This document shows, in pieces, positions 1-64,000 of a stretch of 64,000 bases of DNA. The DNA lies in the IMG/VR virus record IMGVR_UViG_3300010163_000014, positions 26,237 through 90,236 of that record, one strand, 5' to 3'. Position 1 is the first letter of the stretch. Each line of letters starts with the position of its first letter. A program made the translations under genes and the position numbers. The notes under the pieces are model-generated. The model saw only the letters and a program-made list of their open reading frames with translations, made no database searches and was not told the origin of the DNA. This stretch comes from a virus (Duplodnaviria; Caudoviricetes).

Positions 1-4
1 AAAC

Positions 5-103
5 AAAAAGGAGTTTCCAAGATGCTGTCATCTGGTTGGGAGTCGAACCCTTATACTATCTATGGATGACTTTGTGGTATGATCTGGACAGCGCATCCAG
101 ATT
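5..103 (-). ncRNA. Candidate small structured RNA with a T-loop hairpin (tRNA-like fragment)
   Basis: The minus strand reads ATCTGGA-TGCGCTG-TCCAGAT (hairpin), then a GTCATC/GATGAC helix enclosing GGG-TTCGACT-CCC, then a U-tract. An AACA-N6-TA motif (103-114, minus) lies just upstream. No complete cloverleaf. Confidence 0.35.
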
Positions 104-122
104 ACAAACATGTTACAATACA

Positions 123-132
123 GATATATTAT
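123..132 (+). promoter_or_regulatory. Putative early (virion RNAP) promoter GATATATTAT
   Basis: Recurrent RATAYATTAT motif, 25 nt upstream of the ORF at 157; resembles the phiKZ early consensus TATATTAC. Confidence 0.55.
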
Positions 133-156
133 TTTATTAAGAAAGGAGAATGGTAG

Positions 157-1347
157 ATGAAGCCTAAGGGATTCATTTTATATAAAAATGGTAGCTGGGA
201 TTATGTATCTGAGTCAAAGATGAAGAAAAAGCTTCACAAATTAAATCGAATTAAATTACTACTCATTCCATATTTAAGAGAAAATGACTCAATCAAAGTA
301 TTTATCCCAGTTAATCCAGTAAAAGAACTTCTTTTTCATAGGGCATCTGTTCAATTTATCACTTCTGTATATACGATGAACTATGAAGAAAAAGAATATC
401 CAGTTACAAAAGAACCTGTAATTGGAGAGGAAGAGTATACCTATAGCTTATTTGAATTTATTAATCTGCTCTTTTATCCCTCTAAAGTTTATGGATATCT
501 AGAGATGACAGGATTATGTGATGCTTCACCAGGGTCCTATAAGGAAGCTCAATTTGCAAATACCCTCTGTATCGACGGAGTGTCCATTAAGCTATATAAT
601 CAGAATGATTCGATTTTCTGGAGTGCGAGTAAAGTCATTGAACGGGAAGATCAAATTGATGAGATGTATTTCTGTTCTGGAGAGCGATATTGGCTCGACA
701 TGTTTGACTTTGAGAAGGAATTGTGTCATTTCATTCCAAAGTTCAGTATGATTGTAGAGAAGCCTAAGTTTAATTCTATCAGAGTCATTGAGTTGAGTGA
801 AACTTGGAGAGGATTAGAATCGAGTGATCTTCGTAAACATGGTAAGACAGTATGTCCACCAAATCAGATGTATTTGTATCACACGGATTCATTTAACAGT
901 TATGCTCTAGTGGATGGAAAGACGATTAATAAAATTGATAATCTCCCAGTTTTAGAGTGTATGGTATGTTCAATTTGTAATGATCTATATACAAGAGAAG
1001 ATTTGAAATACCATACTTGGGGTGATTCTGCATGTAAAGAACGTATTCAGTTGGCATTATCAGAGAGTATGACGAATATTTGTGCATATGAGATATTTCT
1101 AACCACATTTACTGAAATTGGTGAGATATTAAGCCTGGTTATCTATGCTGATATTTTACTGATGTATATTCAGTATGTACTTTTCAGTGGAATCATGAGC
1201 GGACTTCAGCCTCCAGATGGAGAATCTTATGAATCAATTATAGCTATTGCAAATAATACAGATTTTGATTCAAGCATTATCATCACTAGTGGGGACCAAG
1301 TAAATCCTGAAGATTTACTTGATAAAATTATAATCCATATGATTTAA
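157..1347 (+). CDS. Hypothetical protein (396 aa)
   Basis: Long ORF with AAGGAG RBS; no recognised motif. Confidence 0.75.
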   Translation: MKPKGFILYKNGSWDYVSESKMKKKLHKLNRIKLLLIPYLRENDSIKVFIPVNPVKELLFHRASVQFITSVYTMNYEEKEYPVTKEPVIGEEEYTYSLFEFINLLFYPSKVYGYLEMTGLCDASPGSYKEAQFANTLCIDGVSIKLYNQNDSIFWSASKVIEREDQIDEMYFCSGERYWLDMFDFEKELCHFIPKFSMIVEKPKFNSIRVIELSETWRGLESSDLRKHGKTVCPPNQMYLYHTDSFNSYALVDGKTINKIDNLPVLECMVCSICNDLYTREDLKYHTWGDSACKERIQLALSESMTNICAYEIFLTTFTEIGEILSLVIYADILLMYIQYVLFSGIMSGLQPPDGESYESIIAIANNTDFDSSIIITSGDQVNPEDLLDKIIIHMI

Positions 1348-1356
1348 GGAGCGATC

Positions 1357-2358
1357 ATGATGAAAACATTCGACAAATTGGGGAATCCGAGAACGATCTA
1401 TTGTTTTGAGCAAGCGTCTTCTTCTGGAGTTCTTACCCTGAAACAAGCGGGAGGACATGTCATTGAATCGGACCGGAATAAGTGGTATTTCATACCCATC
1501 AAGAATCAGCTCAAAGGCCCGGTCTTTACCTGCCCTACCCCCAAGTGCATCAGAAATCATCTCCCTGCCAGGATTGAAGTAAATGCGGTGTATCATGATG
1601 TCGATACACCGGTTTATAAGTGCACTCAGGCTCTGTATGACTTTGAGTCTGATGTGACTCAGAAATATGGAATTTGGCCGTTTATTGCTGGTTTTGAGCA
1701 TCTCACTTCTTATCTCCAAAAGTTGGGATCCTCCAGAGAGACTATCATCATGGGGGCTACCAGCTCTTCGATCTATAATGATCGGTATCTACCACACAAA
1801 TCCTCCATTCTCAAGGATGGGGATATTTTCTCTTTCCTTGACGCAAATGGTTTCCGGAGCAGAACTGACAAGTTCCTTGCCCATTTGAACGATAGCACCT
1901 TCCGTGTTGATGGTGGTCAATTTCATAAAAATAATAGTTTCACCTATGTCATCTATCATGATGATAGGGAATTAGACACTGCGGTCTTCATCACCTTTAT
2001 CTCCGGCACCGATACCTGCTATATCTATGATTATCCGACATATAGTAATCTGGCCAGTATCAAAGAGATTGAACTTCGGGTTTGCAGGGATCCTCTTCTA
2101 GATGGAGAGGAACTCATGTATCACATCACGGCATCTAATATCGATGATATTCTGGAAATGTGCTATTGTATGCCGGATATCCTATTCCTGGACCATTACT
2201 TTTATGGGGATGAGCTCAGTTTTCAGATGGAGATCATATCCGAAAACGATATATCATTACCCTGGGACGTCTGGACGGTTGATCGTTCTTATGTCGGAGA
2301 AAGACTGGATGAGCTCAATCTGTTTGACCTCATCATGTCTGCATTTGATGGTCATTAG
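1357..2358 (+). CDS. Hypothetical protein (333 aa)
   Basis: Long ORF with AAGGAG RBS, co-oriented with the previous gene. Confidence 0.75.
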   Translation: MMKTFDKLGNPRTIYCFEQASSSGVLTLKQAGGHVIESDRNKWYFIPIKNQLKGPVFTCPTPKCIRNHLPARIEVNAVYHDVDTPVYKCTQALYDFESDVTQKYGIWPFIAGFEHLTSYLQKLGSSRETIIMGATSSSIYNDRYLPHKSSILKDGDIFSFLDANGFRSRTDKFLAHLNDSTFRVDGGQFHKNNSFTYVIYHDDRELDTAVFITFISGTDTCYIYDYPTYSNLASIKEIELRVCRDPLLDGEELMYHITASNIDDILEMCYCMPDILFLDHYFYGDELSFQMEIISENDISLPWDVWTVDRSYVGERLDELNLFDLIMSAFDGH

Positions 2359-2373
2359 AAAGGAGAATAATTT

Positions 2374-2550
2374 GTGAAACCTGAAACTGATTACTCCGAC
2401 ATTAAGAGTATCATCGAGAAGTCCATTGATGCTCAAGTCGAAGGGTTGTTGGAAAAATGGGAGAAAGGAGATCGTGTAAAGAATCCGATATTTGGTCAAA
2501 CTGAAGTAGTCGAAATCAAGAAAGGAATGGAAGAAAATGACTCTGAATGA
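2374..2550 (+). CDS. Small hypothetical protein (58 aa, GTG start; not in ORF track)
   Basis: AAAGGAG RBS; MKPETDYSDIKSIIEK...GDRVKNPIFGQTEVVEI; fills the gap between operon genes. Confidence 0.6.
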   Translation: MKPETDYSDIKSIIEKSIDAQVEGLLEKWEKGDRVKNPIFGQTEVVEIKKGMEENDSE

Positions 2551-3049
2551 AAACATGCCAAACTTTAATCATCGCAATCCGTTCGTCACTATCTGCTCTC
2601 AGACGAGGAGCCGGATCGATGACAAGACGTTTCATCTTTCCAAGATGTGGATTCAATACTGCGCTATTATGGTTTTGACCGCAATCATTGGAGCAATTGT
2701 TTCGATCTGCAATTTCCGGGCCACTGATCCCAATATTCTTTTGAGTGGGCTGATCCTGATTGGCCTGGGCGGCATTATGATCTGCTGTATTCTATACATT
2801 GGGGTCTCGTATGGATTTGCGAGATTGGTCAATAACCCTATCAAGGGAGAAGCTGATGAATTCATGAAAGCACAGATCTCCGACGTTGCTCTGATGAACA
2901 ACGAACAAGTCAATGATGTTATCATGCGTCTGAATGAACTTCTTGGGCGCATTGGTACATATTTCGAAATCATCCGAGTATCTACCTATATCACCGTTGC
3001 ATTAACGATCTACTTTATCTTATTAGCCTTCATATTTCTGATGTTTTAA
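2537..3049 (+). CDS. Hypothetical membrane protein
   Basis: Three hydrophobic segments (CAIMVLTAIIGAIVSI, ILLSGLILIGLGGIMICCILYIGV, YITVALTIYFILLAFIFLMF). Confidence 0.7.
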   Translation: MTLNENMPNFNHRNPFVTICSQTRSRIDDKTFHLSKMWIQYCAIMVLTAIIGAIVSICNFRATDPNILLSGLILIGLGGIMICCILYIGVSYGFARLVNNPIKGEADEFMKAQISDVALMNNEQVNDVIMRLNELLGRIGTYFEIIRVSTYITVALTIYFILLAFIFLMF

Positions 3050-3063
3050 AAGGAGGATAAAAC

Positions 3064-3549
3064 ATGAATCGAGCACTAACTGATGGTGGGTTTCCCACTG
3101 CTGATATTCGTCGAGTGAGGGATATGATCGATGAGAATGAGGCTTCGTTTCCTCATCTCTATATCCCGGAGTTTGCCTCTACACTCAGCATCTACCAGAG
3201 GGCAAAAGATGTCACCGTTGGAATGCATCAGGACATTGTCTTTCTGGTTGCTACTCCCAGTGGTGTGGTCATCAACGACAAGTATTCTGATGTCTGTCAG
3301 ATTCCCAAGGAAAATGGGTGGCTTGGCAGATATTTGATTGGGGCCCCTACCAAAGACAAGAATAATCGTCCGGTTGGACGATATCTCTGCTCTTACTGGG
3401 TCAACATGAGCAATATCGAGATCAGCACTGTGAATATCGATGGTAAGATCACCTATCAGTTCATCAGTGTCCAGCGAAATGATCTCCCTGCTAAATTAAC
3501 AGAGACTTTGGATTCTTCTGACTTCTTTGAGAAGTATTTGGAGGGATAA
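3064..3549 (+). CDS. Hypothetical protein (161 aa)
   Basis: AGGAGG RBS; operon context. Confidence 0.7.
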   Translation: MNRALTDGGFPTADIRRVRDMIDENEASFPHLYIPEFASTLSIYQRAKDVTVGMHQDIVFLVATPSGVVINDKYSDVCQIPKENGWLGRYLIGAPTKDKNNRPVGRYLCSYWVNMSNIEISTVNIDGKITYQFISVQRNDLPAKLTETLDSSDFFEKYLEG

Positions 3550-3552
3550 AAA

Positions 3553-3738
3553 ATGGGAGCTCAGTCTTTTGTGCCAGCCTTGCAGAATATGATACTTTGG
3601 ACATTCTCAATTGGAATGGGAGTCACAGTATTAAGTATCATCAAAAGAGAATTTACAGTCTGCAAGATTGGTCTTGGTATGGCGGGTGCATCCATGGTTG
3701 TTGCACTTTTTGGATATCTCATAGAGATAGCACCATAA
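3553..3738 (+). CDS. Small two-TM membrane protein
   Basis: GAGGG RBS; two hydrophobic helices. Confidence 0.6.
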   Translation: MGAQSFVPALQNMILWTFSIGMGVTVLSIIKREFTVCKIGLGMAGASMVVALFGYLIEIAP

Positions 3739-3781
3739 ATTATATTCTTTTCGAAATCTTGTAATGGGAGTATAGAGAAAC

Positions 3782-4111
3782 ATGAATGAGAATACAATAA
3801 GAGTCCTGTTCGTTGCAGCGATTGCTCTTTTGGCCATTTCCCTCATATTGGTTATCATTTCGGTGGTTTCCTTTATGAAGGCAAAGAAGCTCTATGCCGA
3901 TAGTACGAAGCCTGTCATAAAGACTGAGAGCGAGATCTCCAACTTTGAACTGCTCAAGCTTTATTATGATTACGTACATGCGTCAAAATATCTTGAATCA
4001 CAACAGTGCCTTTCTGCTATGAGGAGAAGATGTCCCTATGCTGAGTCTTGTACTCACGAAGTCAAGATGTGCCCTGTCTGTCAGCGGTTCAATAAGTATG
4101 CTCCGAAATAA
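3782..4111 (+). CDS. Membrane-anchored protein with C-terminal Cys cluster
   Basis: N-terminal TM helix; C-terminus QC..RRRC...SC....MCPVC; followed by a terminator. Confidence 0.65.
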   Translation: MNENTIRVLFVAAIALLAISLILVIISVVSFMKAKKLYADSTKPVIKTESEISNFELLKLYYDYVHASKYLESQQCLSAMRRRCPYAESCTHEVKMCPVCQRFNKYAPK

Positions 4112-4115
4112 AAAG

Positions 4116-4151
4116 AAAGAGGGCGGTGGAAGTAACCACCGCCCTTTTTTA
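4116..4151. terminator. Bidirectional intrinsic terminator
   Basis: AGGGCGGTGG/CCACCGCCCT stem flanked by A and T tracts, between convergent genes. Confidence 0.85.
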
Positions 4152-4532
4152 TAATGGATTCTTTACATAACTCGCCAGATATTTTTTAACTGTTCTGGCA
4201 ATATATGAAATGACTGCTTCATAAGTCATGTAATGAGTGAGAGAATTCATCAAATCATCTGAGATCTTACTGATGATTCGTTTTGATAGATCATTATAAA
4301 AATTTTCAAAATTTGCATTTGTGATAGCTTTTTTATGCTCAAAGACATCTGTCTCATATAGCTCAATTTCAGATTTCACAATCATAGATAAAACTTCCCA
4401 TGATTCTTCAAAAGACATTCTGAATGTCTTTTTCTTATAGGAAGCATAGACCAAGTTCAGATACACATAAAGTGCAAAAATAAGTACGATCACCACAAAG
4501 AGAATTATAATCAGAATCCAATAAGGTTTCAT
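4149..4532 (-). CDS. Membrane-anchored hypothetical protein
   Basis: Probable start MKPYW at 4532 (ATGA overlap with the upstream small ORF); N-terminal TM helix. Confidence 0.7.
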   Translation of the reverse strand: MKPYWILIIILFVVIVLIFALYVYLNLVYASYKKKTFRMSFEESWEVLSMIVKSEIELYETDVFEHKKAITNANFENFYNDLSKRIISKISDDLMNSLTHYMTYEAVISYIARTVKKYLASYVKNPL

Positions 4533-4690
4533 TCTTTGATCTCCTCTAAGAAACAAACAGAGGCGGGAGGATTACCATTATAACGTTCCCATGCCTTTTT
4601 TGTCCCCTCTACCTCATTGGGAGCTTCAATTGGTGCAGTATCTGTTTTTATGATCTGGGTATGATCATACCAATGAACCCAATACTTCAT
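4529..4690 (-). CDS. Small hypothetical protein (53 aa; not in ORF track)
   Basis: AAGGAGG RBS; MKYWVHWYDHTQIIKTDT...; the stop codon overlaps the next start. Confidence 0.6.
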   Translation of the reverse strand: MKYWVHWYDHTQIIKTDTAPIEAPNEVEGTKKAWERYNGNPPASVCFLEEIKE

Positions 4691-4826
4691 AAAAAGTTCC
4701 TCCTTAAGATATTACCTCGGTGTAATGATATAATATTTTTATATAAGACCAGGGTTATAATATCATAATATCAGATATTGTAACTCTGGTATATGAAAAA
4801 TTCTATCATGTTAAAGGAGAATCACA

Positions 4827-5501
4827 ATGGAAGTCATCAATCGTAAAAGCTTCAACATCGAAGACGTAGGCGATCCCGCTCAGGCTCTGAAGGGATACGT
4901 CTCCAGTGCACAGACCTACGAGTTCGTTCTCGGTAACGAGATTGTTATCGGGACCATCAAGGATGTTAATCCTATCTATGAAAAGAGCAACCCCGATGTC
5001 GACGAGTATGACAAGCTGACCGACTACAAAATCACTCTGTATCCTATCTGGACTGAACTGGGACCTGTCGACACAGAGCGGGAGCTGTATCTGAACGACG
5101 TCGGTACTGCTACCCAGGTCTATGTTCGCATGAACAGTAAGGTTCCCCGCAAGTCCCGTGGGCAGGGCCAGCATAGCTGGGTCTTCCGTTTCCCCGGCCG
5201 TGATATCACGGTGAGCAAGGAGGATTTCGTGAAGGTCTGCTATTACAAGAAAGGTACCAAGCAGCCCGATGATCGCGTGGTCGTCTATGGCTACATCCAG
5301 GATGTCACTAATGAACATGCTGTGATCAAGGCTGCTCATGCATACAACGGCATTTTCAGCTTTGGTACTACCAAGGTTGATCTGGTCAACGTATATGCCG
5401 CGTTCATTGCTGGAGTTGACTTCAGCGTCTTCAATTCCAACTTCAAGGCCGAGAAGAACGCCAAGGATAAGGCTGAGAAGGAAAAGAAAGAGGACAAATA
5501 A
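4827..5501 (+). CDS. Hypothetical protein (224 aa), with the codon bias of a highly expressed gene
   Basis: AAAGGAG RBS; many C-ending codons as in the structural genes. Confidence 0.75.
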   Translation: MEVINRKSFNIEDVGDPAQALKGYVSSAQTYEFVLGNEIVIGTIKDVNPIYEKSNPDVDEYDKLTDYKITLYPIWTELGPVDTERELYLNDVGTATQVYVRMNSKVPRKSRGQGQHSWVFRFPGRDITVSKEDFVKVCYYKKGTKQPDDRVVVYGYIQDVTNEHAVIKAAHAYNGIFSFGTTKVDLVNVYAAFIAGVDFSVFNSNFKAEKNAKDKAEKEKKEDK

Positions 5502-5591
5502 GAACTTACTTATAACCGAACATCCCCTCAAGGGGAAATAGGTTTTAGTCTTACAAAAGCCTTCTGCGACCTAACAAGCCCAGAAGCAATT

Positions 5592-5635
5592 AAAGAGAGT
5601 ACTGTGGAGTGATGAACCACAGTACTCTCTTTTTT
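5592..5635. terminator. Bidirectional intrinsic terminator
   Basis: AGAGAGTACTGTGG/CCACAGTACTCTCT stem with T tract. Confidence 0.85.
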
Positions 5636-5636
5636 A

Positions 5637-6122
5637 TCATTTCGGAGTATGATACTTATTTTCGGTATCTGACTTAACCAGATTATCAGGTACTTTGACG
5701 TACTTATTGATCTGGGACTTCGGATGAATCGTCACAGGGAGATTCTCTTTCTGAATGACTTTAATAATATTTTTTGCAAGCTCAGCCTTCCATTCAGGAT
5801 TACAATAATGGAAGAACTGGATTGCCCTACTTACTAGTTCATGAGTAACCTCTTTATTACCCTTTACAACCAGAGGGTACTTCCTGCTCTTGGGAATACC
5901 AAAGGCACTGTCAGGAAGGGAATCCCGAGTTTGCTTATCGATGATATGACCTTTCGGCTTTGTCCCACCCTTAGTATTGGTAGCCTCAGTGGCAATTGTA
6001 AAAACGTTACTCAGAACTGCATCAAGGGCAGCCTCCAGAACGGTGTCATATTGCTCTTCCATTGCATATGCTTCAGTGTCTCTGTTCAGAGATTGAAGCA
6101 ATCCGATATTTTTATCCAACAC
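5637..6122 (-). CDS. Putative internal head protein with cleavable propeptide
   Basis: Acidic N-terminus with AME/VLE/ATE motifs typical of prohead-protease substrates; basic C-terminal domain containing DSLPDSAFGIPKSRKYPL, a motif I recall from jumbo-phage proteins. Confidence 0.5.
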   Translation of the reverse strand: MLDKNIGLLQSLNRDTEAYAMEEQYDTVLEAALDAVLSNVFTIATEATNTKGGTKPKGHIIDKQTRDSLPDSAFGIPKSRKYPLVVKGNKEVTHELVSRAIQFFHYCNPEWKAELAKNIIKVIQKENLPVTIHPKSQINKYVKVPDNLVKSDTENKYHTPK

Positions 6123-6467
6123 GAATTACCTCGCTTTCAGTATTTATTGGCACAGGTAGATAGTAAATTATAGGTTTTGTTAAAAACACAAAAAGAGAGT
6201 GCTAATGGTTATTAGTGACTTCTGCCTGTATAAATGTAAGCCCATATCCTATAAGTATACAGCAATAACCATTAGCACTCTTTGACAGTACGCGGAATAT
6301 AATGTCATATGAGACTGTACGAGATCATTTCATGAAAAGTTTGGAAAAGAAACGAGACGGCTTGAACAGTAGGAGGTTCGACCTTAGGCGGTTGTCTTTT
6401 TATAAGGAGAAAACTCTTCATGAAATGATGTCATTGTACCTTTCATCCAGTACTGTTTACCGCAGTG

Positions 6468-7118
6468 TTAGATCTTGATATAACGTTTAATCCAGTCAAT
6501 ATCCAAGTATCCACGATCAAAACTTTTACCGAAGTTTGAATTCTCACATAGATTCAGATAATTCCATATCTTGTACTTCTGCTCATCCTGTAGATAGGGA
6601 GCATATAGTTTGATGAATGCATCCACATTACCAATACCTTGATTGATATGAGTAAATAGGTCTCGATTTGAGATTGCCTCATGATTGGTTACAGTCAACA
6701 TGATGATCTGTACTCTGAGAGCAAAATGCTCATCGAGAACTTTATTAGCTACTCGGAAGGTATTAATGGGAGTGCCAGTTTTGATAAAAAAGTTTAAGAT
6801 TACCTCTACAACATCATACAGAGTGAAGAGAGGCCCATGATGCATTTCAATCGTCGCCATATCATCTGTGATCTTAGAGGACACTTGGCAAAAGTTAATT
6901 CCAAGAGTCCTCTTGATATAACGAACGAACTCATTGTAATCATCGGAATGTCGAACCAATTTCTCTACTTCTTTGATAAACTTGCTATAATTTGTAGAAT
7001 CAAAAAAGTATTCGGCATCTTTGATATATGAAACAGAATCAAACTGGTCATCATTTGCAGTGACCAGCTTTGTAATGTCACCGTTATATTTGATATTAGG
7101 CAAATTCATCCTAAACAC
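6468..7118 (-). CDS. HNH-like (beta-beta-alpha metal) protein; paralog of 12960-13697
   Basis: C...IEMHHGPLFTL...EH...TNHE pattern; late-type motif at 7141-7152. Confidence 0.5.
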   Translation of the reverse strand: MFRMNLPNIKYNGDITKLVTANDDQFDSVSYIKDAEYFFDSTNYSKFIKEVEKLVRHSDDYNEFVRYIKRTLGINFCQVSSKITDDMATIEMHHGPLFTLYDVVEVILNFFIKTGTPINTFRVANKVLDEHFALRVQIIMLTVTNHEAISNRDLFTHINQGIGNVDAFIKLYAPYLQDEQKYKIWNYLNLCENSNFGKSFDRGYLDIDWIKRYIKI

Positions 7119-7140
7119 CCACTTTCATTGGTCCGTATAT

Positions 7141-7152
7141 TAAAACTGTGTT
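7141..7152 (-). promoter_or_regulatory. Putative late promoter AACA-N6-TA
   Basis: AACA CAGTTT TA on the minus strand, 23 nt before the start at 7118. Confidence 0.5.
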
Positions 7153-7272
7153 TTGCGTAAGGATTCCTTACACCTAATATTTATTTAAATCTATATCGGA
7201 TAATACAATATTATAGTGAAGCAAGTTGAGAAATCGATGAGCTTTATCATACTTTAAGGAGGATTCATAGCT

Positions 7273-7458
7273 ATGAAGAAGTTCCTAACTGCAAAGAATG
7301 GTCTGTATGCTGCATCTGCTCTGTCTATCGCTGCTGGTGTGGCGGGCATCGTACTCAATGCCAAGTTCTGTGACGATGCTGATGATGTGGTCCCCGTTGA
7401 TGACGATGAGATCATGCCCAATGATCCCTTCGCCGATGCCGAGGCCGATCAGACTTAA
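7273..7458 (+). CDS. Small membrane peptide with acidic tail
   Basis: AAGGAGG RBS; N-terminal hydrophobic helix; D-rich C-terminus; followed by a terminator. Confidence 0.7.
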   Translation: MKKFLTAKNGLYAASALSIAAGVAGIVLNAKFCDDADDVVPVDDDEIMPNDPFADAEADQT

Positions 7459-7471
7459 TCAATGCAAACAT

Positions 7472-7511
7472 AAAAAAGAGGGTGCTGGAGAAATTCGGCA
7501 CCCTCTTTTTT
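7472..7511 (+). terminator. Intrinsic terminator
   Basis: AGAGGGTGCTG/CGGCACCCTCT stem plus T tract. Confidence 0.85.
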
Positions 7512-7539
7512 ATGTTTCATCCTAATACAACATTTCGAT

Positions 7540-7820
7540 AAGTGCAGTAGGCGCGCACTTTTGCGAGATGCAGTACAGAGGATAGTAGAGCGGTCACTCT
7601 GCTATCCTCGCTCTCTAACATCTCGTTCTCAATGCTCGGAATGATTATCTTTTAATATAATGTCGGTAGTTCCGCAGGATGGTGTCGGCAGCGGTCCTCG
7701 CTGTCTGATTTCGTGTTCAATCACGTATGGTCGTTCCAGACATAAGTTTGTTGTGACTCTGTTGAGTCGTGTGAATGTGTTTTTATTACCCTCACCAAAA
7801 TGACCTTACTGCGGAATTTC
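7540..7820 (+). ncRNA. Candidate ~280-nt structured non-coding RNA
   Basis: ORF-free and GC-enriched; several nested helices with G-U pairs; late-type motif at 7529-7540 upstream and a terminator at 7824-7863 downstream. Confidence 0.55.
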
Positions 7821-7823
7821 CAT

Positions 7824-7863
7824 AAAAAAGAGAGTGTAGGATTAACTTCCTACACTCTCTTTT
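7824..7863. terminator. Bidirectional intrinsic terminator
   Basis: AAAGAGAGTGTAGGA/TCCTACACTCTCTTT. Confidence 0.85.
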
Positions 7864-8608
7864 AAAACAAATATTGGATCAGGGGAATGATGATGTTTTC
7901 GTAATTGTATTTGATATTAACATTTTTGAGTGTCTCATCATCGATATGGTTTAGAGACATCACACTTCCATCTGACATGATGACTGGATATGCAGAGCTA
8001 CCATTGAATTCTCGATATGATTCTAGATTTAGTTCTCGGTTCTTATATGCCGAGACATAATCTTTGCAATATCGATGTAGTCCTTCCATGTCGTAGTCAA
8101 ACTCTTCAAGGAAGTCTTTGATAAAACCGAGAATTCCATTCTGATGTAAAGGAAGTAATGAGTTATCAATTCCTTTCACATCAAATGTACCATCCTCTTT
8201 TAGATAGAACTCCATGCCATTCAGGAGTAGAAATGCCACATATGCGCTCTTTGGTCTAAAGACACAATAATGACCAATCGTTGTAACTTTCGGATTCTTA
8301 GCCCTGACAAAGACAGCATCTCTCTTAATTGAGATCACGTCATCTTCTTCAAGACCATTCTCGGAGATAAACCGTTCTATGATCAGATTAAAGGAATCTT
8401 CCATCTGTTTGGCAAGATCTTTTTGTTTTCTTTGCATATTTCCAACTCGACGTTCCCGAGTATCTTTATCCAGAGTTTCTAATTTATCAATGACCTTATC
8501 AGGTGCAAGACCAAATTCCCTCATGATTGAGGTGTTTGCAGATTTCATATCCCACTCTATAATAGAGGTATGAGTAATCAGAGGGTTATTCTTATTGGTC
8601 CTGAACAT
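7862..8608 (-). CDS. Small family-B DNA polymerase palm-like protein
   Basis: Motif A-like IEWDMKSANTSI and motif C-like SIKRDAVFV; no KxxxNSxYG motif B. Confidence 0.45.
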   Translation of the reverse strand: MFRTNKNNPLITHTSIIEWDMKSANTSIMREFGLAPDKVIDKLETLDKDTRERRVGNMQRKQKDLAKQMEDSFNLIIERFISENGLEEDDVISIKRDAVFVRAKNPKVTTIGHYCVFRPKSAYVAFLLLNGMEFYLKEDGTFDVKGIDNSLLPLHQNGILGFIKDFLEEFDYDMEGLHRYCKDYVSAYKNRELNLESYREFNGSSAYPVIMSDGSVMSLNHIDDETLKNVNIKYNYENIIIPLIQYLF

Positions 8609-9011
8609 CTGCCAAATGAGGGAATTGTCTAATCAAATTATTGATAATTTGATTGACTCGATCAAAGTCATCTCCAAGAGCTTTACTAACAGGGAAGTTG
8701 AATCCTTCTTCCCCCTCTTTGAAGTAATCCTTCAAAAGATTATCAAGGACATAGATATCCATATCCATGGATGATTTTAACTGATTCCAAGCATACTCTG
8801 GATTAAAAGATGCAATAAAGGCAACGATAGGTGCAACTTTACCCATGACATTGCACTGAGGCCAAGGCATTGAGTTGAAGGGATGTTGTTTGGAATATTC
8901 ATCCCTAATCCAGATACAGTGCTTCCGAGTCATCTCTTTGATTCTGGGATTATCCTGAGCAATATAGGTCTCTTCCATAAAGATAAGGACTCCTTTCAAA
9001 AAGATTAACAT
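8592..9011 (-). CDS. Hypothetical protein (probable start 8978, MEETY)
   Basis: AAAGGAG RBS before 8978; operon context. Confidence 0.65.
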   Translation of the reverse strand: MLIFLKGVLIFMEETYIAQDNPRIKEMTRKHCIWIRDEYSKQHPFNSMPWPQCNVMGKVAPIVAFIASFNPEYAWNQLKSSMDMDIYVLDNLLKDYFKEGEEGFNFPVSKALGDDFDRVNQIINNLIRQFPHLADVQDQ

Positions 9012-9020
9012 TGATGTTTA

Positions 9021-9061
9021 AAGGGGAGGGTGGATTTTGACTCCACCCTCCCCTTCTTTTT
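9021..9061. terminator. Intrinsic terminator
   Basis: AAGGGGAGGGTGGA/TCCACCCTCCCCTT. Confidence 0.8.
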
Positions 9062-9659
9062 AATTCTTATCGAGCTTATACTTCTTGGCGATCTTCGGGA
9101 TCCTCATTCGGAGAGTATCCATCTTCTTATCCTTCAGGTCTTTTGTCAGGAGCTTCTTATTCTCCCTCAGTTCAGACTCAGACCTGATGAACGGGAACTC
9201 CACATCCATGAGCTTATAGAAATGCTCCAGGATAGCATCTCCCATGACCCGATATACCTTCTTCGGGACCACAATGAAGATATTCCTTTGCTTGTCATAG
9301 CTCCCGGAGGCATTGGGAGAGATCTCCATGGTGAACCCCTTTACCGCAGATAGCATCGCAGCGATCACTTCAGGACTGTTGAAGTAATCCTCCAACATAT
9401 CCTGAGTTTTCCAGCTATACCGGGGCTTCTCACCCTTTTCCATATTCTCCTGCTCTTTGGCCATGGCACTGAGCAGACGATTATGGGGTGTGAATGCCCC
9501 ATTTACAACACAGTTGTTATACTTCCCGGCGATATTTCCCTTCGCCGCATCATCATCAATGGATCCAGCATCACATCCATCGATGATGACATAGTCACGG
9601 ACCTTCAGCCATTGCTTGGCATACTTATCGAATCCCTTTGTAGAGACCAGGAACATCAT
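9060..9659 (-). CDS. Hypothetical protein (199 aa)
   Basis: ORF within the minus-strand operon. Confidence 0.7.
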   Translation of the reverse strand: MMFLVSTKGFDKYAKQWLKVRDYVIIDGCDAGSIDDDAAKGNIAGKYNNCVVNGAFTPHNRLLSAMAKEQENMEKGEKPRYSWKTQDMLEDYFNSPEVIAAMLSAVKGFTMEISPNASGSYDKQRNIFIVVPKKVYRVMGDAILEHFYKLMDVEFPFIRSESELRENKKLLTKDLKDKKMDTLRMRIPKIAKKYKLDKN

Positions 9660-9675
9660 GACTTACTTACCCCTT

Positions 9676-10545
9676 TCAATCTACATATAGCTTGGCAATT
9701 GCCTGCTCCAGCTTTCTAAAGTCAATTCCATCCAACCCATTGATCCTCTGAAGAATTTCATCTTCTTTTTCCATGATTGTCATATCCATTCGTCTAAAGA
9801 TCTCCACCGGAGTATACTCCAGACGACATTGAGCATTCTCACACCTGAATTTGGTGAAAGACGGATTCCATTCAATCTTTGCACCACATGTCGGACATCT
9901 AAATAGATCTCTCGACTGACCTAATAGAGGATACATATATCCATAATCCAGAATGATTAAATCTCTCGGAACTCCATCACCAAACTGATTCGTTCTCTTT
10001 ACTGCTATATCTTCACCCTCTGGGATTCGATAGCCCCAGTTACAAAAGTTTTTCGCGATAAATCCAATATCATTAAACAGATAAGATTCAGCTAGACCAG
10101 CCAGAATTGTCTTGATATTTGCTTCTTGATTTAGAAAGTCTGGTTTAGTCATGATATCAACACATTCGGAGATGTTTATCATCAGATTTGTTTCATACGT
10201 TTTAGCCAATAAATGAGGAAGTTCTTGACTTCTTTTGAATTCGACGTAGTTGTCCTGGTAGCCTCTGCGATCCAATGCAATCTTAATGGCAAATCCATTA
10301 TGCATCAGAGTGATTCGATTTGTACCAGTTCCTAACTCTATGAAGTCAGGCGGAGGGAGTATTTTAGTAATGATACTCGCCTTTTGATTGTTGTCCGGAA
10401 GATCAGGTCTCAGACTGTGCAGAAATAATGTTTTCAGAGTTTTCTGATCAAAGAAATGATTGGTTAGACTATCGGGTCTCTGATCACTTAATTTAGCTGA
10501 TACCTCAGCATTTGCATTAGCAAAGAACGGGACAAACGATGCCAT
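9676..10545 (-). CDS. Protein kinase-like protein with C-terminal zinc ribbon
   Basis: Gly-loop LGTGTNR; beta3 AIKIA; alphaC Glu (QDNYVE); catalytic-loop-like DIGFIAKN; DFG-like LDYG; CPTC...CENAQC. Confidence 0.7.
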   Translation of the reverse strand: MASFVPFFANANAEVSAKLSDQRPDSLTNHFFDQKTLKTLFLHSLRPDLPDNNQKASIITKILPPPDFIELGTGTNRITLMHNGFAIKIALDRRGYQDNYVEFKRSQELPHLLAKTYETNLMINISECVDIMTKPDFLNQEANIKTILAGLAESYLFNDIGFIAKNFCNWGYRIPEGEDIAVKRTNQFGDGVPRDLIILDYGYMYPLLGQSRDLFRCPTCGAKIEWNPSFTKFRCENAQCRLEYTPVEIFRRMDMTIMEKEDEILQRINGLDGIDFRKLEQAIAKLYVD

Positions 10546-10554
10546 TTTGACCTC

Positions 10555-11781
10555 CTACTCCCAGTTTCTCAGTCGGTCTGAAAGGCTGATGAGTTCTCCA
10601 TCGGGATCTCTAAAGAGAGTAGAACCATTATTCAGTGCTTGAGACATGATTCGAGCAGCATCATATTCAGCTTGCTGTCTCTTCTTCTCCATCTTCACTG
10701 CCTTCTTCTGCTCTTTCTTCAGCCTCTTCAATTCATCTTTACTCATAGGCCCGGCAGTTCTGGAACCAAGCTTACGCTCCAGCATTCTAACCGCAGTCTT
10801 GGGTAAACCAGTTCTCTTTGCAAATCCTTTATTGATTTCAACATAATAGCCTTGATCCATCAGATAGCTGTACAGTTCTGTCAACTCTGCTGTATGCAGA
10901 TCAGTAAATCTACCGTTGATATAAGTGACAGGTTTAGAACCGGCCTCTCTATCTTCGATGACTTCTTCTTGCCAGAACATGTACTTATCCTGGTCAGCCA
11001 TAAGTTCAACCAAGGATTTATCTTCTTGATATTCACCCTTGGAATCATACTTGTATACAGTGGTAGAGGACATGAAGTTTGCGATCGCGTCCAATCCAAA
11101 CATCGTCCCACCATTACGCTTATAGATTCCCTGCTTACGAAACGAGATGATTTGATGTTCAAAGATAGAGATGATCTGTTTGCGCTGTTTCTTCGGCATC
11201 TTATTGATATCTGCCTCGAATTCTTCATCATCCATCTCACTAATATCTTCTTCAATGGGAGTATAAGCATCATAGATTTCCCTAAATTGCTCAGGAGTAA
11301 ATTTAGGTGGATCTGGTTTAATTGGAGGAGCCCCAATCTGAAGCAACTTCCGATTCTTCTTACTATTTTTCAGCACAGGTTTTCTGGGTAAGACCGCTGG
11401 GATAATCTTCTCCCGTAATCCTACCTTTACCCATGCTTTGCTTCCATAGATTTCGACCAACCTTTGAAGCTCATCGTTATAGATATCCATTGCTTCGGCC
11501 CAGTCATAATACGAAGGATATTTATGACGTAAAGTCCGAATCTCTGGAGATGAACTCTCTAAGATGATAGCACGGGAGATATAATCGTCATCTTCAAATG
11601 AATTCTGCATCGGAGTCCATAGATAATCCGGGAACATATCTGTCCCAAGATCCTCTACGGCATCGAATGTTAGATCCGCCATATACTGATACCACTGGTC
11701 ATTGGTCATGTGGTCTCTAGGACTATCTTTGACTGTCCTAAATTCCAGATAGGCAGATTCATCACCCATAAGAGGATTCAA
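10555..11781 (-). CDS. Hypothetical protein (408 aa)
   Basis: TTG start with GGAGG RBS; early-type motif at 11834-11843. Confidence 0.75.
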   Translation of the reverse strand: MNPLMGDESAYLEFRTVKDSPRDHMTNDQWYQYMADLTFDAVEDLGTDMFPDYLWTPMQNSFEDDDYISRAIILESSSPEIRTLRHKYPSYYDWAEAMDIYNDELQRLVEIYGSKAWVKVGLREKIIPAVLPRKPVLKNSKKNRKLLQIGAPPIKPDPPKFTPEQFREIYDAYTPIEEDISEMDDEEFEADINKMPKKQRKQIISIFEHQIISFRKQGIYKRNGGTMFGLDAIANFMSSTTVYKYDSKGEYQEDKSLVELMADQDKYMFWQEEVIEDREAGSKPVTYINGRFTDLHTAELTELYSYLMDQGYYVEINKGFAKRTGLPKTAVRMLERKLGSRTAGPMSKDELKRLKKEQKKAVKMEKKRQQAEYDAARIMSQALNNGSTLFRDPDGELISLSDRLRNWE

Positions 11782-11833
11782 TTAACATCCCTCCTTTCCA
11801 AGGACATAATAACTCAGCTCAACTTCCACTGAA

Positions 11834-11843
11834 ATAATATATC
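11834..11843 (-). promoter_or_regulatory. Putative early promoter GATATATTAT
   Basis: Exact motif on the minus strand upstream of 11781. Confidence 0.55.
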
Positions 11844-11963
11844 TATCAAACATACATTTAGGAACTCCAGTGAGGAAAAGTGGAGCGCGCATACTTGGCG
11901 GGGTGCGTAGAGAGGGAGCCTCACTTGAGAGAATATAAATATCTTGGTATAACTGGCCAAGAG

Positions 11964-12004
11964 AAAAAGAGAGATTGGTGAAAAACACCAATCTCTCTTT
12001 TTTA
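11964..12004. terminator. Intrinsic terminator
   Basis: AAAGAGAGATTGGTG/CACCAATCTCTCTTT. Confidence 0.8.
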
Positions 12005-12487
12005 TTCCATAAATGTCTCAATCTCGTAATCGTCAACATGCTCTTCATCAGCGTAGGGGTCATAGATAAATTTGCGATAAAAGTCTCCCAAATTATCTAT
12101 GTCATCCTTAAAGATAGCTACCAACGAGTCAGTTACCTTTTGGATGGCATCACTGATTTTCCGATCTGATCGAATCTTAGCCTCATTGACATAGATTACG
12201 ATATATCTCCTAGATACTAGATGGAGGTCAAGATCTCCCCCACCAATCAAAAGAAAAATACCCTGCATAGGGTCTAGAGTTTCAGTTTTACACAGAACAC
12301 CAACGGCCATTGTACCGCTGGCAATGGCATTCCGTTTTCTGGTGTTCGGTGGATATGTAGAATCAATATTACGGAGAATGTCGGATAGAGATAGATCCGT
12401 AATATCGAGGTTAATCTGGGTAAAAATAATTTCTTTTACAGACTCAGGTAGGAATGTCTTCAAGAATTCCTCCTTGGAACCAATCAT
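12002..12487 (-). CDS. Hypothetical protein (161 aa)
   Basis: AAAGGAG RBS. Confidence 0.7.
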   Translation of the reverse strand: MIGSKEEFLKTFLPESVKEIIFTQINLDITDLSLSDILRNIDSTYPPNTRKRNAIASGTMAVGVLCKTETLDPMQGIFLLIGGGDLDLHLVSRRYIVIYVNEAKIRSDRKISDAIQKVTDSLVAIFKDDIDNLGDFYRKFIYDPYADEEHVDDYEIETFME

Positions 12488-12600
12488 ACCGTTTCATCTC
12501 CTTTATCTAGATATTGAAATTCAGTTTATTTAATTTATATGTAGTATAAAGAAAAATAACTACGGATACTAGTTTTGTCTAGTATCCGTAGTTTTAATAC

Positions 12601-12927
12601 TTATTCCTGTGAGGTAAATTCCTCTTTGATATCAGCAAGATCATTTTTAGCAACTAGTGCAGGGTTAGATGAGTCCATGATATGATAAGTTCCATTTTTT
12701 AGTTCAAAGATGGTTTCATCTGCGCAGAACTTAGCATCCGGTGCATTGACAAGGCAACTCATCGTAGAGAATAACCCATGAGGATCTACGTATTCTGCAT
12801 TGTACTTGTGGGTGGTTCTGTACTCTAGCATTAGATCCATTGCATCTTCCACCGTACCATTAAAATCATCTGGAAGAATAAAGGTTAGTTCATGAATACG
12901 TAGAAACTTCTTGGGAACAGTATTCAT
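12601..12927 (-). CDS. Hypothetical protein (108 aa)
   Basis: GGAGG RBS; terminator hairpin at 12552-12595 downstream. Confidence 0.7.
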   Translation of the reverse strand: MNTVPKKFLRIHELTFILPDDFNGTVEDAMDLMLEYRTTHKYNAEYVDPHGLFSTMSCLVNAPDAKFCADETIFELKNGTYHIMDSSNPALVAKNDLADIKEEFTSQE

Positions 12928-12959
12928 GGCAATCGCCTCCGTAGATAATCCGCGGTTGG

Positions 12960-13697
12960 TTAATCTTCATCAAGAGGAGAAGACTCAGCAGTGGTTTTAA
13001 AGACGGTTGCCCATTCGGCAGGAACCTCAGGGAATTTAAAACCATCAATGTTTACATATACAAATTCAGTGTCCAAGCAATCAGATAGAATATCACTCGA
13101 CTTTAGACTGAGCTCAGCTTTAGTCTCTACCTTCTCTTGGACAACGGGATTGATCCAGGGTTCATATTCCTTACAGAATGCGGCATAATCCTGATAGACA
13201 TACTGTAGAGGAATAAAGATATAGTCAGATCCGACTAGCTCATGCATGGTAACTGTCAGAGGAATCAGACCAACTTTTCCATCATAGTGTAGTTGCATTA
13301 CTTCATCAGCAACACCAAATACACTCATTGGACTACCTTCATCAAGTCGTTTATTGATAACGGCTTCGACAATTGCATCGAGCGTATAGGGTTCATGATG
13401 AATCTCGATGCTATATTTCTTACCTTGACTAGTGTCAAGATGTTTTAGTACAGTACAACGATTCATATCCATATGGTACTTCAGGAATCGAATAAGATCT
13501 TTATATTCCATGGAAGATCGAATCGTTCTCTTACATTTCTCGATAAACTTCCGTTTATCTTTATTAGATTTGAAGACATAAACCCTTCTAGAGGGCATCT
13601 CTTCAATGGTTAGATTGATTGTCTTAACAGGACGATCTCTCATCCCGTTTTTCATTTTGTTTTTATCATACAAAATCACGATAGACCACCATCCCAT
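12960..13697 (-). CDS. HNH-like protein; paralog of 6468-7118
   Basis: RC...IEIHHEPYTL...LHY...TMHE pattern aligns with the 6468 protein; the true start is probably a little downstream of 13697. Confidence 0.5.
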   Translation of the reverse strand: MGWWSIVILYDKNKMKNGMRDRPVKTINLTIEEMPSRRVYVFKSNKDKRKFIEKCKRTIRSSMEYKDLIRFLKYHMDMNRCTVLKHLDTSQGKKYSIEIHHEPYTLDAIVEAVINKRLDEGSPMSVFGVADEVMQLHYDGKVGLIPLTVTMHELVGSDYIFIPLQYVYQDYAAFCKEYEPWINPVVQEKVETKAELSLKSSDILSDCLDTEFVYVNIDGFKFPEVPAEWATVFKTTAESSPLDED

Positions 13698-14487
13698 GTT
13701 CGATATTATTATGTCTACAGTATTCTACTTCTTCCTTAGTCCGATAGTTATTGACTAAAATCTTTAAGTGGTCTAATTTATTCCATCCAACTTCATCCAT
13801 CAAAGGAATGAAGTCAGACCCACCATAGAGATTATCTGTAAATGCCAGATGAAGTTCCGTAAACCAATAGCTATTCTGCTCTAGCCACTTGAACTTATCT
13901 GGAGTAGTATACATGCTGAAATAAATCCTCTTATCAGGGATTGAGAGTAGAATATCATCTACATCTCTAGCTGGAGAGGATGCAGCGTGTGTAAAATCAA
14001 TGGTAGCAACTAGTCTCTCTTTGGTGTCTTGAATACCCTGTAGAGTTACTCCCACATGGTTCCCATGTGTCACATGAGTTAAGAATCGATCAGATGTGGG
14101 AATTGTCACCTTATGAGGGCAGACCAGTTGAAATTGCTTCTGTAGATTTATAACTACCTCTGAGTATAGATTGTAAATCCCAGAGATCCAAATACAATCA
14201 GTAGATGGAACGACCAATATCAATTTCTGATATTGTGGGTGTTTCACAATATTATACAAGTCATTGAAGAAGTGAGGAGTTAGAGGAATTGCCAGAAGGG
14301 TTCGCTTCGAACTGGTTGTCACACAGTACATGGAGGTGCCAACTCTATCTAATGATTCAAACGGAGGTGAAAATAACCCCGTGTATCCAGAATACAATTC
14401 ATACGCCATTTTAATCCCGCCTTTCATATGGGATGTACAGTTATAAATTTTGTTCATTGCGCTAGGAGTCCTATTTTTCTTGCTCAT
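13666..14487 (-). CDS. Hypothetical protein, possibly a degenerate metallo-beta-lactamase-fold hydrolase
   Basis: Probable start MAYELYSG; overall pattern (G.TG.F...TSMY, YFS.., C-terminal H) resembles an MBL fold, but there is no HxHxDH motif. Confidence 0.35.
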   Translation of the reverse strand: MSKKNRTPSAMNKIYNCTSHMKGGIKMAYELYSGYTGLFSPPFESLDRVGTSMYCVTTSSKRTLLAIPLTPHFFNDLYNIVKHPQYQKLILVVPSTDCIWISGIYNLYSEVVINLQKQFQLVCPHKVTIPTSDRFLTHVTHGNHVGVTLQGIQDTKERLVATIDFTHAASSPARDVDDILLSIPDKRIYFSMYTTPDKFKWLEQNSYWFTELHLAFTDNLYGGSDFIPLMDEVGWNKLDHLKILVNNYRTKEEVEYCRHNNIEHGMVVYRDFV

Positions 14488-14489
14488 AA

Positions 14490-14501
14490 AACACCCGAAT
14501 A
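14490..14501 (+). promoter_or_regulatory. Putative late promoter AACA-N6-TA
   Basis: AACA CCCGAA TA upstream of the large structural gene. Confidence 0.5.
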
Positions 14502-14505
14502 AAGA

Positions 14506-17500
14506 TTGAGATGCTCACACTCTAACGATAAGAGAGGTGATTCTGTGGCTTATATAGACCCTAATTACAGTTTGAAACCCTCTTCTGATATTTTTAAAGC
14601 ACAAGTCATGCAGATTGCTTCTACCATTGTTTGGAAGAATGGTGCAGAGGCAAAACGTGGTGACCGAACTGTTGATATGTATCATGTGGAGACCTTTATG
14701 GCTGCAAAGAAAGGTCTTCTAAACTTTATGGTGATTGATGCATTCGATGAAGAAGTAATCCAGAAGATGGGCTTTACTGGAGAACGAATGGTCGATATGT
14801 TGATCAATAAGAATAATATTCCTCTGGAATATCGAGATCAAGCAGTAAAGTTGTATAGTGAGAAGTTAACGAAAAAAGATCCGTTGACTGGTCACTATGT
14901 CAACTATAAAGAGACCAATGACTATTATCGAATGCTGACTGGTCTTCCCCCTATAGAAGATATGAATAAACGAGATTTTGTATATGTCACAAAGTATAAT
15001 ACTCCTTGGCCCATGGATGTCCCAGTACATGAGATGTCTATGACACAAAGGCTTGAGATTGAAAAATCTGGGTATTTGGATGAACTGATTAAACTTCATC
15101 CGACAAAGAAATATCTGAAATTTATTGGTAAGAAGGGCATTGATATCTTTGCTGCTCGAGGTGCTGAACGGTTCGATATGCTCTATTATGAATCTGATGG
15201 TGGAACCTTCGAGCACGATTTCAAAGAGCAATATTATATGAATCGCTATGCAGTCAATGCTGTGTATTACTCTGCGGCATTTAAAGAGGCAAATGAGCTA
15301 TATGAGAACTTCTTAGCAATGGCTCTTCTATTCATGACTGTAGAGCAAATGTTCCATAAGTATCTGCATGCAGATATCACCAGAGACTTCTACGATGTAG
15401 AGTCTATCCGGTATATCTATGCTTCATATAGTGTGCCTTTTTATGATGAGATTCCTCTAGAGGTACACACTAGGATCACTAAGAGCATGAATATCCTATT
15501 GAGCTATCATGGATCACCCACGGTCTTTTTTGACCTGTTTGATCTATTTGGTGCCAGTGCTACGGATATCAATGCTTATTATATAACGAAAGTACATCGA
15601 TTTGCAAATAATAAACCAGTCTTTCCTAAAAAGGCTGATGGTACAATTGATAATAGTGCAGCTTATGATATTGCATTCTCTAAAGTTAAACTATATGAAG
15701 ACCCTGCTCTAGAGACAATTGACCCGGCTAATAGAATCAACTATTGGAATATGACCAATAATGACCCCTACTGGGTTAATGATCACGAACTTCTAGAGAA
15801 ATTAGATCGAGAGATCTTTAACTATACAGAATCCAAATACATCGGTATTCAAACCGTTCTAGATATTCTAGGAGCTACCTATCAGAATTCGTATTTCTTC
15901 AAGATGATCCAAGACAATCGAGAAGATATGAAGAAGATTCAAGTTAGATGGGCAGCTACTAATATCTACGTCTCTCTATTTGACTTCTTTATCTATCTTG
16001 CAGCTCTATACTGCAAGAAATATAATTTTGATGGTTCTCTTAGTGATGACCTGGCATTCACAGCTACTGTGTTAGGTTATGACTTCAAGAACCATGTCCA
16101 ACATCTACAGAATCTAATTCTGCAAGATGAAACTCTTCAAAATGATCAAGAATTGATCAATTTGATTCGAAAGATGGATACTGAGTCTCTTGCATCGGTC
16201 AATGAGACTTTCAAAGCTATTAAGGATCTTCGGAAACTTCTCGTTGAGAGATTTAGTAAGACTCATAATCGAGAAGAGTATCAAACATATCGTGCTATCT
16301 ACGATACCTTACTGACAAGTGAGAATATTAGAGATAGCTTTACAAAGAGTACTGGAGAAATGGCAAGTACCTATGATGATATGCTTGCTGACTCTGCTCC
16401 TACTTTATATCAGAGATTATTAGAGATGACAGAAGAGACGATTGATGATGAAATCAGATTGATCATCAATCAATTAGAGGAAGCAATTCCTTCTCTTACT
16501 ACATTGCATACTATCTTTAATCTAGACATTAACTCTTTAATTGAGTCTCTTTTAAAGATGCTTAAGTTTTTCAAATCCGCTAAGGCAGAGTTGGTTGGAT
16601 ATAAGATCATCTATGTCATGTCCCTTAGAGGAGTCAACTTCTTTAAGCTACTTGATAAGATGATTCAGATCAGAGAGTCTTCTACCAAAGGACCTACTAT
16701 TATGGATTTAACTGATCTCATGGAATGTATGAAGGAATATTGGGATCATATCAACGACATGTTTCATCTGTTGGAAGATGAACGTGGAGATGAACATTTT
16801 TTCTCTATGATTCAAGATGAGATCAAGTTTATGCGAGATCTATTCCATCTCATCGTTGTGGTTGGTGCAGAACCAATCAAAGCAAATGTGCAATATACTG
16901 ATATTATGCTCAGTTGTATCACTGAGTCTATGCTATGCTCTTTAATGCCTCTTGCAGACGAGAACTTTTTACTGAAAGAGGAATTTTTAGAGCCAAAATA
17001 TCATGGAATGATTAAGGATCATTTCAAGTTCTTGACAGATGAATTGATTCTCCTATCTCAGGATTCTGAGAATAAGAGAGTTTTGAAATCCTCTTATTAT
17101 CTACAAGATCTCATGCAGAAGATCTTGAATCGAATGGAACGAGGAGCTATGAATACAGTTCCTCTATTTGTAAGAGATGAACTATTGGTTGTCTCTTGGA
17201 TCTTAATTGGAGCTGATGATTATCTTAGCTTTATCATGAAACAGATGTTAGAAGTTCGAGTACAAGCTACTCCTTTTAGTGAACGATTGACCTGGAGAGA
17301 TGCATACATCCTAAAGATGGTTATGTCTCTCCTTCCAATCAGTAGAATGAATATGAATGACTTCTTATCTGTATTAGAAGTCACTGGTGAATATGTCTCT
17401 AGAGTTCGACTGAGGGATGTACCTGAACTCTGGGGATTTGAAGTAATGGGCGGAGCATTAAAAGATGCCATCTGGTGGAGAGATAAGATCAATGAAGTTC

Positions 17501-17994
17501 TAGAGAGTGTTGAGAACTCCAGTAAAGATAGTATTTTCCCTCTAGATGAGATTATTGCAACTGCTACTTATAAGGGGCTTATCAAAGAGAATGGATGCTT
17601 CATCGATGACCTAGAATTACTACATCTAATTGAAGATCATGATAAGCCTATTAAAGATGATTTTACTTGGCCAGATGCACTTGCAGCTAGTCAAGATAGA
17701 ACTGCTGATGTTTATATTGTACCATACCAGAAAATGGAGTTCCATATGGATGACTTCATTGCTGATGGTAATGAGCATAGAATAGTGGCAAAAAATGATG
17801 TTCGATTCTATGATAAACTCCAGGCTTTTTCTGTTACAAAAGAACGGGAAAGATCCACTCAAAAGATGGAGTTTACAATGAGAGATTTCATTCCTTATTC
17901 GATCGATAGTATCTGGTCTGATAAGGTAGAAATACATTTCACAGATAAGTTGAAGCTTCTGAGAGAACGAAAAGAAGAGTCTGAAACTCCGTAG
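14506..17994 (+). CDS. Putative baseplate wedge/structural protein (probable GTG start at 14545)
   Basis: 1162 aa; YSVPFYDEIP...NILLSYHGSPTVFFDLFDLFG resembles P2 gpI/T4 gp7-type wedge segments; heads the tail gene block. Confidence 0.5.
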   Translation: MRCSHSNDKRGDSVAYIDPNYSLKPSSDIFKAQVMQIASTIVWKNGAEAKRGDRTVDMYHVETFMAAKKGLLNFMVIDAFDEEVIQKMGFTGERMVDMLINKNNIPLEYRDQAVKLYSEKLTKKDPLTGHYVNYKETNDYYRMLTGLPPIEDMNKRDFVYVTKYNTPWPMDVPVHEMSMTQRLEIEKSGYLDELIKLHPTKKYLKFIGKKGIDIFAARGAERFDMLYYESDGGTFEHDFKEQYYMNRYAVNAVYYSAAFKEANELYENFLAMALLFMTVEQMFHKYLHADITRDFYDVESIRYIYASYSVPFYDEIPLEVHTRITKSMNILLSYHGSPTVFFDLFDLFGASATDINAYYITKVHRFANNKPVFPKKADGTIDNSAAYDIAFSKVKLYEDPALETIDPANRINYWNMTNNDPYWVNDHELLEKLDREIFNYTESKYIGIQTVLDILGATYQNSYFFKMIQDNREDMKKIQVRWAATNIYVSLFDFFIYLAALYCKKYNFDGSLSDDLAFTATVLGYDFKNHVQHLQNLILQDETLQNDQELINLIRKMDTESLASVNETFKAIKDLRKLLVERFSKTHNREEYQTYRAIYDTLLTSENIRDSFTKSTGEMASTYDDMLADSAPTLYQRLLEMTEETIDDEIRLIINQLEEAIPSLTTLHTIFNLDINSLIESLLKMLKFFKSAKAELVGYKIIYVMSLRGVNFFKLLDKMIQIRESSTKGPTIMDLTDLMECMKEYWDHINDMFHLLEDERGDEHFFSMIQDEIKFMRDLFHLIVVVGAEPIKANVQYTDIMLSCITESMLCSLMPLADENFLLKEEFLEPKYHGMIKDHFKFLTDELILLSQDSENKRVLKSSYYLQDLMQKILNRMERGAMNTVPLFVRDELLVVSWILIGADDYLSFIMKQMLEVRVQATPFSERLTWRDAYILKMVMSLLPISRMNMNDFLSVLEVTGEYVSRVRLRDVPELWGFEVMGGALKDAIWWRDKINEVLESVENSSKDSIFPLDEIIATATYKGLIKENGCFIDDLELLHLIEDHDKPIKDDFTWPDALAASQDRTADVYIVPYQKMEFHMDDFIADGNEHRIVAKNDVRFYDKLQAFSVTKERERSTQKMEFTMRDFIPYSIDSIWSDKVEIHFTDKLKLLRERKEESETP

Positions 17995-18062
17995 CAATTA
18001 ACAAAAAGGATAATCAAACCTTAAAACGTTGAATACCTTTTGAATAAAGGAGGAGCTCGAAT

Positions 18063-18905
18063 ATGGGCAGAGAAATTATTCGTGATCATTTTGTACTATG
18101 CGGTGACCAGCTCACAGATGTTAAGTCTCGTCTGGCCAGTGCTAAGAAGCAGGGTAAGATGTTCCATGGTGAGCTGTATGAGAAGACTCATGACAGCTAT
18201 GGCCATCCCATTCTGCAGTATGTTAATTCCAATACCGTGGTGATCGGCGGCGCCATTTTGGCTTTGCAGAAGATTTCCGGTATCACCAGTGGTTTTATGC
18301 CTCCTGCTCTGAATGAGAAGTATGGTATCAATATCAATGGTGTTCCCACCGGTAATAACCAGATCCTGTTGTTCGGCTGTGGTATTGGTGGTGCTGGTCT
18401 TGACTTCGGCAATGTTAAGGCTCCTGATATCAAGCAGAATGATGTTGCTGGTGGTCTGATTCCCATGCGTTTTGGTGCTGACCTGGTGGGTGATGATGCC
18501 CCCAAGTATTTCTTCAAGCATAATAATAACGACGGTACCTTCAGTTGGTATTTGAAGGAGTTTGATGAGGGCTCCCAGATCCGTACCCAGTGGAAGAATG
18601 CCATTGACTCTGAGGAGGATGGTGCTGAGATCACCGCGGATGTCTCTGAGTCTGATTCCACCGACGGTATTGAGAGCTTCCTGGAGGTCAATATCTCCCT
18701 GAACTCCAACGATGTCCGTGAGTACTTCGAGGCTCAGGGTAATCTGTCTCAGGCTCGTTATAATGCCTTTGGCTTCTACTCTGGCGAGAAGGTCAATGAC
18801 GAGTATGCGAATGTTCGTCTGTTCTCCACGGTTAACTTCAATAACCGCGATGTCACTGTGAAGACAACTTCCAGCTTCGCGTATCGTGTCTATTCTCTAA
18901 TCTAA
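18063..18905 (+). CDS. Putative baseplate/tail-fibre attachment protein
   Basis: 280 aa; Gly-rich beta pattern (FGCGIGGAG); located between the wedge-like gene and the fibre genes. Confidence 0.4.
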   Translation: MGREIIRDHFVLCGDQLTDVKSRLASAKKQGKMFHGELYEKTHDSYGHPILQYVNSNTVVIGGAILALQKISGITSGFMPPALNEKYGININGVPTGNNQILLFGCGIGGAGLDFGNVKAPDIKQNDVAGGLIPMRFGADLVGDDAPKYFFKHNNNDGTFSWYLKEFDEGSQIRTQWKNAIDSEEDGAEITADVSESDSTDGIESFLEVNISLNSNDVREYFEAQGNLSQARYNAFGFYSGEKVNDEYANVRLFSTVNFNNRDVTVKTTSSFAYRVYSLI

Positions 18906-18913
18906 TTAAACAT

Positions 18914-18949
18914 AAAGAGGATGTAGGTTTTTGCCTACATCCTCTTTTT
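18914..18949 (+). terminator. Intrinsic terminator
   Basis: AAAGAGGATGTAGG/CCTACATCCTCTTT. Confidence 0.85.
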
Positions 18950-18989
18950 CCATCAGTAAACTTAAGATTTTATCGATATATCATTAAAG

Positions 18990-19205
18990 TGTATCTGATA
19001 GGTGATACATTGGATGATCAAGGGACTTGAACACCCCTTGGGCAATGTTAAATTACTTATGCAGGTATAGGCTCTATCTTATCCAGCACTGATGGAGAAC
19101 TCGGAGAGTTATGGAACCGTAAACGATCTGGCCAGCCAGGTCAGCTTGTGAGTCCAACGGGAAAGTGATAATCCGGGTTTGAAATTGGTGCTGGGTAAGG
19201 TATCC
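18990..19205 (+). ncRNA. Candidate structured non-coding RNA
   Basis: No ORF over 25 aa; 19-bp helix 19075-19093/19184-19202 with 4 G-U pairs; internal hairpins; GATATATCAT motif at 18975-18984. Confidence 0.5.
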
Positions 19206-19210
19206 TTAAA

Positions 19211-19222
19211 AACAAAGCCGTA
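19211..19222 (+). promoter_or_regulatory. Putative late promoter AACA-N6-TA
   Basis: AACA AAGCCG TA upstream of the tail fibre gene at 19267. Confidence 0.5.
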
Positions 19223-19266
19223 ACATTTACTACTCGTTTCTTTTTTTATAAAAGGAGGTTAGTTCT

Positions 19267-20703
19267 ATGGGATATAGAACGAAATTTACTGGCCCAAAGA
19301 TTGATGAACTACTACTGAAAGCCTTTGATATCATCAATGCTGCAAATGGCTGGTATAAGTTACTATCTACTGTAGATACGCCGATTGATCTGAATACTCT
19401 GGTGAATACTGGTAACTTCACCACGAGCCATTGGGTCAATGGACCTGAGATTGATATCTTTGGTCCAATCAATATCTCCATCTTCGAGCTAGAGGGCATG
19501 AAGCGATTCCAGATGGTGGAATACTTCAATGATCTCTATGTAAGAGAATACAAACCTGAGACGGTTGAACGTTGGGGTCCTTGGAAGTATCGCCAGGCCA
19601 ATACCAGAATTGCAATTAGTGAAACTTCTCCTCTGGAGCCTGAAGATTTCACTATGTGGCTAGATATTTCTAATCCCAATGTCCCTGCTTTATATTGCTG
19701 GTATAATGGTCAGTGGAGAGCTGTTAAACCGGTTGGTGTTATGGAGACCGATGTTTATGATCCTCGTGGAATTGGTGTCGATATCTATGATTATATTGAT
19801 AATGCAATCAAAGATGCCAATCTAGAGCAAATCACCCTAGACTTTGATGAGCATATTAATGATTCCAGTATTCATGTGACAAAAGAGGATAAGGACAATT
19901 GGAACGCTAAGCCAACTGTTGACATTGTCAATGAGAAGTGGGATCAATTGGAAGCTCGAGTGGATGACGACGTAATCACTCAAGCACGAAATATTGTTGC
20001 TCTTGTCACTCGCCTACAGAATGCCGTTGAACTATATAAGGATCTTCTGGAAAAACATGTAAGTGATACTGTAATTCATCCTAGTCTGGATAAACAGGCT
20101 TACTGGGATTCTAAGGCAGATTTTAATCATACCCATTATCTCGATAATCGAGTGACCATTGATGCCTCTCAGATTGTATCTGGCATTATTAGTGCCGACC
20201 GAATCGATCCTGCTTCTAAGGAAGTGGTTCATAAGGTTGACACCTTTGATGATGTTGCTAAGATCACAAGAGATGAAGCTCAGAATGGCGATATGATTTG
20301 GGTTAAAGAGAATAATATCATCTACTATGTCATTGATGATACAAAACTGAATACTCCCCAGTATCAGCAAGGCCTTAAGGTATACTCTGCTGGTGTTGCT
20401 ATTCTAGATTGGGAGAATATTACCAATACCCCCGATACTCTGGATGGATATGGCATCATCGATTGCTATACCAAACTAGAGATTGATGCTATGCTGGTTC
20501 CTCTACAAGCGGTTATTGACGAGTACTCTGAGGTGATCGATGCTCTGATCGACTTTGCTGGTAAAGACAGCACTACTCTATTCAATAAGGTTGTACAGAC
20601 CAGCCTAAAACAAGATGTCATCTTGGATACTCATTCCAAGCTGGAAGAAAATATGGAAGTCATCTTGAGAAAGGCACTTGAGCTACAAGCTCTGCTTTGT
20701 TAA
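19267..20703 (+). CDS. Tail fibre-like protein
   Basis: Fibre motifs MWLD...WYNGQW, H(V/I)T..DK..WN, HTH, W.NITNTPDTLDGYGI; coiled-coil C-terminus. Confidence 0.65.
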   Translation: MGYRTKFTGPKIDELLLKAFDIINAANGWYKLLSTVDTPIDLNTLVNTGNFTTSHWVNGPEIDIFGPINISIFELEGMKRFQMVEYFNDLYVREYKPETVERWGPWKYRQANTRIAISETSPLEPEDFTMWLDISNPNVPALYCWYNGQWRAVKPVGVMETDVYDPRGIGVDIYDYIDNAIKDANLEQITLDFDEHINDSSIHVTKEDKDNWNAKPTVDIVNEKWDQLEARVDDDVITQARNIVALVTRLQNAVELYKDLLEKHVSDTVIHPSLDKQAYWDSKADFNHTHYLDNRVTIDASQIVSGIISADRIDPASKEVVHKVDTFDDVAKITRDEAQNGDMIWVKENNIIYYVIDDTKLNTPQYQQGLKVYSAGVAILDWENITNTPDTLDGYGIIDCYTKLEIDAMLVPLQAVIDEYSEVIDALIDFAGKDSTTLFNKVVQTSLKQDVILDTHSKLEENMEVILRKALELQALLC

Positions 20704-20746
20704 TTTTTTGATGGTACTTCGTGAAATGTGAAACTAGGGCCCGGAA

Positions 20747-20758
20747 AACAAGCGGGTA
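20747..20758 (+). promoter_or_regulatory. Putative late promoter AACA-N6-TA
   Basis: AACA AGCGGG TA, located in the loop of a long hairpin upstream of 20814. Confidence 0.45.
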
Positions 20759-20813
20759 AAATTTAGCTTTACAGACACGAAGTGCCATTTTTTTATAAAG
20801 GAGTGAAGATGAT

Positions 20814-23800
20814 ATGGCCAATGAAACCTATGTCTATTGGGATTCGAAGGATATTGCGAATGGCCCACTATTTGATGAGCTACTAGAGCGTATCCTTAAG
20901 ACAAATCCTGAGACATTTGGCTATGTTAAGTTGCACGAAGATACACAGAGGGATCTGATTGAATACTTCCGAGTCGATCTAGATGAAAATGGAACTCCCA
21001 GTGATCCTGAGAAGATTGGTAACTTTGTCCTATATAACTACACCAATGGTCCAGAGGAAATTCCTGATAATTCAGTTCTCCCCGTTCTATTGAGAACTTC
21101 TATCATGTATCTCTGGGGGCCTTACGATCCAGAGCAAGCCGAAATCAAGGGTCCTAATTATCATAGAGATATTCTTGGTTATTATCAGAAGTGGACTCTT
21201 GATGTGGGTGACAAACTATATGTCTACTCTACTCAGGAACCTCAATGGACAAAGTTGACTGGTGAGATGCAGGCTCAGGAGCAGTCTAAAATTATTCGTA
21301 GTGTATTTCCTCCTGATCCCCCTACTGATCCTAGAATTCTGTGGTTGGATTGTGATAAGAACTTTGCAACCCTTAAAAAATATGATCCTGATCTAGGAAC
21401 CTGGATTGAAGCTACAATTCCTGGGGCTCTTCATAAAATCTGGTATGATACCAATCATAAAGAAAAAGATATTTATGAATATGCCAATGATGCAATTGCA
21501 TCAGTCTCCAAAGACTATGGTATGTTCTTGAAGCATAAAATGAATGAATTGATCCTCATTCATATCAGTCCTGATGAAAAGATTCAATGGGATGCTATCC
21601 TATCTATGGAAGAATTTCTTCAGATCATCAAAGATCGTGAAGAAGAGTGCCATGAGATTATCATGACACTATATGATGAAATTCTGGGTATCAATGCTCT
21701 AGAGAAAACTGCTCGAGATACCCTGAAGAATTATGATGACCATGTTAATGAGGATGAATCTGCTACTCCTCCTCATATCAGTCATAAAAAAGCAAATATG
21801 TGGGATTCAAAGTCCGATGCAAATCATCGACATGACATTGATCCCCTTGTCACTATCTTCGGTGAGAATGTTTTAACTGGTACGATTGATCCCAGAAGAT
21901 TACCCGATGAAATTAAAGAGAGGGTAATTCCAATTCCTGATGGAATTGATTCTCTTGCCAATCCTATTAGTGATGAGGATCGTAAGGGTAAATACCATCT
22001 AGGTAATATTCTGCTATACGATCCTGATGGAAATATCGAAAATTATAAATGGTACAAGATTATTGACCCTGAGATGTTGGGTACACCGGCATATGTGAGC
22101 GGTGTACTTGAATTTACTCATAACTGGGAAGATATCACGACTGCTGAATGGAAGTATGTACAAAATACTCCTACTACAATTGCAGGGTATGATCTCAGTG
22201 CAACTGTCTATACCAAAGATGAGTTTGAAGTAATTGCCCGAAACCTCATCTCTAAACTCAATGATCTAGATAAAGCTCTGATTTATCTAATGAAACCCCA
22301 AGGAGTTCCTCTTCCCTTTAACTGTAAGGGTGAGCCTCGTAATAGCCTTATTATTCAACTAGGTGGATATGTCAATGGACAGGAAGTTGATTTTGCTCTT
22401 CATGCTGATGGTGAGTCTGATGCTATCGTGGAGGGTGCTAATGATGATATTGCCGGGTTAGGATTCCATACCGGAGAAGATACATCCTATGACAATGATG
22501 ATATTACCTCTATTTATGATATGGGTAAAGGAATGGGTTCTGCATGGGGTCTAATCTATCATACTGATAAAGAGGAGAATTGTCATAAAGGTGTAAACCA
22601 GAAATATTTCATAAATTTCAGACAATCATTCCATACTTTTGCTGCATTTAAAGGTATGGGTGATAATACAGCTATTATTACCTTTGCAAGTGTAAAATCT
22701 GCACTGAATCCCACTAAGATGGATATCGGTGTTTATACTACTTCTTCTAGTGCGACCGATATCAATTTCAATCTTGAACAGAAGATGTCTGTTGTTACAA
22801 TTCTCAAGAATAAGGGTCTAGGTACTTCTGATGAGAATTGGATCCCTGTATGCTGGTCTGAATGTGATCCTACTGATACCCAGCCCTTTAAGACAATTGG
22901 CCTTGTAGTCTATGGAGACAAGACTGGTTATAGAGCAATCTATTTTAAAGTTACTGATGCCAAGATCAATACTGAGATTGTCAATATTGGTTCTTTCCAA
23001 ATCAGTGAAGTGTATCACATCGTTCCTGATTATTATCAGGATGCATCTGGTAAACCTTGTCATTGTTTTACCATCGATGCTCTAGACGCTGATAATAAGA
23101 TTTCCTTTATTAATACTCGAATCTTTGACTTGGATAGTGCATCTGCAACTACTATTCGTAGGCAGTATGTGAGTCCGAATAATGTTAAAGTCAATTGCAT
23201 CAATAATGGATTTGAAGTTGACAATGTGAATGTGACTGCTATGATCGTCAAGCCTTGTGACTTTGATCTTGACTCTAGAGTCAATATTGGTGCTTTCAAC
23301 TTTATTGACAATGAGACTGGACATAGCGGCACTCTATTCTACGATTTTATTCGTGGTAAGAACGATGCTACTCACAGTGGACTATTTGTCCGCAATGTCT
23401 CTGAGCATACTTCAGAGATTTCTCTAGGTGAGCTTGTTCCTTATGACGACTTTAGATCCTTCTATGGATTTAATCATAATGAGCCAGTTATTCTAACTGC
23501 TGCTAATAACACAATTGCTGGTAAATGTGCCATTCTTGAATGGACATTCAATATCGTTGGTCATGATGACACCAGTCATCAGACTGTAGCAACTTGGAGT
23601 GAAATTTGGTCTCCCTCAAATCATTTTTATGATAAGGGGAAGTGCATGATTACTGATATTGAACCAGTTACCAGTCCTTATGCTGGAACCAAAGAATCTG
23701 GTAAAACAAGAGATCTTCTCAAGGTTACTATGAATATTGATCCAGAGGATGGAGTTCCTTATGATATTCATCTTCTCATTTATGAATCCCTTACTGTGCC

Positions 23801-24278
23801 TGGCAAATGGGAGACTTTAGGTGGAGATGGATATTCCGATGCCACTGCATATTGTGGCATTTTTGATAGCAATTCTTCCTATCGAAACTATTTAGTCTCT
23901 GATCAATTTACTGATGTTGATTTGACAAATGAATCATTTGTCATTGAAAGATATTTTGATCATGAAGAAGATATTGGAGATCTCACTCTCACCTATAAAT
24001 ATAACATATTAGTTGGGGACTCTTTCTATGCAAAACTTGCTATGGGATTTCAAAAAGATCTCTATGGCGAAATCATGATTGGCCAAGAACTTGTATGGAA
24101 TGAAGATCATAGCGCATATAAAGCTAATTCTGCTATCTATGCGCCCCGTTTACATCAACTCCAGGCATGCTTATCTGGAGTGATAGAGTGGGATTTTGAT
24201 AATCTGGATAATAAACTTACTCTGGCAGAAAACTGGTTGGCAATGCTGACCTTCCCTGGTACTACAATTACACCGTAA
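20814..24278 (+). CDS. Long tail fibre / receptor-binding protein; N-terminal paralog of 19267-20703
   Basis: Shares G..FDELL, LWLD..LKKY..W, HRH...TGTIDP.RLP and NTPTTIAGY motifs with the upstream gene; has a unique beta-rich C-terminal region of ~650 aa. Confidence 0.65.
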   Translation: MANETYVYWDSKDIANGPLFDELLERILKTNPETFGYVKLHEDTQRDLIEYFRVDLDENGTPSDPEKIGNFVLYNYTNGPEEIPDNSVLPVLLRTSIMYLWGPYDPEQAEIKGPNYHRDILGYYQKWTLDVGDKLYVYSTQEPQWTKLTGEMQAQEQSKIIRSVFPPDPPTDPRILWLDCDKNFATLKKYDPDLGTWIEATIPGALHKIWYDTNHKEKDIYEYANDAIASVSKDYGMFLKHKMNELILIHISPDEKIQWDAILSMEEFLQIIKDREEECHEIIMTLYDEILGINALEKTARDTLKNYDDHVNEDESATPPHISHKKANMWDSKSDANHRHDIDPLVTIFGENVLTGTIDPRRLPDEIKERVIPIPDGIDSLANPISDEDRKGKYHLGNILLYDPDGNIENYKWYKIIDPEMLGTPAYVSGVLEFTHNWEDITTAEWKYVQNTPTTIAGYDLSATVYTKDEFEVIARNLISKLNDLDKALIYLMKPQGVPLPFNCKGEPRNSLIIQLGGYVNGQEVDFALHADGESDAIVEGANDDIAGLGFHTGEDTSYDNDDITSIYDMGKGMGSAWGLIYHTDKEENCHKGVNQKYFINFRQSFHTFAAFKGMGDNTAIITFASVKSALNPTKMDIGVYTTSSSATDINFNLEQKMSVVTILKNKGLGTSDENWIPVCWSECDPTDTQPFKTIGLVVYGDKTGYRAIYFKVTDAKINTEIVNIGSFQISEVYHIVPDYYQDASGKPCHCFTIDALDADNKISFINTRIFDLDSASATTIRRQYVSPNNVKVNCINNGFEVDNVNVTAMIVKPCDFDLDSRVNIGAFNFIDNETGHSGTLFYDFIRGKNDATHSGLFVRNVSEHTSEISLGELVPYDDFRSFYGFNHNEPVILTAANNTIAGKCAILEWTFNIVGHDDTSHQTVATWSEIWSPSNHFYDKGKCMITDIEPVTSPYAGTKESGKTRDLLKVTMNIDPEDGVPYDIHLLIYESLTVPGKWETLGGDGYSDATAYCGIFDSNSSYRNYLVSDQFTDVDLTNESFVIERYFDHEEDIGDLTLTYKYNILVGDSFYAKLAMGFQKDLYGEIMIGQELVWNEDHSAYKANSAIYAPRLHQLQACLSGVIEWDFDNLDNKLTLAENWLAMLTFPGTTITP

Positions 24279-24321
24279 AAATCGAACACAAGTAGTAATA
24301 AATCTCAAGGAGGCGATAACT

Positions 24322-24621
24322 ATGGATATGAGCGCAATTAATCAGTATATCAATCCCAATCTTCTTGTGCTGATTCCTGTTTTGTACATTATCGGTATGG
24401 TCATTAAGAGCTCTACCTCGATTGACAATAAGCACATTCCTCTTCTTCTCGGCATTCTCAGTATCGTTCTCAGCCTGTTTGCTCTGTTTGCGACTACAGA
24501 GGTGAAGACTGTGGCAGATGGCTTTAATCTGGTCTTTGCTGGGATCACGCAGGGTGTGCTGGTAGCCGGCACTTCTGTCTATGCTAACCAGCTCTTCAAG
24601 CAGAATACTACTAAGGGCTAA
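24322..24621 (+). CDS. Phage holin
   Basis: 99 aa, 3 TM; YINPNLLVLIPVLYIIGMVIK...IDNKHIPLLLGILSI...ITQGVLVAG.SVY.NQL matches a Firmicute-phage holin pattern. Confidence 0.8.
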   Translation: MDMSAINQYINPNLLVLIPVLYIIGMVIKSSTSIDNKHIPLLLGILSIVLSLFALFATTEVKTVADGFNLVFAGITQGVLVAGTSVYANQLFKQNTTKG

Positions 24622-24624
24622 CTA

Positions 24625-24666
24625 TGAGGGTAGTAGGGTATATCAGTCCCTACTACCCTCATTTTT
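24625..24666 (+). terminator. Intrinsic terminator
   Basis: TGAGGGTAGTAGGG/CCCTACTACCCTCA plus T tract. Confidence 0.85.
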
Positions 24667-24720
24667 AACAAAAAGATAAATCTGAGTGCATACTTACTTT
24701 ATCATTCGGATAGAAAGGAG

Positions 24721-25215
24721 GTGCACAGAAAAGTGGATTTTCTCACAGTCTTCACGACTCTGGTTACTTGTCTGACTCCAATTGCAGTTGCATGGGGTGG
24801 ATGGAAAGTAAGTCTGAGTCAAAAACAATCAAAAGAGTATCATGAATTGTTAGAGAAATATAATAAAGAGCGAGCAATTGCGGAAGAAGAGAAAGAAAAA
24901 GCTATGCTTGTTCGAGAGGAGAGGCTAGAAAAGAAGATCAATGACCTAGAGAAGAAGGTCAATGATCTTCTTAATAGTAGTGAATCCTCAGATCTTGATG
25001 AGCGGGTGGACAAATTGTATGATTTAACTGAAATCAATCACGATTATATCCAGACGGTGTCTAGTGTTGTCACATCAATTGGAGAGGGCTTGATTTCGAG
25101 TGATGTACTGAGTGGGGAGATGAAACAGTCGGTACATGATACGATTACCAAACATCGTGAAACTGAGAAAGATCTCGAACAACGGGTGTATAAAGCCTTC
25201 AAAGTCCGCTATTGA
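24721..25215 (+). CDS. Membrane-anchored coiled-coil protein (lysis-cassette associated)
   Basis: GTG start; N-terminal TM followed by a coiled coil; AACA-N6-TA at 24667-24678. Confidence 0.55.
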   Translation: MHRKVDFLTVFTTLVTCLTPIAVAWGGWKVSLSQKQSKEYHELLEKYNKERAIAEEEKEKAMLVREERLEKKINDLEKKVNDLLNSSESSDLDERVDKLYDLTEINHDYIQTVSSVVTSIGEGLISSDVLSGEMKQSVHDTITKHRETEKDLEQRVYKAFKVRY

Positions 25216-25331
25216 TGTCAAATAGTGTAACCAGATGTCTTGAATTACATCTGGTTACACTATTTCTTATGCTGGAAGACAGTCATATAATTACTCAACA
25301 AACTAAAAACTTATATCGAGGTGAAATTTAA

Positions 25332-26888
25332 ATGACCATTGCAGATACCTTCGAGAAATTTAAGGCTGGCTGGCAAGCTGGTAATGATATCAATATCAAT
25401 GCTGATGTCGTTGTATCTGAAGATCTTTCCACTGTAAAAGGTGTGACAATTACCGGTGTCCCGAATGACTCTGGCACTCTACCGGCGATCACATTTAGCA
25501 ATACCTTCGTGATGAATGGTAGTGGTATCTCCTTTAATAATGTGAAGATCATTTTTGATGGAGATATCGGTATTAAATGCGATTCCCTTGGAATTGAGTT
25601 TAATGGCTGCGAGATTGAAGCCGGAGGATCTACGTTTGTCGATATTGCCCGGGTACCTAGTACTCAGGTAGCTCCTTCGAACTTTACTTTTACTAACTGT
25701 AATATCACCTGTGCAAATGCTTTTGCTATGGTTGGTAAGAGCGAATATGCTGTTGGCGGGTATTCCCATTACAGTGGTGCTTCTAGGCTATCCATTGAAG
25801 GGGGATCCCTTGTCACCGGTAGCTCGGATCCCTTTACTGTCTCTCAGCTATGTAAGGGATTTAGACTATCTATTTCTCCTGTGCAGTATGATTGTGGGAG
25901 TGCTCAGCAGATTGTCCTACTGAATGCCGATGGTGCTGAGATCTTCATGTCTCAATTTGCAATTCCTGAGGACTTTATTGATCCCGCTAGTGACAAATTC
26001 CTAGTTCGAATTGCGATTGATAAGAAGTATCCTGCTCTGAATACTGGTCGAATTCAGATCAGTAATATTGATGAGAATTATACTGATTGCATTGTGGTCA
26101 GTAATGCCGCAGCCCCGAATGGTAATCCTGGTGGCTATGCGGTTTTCTGTAATAGCAAGGGAATTACCTTCACTGCAACCCTATTCAATTTTGATTGGGT
26201 TACCAATGTAGAGGATCTCAAGATTGCTCTACAGATGATCGAGTACTTGAGCACCAGTAGTAAGAATGCAGTTCTGAATCTCAGTACTCCGATCACTACT
26301 GATAAGCTTACAATTGCCTCCAGCTTTGTCAATCTAGTCGGTAATTTGACTGTTGATGAACTAGTTCTTGATCATACAGTCATGACAGTTACCACTGGTG
26401 GTACTCTGACTGTCAATAAGAAGCTGTTGATGGACAATCGATCCCTTGTGGATGATGATCTGAAGACTGGTGCTCTATCCATTCCCAACTATAAGGGCGA
26501 GTATCCGATTCGTGGTCCGTTCAATAGTTCTGCTCTGGCAGTAAATCCCATTCTGGATGGTACTGTTTCCGGATCTAATTCATTTACCAATGCAACTCTT
26601 CAGTTGCTGATCAATAAGTTTGGCAATCGTATCTTTATGATTGTCTTTGATAATAACTATAAAGTCTCTATTGGTTATAGCTCTTCTCAGCTCAAGAATG
26701 TAAATGACATTATTCTCGATTCTGTCGGTGGTGTTGATATGATTGGTATTCGACATTATGTCCCTCATCCGAATCGAGTCAATGAGTCTGTGAGCTATGT
26801 CACTTGGAAGCTAACTTCTTATATTCAGCAGGTTTCCATCCTCGATGAGGATATGCAGTGGAGGCCTGATATTATTCAAGTAATGTAA
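25332..26888 (+). CDS. Putative beta-helix structural protein
   Basis: 518 aa; repeated short strands (ITFSN, ISFNNVKI, FTFTNCNI) typical of parallel beta-helices; GACA-N6-TA at 25278-25289. Confidence 0.45.
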   Translation: MTIADTFEKFKAGWQAGNDININADVVVSEDLSTVKGVTITGVPNDSGTLPAITFSNTFVMNGSGISFNNVKIIFDGDIGIKCDSLGIEFNGCEIEAGGSTFVDIARVPSTQVAPSNFTFTNCNITCANAFAMVGKSEYAVGGYSHYSGASRLSIEGGSLVTGSSDPFTVSQLCKGFRLSISPVQYDCGSAQQIVLLNADGAEIFMSQFAIPEDFIDPASDKFLVRIAIDKKYPALNTGRIQISNIDENYTDCIVVSNAAAPNGNPGGYAVFCNSKGITFTATLFNFDWVTNVEDLKIALQMIEYLSTSSKNAVLNLSTPITTDKLTIASSFVNLVGNLTVDELVLDHTVMTVTTGGTLTVNKKLLMDNRSLVDDDLKTGALSIPNYKGEYPIRGPFNSSALAVNPILDGTVSGSNSFTNATLQLLINKFGNRIFMIVFDNNYKVSIGYSSSQLKNVNDIILDSVGGVDMIGIRHYVPHPNRVNESVSYVTWKLTSYIQQVSILDEDMQWRPDIIQVM

Positions 26889-26903
26889 TCAATTCGTTTG
26901 ATA

Positions 26904-26913
26904 AATACATTAT
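26904..26913 (+). promoter_or_regulatory. Putative early promoter AATACATTAT
   Basis: Motif variant upstream of the hairpin leader and the ORF at 27064. Confidence 0.45.
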
Positions 26914-27063
26914 TTCCTTGATGGTAAAGTGTGGTTTAGTGATATCTTAATGAGTGAGGTAAAATTATAGTTTTGGATTTACACCAACTATAATCCCTCT
27001 CTTGTGAGATTGACCTAAACCACACTTTATTTATCCGCTATATCAACGAAAGGAGTTTAGCAC

Positions 27064-27534
27064 ATGGATGAAATCAAAGCAAATGCCGTGAGCAATTCTG
27101 GTAAAGGCGTAGAGAAGATGTACGCCTATATCCAGGAGACCAAGCAGCAGACACTCAAGGGGGAACGCAAGTTACATTGCGTTTGTCTCCACCAGAAAAA
27201 CAAACAACCGTCTCTGAAACGTACTAATCGTTCTGATAAGGACGGCAATCCGATTTGGGTATGCCGTCGCTGTGGTGGTGAAATCAATCTCCAACAGATG
27301 AAGATCGAGGATCTTGAGAATGCAATCGCGATTGTCAGCCGAGCAATCGACATCATCAAGATCCTGTCCAATCCTGCTAATGATAAGGATGCCGAGTTCC
27401 TGAAGAAGATGAGTAAGGAACAGTATCGTCTGGAGGATGTCAAGAAAGCGTTTGTCACCGTTACCACCGGTGGTAAGAAGAAGCGCAACAACAGCCAGCA
27501 GAGCGGACCTCGCGGGTCTACTTGGAAGGGTTAA
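27064..27534 (+). CDS. Zinc-binding hypothetical protein
   Basis: CVCLH...CRRC; basic C-terminus; AAAGGAG RBS; terminator at 27539-27581. Confidence 0.65.
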   Translation: MDEIKANAVSNSGKGVEKMYAYIQETKQQTLKGERKLHCVCLHQKNKQPSLKRTNRSDKDGNPIWVCRRCGGEINLQQMKIEDLENAIAIVSRAIDIIKILSNPANDKDAEFLKKMSKEQYRLEDVKKAFVTVTTGGKKKRNNSQQSGPRGSTWKG

Positions 27535-27602
27535 ATTAGATTCGTCCGGGTAAAGTAAAATTACCCGGACGAATCATTTTTGTGGTAAAAGGAGATATTA
27601 CG

Positions 27603-28577
27603 ATGGATTTTAACGAAGATGATCTGATTCTTGATCCTAACTCATTCCAAGATGAACCCAATGAACAAGATGAGCTTATCCAGCACTCTGAAATGGAAGG
27701 TCCTCTTGATGAGAAAGATAAATCTAAAGATGAAAGTGTTGCCATCAAGATGATCGGTGTGGATTTCATCGATGTTATGCTTGAGCGTGCCAACATTGAG
27801 AATGCTTATTATAACACACTGATTGTCGAAAGACTCAATCAGTGTAAGGATGAACATCAAAAGCTTTCTCTTGAAAGAGAGCGTACAATCATTCAGGATG
27901 CAATGGATATGCTCACTGATACTCTACTTGCTATCAGAGATTTTGTCGTTGAAAGTGATGATCAGTCGATCCCGGCTGATTCTTTGTCGATCTTGCCTTC
28001 TCTGATCAATAATATCATGGCCTGGAAGCCCATTGCGGCTTTGACCGGAGCTGAAGAAGAATGGAAGGATATGAGTAATGCTCCCGGATATAAGGATATG
28101 ATCGGGAAGACCTGGTGGATCACTACTCAACATATTGAGGGTACCGGGATTCCGATCCAGAGTGTCCAGTATAATATCCGAGCGAGGACTATCCTTCGTT
28201 TCAATAATGATAACCGATTGGCACATCGTACAGATGCACAGCGGTTTGTTGATTCTGAATCTATGCAGGAGATTCCTCCTCATATGATTCAGGCATCTCC
28301 TGTGAGATTTATCAAGTTTCCGTATGTCTTCACTCCCACTAACACGATTCTGATTAATACCAAGAATGGCGATGTTGTGGGGGTCACCAATCCTGGTAAT
28401 ATCGGGATCAACAGCAGTGCATATCCTGATTTCATCATGGATGCCATTCAGGAGGATAAGAAGAAGCATCCGGAGGATTATGATGATGCTCCGGATAATA
28501 TCAATGAAATTTCTCAGAGTCTGTCTGATCAAGTGATGGCCTTCCTGAATGAGGATAACGGCGAGGACGACGAATAA
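27603..28577 (+). CDS. Hypothetical protein with acidic termini
   Basis: AAAGGAG RBS before MDFNEDD; terminator at 28587-28617. Confidence 0.7.
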   Translation: MDFNEDDLILDPNSFQDEPNEQDELIQHSEMEGPLDEKDKSKDESVAIKMIGVDFIDVMLERANIENAYYNTLIVERLNQCKDEHQKLSLERERTIIQDAMDMLTDTLLAIRDFVVESDDQSIPADSLSILPSLINNIMAWKPIAALTGAEEEWKDMSNAPGYKDMIGKTWWITTQHIEGTGIPIQSVQYNIRARTILRFNNDNRLAHRTDAQRFVDSESMQEIPPHMIQASPVRFIKFPYVFTPTNTILINTKNGDVVGVTNPGNIGINSSAYPDFIMDAIQEDKKKHPEDYDDAPDNINEISQSLSDQVMAFLNEDNGEDDE

Positions 28578-28629
28578 GATAAAATAAGAAGGGTGGGATA
28601 AAATCCCACCCTTCTTTGGAGGTATTATT

Positions 28630-29460
28630 ATGAAGGTCAAGATTAATTATTCTCAGTCACTACCCGGATCTAAGCATTATAACCTGTATGGATCATGGGT
28701 TTCAGAAAATGTCGCAACTCGGAAAGAAATCGACATCGTCCGCAACATGTATTGCGGATACTACGGGATGTATATTACTCCCATTCCTGTCGATGAAAAT
28801 TTCCGAATTCTTCTTAATAGCAATTGTGCTTTTCCTCATGAAAAGCAGCAGGTTGATCAATTTCCGGAAAATCTCCACATCTACTCTGCGGATTATGGTG
28901 AGAATCAAGAAATCTCCTGGATCACTAATATCCATTCGAAGTATATCGTTATGACCAATCGTTGGCATGGCAAACGTAAAGACAGATCGTATTATGTTCC
29001 ATTTATCGTTGATGATCAAACTGTAAAACTTCTTCCGATTGAATTTAAACAGACACCGACAGGCACAAGATTGTGCTATGTTTGTGCAAGTCGATTGATA
29101 AATCGATTCTCTCCTGATTTTACGTCGGTTGAATTATCCGACATCTTCTGGGAAGTGTCAAAGATTGACACAAGCTATGTTGGGCCTTCACGGACATTGG
29201 AAAATACCTGCAAGATTGTCAAATATTGTCAACTTTTGTCGAGAGGAAGATGGCTTTCGACGGATGGAGTTCGAATTCTTGAACTCAATGATCCACATCT
29301 TCCTGCTCATGAGGTAGATCCCGACTTCATGAATTTGATTCAAAAGATGGATGATTCTATCCCGGCTCTATTTCAAAAGAAAGCTGATATGATCTATCAA
29401 TCAAATAAGGCTTATAAGGAATCAGTTAAGTCATTTGTGGAAGGTTGTGGAGCTCAATGA
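28630..29460 (+). CDS. Hypothetical protein (276 aa)
   Basis: GGAGG RBS. Confidence 0.7.
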   Translation: MKVKINYSQSLPGSKHYNLYGSWVSENVATRKEIDIVRNMYCGYYGMYITPIPVDENFRILLNSNCAFPHEKQQVDQFPENLHIYSADYGENQEISWITNIHSKYIVMTNRWHGKRKDRSYYVPFIVDDQTVKLLPIEFKQTPTGTRLCYVCASRLINRFSPDFTSVELSDIFWEVSKIDTSYVGPSRTLENTCKIVKYCQLLSRGRWLSTDGVRILELNDPHLPAHEVDPDFMNLIQKMDDSIPALFQKKADMIYQSNKAYKESVKSFVEGCGAQ

Positions 29461-30527
29461 AATTTATAAAACCAAAAAACTCTGCAGGTAATGATCACGC
29501 TCCGATACTCACAGCGTGGGATATCAGAACTTGCACTCCAATCATTGGTGGAAAAGAGTTTGAGTTTGTCAAAGATCAGTTTGCCAGGCCTTTGGTCCAA
29601 TTGGCCCGAAATAACATGTTCGGGTTTGTCAGCCCGATTCCTATCTTCTTCAGTGTCAAGGATGGAACTGCAGCGTTTGGAGATCTACTACCCTATGTAT
29701 CCGGCAGATACACCTATAACCTTCCGATCACCGAGGAACTCGCAAAGTGTACGGAAGATGAGAATAAGGCCGATGCAATGTCTGAAATCCTAAATGACTA
29801 TCTAAATGAAGATTTCCTTACTACCTGTAGTTGTATCAAAACCACTGAAGATGGGAAGCCGTATGTAAACTTCTGGGTTACTGGTATTCTGCCCAAATTC
29901 ATTGTCAAGATCCAATTCAATAGGAATGATGATGAAGAGTCTGGGTATTATATTCCAATGTATAGTGGAAATGGGCGCTACGATCTGTTTAGGTTCAGGA
30001 GATCTGATATCGGGCATTGTCCATTCTTCATTATGGACCAATATCCGACAGTTTCCAAAAGTACTCGCACTTACAATTGTCATGATATCAGAAATGTTGG
30101 CGGAAGTATTCTGGCAGAACTTTTCAATGTGGATAAGATGAAAATTGGCCTTCCCACTTCACTTGAGAATGCCAAGAATATGATGATCTTTATGAGTACA
30201 GGTAGTATCTTCCCAATGGGGAGGATTAAATCTATCATTCTTTATGAGATTAAATATCAGGATGATGACTTGTTTGATCCTGGAAAAGTTGATCCGCATT
30301 ATATTGCTCTCTATGATCATCTGGAAGATATCGCAATCAAACACCTCTATACGACTAAACTCTCTAATACGAGAGTTGGTTCAGATGAGGAATATGATGG
30401 ATCTTTAGAATACAATCGTGAGATCATTTGGGAGAAAGATCCAATCGGAATGCCCAAGACTCATCTGGTCAAAGATTCTATAATTCCGACATACTCAATC
30501 GTAGTCGACGACAAGCCCGGGGAATAA
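29445..30527 (+). CDS. Hypothetical protein (probable start 29457)
   Basis: ATGA overlap with the upstream stop; terminator at 30535-30574. Confidence 0.7.
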   Translation: MWSSMKFIKPKNSAGNDHAPILTAWDIRTCTPIIGGKEFEFVKDQFARPLVQLARNNMFGFVSPIPIFFSVKDGTAAFGDLLPYVSGRYTYNLPITEELAKCTEDENKADAMSEILNDYLNEDFLTTCSCIKTTEDGKPYVNFWVTGILPKFIVKIQFNRNDDEESGYYIPMYSGNGRYDLFRFRRSDIGHCPFFIMDQYPTVSKSTRTYNCHDIRNVGGSILAELFNVDKMKIGLPTSLENAKNMMIFMSTGSIFPMGRIKSIILYEIKYQDDDLFDPGKVDPHYIALYDHLEDIAIKHLYTTKLSNTRVGSDEEYDGSLEYNREIIWEKDPIGMPKTHLVKDSIIPTYSIVVDDKPGE

Positions 30528-30593
30528 CGCAAGGAAGAGATGGATGGGTGAAAAATCCCATCCATCTCTTTTTTATAATTTCTAACTATGATT

Positions 30594-30603
30594 GATACAT
30601 TAT
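30594..30603 (+). promoter_or_regulatory. Putative early promoter GATACATTAT
   Basis: Motif upstream of gyrB. Confidence 0.5.
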
Positions 30604-30674
30604 TAATAGGTAAGGATAGTCACCCACATATAACATATGAATAGCACATTCCATTTGCAAAATCCATTAGAAAG

Positions 30675-33164
30675 GTGTGTTTCATTTTGCCTGCAGAAAT
30701 CTATCACGGTAGTAGTTTTCCTGCAAAGATGCCTAAACATGAAAAGAAACAAGATACCACACAGTATCTTGTAACTCAGGATAGGCAAGACAAGTTCTCT
30801 GATGATGTATACATGACAATGGCGAATCAAATTGAAGAGATTCGATCTTCTATTTCCATGTATGTATCTCCTTTGGGAACTCAGGGTGGTCTTCATCTCT
30901 GCAAAGAGATTATCAATAATGCCATTGATGAGGCTATGAATGCAGAGAGTAAGATCAACACCCGAAAGATCTATGTGACCTTTAATGAGGGAACCAGGCA
31001 GTTCACTATTACAGATGAAGGCCGAGGGATTCCTCTAGACTTTTTGAAAGATACCGTATGCAAGAAGCATATGGGAACCAAAACGATTGGTAAAGCCAAT
31101 CGAAATAAAGACCTAGCCGGCATGAATGGCGTGGGTTTGACTGTTATTGCCGCTCTGTCTGACTATATGTCTATCACTTCCTATCGTGGATTTAAGGCTA
31201 AAACGCTTGAATTCCATGATGGTGTTTTGAGTGAGGGCAAGGTTCAGACTTTAAAGAAAGAGAGATATGGATTATCTGTATCCTCTATTCCATCTGAGAA
31301 ATATCTCGGTCCGATGGATCTGACCAGAGATATCGTCGAGGATTATTTCAGACATATGTCTTATATCCTCCGAGGAGACATCTCTATCTATTATGAGGGA
31401 TCTCTCGGAGATGATAAACATAAAATCCTTTATAAGAGAAGTGGTCTGAAGACCAATGTTGAATATTTATCCTCTTCTTTGGAGTTTGCTCCGGTTGAGG
31501 TAGAATGTGAGAATGAAGACTTCGGTCTAGAAGTTGCATTCAGTTATGATCGTTCTTTAGATGAGATGATTTGTGATTCCTATGCAAACTATATCATCAC
31601 CACAGAAGGCGGAACTCATGAGCAAGTTGCTCAGAGAGCCATTTGTGAGTTCTTGAGTCGGGAAGCAAAGAAGCTAGATCCGACCAATAAGATTGAGATC
31701 AGCTATGACGATTGCCGGAAGGGGCTTGTCATGGCGGTCAATTGTCGTCATGTGAAACCGATTCTGGAAGGTCAGCACAAATCTAAACTGTCCAGTCAAG
31801 ATGTCTTGAAAAGTGGACGGTATATGATTCAAAAAGTGCTGACTGCGTACTTCCATGAAAATCCTGGTCTATTGAGAAAGATCATTGGTTACCTCCGAAA
31901 TGTAGCAAAAGCCCGTTTGGAGAGTAATAAGATCAAAGGTGTAAGCACCAGTCATAAGCCAATGTCACTCTTACAGGATGCAGAGATCAAAGGTTTCTTT
32001 AATATCTCCGACCGTTATTGGAAGGGATATAAAGAACTATATATATGTGAGGGCGATTCCGCTGCAGGTGCTCTGGAGAATTGTCGAAATAAGAAGTATC
32101 AGGCTCTATATGGAGTCATGGGTGTCACAGATAATATCTATGATATGTCTCTATCCCAACTGATGAATGCCCCAACCTTTAGAAATCTTGTGACGATTCT
32201 TGGTTGTGGTATTGGAAAGGACTTCGATCTCAATAAGCTGAGATATAATAAGATTATCATCTGTGCTGACTCAGATTCTGATGGACGATATATCACCAGT
32301 TTGATTATGTGCTTCTTCCTGATCTTTATGCCAGAGGTTATTGAGGCTGGTAGACTGTTTAAAGCTATGCCCCCTCTGTATTTGCTGAAGAAAGATGGGA
32401 AGTTTAAGTATTATAAAGGCAGAGAGTTCTTGTATGATAAGCGTGAGCTGTATCAGATCGAGAATACTGCCATTGCCAACAATGTCGAGTTTGCTCTTGA
32501 TGGAGATAATAAGAATATCAAGAGAGGTTTGACAAAGAAGGAAGCTATTGACTGGTTGAATATGAATGCCGAGTATATGCTCGAGTTGAATAATCTGGCC
32601 GCTCGTTCTAGCTGTGGTCCTACCGTGGTCGAATACGCTGCATATTTCAAGCTGGTATGTGGTAAGGATGAGCAGAGGTTTAAGATGATGATTGAACGGC
32701 AATTCCCCGAGATGACCTATGATATTCAGACACAGTCTTTGTCTGGATCTTGGGATTTGAAGGAATTCAGTCTGATTTGTGATAAACTCTTTATGAGATC
32801 TGCTGAACGGTATATGGCTCTCTTGGTTAAGAACCCGAGCCTATTCGTATATGTCAAGAATAAGAATGATGACTCTGATTACTATGATAAGATGACTATT
32901 GGTCAATTCCTTGGGTCCATGGGTGCCCAATATAGTCTTGGAATTGAGCAGAGGTTTAAAGGATTAGGTGAGGCAGATGCATATCTGCTCTTTATGACCA
33001 CCATGAATCCGAAAACTCGCAAACTTCTCCGTATCACAATGCCGGATAAGAAGAAAGCGGAAGAGGTCTTCCAGCTTCTACACCAGAAATCTGAAAAGAT
33101 GATTGAGGCAAGACGAGATCTGTTAGATAATACCACGATCTCTTATGCAGATATCGATAACTAA
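30675..33164 (+). CDS. gyrB: Type IIA topoisomerase subunit B (GyrB/ParE-like)
   Basis: GHKL motifs EIINNAIDEA, DEGRGIP, GMNGVGLT; TOPRIM motifs EGDSA, DSDSDG; RFKGLGE. Confidence 0.92.
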   Translation: MCFILPAEIYHGSSFPAKMPKHEKKQDTTQYLVTQDRQDKFSDDVYMTMANQIEEIRSSISMYVSPLGTQGGLHLCKEIINNAIDEAMNAESKINTRKIYVTFNEGTRQFTITDEGRGIPLDFLKDTVCKKHMGTKTIGKANRNKDLAGMNGVGLTVIAALSDYMSITSYRGFKAKTLEFHDGVLSEGKVQTLKKERYGLSVSSIPSEKYLGPMDLTRDIVEDYFRHMSYILRGDISIYYEGSLGDDKHKILYKRSGLKTNVEYLSSSLEFAPVEVECENEDFGLEVAFSYDRSLDEMICDSYANYIITTEGGTHEQVAQRAICEFLSREAKKLDPTNKIEISYDDCRKGLVMAVNCRHVKPILEGQHKSKLSSQDVLKSGRYMIQKVLTAYFHENPGLLRKIIGYLRNVAKARLESNKIKGVSTSHKPMSLLQDAEIKGFFNISDRYWKGYKELYICEGDSAAGALENCRNKKYQALYGVMGVTDNIYDMSLSQLMNAPTFRNLVTILGCGIGKDFDLNKLRYNKIIICADSDSDGRYITSLIMCFFLIFMPEVIEAGRLFKAMPPLYLLKKDGKFKYYKGREFLYDKRELYQIENTAIANNVEFALDGDNKNIKRGLTKKEAIDWLNMNAEYMLELNNLAARSSCGPTVVEYAAYFKLVCGKDEQRFKMMIERQFPEMTYDIQTQSLSGSWDLKEFSLICDKLFMRSAERYMALLVKNPSLFVYVKNKNDDSDYYDKMTIGQFLGSMGAQYSLGIEQRFKGLGEADAYLLFMTTMNPKTRKLLRITMPDKKKAEEVFQLLHQKSEKMIEARRDLLDNTTISYADIDN

Positions 33165-33178
33165 AAGGAGAATCTATC

Positions 33179-34168
33179 ATGGGAAAAATTTACACGGTTG
33201 ACATTGACTACAGCGACACTGGTCTGTACTTTGAAGATCTTCAGAAACTATATGAAGCTCATTTAGCCCCTCTGATTGAGAGGGGCTGCCTCTTTGGTGA
33301 GTCGTGGTATCCAACTCAAACCCTTGAGCCGTTCCAATTGGGATACTATTGTGCAGTAAATCCTCGTACGGCTCTCTTTAAAATCAATGAGATCAGGCTT
33401 CAGATGGATGATGAGATTATTATTCATCAAATGGATATCGAATTTCTGAATTCTGATTATGAGAAAATATATGAGTCCAATCCAGATGATTGGAGATTTG
33501 TACCTCGGCTACTCAATGCCGAGCAAATAAAGGTTATTCCTGGACTTGTCGATGATTCGTTCTCCAATTTCTGGATCACTGTTGATATCACTCTGGTAAA
33601 AGATATTCTTCAAAAATGGGGGCCATTCCTTAAGAATTTCCAGGTACCTCCTGTGCAATCGAATATAGTTAAGATTGGTTTTAAGCCTGACAGTAGTGGA
33701 AATACTTCAATTTTGAGTATGGATGAGATACAAGAAATGATTAAGAAAACCTCATGTGAGAATCTAACGACTGATGATGCTAATGAATATACAGTTATCA
33801 TCAACCCAGTGGGTATATCAAAGGATGATATCCTCAATGCATGTAAGTCTGAGCCCATTTGTGAATTCATAGCAAATGATCGGCTTTTTGGCGCCATTGA
33901 TCCAAATCTAGATTATATATCGATGATGGATTTCACAACTGTTAAACCTACTGATGCAAAGTTTTCTATTAGAAAAGTATATGAATATTTGGGTGATTTG
34001 TATGCTGAAATCCGTTTCATTGATAATGATGTCAAAATGTTATGTTCTAACCATCTAGATCAATTCAGTCTTAGGCCTAGAATGATTATAAACACATCGA
34101 GAACTGGAAAACGCTCTCTGTATAGACTTATCACATTTGATCTATACAGTGTTGATGAAAAGAGGTAA
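33179..34168 (+). CDS. Protein with two degenerate prohead-protease-like domains
   Basis: Two repeats of LFG(E/A)...P..A.F.I...PR(L/M)...IT(V/F)D align with the 49299-50147 protease; catalytic His and Ser are absent. Confidence 0.5.
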   Translation: MGKIYTVDIDYSDTGLYFEDLQKLYEAHLAPLIERGCLFGESWYPTQTLEPFQLGYYCAVNPRTALFKINEIRLQMDDEIIIHQMDIEFLNSDYEKIYESNPDDWRFVPRLLNAEQIKVIPGLVDDSFSNFWITVDITLVKDILQKWGPFLKNFQVPPVQSNIVKIGFKPDSSGNTSILSMDEIQEMIKKTSCENLTTDDANEYTVIINPVGISKDDILNACKSEPICEFIANDRLFGAIDPNLDYISMMDFTTVKPTDAKFSIRKVYEYLGDLYAEIRFIDNDVKMLCSNHLDQFSLRPRMIINTSRTGKRSLYRLITFDLYSVDEKR

Positions 34169-34173
34169 CTGTA

Positions 34174-34575
34174 GTGTACAGTATGAAGGTTCAAACTGAA
34201 AATTATGATTTACCAGTGTCATTCTATTTAGAGCAATGCGGTAAACCTCCAATTGATGATCTTCTATCGACAAATACCTTTTATGGAGAGTATAATCCCA
34301 GATTTGATCGGATGGATGTCTCTGTATCTAGGCTCACTTCGATATATAAGGATGCAAAGAAAATCATCATTAAAAAGGTCTATGGCTGTAAGGGTGGATT
34401 GTATGTCGACTTCAAATTTGATTCGATAACCCCTGAAAGTCGATATATTAGGCATTCAGATAGGCACGTTTTAGTTCCTAGAATTTTGTGGAATGAACCT
34501 CCACAGTTAATCACATTCGATCTCTTGTATCTGGACAGTAAGGAGCGGATGCCCGTTGAAACCCAAGGTGAGTAA
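34174..34575 (+). CDS. Single degenerate prohead-protease-like domain protein
   Basis: FYGEYNP...I.KVY....LY....LVPRI...LITFDL; paralog of both halves of 33179-34168. Confidence 0.5.
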   Translation: MYSMKVQTENYDLPVSFYLEQCGKPPIDDLLSTNTFYGEYNPRFDRMDVSVSRLTSIYKDAKKIIIKKVYGCKGGLYVDFKFDSITPESRYIRHSDRHVLVPRILWNEPPQLITFDLLYLDSKERMPVETQGE

Positions 34576-37084
34576 TATCAAGCCCTCAGAAAGCAAGTTG
34601 ATGTGGGCTGGTATTGAAGAGGAAAATTTTCTCTATGAGCAAACCACTGGAAACATAGAGGATGTTGATATTGCGGAGTATGACAAGGAAAACATGGTCT
34701 ATTTCTTTGCCAATACCAACTACTTCCGTCAGATGATTCGACTCTCTGATGGATTAAAGCCAGTTGTCAGACGTACTCTTATGACTCTTTATAAGGGTCA
34801 TGCCTATAATGGAACCAGAATGAAATCTGGTTCCGTTGTTGGTGATACTCTGAAGACTCATGCACATAATGATACTGCGATTTACGATGCCATGGTATCA
34901 TTGGCTCAGAGATGGAGAACTCCTGTTCCTATGATTAAGGGAAAGGGTAACTTCGGCAATGAAGCTGATGCTCCATATGCAGCTTCTCGTTATACGGAAG
35001 CCTCCATGAGCAAATATGGATATGAGTGTTTCTTCAGTGATTTTGATCCAGAGTGTATCGAGATGATGCACAATACAGCGGCAGATATCTATGAACCGAT
35101 GACACTTCCTACCAAGTTTCCAAATATCTTGGTGAATGGCGGTGTTGGGTTTGCACCCTGTAATGCGTTCCGGGTACCTCCGTTCAATATCGATGATATC
35201 ATCAAGAATACTAAGAAGGTTTTGGCAAATCCCAATTGCGGGGAGATCTATATGGTTCCTGATCTCCCAACTGGATGCCCGATTGTAGATACCGATGGAG
35301 TACTAGACCAGATCTGTGAGACTGGTAAAGGCACTCTAAGGATGAGAGCAGATATCGAAATCAAAGAGATTATGATGAACCACAAGAAATACTGGGCACT
35401 CTGTGTCAAGAATATCCCGTGGAGAGTATCTCTAAGATTGATTGATAAGAAAATCCTTGAACTGAAGAGGAGTGGAAAACTACCGATTGAAGATCGGCAA
35501 GATAACTCCTATCAGATCAGAGGGAAAGATGGTCAGTTTACCATGGTGATTGACTATTGGATCATTGTAGATCATGCGCATGACCCTTATGCTATTCGGA
35601 ATAAGATCTGGAAACTGACCGATTTGGACAAAGGTGTCTCGGTTGATCTGAAGGCTGTAGTTGAAGAACTGAAAGTTAGGAGATTCTCTCTCAAGATGCT
35701 TATCCAGGCATGGATTGATGAGAGGAGATCCTATAAACGCCGGCTCTATAATAAGAGAGTAGTCAAGCTCAATGAGCGAATTGAACTGCTCAAGGTTTTG
35801 ATTACAGCTCTGGATGATCAGCATATCGAGAAGACGATCAGTATCATGAGGAAATGTAAAGACGATGAGCTCTATAATAAGCTTTCCAAGCATTGTGGAA
35901 TGACCACATATCAGGCAATGCGTCTTGCAACCTCTCAATTCAATACTCTGACCAAAGAGGCCAGAGATCGATTTATCAAAGAACTCCCTGAGCGAGTCGC
36001 TGAACGTGATGAACTCATGGAGATCATGAGGTCTGAGAAGAGGATTGACCAGGTTATTGCTGATGAACTGGAAGATCTGAGAAAGTATGCTTCTCCTCGG
36101 AAGAGCCGTATCATTGCTGATAGTGAAGCTGGTGAAGTGATCACGGATAGTATGCACAATCTGATGATCACCAACCAGGGATATATCAAGAAGCTTCCGT
36201 TTTATAAGGATGAACCCAAGCGAAATAATAACTTGGGTGTCTTCAATCAGATGGATTATCCGATCTCTTTGATGTTGGTCAATAACCGGGATTCGGTGAT
36301 GTTCTTTGATAGCTATGGTCGGTATTCCATTATCCCGGTTCACTCGATTGACAATTGTGAACCGAGTAATGTTGGACACCGTATCTATGATTTTACAAAG
36401 CTAAATGGCAAGATCATTCAAGTCATGCCATGCTTTAAGAATTCACAATTGGATGAACTCACCAAGAGATTTGGTGAGGCGTATTTGGTCACGTTGACGA
36501 CAGATGGTTATATCAAGAAGACTCCTCTGAGCGATTATCTACAGGTAAAAAGCACTCGTAATATCCGAGCTGCGAAAGTAAGGGAGGGTGATAACCTCGC
36601 ATATGTGTCTTATCTGTTTGGAAATCCAAATGTAGTCATCTACACCAAGAAGGGCAAGTATCTCTATACCAATATGGCATCTTTTGATGCCACTGGAAAA
36701 GACACGGCTGGTTTGTTGAGTATGAAACTTGAACCCGATGATCAGTGTGTTGGAATCTCGATTGTACCGAAGACGACTGAGTTTATCACGGTACTCACTG
36801 AGAAAGGTCTTGTCAAGAAGTGTGAGATTGAATACTTCGGAGATATCAATAAGAGAAGGGCAGCACCCTCTTATCTGGCAACTCTGGATAAGAGTGATAA
36901 TGTTTTCAAGGTTATTGCAATGACCCACAGAGAAGATCTTGTGGTAGTCACTATGCATAATTCGTTTACACTCAAGAATAAAGAGATTCCGGTGTTGACC
37001 AGAAAGGCCAAGGGCAGTAAGATGATTCCGGTACCTCTTGGAAGTAAAATCGTCGCGGTAGATACCGTTGTGCTTGTTAAGTAA
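34556..37084 (+). CDS. gyrA: Type IIA topoisomerase subunit A (GyrA/ParC-like)
   Basis: DGLKPVVRR; HAHND..IYD; GNFG; catalytic Tyr in AASRYTE; LPTKFPN.LVNG; six C-terminal pinwheel-like repeats (T..GYIKK). Confidence 0.92.
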   Translation: MKPKVSNIKPSESKLMWAGIEEENFLYEQTTGNIEDVDIAEYDKENMVYFFANTNYFRQMIRLSDGLKPVVRRTLMTLYKGHAYNGTRMKSGSVVGDTLKTHAHNDTAIYDAMVSLAQRWRTPVPMIKGKGNFGNEADAPYAASRYTEASMSKYGYECFFSDFDPECIEMMHNTAADIYEPMTLPTKFPNILVNGGVGFAPCNAFRVPPFNIDDIIKNTKKVLANPNCGEIYMVPDLPTGCPIVDTDGVLDQICETGKGTLRMRADIEIKEIMMNHKKYWALCVKNIPWRVSLRLIDKKILELKRSGKLPIEDRQDNSYQIRGKDGQFTMVIDYWIIVDHAHDPYAIRNKIWKLTDLDKGVSVDLKAVVEELKVRRFSLKMLIQAWIDERRSYKRRLYNKRVVKLNERIELLKVLITALDDQHIEKTISIMRKCKDDELYNKLSKHCGMTTYQAMRLATSQFNTLTKEARDRFIKELPERVAERDELMEIMRSEKRIDQVIADELEDLRKYASPRKSRIIADSEAGEVITDSMHNLMITNQGYIKKLPFYKDEPKRNNNLGVFNQMDYPISLMLVNNRDSVMFFDSYGRYSIIPVHSIDNCEPSNVGHRIYDFTKLNGKIIQVMPCFKNSQLDELTKRFGEAYLVTLTTDGYIKKTPLSDYLQVKSTRNIRAAKVREGDNLAYVSYLFGNPNVVIYTKKGKYLYTNMASFDATGKDTAGLLSMKLEPDDQCVGISIVPKTTEFITVLTEKGLVKKCEIEYFGDINKRRAAPSYLATLDKSDNVFKVIAMTHREDLVVVTMHNSFTLKNKEIPVLTRKAKGSKMIPVPLGSKIVAVDTVVLVK

Positions 37085-37122
37085 AAAAGAGATAGGGCTG
37101 GGATATCCCAGCCCTATCTTAT
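37084..37122 (+). terminator. Intrinsic terminator after gyrA
   Basis: AGATAGGGCTGGG/CCCAGCCCTATCT. Confidence 0.75.
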
Positions 37123-37139
37123 TCTAGGAGGATTGTCTC

Positions 37140-37910
37140 ATGGCATTTAAAGATGTCTATATTCCATTTGATGAATTCATTGAGCAAGTTCAATATATAG
37201 AAGTCGGAGCGATTCAAGCTCTTATGGTTGCGATTGAAAAAATGTCTATATTGAACGAATATAGAGATCGATATTTTCTTCCATATCCATTTCAATCTAG
37301 TTATCTTGCTCAGTGTATTGAAGGTTCTGAGCATGATAACTATAAGGCAAAGGTTAGTATTGGAGAATGCGAGACGATTGACCAGTTAGCAATTCGGGTT
37401 CTTGTTAATAATGATCATTCTACTCAACTTCCGATTTATTGTATTGGGGGTGATATCCCACATTATAATTATGAAGAGTTCTGTGATGGGCGATTTAATC
37501 GTTTTCTTCAATCTTCCATTTCAAAGGATGAATTTGAAAAGAAGAAGGACTCCATTATCATTTTGAATGCAGATCGAAATAATGCATTTTCATTTGATTC
37601 TAATACTGATTATTTCGTTTCAATTCCAAACTTCCAGGGTTATTATGTAACTCGAAAAATGGATGGAGCATCTGATGCTGAGATCTTCAAAGAGTATTCG
37701 GAACTCTCGCTCAAAGGCGATATCAATGAAGTCACAGCCCAAAATGTTTGTCTAATTACTCCAGATCAAAAGCATTTTGTCGGAACGATAAATGAATATT
37801 GCCAAACTGAATATGGAGGTGACTATGATAAAACCGTAGAGAGAGTCATGAGAGAGATCAAGGATTTCGGTCTCACTACGATTTATCCGTTTGAATGGTA
37901 TGAATATTAA
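37140..37910 (+). CDS. Hypothetical protein (256 aa)
   Basis: AGGAGG RBS. Confidence 0.7.
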   Translation: MAFKDVYIPFDEFIEQVQYIEVGAIQALMVAIEKMSILNEYRDRYFLPYPFQSSYLAQCIEGSEHDNYKAKVSIGECETIDQLAIRVLVNNDHSTQLPIYCIGGDIPHYNYEEFCDGRFNRFLQSSISKDEFEKKKDSIIILNADRNNAFSFDSNTDYFVSIPNFQGYYVTRKMDGASDAEIFKEYSELSLKGDINEVTAQNVCLITPDQKHFVGTINEYCQTEYGGDYDKTVERVMREIKDFGLTTIYPFEWYEY

Positions 37911-37924
37911 TAGGGGGAGATAGT

Positions 37925-38542
37925 ATGAAGATAATACGCTCTGCAGATTTAGATAGAAAACTTCCATGGAAGTTACGCTATGAATGGTTCCATAAAGGTA
38001 ATTATGCAAGAAAAATATTAGTTTTTGCAATTCCTCTCACTGAAATTGATGAAAATCCTGAAATTGCTAAGGATATGGTTAATCGTTTTAAACAGAGGAT
38101 GTACAGATTACGATATTCCCGTCGACGTCATAGCATTTATTGTGGAGAACTGAATCCTAGATATCCATATTCCCGTGGATACTTCAAGATGAATGAAAGA
38201 TATCATACAATTAAACATTGTAATGGATTTTGGAATCTGCTTAATGTTGCTATAATCAATTCAGAGGTATGGTTTCGGGTGATGCTTAATATAAGTGATC
38301 AAATTGCTAATTCTCTTGGTGGTAATATTCTAGATCATGATATCTATGCAGATATGCTTGATCATCCTGACTGCTATACTGTGCATCCTAGACTTGCATC
38401 ATTAAAAGGTACCAATGCAACCATTAGTGAAATAATTGCCTTAGATCTATATCTGAATAATAATCCCAGATCTGCTCTTACTAATAAAATTCGAATTAAA
38501 CGGAAAATATCGGATGGGGATGGTTCACTAAAACATTATTAA
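37925..38542 (+). CDS. Hypothetical basic protein (205 aa)
   Basis: GGGGGAG RBS. Confidence 0.65.
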   Translation: MKIIRSADLDRKLPWKLRYEWFHKGNYARKILVFAIPLTEIDENPEIAKDMVNRFKQRMYRLRYSRRRHSIYCGELNPRYPYSRGYFKMNERYHTIKHCNGFWNLLNVAIINSEVWFRVMLNISDQIANSLGGNILDHDIYADMLDHPDCYTVHPRLASLKGTNATISEIIALDLYLNNNPRSALTNKIRIKRKISDGDGSLKHY

Positions 38543-38570
38543 ATTAGGAACCATCCCGGTAATAAATTTA

Positions 38571-38580
38571 AATATATTAT
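38571..38580 (+). promoter_or_regulatory. Putative early promoter AATATATTAT
   Basis: Motif 30 nt upstream of 38610. Confidence 0.5.
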
Positions 38581-38609
38581 CGAGAATGAAATCGAAAGGT
38601 GTGAATTAA

Positions 38610-39356
38610 ATGGACCAGAATAATGGTCAGCGACAGCAGTTCTCCATTTCTACCAACGTAGTCAGTCTGTTCGATGATCAGTCTGTGCAACTACGAATTG
38701 GTGGACTGGACAGTGCTATGTCAGTTTCTCTGTGGCTACCGGTACAGGGAGAAGACGGCAAGAATAAATATCCGCAGGATCATCGTCCCAGTGTGGTTCT
38801 ACCTCCTGAGCGCATCAGTGCTCTATGGACTGTGCTGAGGGATGATGTAATCCCTGCGATCTCTGAGGGCCGTCATATCTCCCGTTCTATCTTCACCTCT
38901 CGGAAGATGTCCTCCATGATTCAGGTTGAGAATGGGGATGATGGTCTCTATCTCTATCTACATTTGGACATTGATGAGAATCGGATTCCGAAGAACTCCT
39001 ACCGGTTCCACTTTGAAGAAGCAATGATTCTGACCGCATATCGTCCTAAGACAGGCGAGTATGATATTGACAAGGTCTTTGCATCCTTCTACCTCTTCTG
39101 TGAGACAGTACATTCCTTCGTCATCAACGGTACTGGAGTGACTGCTCATGCGAGTAAGGTTGTCAATCGGTATACCCTGGATAAGATCTTCCGGTATCTG
39201 GAGGGGATTGCCCAGAAGTTGAATGTGGTGATCCAGAATCCCACTTATTCTGGGAATCGTTCCAATAACCAATCTACTGGTAGTGGGTTTACCCCTCAGG
39301 GTGCGACATCCTCTCCTCAGATGCAAGAAGTATCGAATCTGAGTGATATGCTGTAA
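38610..39356 (+). CDS. Hypothetical protein, possibly single-stranded DNA binding
   Basis: Beta-rich core; low-complexity N/S/G linker; short acidic tail (EVSNLSDML), as in SSBs. The function is a guess. Confidence 0.35.
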   Translation: MDQNNGQRQQFSISTNVVSLFDDQSVQLRIGGLDSAMSVSLWLPVQGEDGKNKYPQDHRPSVVLPPERISALWTVLRDDVIPAISEGRHISRSIFTSRKMSSMIQVENGDDGLYLYLHLDIDENRIPKNSYRFHFEEAMILTAYRPKTGEYDIDKVFASFYLFCETVHSFVINGTGVTAHASKVVNRYTLDKIFRYLEGIAQKLNVVIQNPTYSGNRSNNQSTGSGFTPQGATSSPQMQEVSNLSDML

Positions 39357-39407
39357 GAAAAGACGAGGGCCCTTTATGGGCCCTCTCTTTTTATGTGAGG
39401 TGAGAAT

Positions 39408-40184
39408 ATGAATCCTGATTTTTTATATCCGACAGGTCAAGGAAAAAATCGAGATGAATATTTCTTAGTTGAATATGATGACATTATGCAATCATCTGCA
39501 GAGATGTGCATCTTAGCGACTTTACTTCTCCCAGAAGATCGAGTCAATTTTCCAATTATTGATGATATGGATGTCATTAATCCAAAAGAACTATTTGAGC
39601 AATGTGCTCTCGTTGATGAATTATCTCTCATGATGGAACTCAGGGGAGATAAAGATAAGTTATCTCAAGAGTATGTAGAAGATGTCATTAGACGAGCTCA
39701 TAAAATTGATACTTGGAATCAAAGATCCAAGACAATGATCGAATATGCAATTATCAATTTAGCTACACAGGACTTTGTCAAGAGAATTGACTTTGTCAAT
39801 CGTAGAGGATTTGAACCATTTGAGATTGCACATCTAACTGGTTTATTCGGAAAGGATATCGAGAAGATTAACTTCTATCAGGGCAATGTAGCTCCTTTGA
39901 TGAAAGATCATGAAGAGTGTACTACAGTATTTCTGAATGATCCGGATGAAGCCCTTATGATTTTAAAAGATCCAGATGCTTATCATCTCTTCCAATCGGT
40001 ATTGATTTTGAGGAGTTCTCTAAGAACCCACTCAATTGAATACCCTAATGGAGATTCTCACTATATTTTGAAAGATCATTATAGTGATCAATTTAAAAAG
40101 CTTTGCGATCTCAAGCCATGGAAATTGGGATCATTTATTCCATCTCTATTTATACCACCAACTCAAGGTGAAGGGGCTATTTAA
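39408..40184 (+). CDS. Hypothetical protein (258 aa), possibly HAD-like fold
   Basis: N-terminal FLVEYDDIM and later VFLNDP loosely resemble HAD motifs I and IV. Confidence 0.4.
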   Translation: MNPDFLYPTGQGKNRDEYFLVEYDDIMQSSAEMCILATLLLPEDRVNFPIIDDMDVINPKELFEQCALVDELSLMMELRGDKDKLSQEYVEDVIRRAHKIDTWNQRSKTMIEYAIINLATQDFVKRIDFVNRRGFEPFEIAHLTGLFGKDIEKINFYQGNVAPLMKDHEECTTVFLNDPDEALMILKDPDAYHLFQSVLILRSSLRTHSIEYPNGDSHYILKDHYSDQFKKLCDLKPWKLGSFIPSLFIPPTQGEGAI

Positions 40185-40868
40185 ATGGAATCTAAATACT
40201 ATTATCCTAATCAATCTATTATATCCGAACCATTCAGATTGGGTATTGACCCAACTCCTGATTGGTTTAAAGATCAGATATCTAAAGAGCATGCGGCTAT
40301 CGTAAAAAATAGATTTGGACAAGATCATGGGGTAATAATGCCCACTGAAGATGTCAATGGAAATCCTATCCCTGGATATACTTTGCAGTATGGAGAAGTT
40401 GTCTATCAAATTGATAAACATATTTGTCATATGGATGAATGGATGTTTAATTTAACATTTTATCCTCTTCAGGAGGCTATTGATTTTAGTCAGCTCACTA
40501 TACCTATTAATATTGAGGATAGCAATATAAAATTATCTATTCCTCATGAGCTTTCAGGACTTCCTATTCAAGAGATGCTTACTCAATGGCGTAACTATCT
40601 TGAGAAAGGAATAAAAGAGAGCAATTCCGAAATGGATGTTAAAATCTTAAAATATATTAAGTCAGCATCTCATAGTGATGATGAAGAGCCTGTGCAAGAG
40701 TCTAAATTTTCTTTAACTATACCTAGACCACAAACTCCAGAAGAGTTCGCTCTGAAAATGGATGAGTATCATAGAGAGATCTTTCGTCGTCAACTAGATG
40801 AGATGTGTGGAGATGCAATATCTCGAGCTGAAGAAGCAGTTGAATATTTAACAGATTCAAAGGAATAA
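40185..40868 (+). CDS. Hypothetical protein; N-terminus similar to the downstream 87-aa protein family
   Basis: YYPNQSII..F....PDWF...MF..TFY pattern. Confidence 0.6.
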   Translation: MESKYYYPNQSIISEPFRLGIDPTPDWFKDQISKEHAAIVKNRFGQDHGVIMPTEDVNGNPIPGYTLQYGEVVYQIDKHICHMDEWMFNLTFYPLQEAIDFSQLTIPINIEDSNIKLSIPHELSGLPIQEMLTQWRNYLEKGIKESNSEMDVKILKYIKSASHSDDEEPVQESKFSLTIPRPQTPEEFALKMDEYHREIFRRQLDEMCGDAISRAEEAVEYLTDSKE

Positions 40869-40881
40869 TTGAGGAAATATT

Positions 40882-41145
40882 ATGGGAGTTAAGAAATATC
40901 TAAAAAGACCAGAATCTATTGAAGCTATTCAATATACTGGTCTCAATAAAGAAGAAATTAAAGCATTCTGTCCGACTGTGAAATTTATTTCTAATCGAAA
41001 GAAAGCGCATGATACTTTAATTGTCCCTACTCCTGTAGGTATTAGCAGTGCTAATACAGGGGATTATATCACAAAAAACATTCAGGGAGAATTTTACGTT
41101 TATAAAAAGGAGCTTTTCCTTGATATCTATGAGGAGGTAAAATAA
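40882..41145 (+). CDS. Conserved small phage protein (PGDYG-like)
   Basis: KKYLKRPESIEAIQY...IVPT..G...ANTGDYI.K..QGEFY.YK..LF...YEEV. Confidence 0.65.
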   Translation: MGVKKYLKRPESIEAIQYTGLNKEEIKAFCPTVKFISNRKKAHDTLIVPTPVGISSANTGDYITKNIQGEFYVYKKELFLDIYEEVK

Positions 41146-43547
41146 TGGGAAATGATGTGAATAAATTCATTGATAGAGAGATCTACAATGATATCATGTC
41201 TGGTACTAATATTATCTCTGGGGATGAGTTTAAGACGATCATGTGTACCATTGCACAATTGTGCTCTGATCTGGTTGTCAAGACTCTTGGCCCCTATGGT
41301 AGTACCACTCTACTGGATGATGGTATGGGGGCTGTTTATCCCACCAAGGATGGTTGGTCTGTCCTTTGTAAGATGAAGTTCAATGACCCCATCTATAATA
41401 CTGCTCTAAATACGCTTCGGAAGACGAGTTTTGATGCAGTGACTGCTGTTGGTGATGGTACCACTACTGCAATGGTTGCTGCAAATGCCTTCCTGCAGTT
41501 TATCATTACTCAGAAACTGGATAAAGATCCTGAGTTTGATCAGGCTCTCTTCCGCAAATCTGTTGAAGCTGCTGCTGATGATATCATCAATACCCTGTAT
41601 AAGTTTACTACTCCGATTGAGGCAAATGAGCAGGGTTATAAAGTCATTCGTCAGATTGCAAAAGTTGCCACAAATGGCAATGATAAGTTTGCAGATCTGG
41701 TCTCTGAGATCTATCAAAAGACCAACAATCCCACCATTCATGTGCAGATTGGTAATACTCCTGAGACCAAGTATACCATCGAGGATGGTTATAAGGTTGA
41801 TGCAGTACCCATTATGCACTCTGCATATATCAATGCCGATGAGAAGAAGAGCTTTGTCAAGAATGGTAAAGTTCTGATTTTGAATCACAATATGACCTAT
41901 GTCAATCACTGGGATATGCTCCGTGTATTGGCTGACTACACCAATGCATATCATCAACCGGTTGTCATTATGGCCCCCTATTTCGATGATTCTATTTGTA
42001 CCTGGATGGTAAAACAAGCCCAAGAATATCAGCGTGTAGGCGCAATTCCTTATTTGAGAATGCTTCAGATTCCGTTTACCACGGAACTTCAAAAGTTGGC
42101 AATTGAAGATTTAGAGATCATGACCAATGCATCTGTCATTGATGATGCAAAACTTCGGATGTACAATGCTATGCTTCAGAGGGAATGGATTGCTGCTGGA
42201 AAGATCGATCCTGAAACTCGATATGATACCGCAATGGCTGAGATGGGTGTTGACACCTATCAGACATCCAGTAATCTAGTCTTGAAATCTTTGGGCAATC
42301 TCGCTACTCTTGAAGTTACTGATAAACAGATCTTCCTGCGTGATTTTGAAGAGACTGCTGATATAGCTCGTCTTGAGCAGGCTCGAAAGGTTGCAGAGGA
42401 TACCTGGAATCATGTCAATAAGAGGGCTAATCGGCAGGGTGTTGGTAGTATTGATAAGGAATATATTACTGCTCATCAGAGATATATCCGTCTTCGTGGT
42501 AAGATGGGTATCATTGAGGTTGGTGGTGTCACTGATCTACAGAAGATGTGTGATAAAGATTCCCTTGATGATGCCTGTCTAGCTTGTCGTTCTGCTTGGG
42601 ATTCTGGGTATATCTCTGGTATGGGATTTGATACTCTTCGAATCACCAATGCCCACATGAATTATTTCAAGCATGCAATGAAGATTGATACTAATCCAGA
42701 TCAAAAAAGAAATAAATATTATATGCTTGCTCTGAGGGCAATCTATCGGGCATTCAATACCGTTGCTCAATATGTCCTCCATAATAAGAGCGCATCCGAT
42801 AAGGTTGTCTCTTTCCCTGATCGTGATGATACGATGAAGCTGACCAATAATCAGATTATTGAAATCGGAGTCCTCGGCACTCTTTGGGATAGTGCTGATA
42901 AGGAGTTCAATGATCCCGTCTATTTGCATCAGGATACTGTAGATTCTCTGTACTTCACAGATCCTGAGTGGAAAAATACTCTGAAGAGAATCTGTTTTGA
43001 TGCAAAGAATGATCGATTCCTCTGTATGGATCATGAGGATGCGATCATCAACTCTGTGGAGATTGATGTCCAGATCATCAGGACTATGGTATCCGTATTG
43101 ACTATGGTCATCACATCCAATCAGTTCCTGTCTACTGGTCGTATGTATGATCGGAAACTCACTCGGTCTCAGAGCCTTCAGAATCTATCCACTGAAGAGC
43201 GTACCAAGGGTATGTCCTTTATGGATGGTGTATTTGAGGCTATCAGAGCTTCTAAGAATGAGGATGCTCTTGCGAAGCTCGGAACTCATCTATCTGCAAA
43301 TGTGCATCTAGGAGAAACGAATGAAACTAAGGCTTCTCCGATGAATGATTCAATGGGTGGTGCCTTGGGTTCTATGCTAGGGATGCTTGGCGGTGCTTTT
43401 AACCAGCCTAAACCTCCTGTTATTCGTAGCAGTCAAACTCCTGATACCATTTCTGAGGATGATGCATCTACAGATATCATTTATGAGCAAACTCCGGACG
43501 GACCTATCACCTATGATCCGGCGACCGATTCTTTCACGGGGCAATAG
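41145..43547 (+). CDS. groEL: GroEL-like chaperonin (800 aa, extended)
   Basis: KTLGPYG, TKDGWSV, GDGTTTA (ATP site), IIEVGG, D..DDA..A.RSA. Confidence 0.9.
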   Translation: MGNDVNKFIDREIYNDIMSGTNIISGDEFKTIMCTIAQLCSDLVVKTLGPYGSTTLLDDGMGAVYPTKDGWSVLCKMKFNDPIYNTALNTLRKTSFDAVTAVGDGTTTAMVAANAFLQFIITQKLDKDPEFDQALFRKSVEAAADDIINTLYKFTTPIEANEQGYKVIRQIAKVATNGNDKFADLVSEIYQKTNNPTIHVQIGNTPETKYTIEDGYKVDAVPIMHSAYINADEKKSFVKNGKVLILNHNMTYVNHWDMLRVLADYTNAYHQPVVIMAPYFDDSICTWMVKQAQEYQRVGAIPYLRMLQIPFTTELQKLAIEDLEIMTNASVIDDAKLRMYNAMLQREWIAAGKIDPETRYDTAMAEMGVDTYQTSSNLVLKSLGNLATLEVTDKQIFLRDFEETADIARLEQARKVAEDTWNHVNKRANRQGVGSIDKEYITAHQRYIRLRGKMGIIEVGGVTDLQKMCDKDSLDDACLACRSAWDSGYISGMGFDTLRITNAHMNYFKHAMKIDTNPDQKRNKYYMLALRAIYRAFNTVAQYVLHNKSASDKVVSFPDRDDTMKLTNNQIIEIGVLGTLWDSADKEFNDPVYLHQDTVDSLYFTDPEWKNTLKRICFDAKNDRFLCMDHEDAIINSVEIDVQIIRTMVSVLTMVITSNQFLSTGRMYDRKLTRSQSLQNLSTEERTKGMSFMDGVFEAIRASKNEDALAKLGTHLSANVHLGETNETKASPMNDSMGGALGSMLGMLGGAFNQPKPPVIRSSQTPDTISEDDASTDIIYEQTPDGPITYDPATDSFTGQ

Positions 43548-43561
43548 AAAGGAGTGATAAT

Positions 43562-44290
43562 ATGGACGACAATCAGTATATTTGGGAACCCGATGATGAA
43601 ACTGTTCACATTCGCGGAATTGAATGGATTCATCGAGTAGTAGCAGATAAGCATCAGTATTTACTCATCAAGGATGGTTTGATTATCAATACCATGAATG
43701 TCGATGATCCGCTTTGGACTGCTGAGGATGAAGCGAAATTTATGGACGAGTGGTATAAGAACCCTGGTGATGGGACTATCTTTATTGGTGCAGAGGCAGC
43801 CGCGCCCTATACGGAAGAAAAGATTACTCCTGACGGAATTCATCATTACCATCACGTCCTTACTGGTAAGACTTGGTCAAAGAAGGAGAAAGAGGACGAA
43901 GAGCTTATTGCGGCTGCTAGTGTAATAGAGAGCGATAATGATGAGATGGGTGCAAAATGGATTGAGCGCCCCGGAGATGAAATCGTTCACATCCGTGGAG
44001 ATCGGATGCTGCATCGAGTTTCCGGGATAATGCATATCTATTTAGGGCTTGATGAAAATGATATCATCACTAGCTATCAATCTATCAGTGGTAAACTTTG
44101 GACTGAGGAAGACGAGACTACTTTCCAGATTCAATGGTATGGTAGCAGTGGAACTTTTGTTAGTCCGGATAAGCAAAAAGATCCCAATGTTCTTGAGAAA
44201 TATGTAGATGATGCAGGATATTGGTATCATTACTATCATAATATTCTTAGTGGGGAAACTACTAAGGAACGTATCAAAAAAGTAAAATAA
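43562..44290 (+). CDS. Hypothetical protein made of two tandem ~120-aa repeats
   Basis: DE(T/I)VHIRG...HRV...LWT.EDE..F...WY...HYYH..L(T/S)G occurs twice. Confidence 0.7.
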   Translation: MDDNQYIWEPDDETVHIRGIEWIHRVVADKHQYLLIKDGLIINTMNVDDPLWTAEDEAKFMDEWYKNPGDGTIFIGAEAAAPYTEEKITPDGIHHYHHVLTGKTWSKKEKEDEELIAAASVIESDNDEMGAKWIERPGDEIVHIRGDRMLHRVSGIMHIYLGLDENDIITSYQSISGKLWTEEDETTFQIQWYGSSGTFVSPDKQKDPNVLEKYVDDAGYWYHYYHNILSGETTKERIKKVK

Positions 44291-44329
44291 AAGAGGAGGG
44301 TACCTTTTCGGGTACCCTCCTCTTTTTTT
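44289..44329 (+). terminator. Intrinsic terminator
   Basis: AAGAGGAGGGTACC/GGTACCCTCCTCTT. Confidence 0.85.
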
Positions 44330-44412
44330 ATCTGCGTAAATTTTAATTTACACTAATTGCAAAAGTCCTACAGTTTTTTAAATATTGTTTATCCTGAATA
44401 GTAGGTGGTATC

Positions 44413-45141
44413 ATGACAGTTAATGAATACTTGTCAAACCCTTATGGAAAAGGATCTGCATTCTCTTCTGTTGGACAACAGAAAAGGGATTTAGATGCCC
44501 AGTATGAAAGACTATTGCATCGTATCACATGCAAGATCTATGTATATCGAAATACCGCATACTACCATGTCATTGTACCTAGTCAAAGGGATGAACAGAC
44601 GACTTATGATGTCGTTGTAGAAATTCCCTTCATTGAGAGGACAGAGGCTGATATTGATCTGAGTAATCGTGATTTCAAAGTCTTCTCAAACTGTCCATCT
44701 TTTATTTTCACATATGCTCATGTATTTAGAGGTCGGAAGATGCTTTGTGAATGGCTCGTTGATAAATACAACGAATATGTTCGTAAGAAGGCAGCTACTG
44801 TGGCAAATCCCTATGGGATTATAGGCTTTGAGAGAAGTCTATATCTTGCTTTAAAGTATCTGAAGACAACTGGTAAACTCCTCGCTACGACAATTCGTCT
44901 TGATCCTTGGAAACCAGTTTCCAGAGATGAAATTGCTAGAGAGGTGAGAACTCAGGATCAAATCATGAGTCATGCGAAAGCCAAGGTAAAACCAAATGAT
45001 AAATCTGTCTCAAAACAGTCCACCCCTCCTAAGAATGAGAAACCCAAGAATCATTCTCAGAATTCGGGTAAAACTACAAAGACTGTTAAGACGACTAAGG
45101 TAGGAAAGGTAAAGAATACAAAAACCACCAATAAAATTTAA
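44413..45141 (+). CDS. Hypothetical protein with basic K/T-rich tail
   Basis: YL.NPYGKGS, VPS..YDVVVE, FKVFSNCPSF.FTYA motifs of a kind I recall from jumbo phages; function unknown. Confidence 0.65.
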   Translation: MTVNEYLSNPYGKGSAFSSVGQQKRDLDAQYERLLHRITCKIYVYRNTAYYHVIVPSQRDEQTTYDVVVEIPFIERTEADIDLSNRDFKVFSNCPSFIFTYAHVFRGRKMLCEWLVDKYNEYVRKKAATVANPYGIIGFERSLYLALKYLKTTGKLLATTIRLDPWKPVSRDEIAREVRTQDQIMSHAKAKVKPNDKSVSKQSTPPKNEKPKNHSQNSGKTTKTVKTTKVGKVKNTKTTNKI

Positions 45142-45192
45142 AGCACTACATCATTTCAACAATCGGCAGCATGAAGGAGGAACCTCACAACT

Positions 45193-46749
45193 ATGGATGG
45201 CAAGACCAATGAACGCAAGATACCCGAGTTAGTGGATTGGGTTTGCAAACCCGAGAATGAATTTTACGTTTATAATGGCGATGTCGTAATTGCTAAATAC
45301 GACAAGCTACTGAATATCGGAGAAACCGATCTAATGAAATTTAGAATCGAAAAGGCACATTACAAAACTAGAATGGCAGATGTCGTTCATCATTTAAACT
45401 ATTTCCTCACATTCTTCGATACAGAACGGGCTTCGTTCTTATCGGTTCTATCTATCAAATACATGGTAGATACTCAAAAACAAATGGACCAAGACTCCTT
45501 CATAGGTCTAGTGCTCGACCGAATTATTACACCAACCTTTATTCGACAGTGTAAAGATATGGCACATTATCTTTACCATGTCAATGTTAATACAGATCCC
45601 GATGGAAAATATCGAAATAGTCCTAAAATCACAAATGAACAGGCAGAGCAAATCGTAGCAATTTCCTTCTGCTTCCGGTTTATTCTGCCTCTGTGTGTGC
45701 ATTATGCCAATATTGGTGATGCATTCTTAGTCAAAGATAGAAATGGTAAAATCAAGAGAGGTAATCATATCGATTGCTTTGATCGACTCTTTGGTAAAAT
45801 TGTAGATCGATTTGAGAAAGACGATGTTCATATCTTTGTCACTCTTTGTAAGTTCATTGTACATCGTGCTGAAAAGCACGCTCAAAATAATAAAACGATA
45901 TTCTCTCAGAAGGAAATGATTCGAGGAGACAATATCGAAATGTACATTGATAATATGATTCATGATGTCATGTTAGTCAAGTCTTTATACAAGCTTGACT
46001 ATACACGCTCGTGTGTATCATTCTTTGATGGAATTGTGGGCTCATATGGTTTGAATTACAATAAAGAGAATTATGCGAGTAAACCCACTGAGATTGATTC
46101 CCCCGATACAATGAGGGATTCCGATGATCATCCGTCTCATGCTGAGGCTATTGAAATGCAAGTCTATAAATTGGATGAATCCAATCCAATGATCAATGAT
46201 ATCAATCGTCTCGATGTATTGAGATCGATGCAAGATGACTTCGCAGTTCTGCGAATCAGTAAAGATACGGATGAATATAAGTACTATTATGATAATCTCA
46301 GGTTTACCAACATTAGTGATTCTCTGCTCCACTCATTCTATTCTCCTAGGTTTAAAGATCCCTATGCAATCTACAGCTTGTCCAGAGCTGATCGTGTAGA
46401 GCTTCAACTGTACATGAAGAGATTCTTAGAGATTCGAGGAATGCCTCTATTGGCACAGATCTCCACAGCTAATATTAAGGGCTTCTATAAGGAGAATCCC
46501 GTCAAAATTACTAGATTGAATGAGCGGATGACCACTCACCCTGTCTATGAACAAATTTTGAGCACCAAGTTCCGTTATATGAAAGAGATTGACCCAAAAA
46601 ATGATCCGAATTCTCAAATGCTTTCACAGATGGTAAACTCCAGTTATGAATTGGTAGATACAGACCCTGAAGTAAATGGAAAATCGATCGATGATATTGA
46701 TATTGATCAGTTAATGGATGAATACTCTATCTTCTTGACTATCGTGTAA
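45193..46749 (+). CDS. Possible sigma-like fifth subunit of the non-virion RNA polymerase (phiKZ gp68/AR9 gp226-like)
   Basis: 518 aa (the size of gp68); mostly helical; ITNEQAEQIVAISFCFRFILPLCVHY resembles segments I recall in that family. Not verified. Confidence 0.4.
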   Translation: MDGKTNERKIPELVDWVCKPENEFYVYNGDVVIAKYDKLLNIGETDLMKFRIEKAHYKTRMADVVHHLNYFLTFFDTERASFLSVLSIKYMVDTQKQMDQDSFIGLVLDRIITPTFIRQCKDMAHYLYHVNVNTDPDGKYRNSPKITNEQAEQIVAISFCFRFILPLCVHYANIGDAFLVKDRNGKIKRGNHIDCFDRLFGKIVDRFEKDDVHIFVTLCKFIVHRAEKHAQNNKTIFSQKEMIRGDNIEMYIDNMIHDVMLVKSLYKLDYTRSCVSFFDGIVGSYGLNYNKENYASKPTEIDSPDTMRDSDDHPSHAEAIEMQVYKLDESNPMINDINRLDVLRSMQDDFAVLRISKDTDEYKYYYDNLRFTNISDSLLHSFYSPRFKDPYAIYSLSRADRVELQLYMKRFLEIRGMPLLAQISTANIKGFYKENPVKITRLNERMTTHPVYEQILSTKFRYMKEIDPKNDPNSQMLSQMVNSSYELVDTDPEVNGKSIDDIDIDQLMDEYSIFLTIV

Positions 46750-46757
46750 AACAAAAG

Positions 46758-46793
46758 AAGATGATGCTATCGCAATGATAGCATCATCTTTTT
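46758..46793. terminator. Bidirectional terminator
   Basis: AAGATGATGCTATC/GATAGCATCATCTT. Confidence 0.8.
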
Positions 46794-47010
46794 ATTCCTC
46801 ATCTGTTTTCTCATCGAGTGGTTCGATGATCTCGTCTTCCGTTTCGGGAGTTCTATCCCACATCAGTTCAATATGTCCACAGATTGGACATTGAAGAACT
46901 TTTACATTGACATTATAGTGAATCTCTTTCAGATGATATGGACAGGGATCCAATGAATCTTTTCCATTGGGCTTGACGATTACATCATGATTGAATTTAC
47001 ATTTTGGCAT
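46792..47010 (-). CDS. Small zinc-ribbon protein
   Basis: GGAGG RBS; C..H...CP.H...CPICGH. Confidence 0.6.
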   Translation of the reverse strand: MPKCKFNHDVIVKPNGKDSLDPCPYHLKEIHYNVNVKVLQCPICGHIELMWDRTPETEDEIIEPLDEKTDEE

Positions 47011-47231
47011 CAGAATACCTCCAATTGAGAATCATTACAGATGAGTTAGATTTGATCTAGAAAATAAAAAAGAATAGGGTACCCTTCGGTACCCTATTCC
47101 CTGGCAAGAAACAAAGGAGTGTGTCAGTCAGCAGACATCCAATGAGCGCGATTGGACTCGAATCCAATCTCTATTTTAAGGAAGTGCTTTACTTAATTGT
47201 AAGAGGATTATGATCTTTTTATTATAAGTGG

Positions 47232-47687
47232 GTGATGGTAATGAGCGAATATCTGATGAATTCGGCCAATGAAGGGCTAATACTGGCAGCTACTCTTCGA
47301 CATATCATCAAGCAAGAGAATAAAATGAAAATCGATATGGCCAATGAAGCAGTTCTGATGAAGAGTGCATCAGAGATGTTTGATGAGATGGAGGTTTTAA
47401 AGCATGTCAAAGCTTGTAAGAAATTGCTCAATGATTATATTGCATTAAGGCATAAACGTATACAGATCTGGGATCAAAATAGAGATATTTTACCAATGCT
47501 AAAGAATAATGATGAATATCAAGAATTATATCAAAAAGATGATTCATTGATCAAAGATATCAATCAGATTATAATTATCATGAAAATGTTTGCGAATAGT
47601 GTCGTAGAGATTCGGTATGATTTGCAATCTCAAGGAATATTGGATCGCTCTGAACAGAATAAAATCATAGCAGAAAGAATCAAATAA
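47232..47687 (+). CDS. Hypothetical helical protein
   Basis: 151-aa ORF. Confidence 0.6.
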   Translation: MMVMSEYLMNSANEGLILAATLRHIIKQENKMKIDMANEAVLMKSASEMFDEMEVLKHVKACKKLLNDYIALRHKRIQIWDQNRDILPMLKNNDEYQELYQKDDSLIKDINQIIIIMKMFANSVVEIRYDLQSQGILDRSEQNKIIAERIK

Positions 47688-47690
47688 ACC

Positions 47691-47700
47691 GATATATTAT
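47691..47700 (+). promoter_or_regulatory. Putative early promoter GATATATTAT
   Basis: Exact motif 34 nt upstream of 47734. Confidence 0.55.
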
Positions 47701-47733
47701 TCTCATGACCAAAATCAATTAGGGGGTAATATA

Positions 47734-48210
47734 ATGGGCTGCTATACTTGGTTTGCGAGACCAGTCACCGACAGGGAATTCCAACTGATGAGGGATTATG
47801 CCATCATCCAGGCGGAGGAGCTTCTCGGTAATAGTGAGTTCAATCGCAAACATGGCTTTTATAATCCTTCCATGCTTGATGAGATCAGGCGATCGGTAAG
47901 AACCGATCTTCCCTGTATCGGTGGTCGGTATCACTGGTATGAGCTTGGATGGGGTAATGGTAACCCTGAGCTCGATGCTGATTTCATTCCAATATATCGT
48001 CAAGGAGAGTTATATGCTGACTGTGCGGAATTTAATGGAACTTGTTACTCCAGTCTGAGGGTATATCGTTATCCGAATAAAATAATCCACAACAAGCGGG
48101 AACTGCGGCGGTATGTCAGAAAGCAGTACTTTAATATTACCGAAGAAGACCACGAGAAATTGAGTCGGTTCTGGAAGACCTATCCCGGCGGAATTATGTA
48201 CTGGGCATAA
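47734..48210 (+). CDS. Hypothetical protein (158 aa)
   Basis: MGCYTWF...PGG C-terminal pattern; RBS present. Confidence 0.7.
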   Translation: MGCYTWFARPVTDREFQLMRDYAIIQAEELLGNSEFNRKHGFYNPSMLDEIRRSVRTDLPCIGGRYHWYELGWGNGNPELDADFIPIYRQGELYADCAEFNGTCYSSLRVYRYPNKIIHNKRELRRYVRKQYFNITEEDHEKLSRFWKTYPGGIMYWA

Positions 48211-48254
48211 TTGTCAATCGGCATAGATACTACTTTTTAGGAGATGATACACTC

Positions 48255-48749
48255 ATGATTGAAATTGATGAAAATGAAATCGTCACTAGAGTACTATACT
48301 CTAGGTTGGAGGACGAGTTGGTTCTCGGGCTCGCCTGCTTTGCCCTTGAAGATAAACTCAAAGCCGCACTTGATTCCTGTAATATGAAATTAATTGCAGA
48401 TACATACGAGGAATTTAAGAAGGCGTATGAGTATTATTCTGAGGCTGTCTCAAAACGTCAGATGTGCGTCAAAGGCGCTTCAGAGAATACGATCGTCAAT
48501 CAAGATCCATACATTATTGAACGAATTAAAGTCCTCGAGAGATATACTGCCACGATCAAAGTGTGCTGCGAAGAGATATCAGGAATGGTTTTGATAGCCC
48601 TTGAGACATTAATGAGGATAAGGAGGCGCCTCGCTAATAATTATGGGATTATGAATCCCGATATCCAAGCCCAAATCATTAGAATGGCCAATGATCAAAA
48701 CGTCCCATTGGAAGAGGCTATTAGGCTTTTCAAGGAGAAAATACTATGA
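48255..48749 (+). CDS. Helical hypothetical protein; paralog of the next gene
   Basis: C-terminal R..L...YG...Q..II....D.N..L shared with 48746-49237. Confidence 0.65.
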   Translation: MIEIDENEIVTRVLYSRLEDELVLGLACFALEDKLKAALDSCNMKLIADTYEEFKKAYEYYSEAVSKRQMCVKGASENTIVNQDPYIIERIKVLERYTATIKVCCEEISGMVLIALETLMRIRRRLANNYGIMNPDIQAQIIRMANDQNVPLEEAIRLFKEKIL

Positions 48750-49237
48750 TCGATCCAAACCAAAATCCGACCTATGATACCGCGTTATTATCATCTCAGG
48801 TTCTTACCGTACTCATTCGCAAAGAGCAAGCCTGCCTCAATAGAGTTGCTGGTCTAAATGATGAGCTTAAAGTCCCCATTAGAATTACAGGTTTTGAGGA
48901 AAAATATACCAGATTCTGTGAGGCATTGGATGAATTAAAAACGGCTATTTTAAATCGTAGGGAGGGATTCGATACTTTTACCAGATATCTGCCTGAGATT
49001 CATGCCGAAAAAGGATCTGTGTTAGATGATGCTTCATGTAAAGCAATTAAAATCTATGAAACTACTAAACGCCATTTAGAGGAATATCATATCTTATTTA
49101 ATACCTATAGGATGATATTGGTATCCAGCTATGGCGTTAAGGATTATTATACGCAGACTGAAATTATTGATTTTACAATGGATCATAATCTGACACTGCC
49201 GGCAGGTGTTGAGAAGTATTTCAAACGGTTTTCCTGA
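48746..49237 (+). CDS. Helical hypothetical protein; paralog of the previous gene
   Basis: ATGA overlap; shared C-terminal motif. Confidence 0.65.
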   Translation: MIDPNQNPTYDTALLSSQVLTVLIRKEQACLNRVAGLNDELKVPIRITGFEEKYTRFCEALDELKTAILNRREGFDTFTRYLPEIHAEKGSVLDDASCKAIKIYETTKRHLEEYHILFNTYRMILVSSYGVKDYYTQTEIIDFTMDHNLTLPAGVEKYFKRFS

Positions 49238-49260
49238 TCGTTTCATATTAGCGATAAGAT

Positions 49261-49300
49261 AAAAGAGGGTGGTGGGGTTTGTCCCACCACCCTCTTTTTT
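49261..49300. terminator. Bidirectional terminator
   Basis: AAAAGAGGGTGGTGGG/CCCACCACCCTCTTTT. Confidence 0.85.
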
Positions 49301-50147
49301 ATAGTTTAGACATCAAATTACGAATCTCTCTCCTGTAATTGAGCTCAGGAGCAATAAAGATTCGACCTTCTTTGGTATTCATTGTGACCATCTCAGACTC
49401 AGAATCATAATAGGCAGATTCCAGAGCAGGATCCAGATTATCCACAGCTCTACGAATCTTATCAGAGTGCTGAGTCATAAAGTCAGTGAAAGACTCCATA
49501 ACCACTTCGAAGTTGTCCCTCGTAGTGACCTTTTGTACCGGGATATTGAGATCTCGATAAGCTTCCTTATGAGAAGGAAGATACACGCGATCGTAGCAGA
49601 TCATTCGACCAGGACCAATGACATCAATGGTACCATCGGTATTCTTCCTCTGGGGAACTAGAGATCTCAGAGACATAGCAGGATCAATACCCTGCTGAAT
49701 GTTCTTCATAAACCGACGACCAGGAGAATTCTCACCCTCATCAAGGGTTTCTACAGTTCCATATAGAAGCTGAGGACCTCTCCACTCCAATGCTATAATT
49801 CGATGAGAAGTTCGAAGAGGATCAATTGTACAAATTCTCTTCAAGGACCACTCTCGATCATTGGTAGGAAGAGGATGACCAGCCTCACCTACAAAACTAC
49901 CATGCTGAATTAGTTCCTGAACCTCGGGGCTTTCCGACATTTTTTTGATTTGATCAGACTTCCACAGACGGCCATTGCGGTTACGCCCATAAAAACTCTG
50001 CAGACAACATGAAAATCTGACATAGTGCAGATCATCATTGAATACCTGCAGAATCTTTGTATCAGGGTTCTCGGGGGTAGTCTGTTCGCATACGATATAA
50101 TAGTCTGTATATTGATCTTGGTACATAGTACCAGCTCTTACAGTCAT
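49299..50147 (-). CDS. Prohead (head maturation) serine protease, T4 gp21/phiKZ gp175-like
   Basis: GEAGHP; TSHRI (His); AMSLRS (Ser); CYDRVYLPS (Asp); late-type AACA-N6-TA at 50194-50205 (minus). Confidence 0.85.
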   Translation of the reverse strand: MTVRAGTMYQDQYTDYYIVCEQTTPENPDTKILQVFNDDLHYVRFSCCLQSFYGRNRNGRLWKSDQIKKMSESPEVQELIQHGSFVGEAGHPLPTNDREWSLKRICTIDPLRTSHRIIALEWRGPQLLYGTVETLDEGENSPGRRFMKNIQQGIDPAMSLRSLVPQRKNTDGTIDVIGPGRMICYDRVYLPSHKEAYRDLNIPVQKVTTRDNFEVVMESFTDFMTQHSDKIRRAVDNLDPALESAYYDSESEMVTMNTKEGRIFIAPELNYRREIRNLMSKL

Positions 50148-50249
50148 ACCATTTTCACCTCGTATTTCTAGACGTTGACGAATATCGATGTATTATTCAA
50201 ATGTTAGTTCAACCCCTAGATAATTCGAGATGTTAAGGAGGTCCTGTCA

Positions 50250-50777
50250 ATGAAGACTAGGGAAGTTCTGGATTTTGCGGTCAATCCATGGCTAGGATGG
50301 ATGGAGCAAGTCGCAGAACTCAAGGTGAAAAACATCATTATCTCTGATGCCACTGGCTATGATATGAAGAATCCTAGTGATGTATCTAAACTGATTTTAT
50401 CACCTGATCGTTATATCATCTCATTTAATTGGGATAATAATATGGTTGACATCCTCGGATGTCTTCAAACTGATTGTCTGGACCGACAAGTCTGTCTTGT
50501 CACCAGCTATAGAGCTCCTACTGAAGATGAGAAGGAGTATAATGTTATTATCTATGTGAAGAGTGAGGGTCATACCACTCTTCACCTTCATGATGTTGCG
50601 GCTGAAGATGGTTTGCTTGAAACCATGTTTCATTGCTATGATGCCACTGCTAAAATGAGAGAAGATACTAATCTCGAATTTGGTTGGATGTGGATTCATT
50701 ATGAGATTGAAGGTAAGAAATTTGAATTCTTTCATGATACTGAAATCAAGGAAGGTGGATTTGCATGGAAACCGTAA
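50250..50777 (+). CDS. Hypothetical protein (175 aa)
   Basis: AAGGAGG RBS. Confidence 0.7.
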   Translation: MKTREVLDFAVNPWLGWMEQVAELKVKNIIISDATGYDMKNPSDVSKLILSPDRYIISFNWDNNMVDILGCLQTDCLDRQVCLVTSYRAPTEDEKEYNVIIYVKSEGHTTLHLHDVAAEDGLLETMFHCYDATAKMREDTNLEFGWMWIHYEIEGKKFEFFHDTEIKEGGFAWKP

Positions 50778-51421
50778 AAGAACAGAATGGGTTTCAAAAT
50801 AACTTCAATCATCTGATTGAAAGGCCGGAAATTGATATTTTTGATTTAATCATGAGATATCGAGAGATGTATGCAGTTCAACATCCCGGAATTTGTGATA
50901 GAACTCCAACCTTTACCTCTATTCATGATTATATCCTTACCACAGATGAATTGAAATGGCTCTGGAGTAAATTTCGTCCTGGTAAGGAAATGCCTCGGAA
51001 ATATTTCAATGTCACTCTGTGTGGTAGTACAAAGTTCAAATATGATTTTGAGGCAATTGAGAGAGCTTTTTCTCTTGCTGGTGCCATCGTAATCTCAGTT
51101 GGCCTATTTGGTCATGCAGATAAAGAATATGAGAGTGTTATTACTACCGATGTAAAATCTATGCTGGATGATGTACATAAGCAGAAGATTGATATGGCTG
51201 ATCTTGTGGTAGTCGTTCACTCTGATTATATTGGAGAATCCACTCAAAATGAGATCAATTATGCACGTTCTCAAGATAAACCGATCGTCAAAATTAATGG
51301 AGATTGGAGTTATCAACTTAGTGATGTAAGGCCTCCAGTTGGAAATCTTCCTTCTGGACTAAGTGAGTTGTGTAAGAAAATGCATGATTATTTGACATCT
51401 AAGCCTTCGAAGGGAGGATAG
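50765..51421 (+). CDS. Nucleoside 2-deoxyribosyltransferase-like Rossmann-fold protein
   Basis: TLCGSTKF...G.IVIS.G.FGH...HKQKIDMAD.V.V...YIGEST..EI.YA...KPI. Confidence 0.6.
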   Translation: METVKEQNGFQNNFNHLIERPEIDIFDLIMRYREMYAVQHPGICDRTPTFTSIHDYILTTDELKWLWSKFRPGKEMPRKYFNVTLCGSTKFKYDFEAIERAFSLAGAIVISVGLFGHADKEYESVITTDVKSMLDDVHKQKIDMADLVVVVHSDYIGESTQNEINYARSQDKPIVKINGDWSYQLSDVRPPVGNLPSGLSELCKKMHDYLTSKPSKGG

Positions 51422-51427
51422 CATACT

Positions 51428-51937
51428 ATGATTTTAAAAGACTTTATAGAGCAATTTATTGCTCCAAATACGCTCATTAGCCTATGGATCCCTTATAGGG
51501 ATGCAAATGGATCTTATCATAAAGAACTGACATCCAATTATCAAATCTATACTACATATGATCATATGCCGGTACCAGGTGTCGATCCTATTAGTCTAGT
51601 ACCGTTCTCTCAGCCTAAACCGATGCAAGAGTCATCTATGTCATGGGAAGTCACCAGTGCAGAAAATGTTAATACTGGTGATTTTTCATATGTGTATGCG
51701 CACTGTGAAGTGATGTATATCACTGATATTGTGCGTGAAACTGAACTTGGTGCAATTAATATTGTCATTGAAGGTACTCCTGAAGTAGTTGCAATGAATG
51801 AAATTCTGAATCGATCTGTTGTGGAAAACAAGGCAAATCCAAATATCACAATTCTTGATAAACCGCCTATACTTCCATATTATCTTAATGGAGAGGAAGA
51901 ACATCCAAATTCTAAATCAACTAAGGAGGAAAATTAA
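51428..51937 (+). CDS. Hypothetical protein (169 aa)
   Basis: GGAGG RBS. Confidence 0.65.
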   Translation: MILKDFIEQFIAPNTLISLWIPYRDANGSYHKELTSNYQIYTTYDHMPVPGVDPISLVPFSQPKPMQESSMSWEVTSAENVNTGDFSYVYAHCEVMYITDIVRETELGAINIVIEGTPEVVAMNEILNRSVVENKANPNITILDKPPILPYYLNGEEEHPNSKSTKEEN

Positions 51938-51939
51938 TT

Positions 51940-52470
51940 ATGTCTGTCGTTTTAGCGGATTTCGTGAGAGATTTTGCAATTCCTGCTTATGATGGTTATC
52001 CCAATTTCAGGCTTTGGCTTAGAAAAGATGATAGGTGTATTCTTCTATCTTCAAAATACGATGTCATCTATACAGATAGTGATAAACTTTCCACTATCTT
52101 ATTTCCTCTAGAGGACGGAATAAGTACTGCTTTTAATTCATATGACCTGTTATCTGATACTAGTGGCACATTCGCAAAGCTCTATTCAAAATGCTTAGTT
52201 AAGGGTATCACGACAATTCCATGCAAAAAAGCACTTGCAGAGAATGCCGTTATTTCTGACAAAGATATGCAGGCAATCGATATTGTTTTACTTGATTCCT
52301 GTAACTCTATCGAATATACAAATCAGCTTTTGAATAGTGAATTGAAAGATCTTTATGATCGTAGTGTATATGGACTTGGGAAAGATGTATATCAAGCTCC
52401 AGTTTTTACAATTGATATGAGAAAAAGAAGTGAAACTAAGGAAGAGGGTGATCAAAGTGGAGAGACGTGA
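51940..52470 (+). CDS. Hypothetical protein (176 aa)
   Basis: AAGGAGG RBS. Confidence 0.65.
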   Translation: MSVVLADFVRDFAIPAYDGYPNFRLWLRKDDRCILLSSKYDVIYTDSDKLSTILFPLEDGISTAFNSYDLLSDTSGTFAKLYSKCLVKGITTIPCKKALAENAVISDKDMQAIDIVLLDSCNSIEYTNQLLNSELKDLYDRSVYGLGKDVYQAPVFTIDMRKRSETKEEGDQSGET

Positions 52471-52786
52471 GAAACGTAAAGTCGTTACAACGATAGTCGA
52501 AAAAGAAGTTCCCGTTGAAATAATCTGTGACGGATGTCACAAGATGTTGGATGGAGTCAATGTCGGTCGAGGTGATGGATTTAAAAATCATGATGAAATG
52601 TATTATCATGTAACTAGACATCATGAGGACTGGGGAAACGATAGTTATGAAAGTTATGAGTACTCTGACTATTGTCCAAAATGTCTTCATCAGGCATTAG
52701 ATGAATATATGAAAGATCTATCATTTACAAAACATATGGAAATTGAATGTAGATTTCCTGAAATAAAGGGAGGATTGGGTCAATGA
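52430..52786 (+). CDS. Small zinc-finger protein (probable GTG start near 52457)
   Basis: ICDGCHK...YCPKC. Confidence 0.6.
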   Translation: MKLRKRVIKVERREKRKVVTTIVEKEVPVEIICDGCHKMLDGVNVGRGDGFKNHDEMYYHVTRHHEDWGNDSYESYEYSDYCPKCLHQALDEYMKDLSFTKHMEIECRFPEIKGGLGQ

Positions 52787-53655
52787 ATATCAGTCATGTT
52801 GGAGACGGCTCTGTGCAGTTACTTGCTGGTGGTGGTCGAATCTATTCTGAAGCTGTAGCTCATTTTTGCCGGTCTGAGAAGAGTGTCGATGAGATCATTG
52901 CAGAGCCTTATCTGAAGAATCTTCTGAAGGATCTGATTGAATCCAGGCATAAGGCTGCTCTGGAATTTGATCGCTATATTTTTGGTGTTTCTGGTTATGC
53001 CAGAGTCACCGAAGTTCAGTTGGTTCGGAAGCGTTTGGCTTCCTATATGATCAAGAGTGGTCGTCCTAATTTTGGTGGAAAGCGTCAATATAATGTCGTT
53101 CTTCCCAAGAGTGTTATGGACATTGCCACCACTCATTCAGTTGAATTGGATCGGATTTATATTGAGGGAGAAAATGGTGTCAGTGAAAGTCTTATCAAGT
53201 ATATGCTCGATAAAGACTGGGGAGATCAGGTTGTTGAGGATCTGACTGGTAAGAATACCTTTATCTGCCTGGATACCATGGAGATTCTTGATATCCTAGA
53301 GAGCTGGTATACCTCCGGTATAGATGAACAGATTCCTGAGGAGGAGCTTCGTTATATGAAGCCTCAGGCAACTGAGTTCAGGGCTGCCATTATGATGAAT
53401 GCTGCTGGTCTGTATGACTGGTTCCAAATTCGTATGTGTAATCGAGCTCAGACTGAGATTCGAGATCTTGCTACCAAGATGTACAAATGTGTCATGGCAG
53501 TACATCCCGATATCTTCGAGAGTATGGGTCCTGCTTGTAAGGTTCTCGGTTATTGCCCTGAATCTCATCAGTGTGAGCAGTTTAAGGGTAAGATTCCCAC
53601 TAAGAAGGAAGCTCTTGAACTTATTCGTACACAATATAATCCTGATATACCCTAA
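52783..53655 (+). CDS. thyX: Flavin-dependent thymidylate synthase, divergent
   Basis: H.A.LE, QLVRKRLASYMIKSGR (RHRx7S variant), RY..PQAT, R.C.RAQ.EIR.LA, GP.C...GYC.E. Confidence 0.8.
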   Translation: MNISHVGDGSVQLLAGGGRIYSEAVAHFCRSEKSVDEIIAEPYLKNLLKDLIESRHKAALEFDRYIFGVSGYARVTEVQLVRKRLASYMIKSGRPNFGGKRQYNVVLPKSVMDIATTHSVELDRIYIEGENGVSESLIKYMLDKDWGDQVVEDLTGKNTFICLDTMEILDILESWYTSGIDEQIPEEELRYMKPQATEFRAAIMMNAAGLYDWFQIRMCNRAQTEIRDLATKMYKCVMAVHPDIFESMGPACKVLGYCPESHQCEQFKGKIPTKKEALELIRTQYNPDIP

Positions 53656-53669
53656 AAGGAGATCTAACC

Positions 53670-54299
53670 ATGATTACTTTATTAGAATCTCTCTGTATGA
53701 TATGTGCAGATCTTAGATATTTGCATGAAAGTTGCGCCGATGTTACAATTCGCACTTATCCCAACTCCAAACAGCAACCGATGGAGTTTTCATTTATTTT
53801 GAATGCTGCTATTATCAGAAACCCAAGACTTAATCCCGTTCTTATCAAACATTTACAGGATCGGCATTTTTCTCAAAAATATCTAATGTATGCCACCTAT
53901 GAGATTTATCAAGCTGATACTGGGTTTGAGATTTGGATCGGAGACCCAACTGATGCTCATACTTTTCTGAATTCGACTATCTCTTATATGCATCGATTCA
54001 ATCCTGAATCTCTGGTAAATGCAATGCAAACCATCTATTCTCGATATAATCGTTCGGTTGAGTTTCGTAAAATGAATCAATATTCTGATACTGATATTTT
54101 GTGTTGCTATAATTCTGATACAAATCCTGCAACTGCTACCAATATTATTGATATCGCTGATGTTAAGAATATTGGTAAATCCGATGATTCTAAAAGTTAT
54201 CCCTATCTATGTATGGTATGGGTATCTTACCATATGGATGTCAATGAAATTGAAGTCACTGCATATATTGAAGAAAAAGAGAGAACTGAAATTAAGTAA
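53670..54299 (+). CDS. Hypothetical protein (209 aa)
   Basis: AAAGGAG RBS. Confidence 0.65.
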   Translation: MITLLESLCMICADLRYLHESCADVTIRTYPNSKQQPMEFSFILNAAIIRNPRLNPVLIKHLQDRHFSQKYLMYATYEIYQADTGFEIWIGDPTDAHTFLNSTISYMHRFNPESLVNAMQTIYSRYNRSVEFRKMNQYSDTDILCCYNSDTNPATATNIIDIADVKNIGKSDDSKSYPYLCMVWVSYHMDVNEIEVTAYIEEKERTEIK

Positions 54300-54329
54300 A
54301 ATGACAATCCAGTAATAGGAGGTGTTGTT

Positions 54330-54809
54330 GTGAATACACTTGCTACAATACTGGATAAAATCATTGGTGAGCAGGCTGCGGCCAGTAAGTCTCATCCAGA
54401 TTGGGTATTCAACATTAAAGTCTTTCATGAGAATGATCTAGTTGGTAGTGTATCTGGAAATGATACCACAATCAATCCTAATGTACTAGCTCAAAACATC
54501 GATATTCGATATTGGGATTGGAATGTCAATGACATCTCCCAGTATCATTCCACATATACGTTGGAAATCACAAAGCCGAGTGTTCGGAGACATTTTGATC
54601 CTCATGTGACCAATATCACACGTTCGATGCAAGAGTTCTATGTCAATGTGGAGACAAATGAAATTGATAATAAGCCTCCAGAGGATACAGCCTCAGAGGA
54701 GATTGATTATATCTATCATTGGATTATTTGGAGCAGTCTGAAGAATCCAATTGTGAAGCATTTCTATCGTAAAAGTATTCGGAAAGAAGATAGACCGTGG
54801 AATCACTAA
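54330..54809 (+). CDS. Hypothetical protein (159 aa, GTG start)
   Basis: AGGAGG RBS; hairpin at 54790-54831. Confidence 0.6.
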   Translation: MNTLATILDKIIGEQAAASKSHPDWVFNIKVFHENDLVGSVSGNDTTINPNVLAQNIDIRYWDWNVNDISQYHSTYTLEITKPSVRRHFDPHVTNITRSMQEFYVNVETNEIDNKPPEDTASEEIDYIYHWIIWSSLKNPIVKHFYRKSIRKEDRPWNH

Positions 54810-54851
54810 GATTCCACGGTCTATTCTATTTTATAAGGAGGTTATCCATTC

Positions 54852-55433
54852 ATGGGATATGATATGAGTTTCATTATTGAGCAATATAAAGATGGTAAAT
54901 GGGAATTTGTCACTTCTGATGAATATGGAAGAAATTCTGAACTATTTGCACTTTTAGCAGGGTTATATCCCGGTGATATGCATTCAGCAACTTCTGGGTT
55001 TCAATATCGGCAATTTCCAGATGATATGTCTAGAGAATCAAAATCCATTACGAACGAACAATTCGAATTACAATGCGTTTCTAGATGTGGGTATGCTACG
55101 TTTAAAGAACTATTTGATTGGATTAATTTCAATAGTGCATTTGTTCGTAGAGGATGGGTAACCCAGGAAGAAATAGATATGATGGATTGGGATACTATTC
55201 CACATAGAACGAGTCAACCGTATAAAATGGATGGAGAAAATGTTTTAATACCAAGAGTTCCGGATGATAATTATATTGAAATGCTCTATGTTGTTAATTC
55301 AACGAAGATTGGGATCTATGATAGTTTAATTGAAATTATCATGAGAAATATTCAAGAAAATTTCGATGCTGAATATACTCTTGAAGATATTAAGAATCGA
55401 CTTGATCTTAGATTTATCTTTTGGATAGGATAG
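54852..55433 (+). CDS. Conserved phage hypothetical protein
   Basis: MG.D....E...GKW...RN..LFA.LAG...PDD.S pattern, common in phage proteins. Confidence 0.65.
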   Translation: MGYDMSFIIEQYKDGKWEFVTSDEYGRNSELFALLAGLYPGDMHSATSGFQYRQFPDDMSRESKSITNEQFELQCVSRCGYATFKELFDWINFNSAFVRRGWVTQEEIDMMDWDTIPHRTSQPYKMDGENVLIPRVPDDNYIEMLYVVNSTKIGIYDSLIEIIMRNIQENFDAEYTLEDIKNRLDLRFIFWIG

Positions 55434-55471
55434 AAGAGGGAGAACAATTTCATTCTCCCTCTTCTTTTTTA

Positions 55472-55483
55472 GACATTTTAGTA
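55472..55483 (+). promoter_or_regulatory. Putative late promoter GACA-N6-TA
   Basis: GACA TTTTAG TA directly after the terminator at 55432-55470. Confidence 0.45.
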
Positions 55484-55515
55484 ATCAAATCATATTCTTA
55501 CGAGGAGGTACTAAA

Positions 55516-56256
55516 ATGAGTCTATATAATCTATCTTCCTTTATGACAAAATTAAAAGAAGATATGGAAATAGCAGATCTACCACTCCCTGTATCTGATG
55601 AGAGAATGGTGCAACGATTTGAGAATTCTGCGCTGAAAGAATTCTCTCAAAGATATCCCTTTAAGGACTACTTTACTTTATCCCCTAGCTCAGTAATTGA
55701 TAAATCAATGCAAGGAGCAATTGGAGCCATTAAGTATCGTATTCCAAAGAGTGTCTATCAAAACCGAACCATTATTGAGGTCTATGGGATTGATGTTGCA
55801 AAAGGTGGAGGATTTGCAGATTTCTATATGCCTACCACCAACTTCATGTCTCCAGTATTTGCACTTGAGACTGTAGCTGATATTCAACTGGCTGCCTCTA
55901 TGGGCACTCTGATGAATCATGCCCCAACCTTTAGGTTTATGAAGCCAGATATTCTATATATCTACAATGGGTGGGCTGCTGGTGATTTTATTGTAGAAGC
56001 TGGATTCAGTCATGATATTAGTTTAGCTACAATCCCTGATACTGCATTCACCCATCTATTTTTACTCGCTCAGTATGACATGGAAGAATTCCTCTATGGA
56101 AAGTTGAAGAGAAAGAATAACATGGATGGTGGTTCTGTCCAAATCAATCTTCTATTAGATCGATGGGAAAACTCTGGTCAAGCTAAGAAAGACCTACTCA
56201 AACAATGGGATGATGAGGGAGTTAACCTTGATAACGATTCTATCCAATACTTTTAA
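55516..56256 (+). CDS. Putative virion neck/head-tail connector-like protein
   Basis: Monocistronic, with a late-type promoter; size and pattern (..L.EFS...P..., G.V.I.L....W) reminiscent of neck proteins. Tentative. Confidence 0.35.
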   Translation: MSLYNLSSFMTKLKEDMEIADLPLPVSDERMVQRFENSALKEFSQRYPFKDYFTLSPSSVIDKSMQGAIGAIKYRIPKSVYQNRTIIEVYGIDVAKGGGFADFYMPTTNFMSPVFALETVADIQLAASMGTLMNHAPTFRFMKPDILYIYNGWAAGDFIVEAGFSHDISLATIPDTAFTHLFLLAQYDMEEFLYGKLKRKNNMDGGSVQINLLLDRWENSGQAKKDLLKQWDDEGVNLDNDSIQYF

Positions 56257-56307
56257 TATGATAAGCAATAATGCGATGATAAAGTCGCATTATTGCTTAT
56301 TTTTATT

Positions 56308-56317
56308 GATACATTAT
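56308..56317 (+). promoter_or_regulatory. Putative early promoter GATACATTAT
   Basis: Motif after a terminator and upstream of 56371. Confidence 0.5.
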
Positions 56318-56370
56318 TTTGATGAAAGCTCAGAACCAAAAAAATATGATATTTTGGAGGAGATATCCAC

Positions 56371-57096
56371 ATGAAACTAGTAGAAATACTACATAACATG
56401 GAGTGCTATTGCCAGTTGCAGATTTCACCTAAAGACTACAGTCATGATCCGCTGTTAAGGCCATCCTTTTCTGAGAAGATCAAGTTAATTATTGAAGTCT
56501 ATCATCTGGATCAACTAATCAGCACTATCTATATTAATCCTATGTCAGACTCGGTTGCAAATATCCCGGCTGAATACCTCCAATATGATGTGGAAAAAAT
56601 GATCAGTGTTGCGGATGAGAGAAACCCCACAATAACGATTGTTATCCGCAAATCAGTTCCTGATAAAACCATTGGTCAAATGATTCAAACAGCATTTGAC
56701 CATATTACATCATATGGGTATACAGAGCAACTGCAAGCAATTCAAGATAATCCGGATCTTAGTGCATATCATCATATTTATATTTCCGTAACCTCATTCT
56801 ATTCTATGAAGTATATTGATTCCTTATCATTCTATGGTATCAGTGGTCCCAGTTGGATGTATTACTATCCTAAAGAGTACAATCATGTCAAAGGTGGATT
56901 TGTCTGGTATAAATATCGTCAAAATGGAATGATCTATGAATGTGCTGTACATGTTGCTGATGAATGTAATCAGTATTTGTCTGATGATGATGTCAAGTAC
57001 ATGAAACGGAAGTATCTTTTTAATACCAGAATAAAACCGGAAAGAGAGTATATCTTTAAATATCGTTTCAGAAAGAAGGATCAAAAACATGAATGA
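56371..57096 (+). CDS. Hypothetical protein (241 aa)
   Basis: GGAGG RBS. Confidence 0.65.
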   Translation: MKLVEILHNMECYCQLQISPKDYSHDPLLRPSFSEKIKLIIEVYHLDQLISTIYINPMSDSVANIPAEYLQYDVEKMISVADERNPTITIVIRKSVPDKTIGQMIQTAFDHITSYGYTEQLQAIQDNPDLSAYHHIYISVTSFYSMKYIDSLSFYGISGPSWMYYYPKEYNHVKGGFVWYKYRQNGMIYECAVHVADECNQYLSDDDVKYMKRKYLFNTRIKPEREYIFKYRFRKKDQKHE

Positions 57097-57328
57097 TTCA
57101 TCTATATTTGGAGGATTCCGAAGAGGGTATGAATACTCTGAATTTCTTCCGAAATGCTTGGACTCTGACCTCAATTGTCTCTATAAGCTCAATGGAAGAT
57201 GCTGCATTAATGCTGCTAATAAAATCTATCCGGATAAAGTTCCCTGTCTTCCTCTTGCAAATAAAATCGCATTTCCAAATGCAATCAATATCGCAGATCT
57301 GATGGGATATGATGGGAGTGTTGGATAA
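57089..57328 (+). CDS. Small Cys-containing protein; paralog of the next gene
   Basis: MN....FGGF...C...C.Y..N.RCC. Confidence 0.6.
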   Translation: MNDSSIFGGFRRGYEYSEFLPKCLDSDLNCLYKLNGRCCINAANKIYPDKVPCLPLANKIAFPNAINIADLMGYDGSVG

Positions 57329-57329
57329 C

Positions 57330-57560
57330 ATGAATGAACCAGCCATGTTTGGAGGGTTTCAAGCTGGAAAAGATGAATGCTCTGAACATACTTTTCAGTG
57401 TGACGGTTACGGTAGCTGTGCTGGATGCATCTATAATATCAATGACCGATGCTGTTATAATGTAGCCAAAATTCAAATTCGTATATCAAGAGCCTGCTAT
57501 GAGGAACTCAGACAAAATGAAATTGAGGATGAGCTCGATTATTTGGAGGGGATGGGGTAA
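57330..57560 (+). CDS. Small Cys-containing protein; paralog of the previous gene
   Basis: MNEPAMFGGF...C...C..C.Y..NDRCC; start placed at 57330. Confidence 0.6.
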   Translation: MNEPAMFGGFQAGKDECSEHTFQCDGYGSCAGCIYNINDRCCYNVAKIQIRISRACYEELRQNEIEDELDYLEGMG

Positions 57561-58136
57561 ATGTATCTTACGTTCAAGCAGATGATCGATTGGGGTTTTA
57601 AATCCTTTCTGAAAGACTGCAAGATCTATCGTGAAAGTGAGCCGAATCGTTCGTGCTTCATTGAGTTATGGGTAAAAGACGATACCTGCGATAGTCTTCG
57701 GAAAATCGGGGAGATTTTAGTACGCCCCGATGTTATTCAGAAATATCAAGATGACTTTCATGCAGTAGTTTCCCATATGTGCCGCGGAATTGATCCCGTC
57801 AAGGAATTTCGCAGCTATTACTGCTATAGAATTACTGTGAATAACGGATGGATGGACCCAGATACTCCGCCCAAAGTCTCAGTGGTATTGTGCAGTCCTG
57901 ATTCCAAGAATATTGAGGGGAACTTTCTGTTCGGTCGGACAGAGCGATTCGAAGTACTCACAGGTATCTCCACAGTGTTTAACTACGGGAAATGGATCTA
58001 CGATGGCAAAAAGTTCGAACCGGCAGAAAGCTGTAATATTGTACCACGTGCGAATACTCATTATATCCTGGAAATACTCTATCTTTATCGGGATAGCACA
58101 ACCGCTACCGTTTACTGCGAAGAAGAGGGAACTTAA
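57561..58136 (+). CDS. Hypothetical protein (191 aa)
   Basis: Follows the upstream stop directly; ends inside the terminator at 58121-58155. Confidence 0.65.
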   Translation: MYLTFKQMIDWGFKSFLKDCKIYRESEPNRSCFIELWVKDDTCDSLRKIGEILVRPDVIQKYQDDFHAVVSHMCRGIDPVKEFRSYYCYRITVNNGWMDPDTPPKVSVVLCSPDSKNIEGNFLFGRTERFEVLTGISTVFNYGKWIYDGKKFEPAESCNIVPRANTHYILEILYLYRDSTTATVYCEEEGT

Positions 58137-58229
58137 CCGTTCCCTCTTCTTTTTTATCATTTTACAACTAAGCCAACGAACTCTCTAATAATCGTCTAGA
58201 AAAAATACTTTTATTCGAGGTGATTATTA

Positions 58230-58496
58230 ATGGCTTCTACTAGTAAAACCACTCAGCTAGGTTTAAATCAATGGGCAGAAAACGATGTTGTCCGTATGGA
58301 AGACTTCAATTCGGATAATAAGAAGATCGATGATGCCTTTAAGAATCTTCAGACTGATATCTGGGCTGCTGGTACCGCTCCTCCTGCTAATAAGAAACTT
58401 TTGTGGATTGACACCACTCCAGTTTCTGGAGGTCTAAAATACTATAATGGATCCGCGTGGGTTAATGTGCCTGTCGCATTTACTACGCCGTCCTAA
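58230..58496 (+). CDS. Tail-fibre-like mini-protein
   Basis: MAST.KT..LGLNQW...D.V..EDFN.DN.KID.A (fibre N-terminal anchor type) plus APP....LWIDT...LKYYNG..W, a module shared with the 19267 and 20814 fibres. Confidence 0.6.
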   Translation: MASTSKTTQLGLNQWAENDVVRMEDFNSDNKKIDDAFKNLQTDIWAAGTAPPANKKLLWIDTTPVSGGLKYYNGSAWVNVPVAFTTPS

Positions 58497-58524
58497 TAAA
58501 AACATATTAAGGAGAGATTTAACT

Positions 58525-58890
58525 ATGAGCAAGAATACACGTACTGCTGAATTCGAGATTACCAATGATCTACGGGACTACATTGAGTCCCTCCAGTATG
58601 AGACCAATGCCCGTAAGGACCTTCTGGCATTTATGCTGGAGCGTGGTCAGGGAGAGACTGAGGGGTTCAAGAAGTACCACACCGAGTATATTGAGTATTC
58701 TACCCAGTATGAGATGGCCAAGGCCCAGATCACCAATGAATATGTTATTCCCAAGTATGGTAAGAACGCGAGCTGGAATCTGGATTTCAAGACCGCCACT
58801 GTGACTGTCACCTACACGGAGCAGACTCCTGAAGTTACTGGTTGTAGCTGTGGTTGCTGCTCTCAGGGAGATGCCAAGACGGATGAGTAA
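58525..58890 (+). CDS. Small accessory protein of the CXXX-repeat radical SAM system (TIGR04116-like)
   Basis: AAGGAG RBS; helical body ending in SWNLDFKTATVTV, resembling the W.I.F.T..I end of that family; C-terminal GCSCGCC. Confidence 0.5.
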   Translation: MSKNTRTAEFEITNDLRDYIESLQYETNARKDLLAFMLERGQGETEGFKKYHTEYIEYSTQYEMAKAQITNEYVIPKYGKNASWNLDFKTATVTVTYTEQTPEVTGCSCGCCSQGDAKTDE

Positions 58891-60277
58891 AAAGCCAATT
58901 GCAATCAATAACAATTACGAGGAACCCTTTCACGACTATTTGCATCGGTTATTTGGCACAGAATATGCCGAACCCATGCATGTCGGTGGTAATCATGTCC
59001 GTGATATCACCATTCAAGTGACGGAAGCCTGTAATCTCTGCTGTACCTATTGCTATCAGCATGATAAAACTCCTGCTGTTCTTGATCTAGAGACCGGTAA
59101 GAAGTTTATCGACATGATCTTAGCAAGTGATGAGCGGAGTGAGCAGTACCTTCAGTCTAGAAATTGTGAAGGTGTCATTCTGAATTTCATTGGAGGGGAT
59201 CCTCTACTTGAAATTGATCTCATGGATCAGTTGACGGATTATTTCATTCAAAGAATGATTGATCTGGATCATCCATGGTTGACGAGATATCGGATCTCAG
59301 TGGGCACAAACGGTCTACTGTATTTTGATCCTAAATTCCAAGCATTTATCGAAAAGAATAAGTATCACCTGTCTATCTCTATTACGGTAGATGGTAATAA
59401 GAAACTCCATGATTCTTGTCGAATTGACCATAATGGCAATGGCAGCTATGATCGTGCGATGGCTGCTGTGAAAGATTGGCAGAGCCGAATTGGTGGAGAC
59501 GATCGAGTAGGAACGAAAATCACGATTGCCCCTGGCAATATTGATATTCTATCGGAAGCTCTAATTGAATTTGCGACTGGTACCACTCCCTTCATCAACT
59601 GCAATTGTGTTTATGAAGAGGGTTGGACACTTGAGCATGCCACCAAGCTCTATACTGAGCTGAAAAGAGTTGCCGATTATCTAGTTGAACATGATTTACA
59701 AGATAGTGCCTGGATCTCAATTCTGGATCAGGTATCTGGAATTAAAGCCGAAGGGGAACAGACCTGGTGTGGTGGTAACGGTTTGATGATGGCTCTGGAT
59801 GTCAGAGGTAATATCTACCCCTGTATCCGATATACTCCCTCCTCTATTGGAGGAAAGCAGCCTGACTTCATTATCGGTACTGCTGAGCATGGATTTGGAT
59901 ATACTCCCGAAGAGGCTCAGAGAATTAAGTGCCTATCATGTATTAAGAGGTCCACCCAATGCTCTCAGGAGTGTTTGGATTGCCCCATCTCTATGGGATG
60001 TGGTGACTGTGCTGGATATAGTTATGAGGTTACCGGTAAGATTGGTAGTCGTGTAACATATATCTGTGAGATGCATAAGGCAAGAGTCCTTGCCTCTGTA
60101 TACTACTCCAATATTGCATATCTGAAGAGTGGATTTAAGAGACCTCGTCCTCTATACGTTCCGAAGGAATGGGCTATCCCCATTATTGGAGAAGACGAGT
60201 ATAATATGCTTGTGGCATTGACTGAGAAGAATGCCGAGGCTATTAAAGATTATAATCCGTATAAATATCTCAATTAA
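58883..60277 (+). CDS. Radical SAM/SPASM peptide maturase (CXXX-repeat target family, TIGR04115-like)
   Basis: VTEACNLCCTYCYQ (CxxxCxxC); FIGGDPLL; TNG; SITVDG; SPASM Cys set WCGG...IYPC...C..C.....C..C...C. Confidence 0.9.
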   Translation: MSKKPIAINNNYEEPFHDYLHRLFGTEYAEPMHVGGNHVRDITIQVTEACNLCCTYCYQHDKTPAVLDLETGKKFIDMILASDERSEQYLQSRNCEGVILNFIGGDPLLEIDLMDQLTDYFIQRMIDLDHPWLTRYRISVGTNGLLYFDPKFQAFIEKNKYHLSISITVDGNKKLHDSCRIDHNGNGSYDRAMAAVKDWQSRIGGDDRVGTKITIAPGNIDILSEALIEFATGTTPFINCNCVYEEGWTLEHATKLYTELKRVADYLVEHDLQDSAWISILDQVSGIKAEGEQTWCGGNGLMMALDVRGNIYPCIRYTPSSIGGKQPDFIIGTAEHGFGYTPEEAQRIKCLSCIKRSTQCSQECLDCPISMGCGDCAGYSYEVTGKIGSRVTYICEMHKARVLASVYYSNIAYLKSGFKRPRPLYVPKEWAIPIIGEDEYNMLVALTEKNAEAIKDYNPYKYLN

Positions 60278-60279
60278 AT

Positions 60280-60317
60280 AAAGAAGGTAGTAGGATTTCT
60301 CCTACTACCTTCTTTTT
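60280..60317. terminator. Bidirectional terminator between the radical SAM and Cys-rich genes
   Basis: AAAGAAGGTAGTAGG/CCTACTACCTTCTTT. Confidence 0.85.
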
Positions 60318-60318
60318 A

Positions 60319-61302
60319 TTATTTCTGAGCAGTCCAAGAGCAGTTACTACAACCAGTACTGCCTGCACCCAGGCTTTGACTACTACCACATCCAGCACTA
60401 CAGTTACTACCACATCCAGAACAGCCTCCGGAGCAACCAGAGGAACATTTTCCTCCACATCCAGAGCATCCATTACAAGTACCTTTACAACCCTGACACC
60501 CAGAACAGGTACTATTGCACGCAGCACTACATGTACCAGTGCATCTTCCAGTACATCCAGAAGAGCATCCATCAGCTCCACATGATCCACCGCATCCCAG
60601 GTTACACCATCCTGCACAATCTGCAGTACACGATGAACATCCAGTACAAGAGGTACAAGAGGTACATGAAGTACAATGGTCACCACAATGATCAAAGCAA
60701 TTGCCTGAGCATGAGTAATCACACATATTACCACAATCATCACATGCTCCATCGCAACCACCACATCCAGAGCATCCAGTGCAATCATCACTACATCTAC
60801 CACCACAGGAGCTGCAACCATTATCACAACCACCGCAGCTATCGCAATAAAATGCACAACCGGATCCACAACCAGAACATCCACTACATCCGGTGCAAGA
60901 TGTACAACTGGTACATCCAGTATAGCATCCGTTGAAACATAATCCAGTACAGGATGCCTTACATCCAGTAGCAGCTAGAGTAGATGCATTGGCGGGCTTC
61001 TTGGATAGCTCAGTTACCTTGGCTTCCATCTGCTCAAACTCAACTTCGTCAACCACTCGTTTGCTATCCGGAGGAGTTTCAGCAGTGATTGCATAGAGAG
61101 GAACCACAATCTTATTATGGTACTCTTCAACAACAGTCAGACCATCGGCTGCAGTTCGAGTATAGTCGTATTGAGTCCCACTATATGCTGCAACTGAACC
61201 CTTACTATTTCTTCGGGCACATTCAGCTTTTACTTTAGCTTTCAATTGGTTAAATCTCTCGGGAGAGATAATTTGGTTGGCCAAAAGAATCATTCCTTTC
61301 AT
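60319..61302 (-). CDS. Cys-rich CXX/CXXX-repeat protein, putative radical SAM substrate (probable TTG start at 61284)
   Basis: ~110-aa N-terminal domain followed by ~214 aa with 56 Cys (my count), spaced mainly by 2-3 Gly/Ser/Thr/Asp residues. Confidence 0.85.
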
Positions 61303-61312
61303 GAGACTAAAT

Positions 61313-61324
61313 TAATTCATTGTC
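61313..61324 (-). promoter_or_regulatory. Putative late promoter GACA-N6-TA for the Cys-rich gene
   Basis: GACA ATGAAT TA between the terminator at 61338-61376 and the RBS. Confidence 0.45.
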
Positions 61325-61337
61325 GATTCAATATGAT

Positions 61338-61376
61338 AAAAATGGTGTACTAGGGAATTTCCCTAGTACACCATTT
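61338..61376 (-). terminator. Intrinsic terminator
   Basis: AAATGGTGTACTAGGG/CCCTAGTACACCATTT. Confidence 0.8.
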
Positions 61377-61379
61377 ATT

Positions 61380-61922
61380 TTACTTACTGTGGGCAGTAGC
61401 CTTGGCAATCTGGGCATCCATCTTGTCAGTAATGGACTTACCAGCAGAGCTACCCATGGCAGAAGCACGACGCTTGCTGTTCTGGATAATCTTCTTAGCC
61501 TCAGTCTTCGCCTTGGCACCATACTTAGTATAGATGCCCTCACGAGCCTCGATCATCATCCGACGACCCTTGGCATACTTCGCATAGAGGACATCATCAT
61601 TCTTGGCAGCTAGACGGACAGCAGCACGATGCTCAATGGCATTGTACTTCGCGGTCTTATTCATCTTGACGATGGTCTTAGTGGCCTCAGTGGCAACATC
61701 GGCGTCAGCAATCAGACCATACATAGCCATCTCGATGGCAGCATTCTCCATCAGGTCCTGATACTCATCAGGAGTGCACTCACTCTCCAGAGCAGTCAGA
61801 AACAGTTCAGTCTCGGCCTTAGAATCGCCCAGCAGAGTGAGATTCTCTAGGCCATCACTCATGTTCTCCAGAGAGGAGAGCAGACCCATATTTTTATCCA
61901 TGGCAAAAGGATCTCCTTTCAA
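61380..61922 (-). CDS. Putative abundant head protein with acidic propeptide (probable start 61901)
   Basis: Acidic N-terminal half with SLE/GLE/ALE/ATE motifs; K/A/R-rich C-terminal half; strongly biased codons. Confidence 0.5.
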   Translation of the reverse strand: MKGDPFAMDKNMGLLSSLENMSDGLENLTLLGDSKAETELFLTALESECTPDEYQDLMENAAIEMAMYGLIADADVATEATKTIVKMNKTAKYNAIEHRAAVRLAAKNDDVLYAKYAKGRRMMIEAREGIYTKYGAKAKTEAKKIIQNSKRRASAMGSSAGKSITDKMDAQIAKATAHSK

Positions 61923-62027
61923 AATTTATTGTTGAGTCCAGTATTGATTGAATATTACGGGTATTGTTTGTGTACGTGGCAATAAACTAAGGTATTAAAA
62001 ATTACCGTACATTGTAAAATGTACGTT

Positions 62028-62037
62028 GATATATTAT
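62028..62037 (+). promoter_or_regulatory. Putative early promoter GATATATTAT
   Basis: Exact motif upstream of 62097. Confidence 0.5.
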
Positions 62038-62096
62038 TTCTTTGGATAGAAGTAATTATCCGAGATAATCTATTCAGGAAAGGACGTTAGTAACAA

Positions 62097-62906
62097 ATGC
62101 AAACGATAAATGTGAAACGATCGAGAAAACGGAATGGTATGAGTGAAGTGGAGTTTTCTGTCCATATGAGTAAGTGGGCCAAGGACAACGAGATGGCTAA
62201 GAGATATAAGAAAGACATTAAAGTTGCAATCATTGCTAGTTTACTGGCGCTCCTTGCCAGTGTTTCTAGCATCTCATTCTTTGCCGGTGTGATGATCTGC
62301 CAGCCGAAGAATACTCATGAGATTGCATATGTAGTAGAACCCACCGCAACTCCCATTCCAACCCCTACACCGACTCCGACCCCAACACCTGAGCCTACAC
62401 CAACCCCCACTCCGGAACCTACTCCCGAGCCTGAGCCCACTGAATATCTCCCTGAAGGTTTCAAGTATTTAGACATTCCCCTGAGCAAAGAGCTTCAACT
62501 TCATGCAGCCATGCTCTGTGAGCAGACTGACTGTATGTGGTATTCTCTGATGCTTGGAATCATGAATATTGAGACTGGGGGGACTTTCAGTAATAATCTC
62601 GAGAGCTCTATGGGTGCTCTGGGTATTATGCAAGTAATGCCCGACAATATTCGTGCATTCTGTGCTGAAACTGGATATACTTATGATGAAGTAGTTAACA
62701 ATCCCAAGGTTAATATGATGGCCGGTATTTGGGTTTGGGAACTCGGAGTGCATAACTATTCCAGAACCAACACCGCAGGATATCTGATGCGGTATAATGC
62801 CGGTCCTGGAAATGCAGCTCCTATGATCGAAGCCGGCGTCGTATCGTCCTATGCAAGTACTGTGCTATCCTATGAGGCGATGTATACTCAGATGCTTCAA
62901 AACTAA
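62097..62906 (+). CDS. Membrane-anchored lytic transglycosylase (SLT domain) with Pro/Thr linker
   Basis: TM helix; (PT)n/(PE)n linker; IMNIETGG (catalytic Glu); GALGIMQVMP; N...G; RYNAGPG. Confidence 0.85.
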   Translation: MQTINVKRSRKRNGMSEVEFSVHMSKWAKDNEMAKRYKKDIKVAIIASLLALLASVSSISFFAGVMICQPKNTHEIAYVVEPTATPIPTPTPTPTPTPEPTPTPTPEPTPEPEPTEYLPEGFKYLDIPLSKELQLHAAMLCEQTDCMWYSLMLGIMNIETGGTFSNNLESSMGALGIMQVMPDNIRAFCAETGYTYDEVVNNPKVNMMAGIWVWELGVHNYSRTNTAGYLMRYNAGPGNAAPMIEAGVVSSYASTVLSYEAMYTQMLQN

Positions 62907-62920
62907 GGAGGTAAAAAAGA

Positions 62921-62957
62921 AAAGAGAGTGCTGGATAAAACCAGCACTCTCTTTTTT
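62921..62957 (+). terminator. Intrinsic terminator
   Basis: AAAGAGAGTGCTGG/CCAGCACTCTCTTT. Confidence 0.85.
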
Positions 62958-62990
62958 GAGTATTTGACTGTATTGTAATAATCACGTATC

Positions 62991-63000
62991 GATATATTAT
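62991..63000 (+). promoter_or_regulatory. Putative early promoter GATATATTAT
   Basis: Exact motif upstream of a hairpin leader and the ORF at 63092. Confidence 0.5.
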
Positions 63001-63091
63001 TGATATGGTGATAAGACAAAATAGAAGTCCAGAAGCAGGCAGGAACTGCTTCTGGACTCTACTTATTCACCCCGAGAGGAGGTGAAATGAG

Positions 63092-63286
63092 ATGGACTAC
63101 ATTCGTCCGATCTCTACCTGTGCGCAAAGTGCAGATGACATTTTGGAAATGTTGTCTTGCCAGCTATCAGGCAAGAGATTTACACCTAAGGAATCCGTCA
63201 TGTCGGTTAATGTGAAGAAGACTTACTCCAATGGTGATATGCTCGTGCATCCGTTGGGCTTCACCCGCCGCGCGCAGGTTACTTAA
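63092..63286 (+). CDS. Small hypothetical protein (64 aa)
   Basis: GGAGG RBS; has its own promoter and terminator (63294-63338). Confidence 0.55.
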   Translation: MDYIRPISTCAQSADDILEMLSCQLSGKRFTPKESVMSVNVKKTYSNGDMLVHPLGFTRRAQVT

Positions 63287-63435
63287 GTGTAGGGAGGATG
63301 GTGGGATTTTATTACCCACCATCCTCTTTTTTCTTTTTGAAATTATCAGCCATTATTGTGTGATCCTTAAGAAGAAAGACTAAAATCTATATATTATTAA
63401 TGTAGAAAGCTTTCTCAGAAAGGAGTTCATAAATA

Positions 63436-64000
63436 ATGGCAAAGACCCAAGAAAAAGTAATTACTTACGAGAACTCGGTAGTTCTGAATGAGTGGAAGGA
63501 GAAAATGTTTGACATGCTCCAAGCTCAACACTCAGACAGAAAATTATCTCGTAGTAAAGTATACAAACGACTAGATAGAGTAATTCAAGAAAACCTAGTC
63601 AATCCTAAAGTCAGTATTGTCAATAACTATACAAATCAGAATGTCCGTTCTGATTTATTGACGTTGATCGATCTAATTGAAGATAATCATCTTATTATAG
63701 CTGGTGGTGGAATGATCTATCATCAGCATGCTACAAAGAGAAATCTTCTGATAGACTTTATCATCCATATCATGGATCAAAGAGCTTATTGGAAGAAAGA
63801 GAGAAAGAAGTATAAGAAGGGAACTGCGGATTATATCCGATGCGATATCCAACAAAATTTGATGAAATTGATTATCAATTCTTTGTATGGCTGTATGGGA
63901 TATCCTGGATTCTTCTTGTATAATGTCTTCAATGCAGAAGCAGTGACCAATCAGGGTCGGCATATCATCACAACTGCGATTGCATGTTTTGAGGGATTCC
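63436..64000 (+). CDS. Family-B DNA polymerase subunit, 5' part (runs off the window; not in ORF track)
   Basis: AAAGGAG RBS; open to the window edge; motif B MKLIINSLYG followed by A.AVT.QGR; TATATATTAT at 63388-63397. Confidence 0.85.
   Translation, partial: MAKTQEKVITYENSVVLNEWKEKMFDMLQAQHSDRKLSRSKVYKRLDRVIQENLVNPKVSIVNNYTNQNVRSDLLTLIDLIEDNHLIIAGGGMIYHQHATKRNLLIDFIIHIMDQRAYWKKERKKYKKGTADYIRCDIQQNLMKLIINSLYGCMGYPGFFLYNVFNAEAVTNQGRHIITTAIACFEGF

Follow-up and report, generated by a model that had tools for sequence, protein, structure and literature searches.

A giant-phage DNA stretch of 64,000 nucleotides (hereafter the window) encodes a radical SAM/SPASM enzyme of the TIGR04115 family together with a small helper protein, a mini-protein resembling the end of a tail fibre, and a protein whose C-terminal part is a ladder of closely spaced cysteines (Table 1). 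The four parts occur together in related loci, the ladder cysteines are strictly conserved, and tail-fibre genes lie next to the set in its relatives. Since the same four genes are found together in many phages of gut anaerobes, the enzyme very probably modifies the Cys-ladder protein, a pairing deduced from sequence in which we place high confidence. The best explanation of the whole, which we hold somewhat more firmly than we doubt it, is that all four genes work together as a single cassette, that the ladder is stapled, and that the product is probably an appendage of the virion fibre.

The sequence-only reading of this region had described a plus-strand trio of genes converging, through a shared bidirectional terminator, on a minus-strand Cys-rich gene next to a head-protein-like gene. 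The ORFs are present as described, the intervening hairpin reads as a terminator on both strands, and the adjoining gene product matches phrog_26909, "virion structural protein", with E 4.6e-7. Both elements recur in a related 281-kb phage (L148), the terminator with some stem positions altered and the orthologue of the adjoining gene at positions 9791-10306. The helper most likely starts at the ATG given in Table 1 (121 residues) and the enzyme at an ATG overlapping the helper stop codon; the ladder lies 42 bp from the enzyme gene, across the terminator. The second hairpin, upstream of the Cys-rich gene, suggests that this gene has its own transcription start or is under read-through control. 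In the window the cassette stands outside any tail-gene block, surrounded by ThyX, unknowns, an SLT lysin-like gene and a DNA polymerase; the Pfam matches within about 5 kb (ThyX, DUF7484, SLT, PolB, the remainder unknowns) include no transporter, peptidase or immunity gene, as had been asserted. A GACA-N6-TA motif put forward as late-type is present at 61313-61324 on the minus strand, but with 27 occurrences of the pattern across the window, where 36.6 would be expected, it is rarer than chance; it provides no evidence for a late promoter, and that reading was rejected.

Table 1. Positions in the window of the cassette genes and of neighbouring features.
Feature	Positions	Strand	Remarks
ORF, 88-aa mini-protein	58230-58496	+	N-terminus like a long phage protein; C-terminal fibC motif
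ORF, 121-aa helper	58447/58525-58890	+	likely start ATG 58525
ORF, radical SAM/SPASM maturase, TIGR04115 family	58850-60277	+	open from GTG 58850; likely start ATG 58883
Bidirectional intrinsic-terminator-like hairpin	60280-60315	both	16-bp stem, T-runs on both strands
ORF, 327-aa Cys-rich protein	60319-61302	-	N-domain and cysteine ladder
Cysteine ladder, presumed substrate region	60319-60963	-	56 Cys in 215 residues
Helical N-terminal domain (~113 residues) of Cys-rich protein	60964-61302	-	ends in boundary motif C-x3-C-T-G-L-C
17-bp hairpin between Cys-rich gene and its minus-strand upstream gene	61340-61376		
Neighbour ORF, 180-aa virion-structural-like protein	61380-61922	-	phrog_26909; context only

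One line of evidence is the family membership of the enzyme. Its score against NCBIfam TIGR04115 (378.1 bits, E 5.5e-113, profile positions 2-359 of 359; 378.9 bits in a six-frame search) lies above the curated cut-off of 350, which assigns it by profile comparison to the maturases of CXXX-repeat targets. The predicted CX3CX2C motif was found at C61/C65/C68 and the full SPASM Cys set at C190, C307, C325, C375, C378, C384, C387 and C406; the three motif cysteines and eight further ones are invariant in a 7-sequence alignment of relatives, and would serve a radical SAM cluster and two predicted auxiliary clusters. The next-best families are all thioether formers, namely PapB, the SCIFF maturase and QhpD, and the anaerobic sulfatase maturase model gives a much lower score than these. 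PapB (NF047865) is the best-scoring characterised family after TIGR04115, yet at 142.1 bits falls far under its cut-off of 340, and the SCIFF maturase (TIGR03974; 100.6 bits, cut-off 425) and CrpC-like (TIGR04463; 56.3 bits, cut-off 525) models are likewise not reached. The closest solved structure is that of the SCIFF maturase CteB (PDB 5wgg), which aligns with enzyme residues 49-417, spanning the radical SAM core and the SPASM domain. The alignment begins at CteB residue 95, leaving CteB residues 1-94, which we take to hold its RRE, without counterpart in the phage enzyme. Only about 48 residues precede the core of the latter, so that target recognition has to be provided by another part, the helper perhaps.

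The homologues of the helper lie between the Cys gene and the radical SAM gene in related loci. Its AF2 model (pLDDT 84) consists of one strand, two long helices, a beta-hairpin and a disordered CSCGCC tail, the C-terminal Cys cluster being limited to the lineage of the window. With the TIGR04116 model, hmmscan gave no match for the window helper or 8 relatives, nor was there a direct NCBIfam match, but profile-profile comparison by hhalign with four TIGR04116-positive proteins returned a probability of 81% (E 1.2e-5, 90 columns, full length). On these alignments the helper would be at most remotely related to TIGR04116. With the helper model as query, Foldseek found nothing significant in the PDB, and a wide VIA-align search yielded generic helical-hairpin matches only (Z 7.7 or less) and no RRE match, so that neither an RRE nor any other known fold could be assigned or excluded. 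A complex prediction for N-domain and helper scored 0.00, which is no answer and counts neither way.

The presumed substrate has 57 cysteines in total, and the repeat region of 56 that had been reported was confirmed within its last 215 residues. The Cys-to-Cys gaps comprise 30 CXXX and 23 CXX units (2068 and 553, respectively, across the family, where ladders vary from about 20 to 120 Cys); Cys content is 26% in a Gly/Ser/Thr-rich background, position x1 being Ser/Thr-rich and x2 Gly-rich, and none of the X positions holds a conserved Asp/Glu/Gln acceptor. Compared with the L148 orthologue, 52 of the 52 aligned cysteines are kept, whereas 48 X positions differ and 96 are the same. The conservation of every ladder Cys between orthologues is what one would see if all of them were used, but a metal-binding role predicts the same. 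Conservation along the ladder is highest in its first CxxxCTGLC motif, at the N-domain boundary. The N-domain itself, of about 110 residues, is recognised by no NCBIfam or Pfam model; it was modelled by AF2 as a helical bundle (pLDDT 75) to which Foldseek found nothing significant in the PDB, and its invariant residues are K21, E27, R30, R31, G35, Y45 and G54. A word-indexed homologue search with this domain alone returned nothing, but an exhaustive profile search found it in 601 representative proteins (50% clustering), almost always at residue 1, and it is presumed to be a recognition or docking domain. In variant architectures target and helper form a single fusion protein (P0009), or the ladder is followed by a globular or CBM-like domain at the C-terminus (P0018, P0119, P0038). 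ESM Atlas look-ups of such additional domains yielded no more than a weak CBM-like lead. In HMM scans neither TIGR04114 nor TIGR04117 matched the target even at E 10, a result to which composition-bias filtering may contribute; against 12 phage-type targets the two models gave 3 weak matches (E 0.009-0.025).

Whether homologous enzymes co-occur with Cys-rich genes had been raised as a check, and the answer is strongly affirmative. Each of the 13 viral loci found via the enzyme has a CXX/CXXX protein with a homologous N-domain and a helper, and most related loci in bacterial genomes, mostly of gut Clostridia, likewise carry a Cys-ladder protein with this N-domain and a helper. Across 88 loci (87 and the window) the N-domain was found in 65 and the helper in 68, the loci that miss one or the other being essentially only those whose enzyme is at most 37% identical. 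The whole convergent layout of mini-protein, helper, enzyme, terminator and inverted Cys gene is shared with L148. A DNA-level search of the phage collection gave no match, and at the protein level only three uncultured faecal phage records were retrieved (25-37% identity), with no close homologue in a cultured phage. The cassette is frequent and, as it is present in cultured strains, directly testable; carriers among these are Neglectibacter timonensis SN17, Anaerolentibacter hominis CSJ-1, Eubacterium pyruvativorans i6 and Anaerobacterium chartisolvens DSM 27016.

The tie to tail fibres is provided by the mini-protein and its counterparts. Its N-terminus matches phrog_33092 (residues 1-36) and looks like the beginning of a long phage protein; the last ~40 residues carry a motif, TAP..LWIDT...G.KY.NG..W (fibC), that elsewhere stands at the extreme end of tail-fibre proteins. 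The mini-protein aligns with the C-termini of the tail-fibre proteins whose genes immediately precede the Cys gene in L003, L006, L007 and L014, and this common motif upholds its earlier description as tail-fibre-like. An HMM of the motif matched in 48 of the 88 loci; in relatives the fibC-bearing gene usually precedes the target directly on the same strand, and the genes upstream of the cassette match PHROG tail-fibre families, many of their products ending in fibC. Conserved synteny with tail-fibre genes was thus found in relatives, while in the window the sole link is the fibC mini-protein, whose L148 orthologue is 72% identical. The motif also occurs without the cassette, in about 11 independent phage loci.

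The cassette most resembles the CXXX-repeat system catalogued in NCBIfam/TIGRFAMs (TIGR04115, its targets TIGR04114/TIGR04117, TIGR04116 and TIGR04119), which is uncharacterised. They share an enzyme above the TIGR04115 cut-off, a CXXX/CXX ladder in the target and a small helix-hairpin helper with a C-terminal W-x-(I/L)-x-F-x-T strand motif. In Bacteroidaceae loci L071, L075 and L082, the ~100-residue targets bear a twin-arginine signal peptide, TatA/TatC lie alongside, a TIGR04119 partner is present, and the enzyme reaches 612 bits on TIGR04115 against 378 for the phage one; in contrast, the phage target has 327 residues, a helical N-domain and no Tat signal peptide, and the phage cassette is tied to tail-fibre genes. 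A search at E 1 of the 90-kb record, which covers only about 36% of the genome, found no TIGR04119 match, nor did ORF maps of L002-L004, L006-L009 and L011-L014 reveal a ~315-residue TIGR04119 candidate beside the enzyme. The closest experimental precedent is CrpC of Methanococcus voltae, a SPASM enzyme (TIGR04463) shown by mass spectrometry to cross-link the Cys-rich protein CrpA through ranthionines (PMC13692751, 2026). CrpA is likewise a large protein and not a short peptide; its recognition region is N-terminal and its repeated Cys motifs are C-terminal (PMC13692751). But CrpC is of another family and has its own RRE, the CrpA repeats are CXXQ/D, and the pair is cellular rather than viral. 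PapB is described as forming several small Cys-to-side-chain thioether rings in the repeated motif of PapA, giving freyrasin (PMC10739248, PMC9413430); PapA, a short peptide, carries CX3D motifs; in the phage ladder Asp is conserved at no position. From the classical RiPP pathway, with its short leader-core precursor, protease/exporter and RRE, the cassette differs in the length of its target and the folded N-domain modelled for it, and neither a protease nor a transporter is encoded within about 5 kb. Literature searches found no study of the cassette system and no experimental data on any TIGR04115 member, and agree with the claim that no phage example has been characterised; what that claim did not convey is that a cellular precedent exists for protein-scale thioether cross-linking by a SPASM enzyme (PMC13692751).

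Regarding the type of reaction, the role of the helper and the place of the product in the virion, we infer the following scheme. The enzyme and the TIGR04116-like helper would work in the anoxic host cytoplasm, processively along the ladder, the helical N-domain standing in for the leader or Tat signal peptide of cellular systems. Many short intramolecular thioether rings of ranthionine or sactionine type could be formed, one per CXX/CXXX unit, yielding a covalently stapled, redox-insensitive rod or knot; by analogy with characterised enzymes, thioether cross-links seem a slightly better than even guess at the chemistry. The product may be a structural appendage of the virion linked to the tail fibre, possibly docking on the fibC motif of the mini-protein, and we regard the chances of the target being a virion or fibre part as evenly balanced. 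Tentatively, phages of anaerobes may staple a dedicated fibre-tip or fibre-accessory protein by a radical SAM thioether ladder, which would act as a covalent, redox-proof substitute for disulfides in virions assembled in a reducing cytoplasm and working in the anoxic gut, and whose variable length could make it an adjustable rigid stalk.

Alternatively, the product may be no part of the virion, and act after release at lysis or within the infected cell, be it as a large RiPP-like effector, as a sponge for metal or sulfide, or by modulating the host, in which case the cassette would be an accessory, moron-like one. Such a role, which we consider unlikely, would suit the position of the window cassette among non-tail genes, the small Tat-signal peptides, taken to be exported, that lie next to TatA/TatC in the Bacteroidaceae cousins, and the link drawn by its authors between the M. 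voltae Crp cluster and iron-sulfur acquisition (PMC13692751). It accords poorly with the location of the cassette right behind same-strand tail-fibre genes in most related phages and prophages, with the folded N-domain and missing signal peptide of the phage targets, with the additional globular or CBM-like domains of some of them, and with the absence of export, protease and immunity genes nearby. Slightly less probable again is a ladder that chiefly binds metal ions or iron-sulfur clusters in metallothionein-like fashion, the enzyme performing some other or limited modification such as that of the boundary motif, Cys oxidation or epimerisation. The Cys content with CXC/CXXC-like spacing in a Gly/Ser-rich background, the missing acidic acceptor, the pre-eminent conservation of the first CxxxCTGLC and the lineage-restricted Cys cluster of the helper are all compatible with metal binding; the best-scoring characterised relatives of the enzyme, however, all make Cys thioethers, and the conservation of all ladder cysteines, equally expected of a metal-binding protein, can be cited on this side as well.

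Finally, the repeat region is open in several phases, and the gene caller chose the wrong frame in a related contig, which raises the question of whether the Cys-rich frame is a real gene or its adjacency to the enzyme fortuitous. This we hold to be extremely improbable and effectively ruled out, given that the frame of N-domain and ladder is kept across hundreds of representatives, is accompanied by the enzyme at dozens of loci and shows Cys-specific conservation.

Should the ladder be stapled and carried on the virion, virus assembly would gain a new class of post-translational modification, and this would be the first case in which an enzyme cross-links a virus-particle protein by RiPP-type chemistry. 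It would further provide a first biological role for a radical SAM family catalogued for more than 10 years without a function, take RiPP-type chemistry beyond peptides, to structural proteins several hundred residues long, account for the "ranthipeptide" clusters that antiSMASH-type tools may call in prophages of gut Clostridia, and supply protein engineering with a natural scaffold built from serial thioether rings.

Comparison across related loci makes it very probable that the radical SAM enzyme acts on the Cys-rich protein, a pairing established as far as comparative genomics allows. A protein bearing a ladder of CXX/CXXX-spaced cysteines (31 to 122 Cys) is encoded in 13/13 viral loci retrieved via the enzyme (39-48% identity), and the co-occurrence of enzyme and Cys-rich gene extends to most genome loci, the opposite of the outcome that the sequence-only reading had named as refuting it. 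Twelve of the 13 ladder proteins have at the N-terminus a homologous domain some 110 residues long (N-domain), the exception being L012, whose ladder is N-terminal and where the N-domain search gave no match. Gene order in the 13 is ladder protein, homologous small protein and enzyme, on one strand. HMMs built for the four cassette parts and run over 87 loci, 73 of them bacterial-genome loci (chiefly of gut Oscillospiraceae, Lachnospiraceae and other Clostridia), gave N-domain matches in 65 and helper matches in 68; loci lacking these are essentially only those with enzyme identity <=37%. The N-domain profile retrieved 601 representative proteins from a 1.84-billion-protein library, nearly always with the domain starting at residue 1 and the ladder next; in one (P0009, 334 aa) N-domain, Cys ladder and helper are predicted to form a single protein, which would tie the helper to the target by Rosetta-stone logic. 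Ladder spacing in 131 boundary-motif carriers among the best 150 N-domain matches was 2068 CXXX versus 553 CXX. In L020 and in Clostridia loci of the same layout (L030, L031, L039, L040, L045, L046, L048), an N-domain ORF (11-19 Cys) is immediately followed by a second ORF without N-domain (42-96 Cys); these could be a pair of targets, or the result of a programmed frameshift, of read-through or of misassembly of the repeat.

The window is the final 64 kb of a 90-kb IMG/VR virus record (36% complete by CheckV). Its genes for topoisomerase II subunits, a GroEL-like chaperonin, ThyX, a family B DNA polymerase and virion structural proteins, together with a close relative on a 281-kb contig (L148), identify it as a fragment of a giant phage. 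The cassette has the same gene order and convergent orientation in both (identities: mini-protein 72%, helper 56%, enzyme 81%, target 71%). The target carries 56 Cys within its final 215 residues, with 30 gaps of three residues and 23 of two, and with nearly all the remaining positions taken by Gly, Ser, Thr, Asp, Ala or Asn; Cys is kept in 52/52 positions aligned with the 281-kb orthologue, and one third of the intervening residues have changed. The N-domain is predicted to be helical (AF2 pLDDT 75). The helper model (pLDDT 84) comprises a single strand, a pair of long helices and a beta-hairpin, and fold searches with it returned no significant structural neighbours. In L148, public annotation chose the wrong frame for the ladder gene, yielding a Val/Ala/Asp-rich product of 196 aa. 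Because the Cys repeats leave several reading frames open, wrong gene calls may be widespread for this kind of target.

Features of the window and of related loci (positions refer to the sequence named)
Feature	Position	Strand	Remarks
Cassette region	58230-61324		mini-protein, helper, enzyme, hairpin, convergent Cys-rich gene
Mini-protein	within 58230-61324		88 aa
Helper	best start ATG 58525		121 aa
Radical SAM enzyme	open from 58850; likeliest start ATG 58883		start overlaps preceding stop
Hairpin			16-bp; reads as terminator on both strands
Cys-rich target gene			327 aa; convergent on enzyme gene
Small paralogues	57089-57328; 57309-57560	+	79 and 83 aa
SLT protein	62097-62906	+	269 aa; N-terminal hydrophobic segment, Pro/Thr/Glu-rich linker, SLT lytic transglycosylase domain
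GATAYATTATT	123, 11833(-), 30594, 47691, 56308, 62028, 62991		window positions
L148 ladder gene	8775-9695	-	annotated as 8798-9388 (-)
L014; L011 enzyme genes	4738-8283; 4825-7212		phage contigs; 1181; 795 aa
L020 ORFs	5329-6333		
Cellular CXXX clusters	L071 6582-10482; L075 6613-11117; L082 5543-11060		Bacteroidaceae genomes

The enzyme scores 378 bits (cut-off 350) on TIGR04115, "radical SAM peptide maturase, CXXX-repeat target family", and every runner-up family forms thioethers (PapB 142 bits, SCIFF maturase 101, QhpD 98). Its CX3CX2C motif is accompanied by eight further Cys, invariant among relatives and consistent with the SPASM pattern. The closest solved relative is CteB, whose RRE sits in its N-terminal region; as the alignment starts at CteB residue 95, the phage enzyme has no counterpart of that region. 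The L014 and L011 enzymes are split by a large insertion that looks like an intein. On the strength of enzyme homology, radical thioether formation at each ladder Cys is the most likely reaction. CrpC (TIGR04463) has been shown experimentally to put ranthionine links into Cys-rich CrpA (PMC13692751), which sets a direct precedent for substrates the size of a protein. The phage ladder differs from both PapA (CX3D acceptor motif) and CrpA (CXXQ/D) in that residue composition at each X position revealed no conserved acidic position; Ser or Thr predominates directly after Cys, and Gly at the next position.

The most distant enzyme matches lie in Bacteroidaceae loci of classical arrangement, whose enzyme reaches 612 bits on TIGR04115, compared with 378. 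There the target is a protein of ~100 aa with a twin-arginine (RREFFK) signal peptide in place of the helical N-domain (one has a lipobox-like site), accompanied by TIGR04119 and 93-aa TIGR04116 proteins, and the clusters end in TatA/TatC genes; signals and Tat genes together suggest that the modified peptides are exported folded via Tat. TIGR04119 had no match across the 90-kb, 36% complete phage record, and no NCBIfam or Pfam model recognised the phage target. The helper, unmatched to TIGR04116 by hmmscan, aligned full-length with TIGR04116 members in profile-profile comparison (probability 81%, E 1.2e-5).

Directly upstream of the cassette in related loci lie PHROG tail-fibre proteins, many ending in a roughly 40-residue motif that corresponds to the C-terminal half of the mini-protein (invariant P52, W59, D61, T62, K70, W77). 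The motif-bearing gene (55 to 974 residues) typically terminates exactly where the target gene begins, pointing to an ancestral order of fibre (or fibre stub), target, helper, enzyme, from which the target gene in this lineage was relocated behind the enzyme and inverted. A motif-centred scan found the target downstream in 47/60 viral loci, about 40 of the 47 belonging to one phage family. The association is not exclusive, as about 11 independent loci carry the motif but lack the cassette. In the window the cassette lies outside any tail block. Ladders joined to additional globular or CBM-like domains (P0018, P0119, P0038) fit a stalk or linker role.

GACA-N6-TA, previously read as a late motif, did not hold up, being rarer than chance in the window (27 versus 36.6 expected). 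The 11-mer GATAYATTATT (7 copies, 0.27 expected) is probably a phage promoter element; copies that were placed are intergenic, shortly 5' of gene starts (e.g. the topoisomerase and SLT genes), and none of the 7 stands in front of either the radical SAM cassette or the Cys-rich gene. The SLT gene adjoins the cassette and is also kept in the 281-kb relative. Side by side just upstream of the cassette are two small paralogues sharing an FGGF...C...C.Y..N.RCC.N.A.KI pattern; they matched no family and show no clear connection with the enzyme.

The cassette belongs to a catalogued but uncharacterised kind of system. Literature searches found no publications dealing with TIGR04115 systems or with structural proteins modified by radical SAM enzymes in phages, and a protein-level search of the phage collection found no cultured phage with a close homologue. 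Given a reducing cytoplasm at assembly and an anoxic gut in use, disulfides would be unreliable for virions; we infer that thioethers may replace them as irreversible staples for a virion protein.
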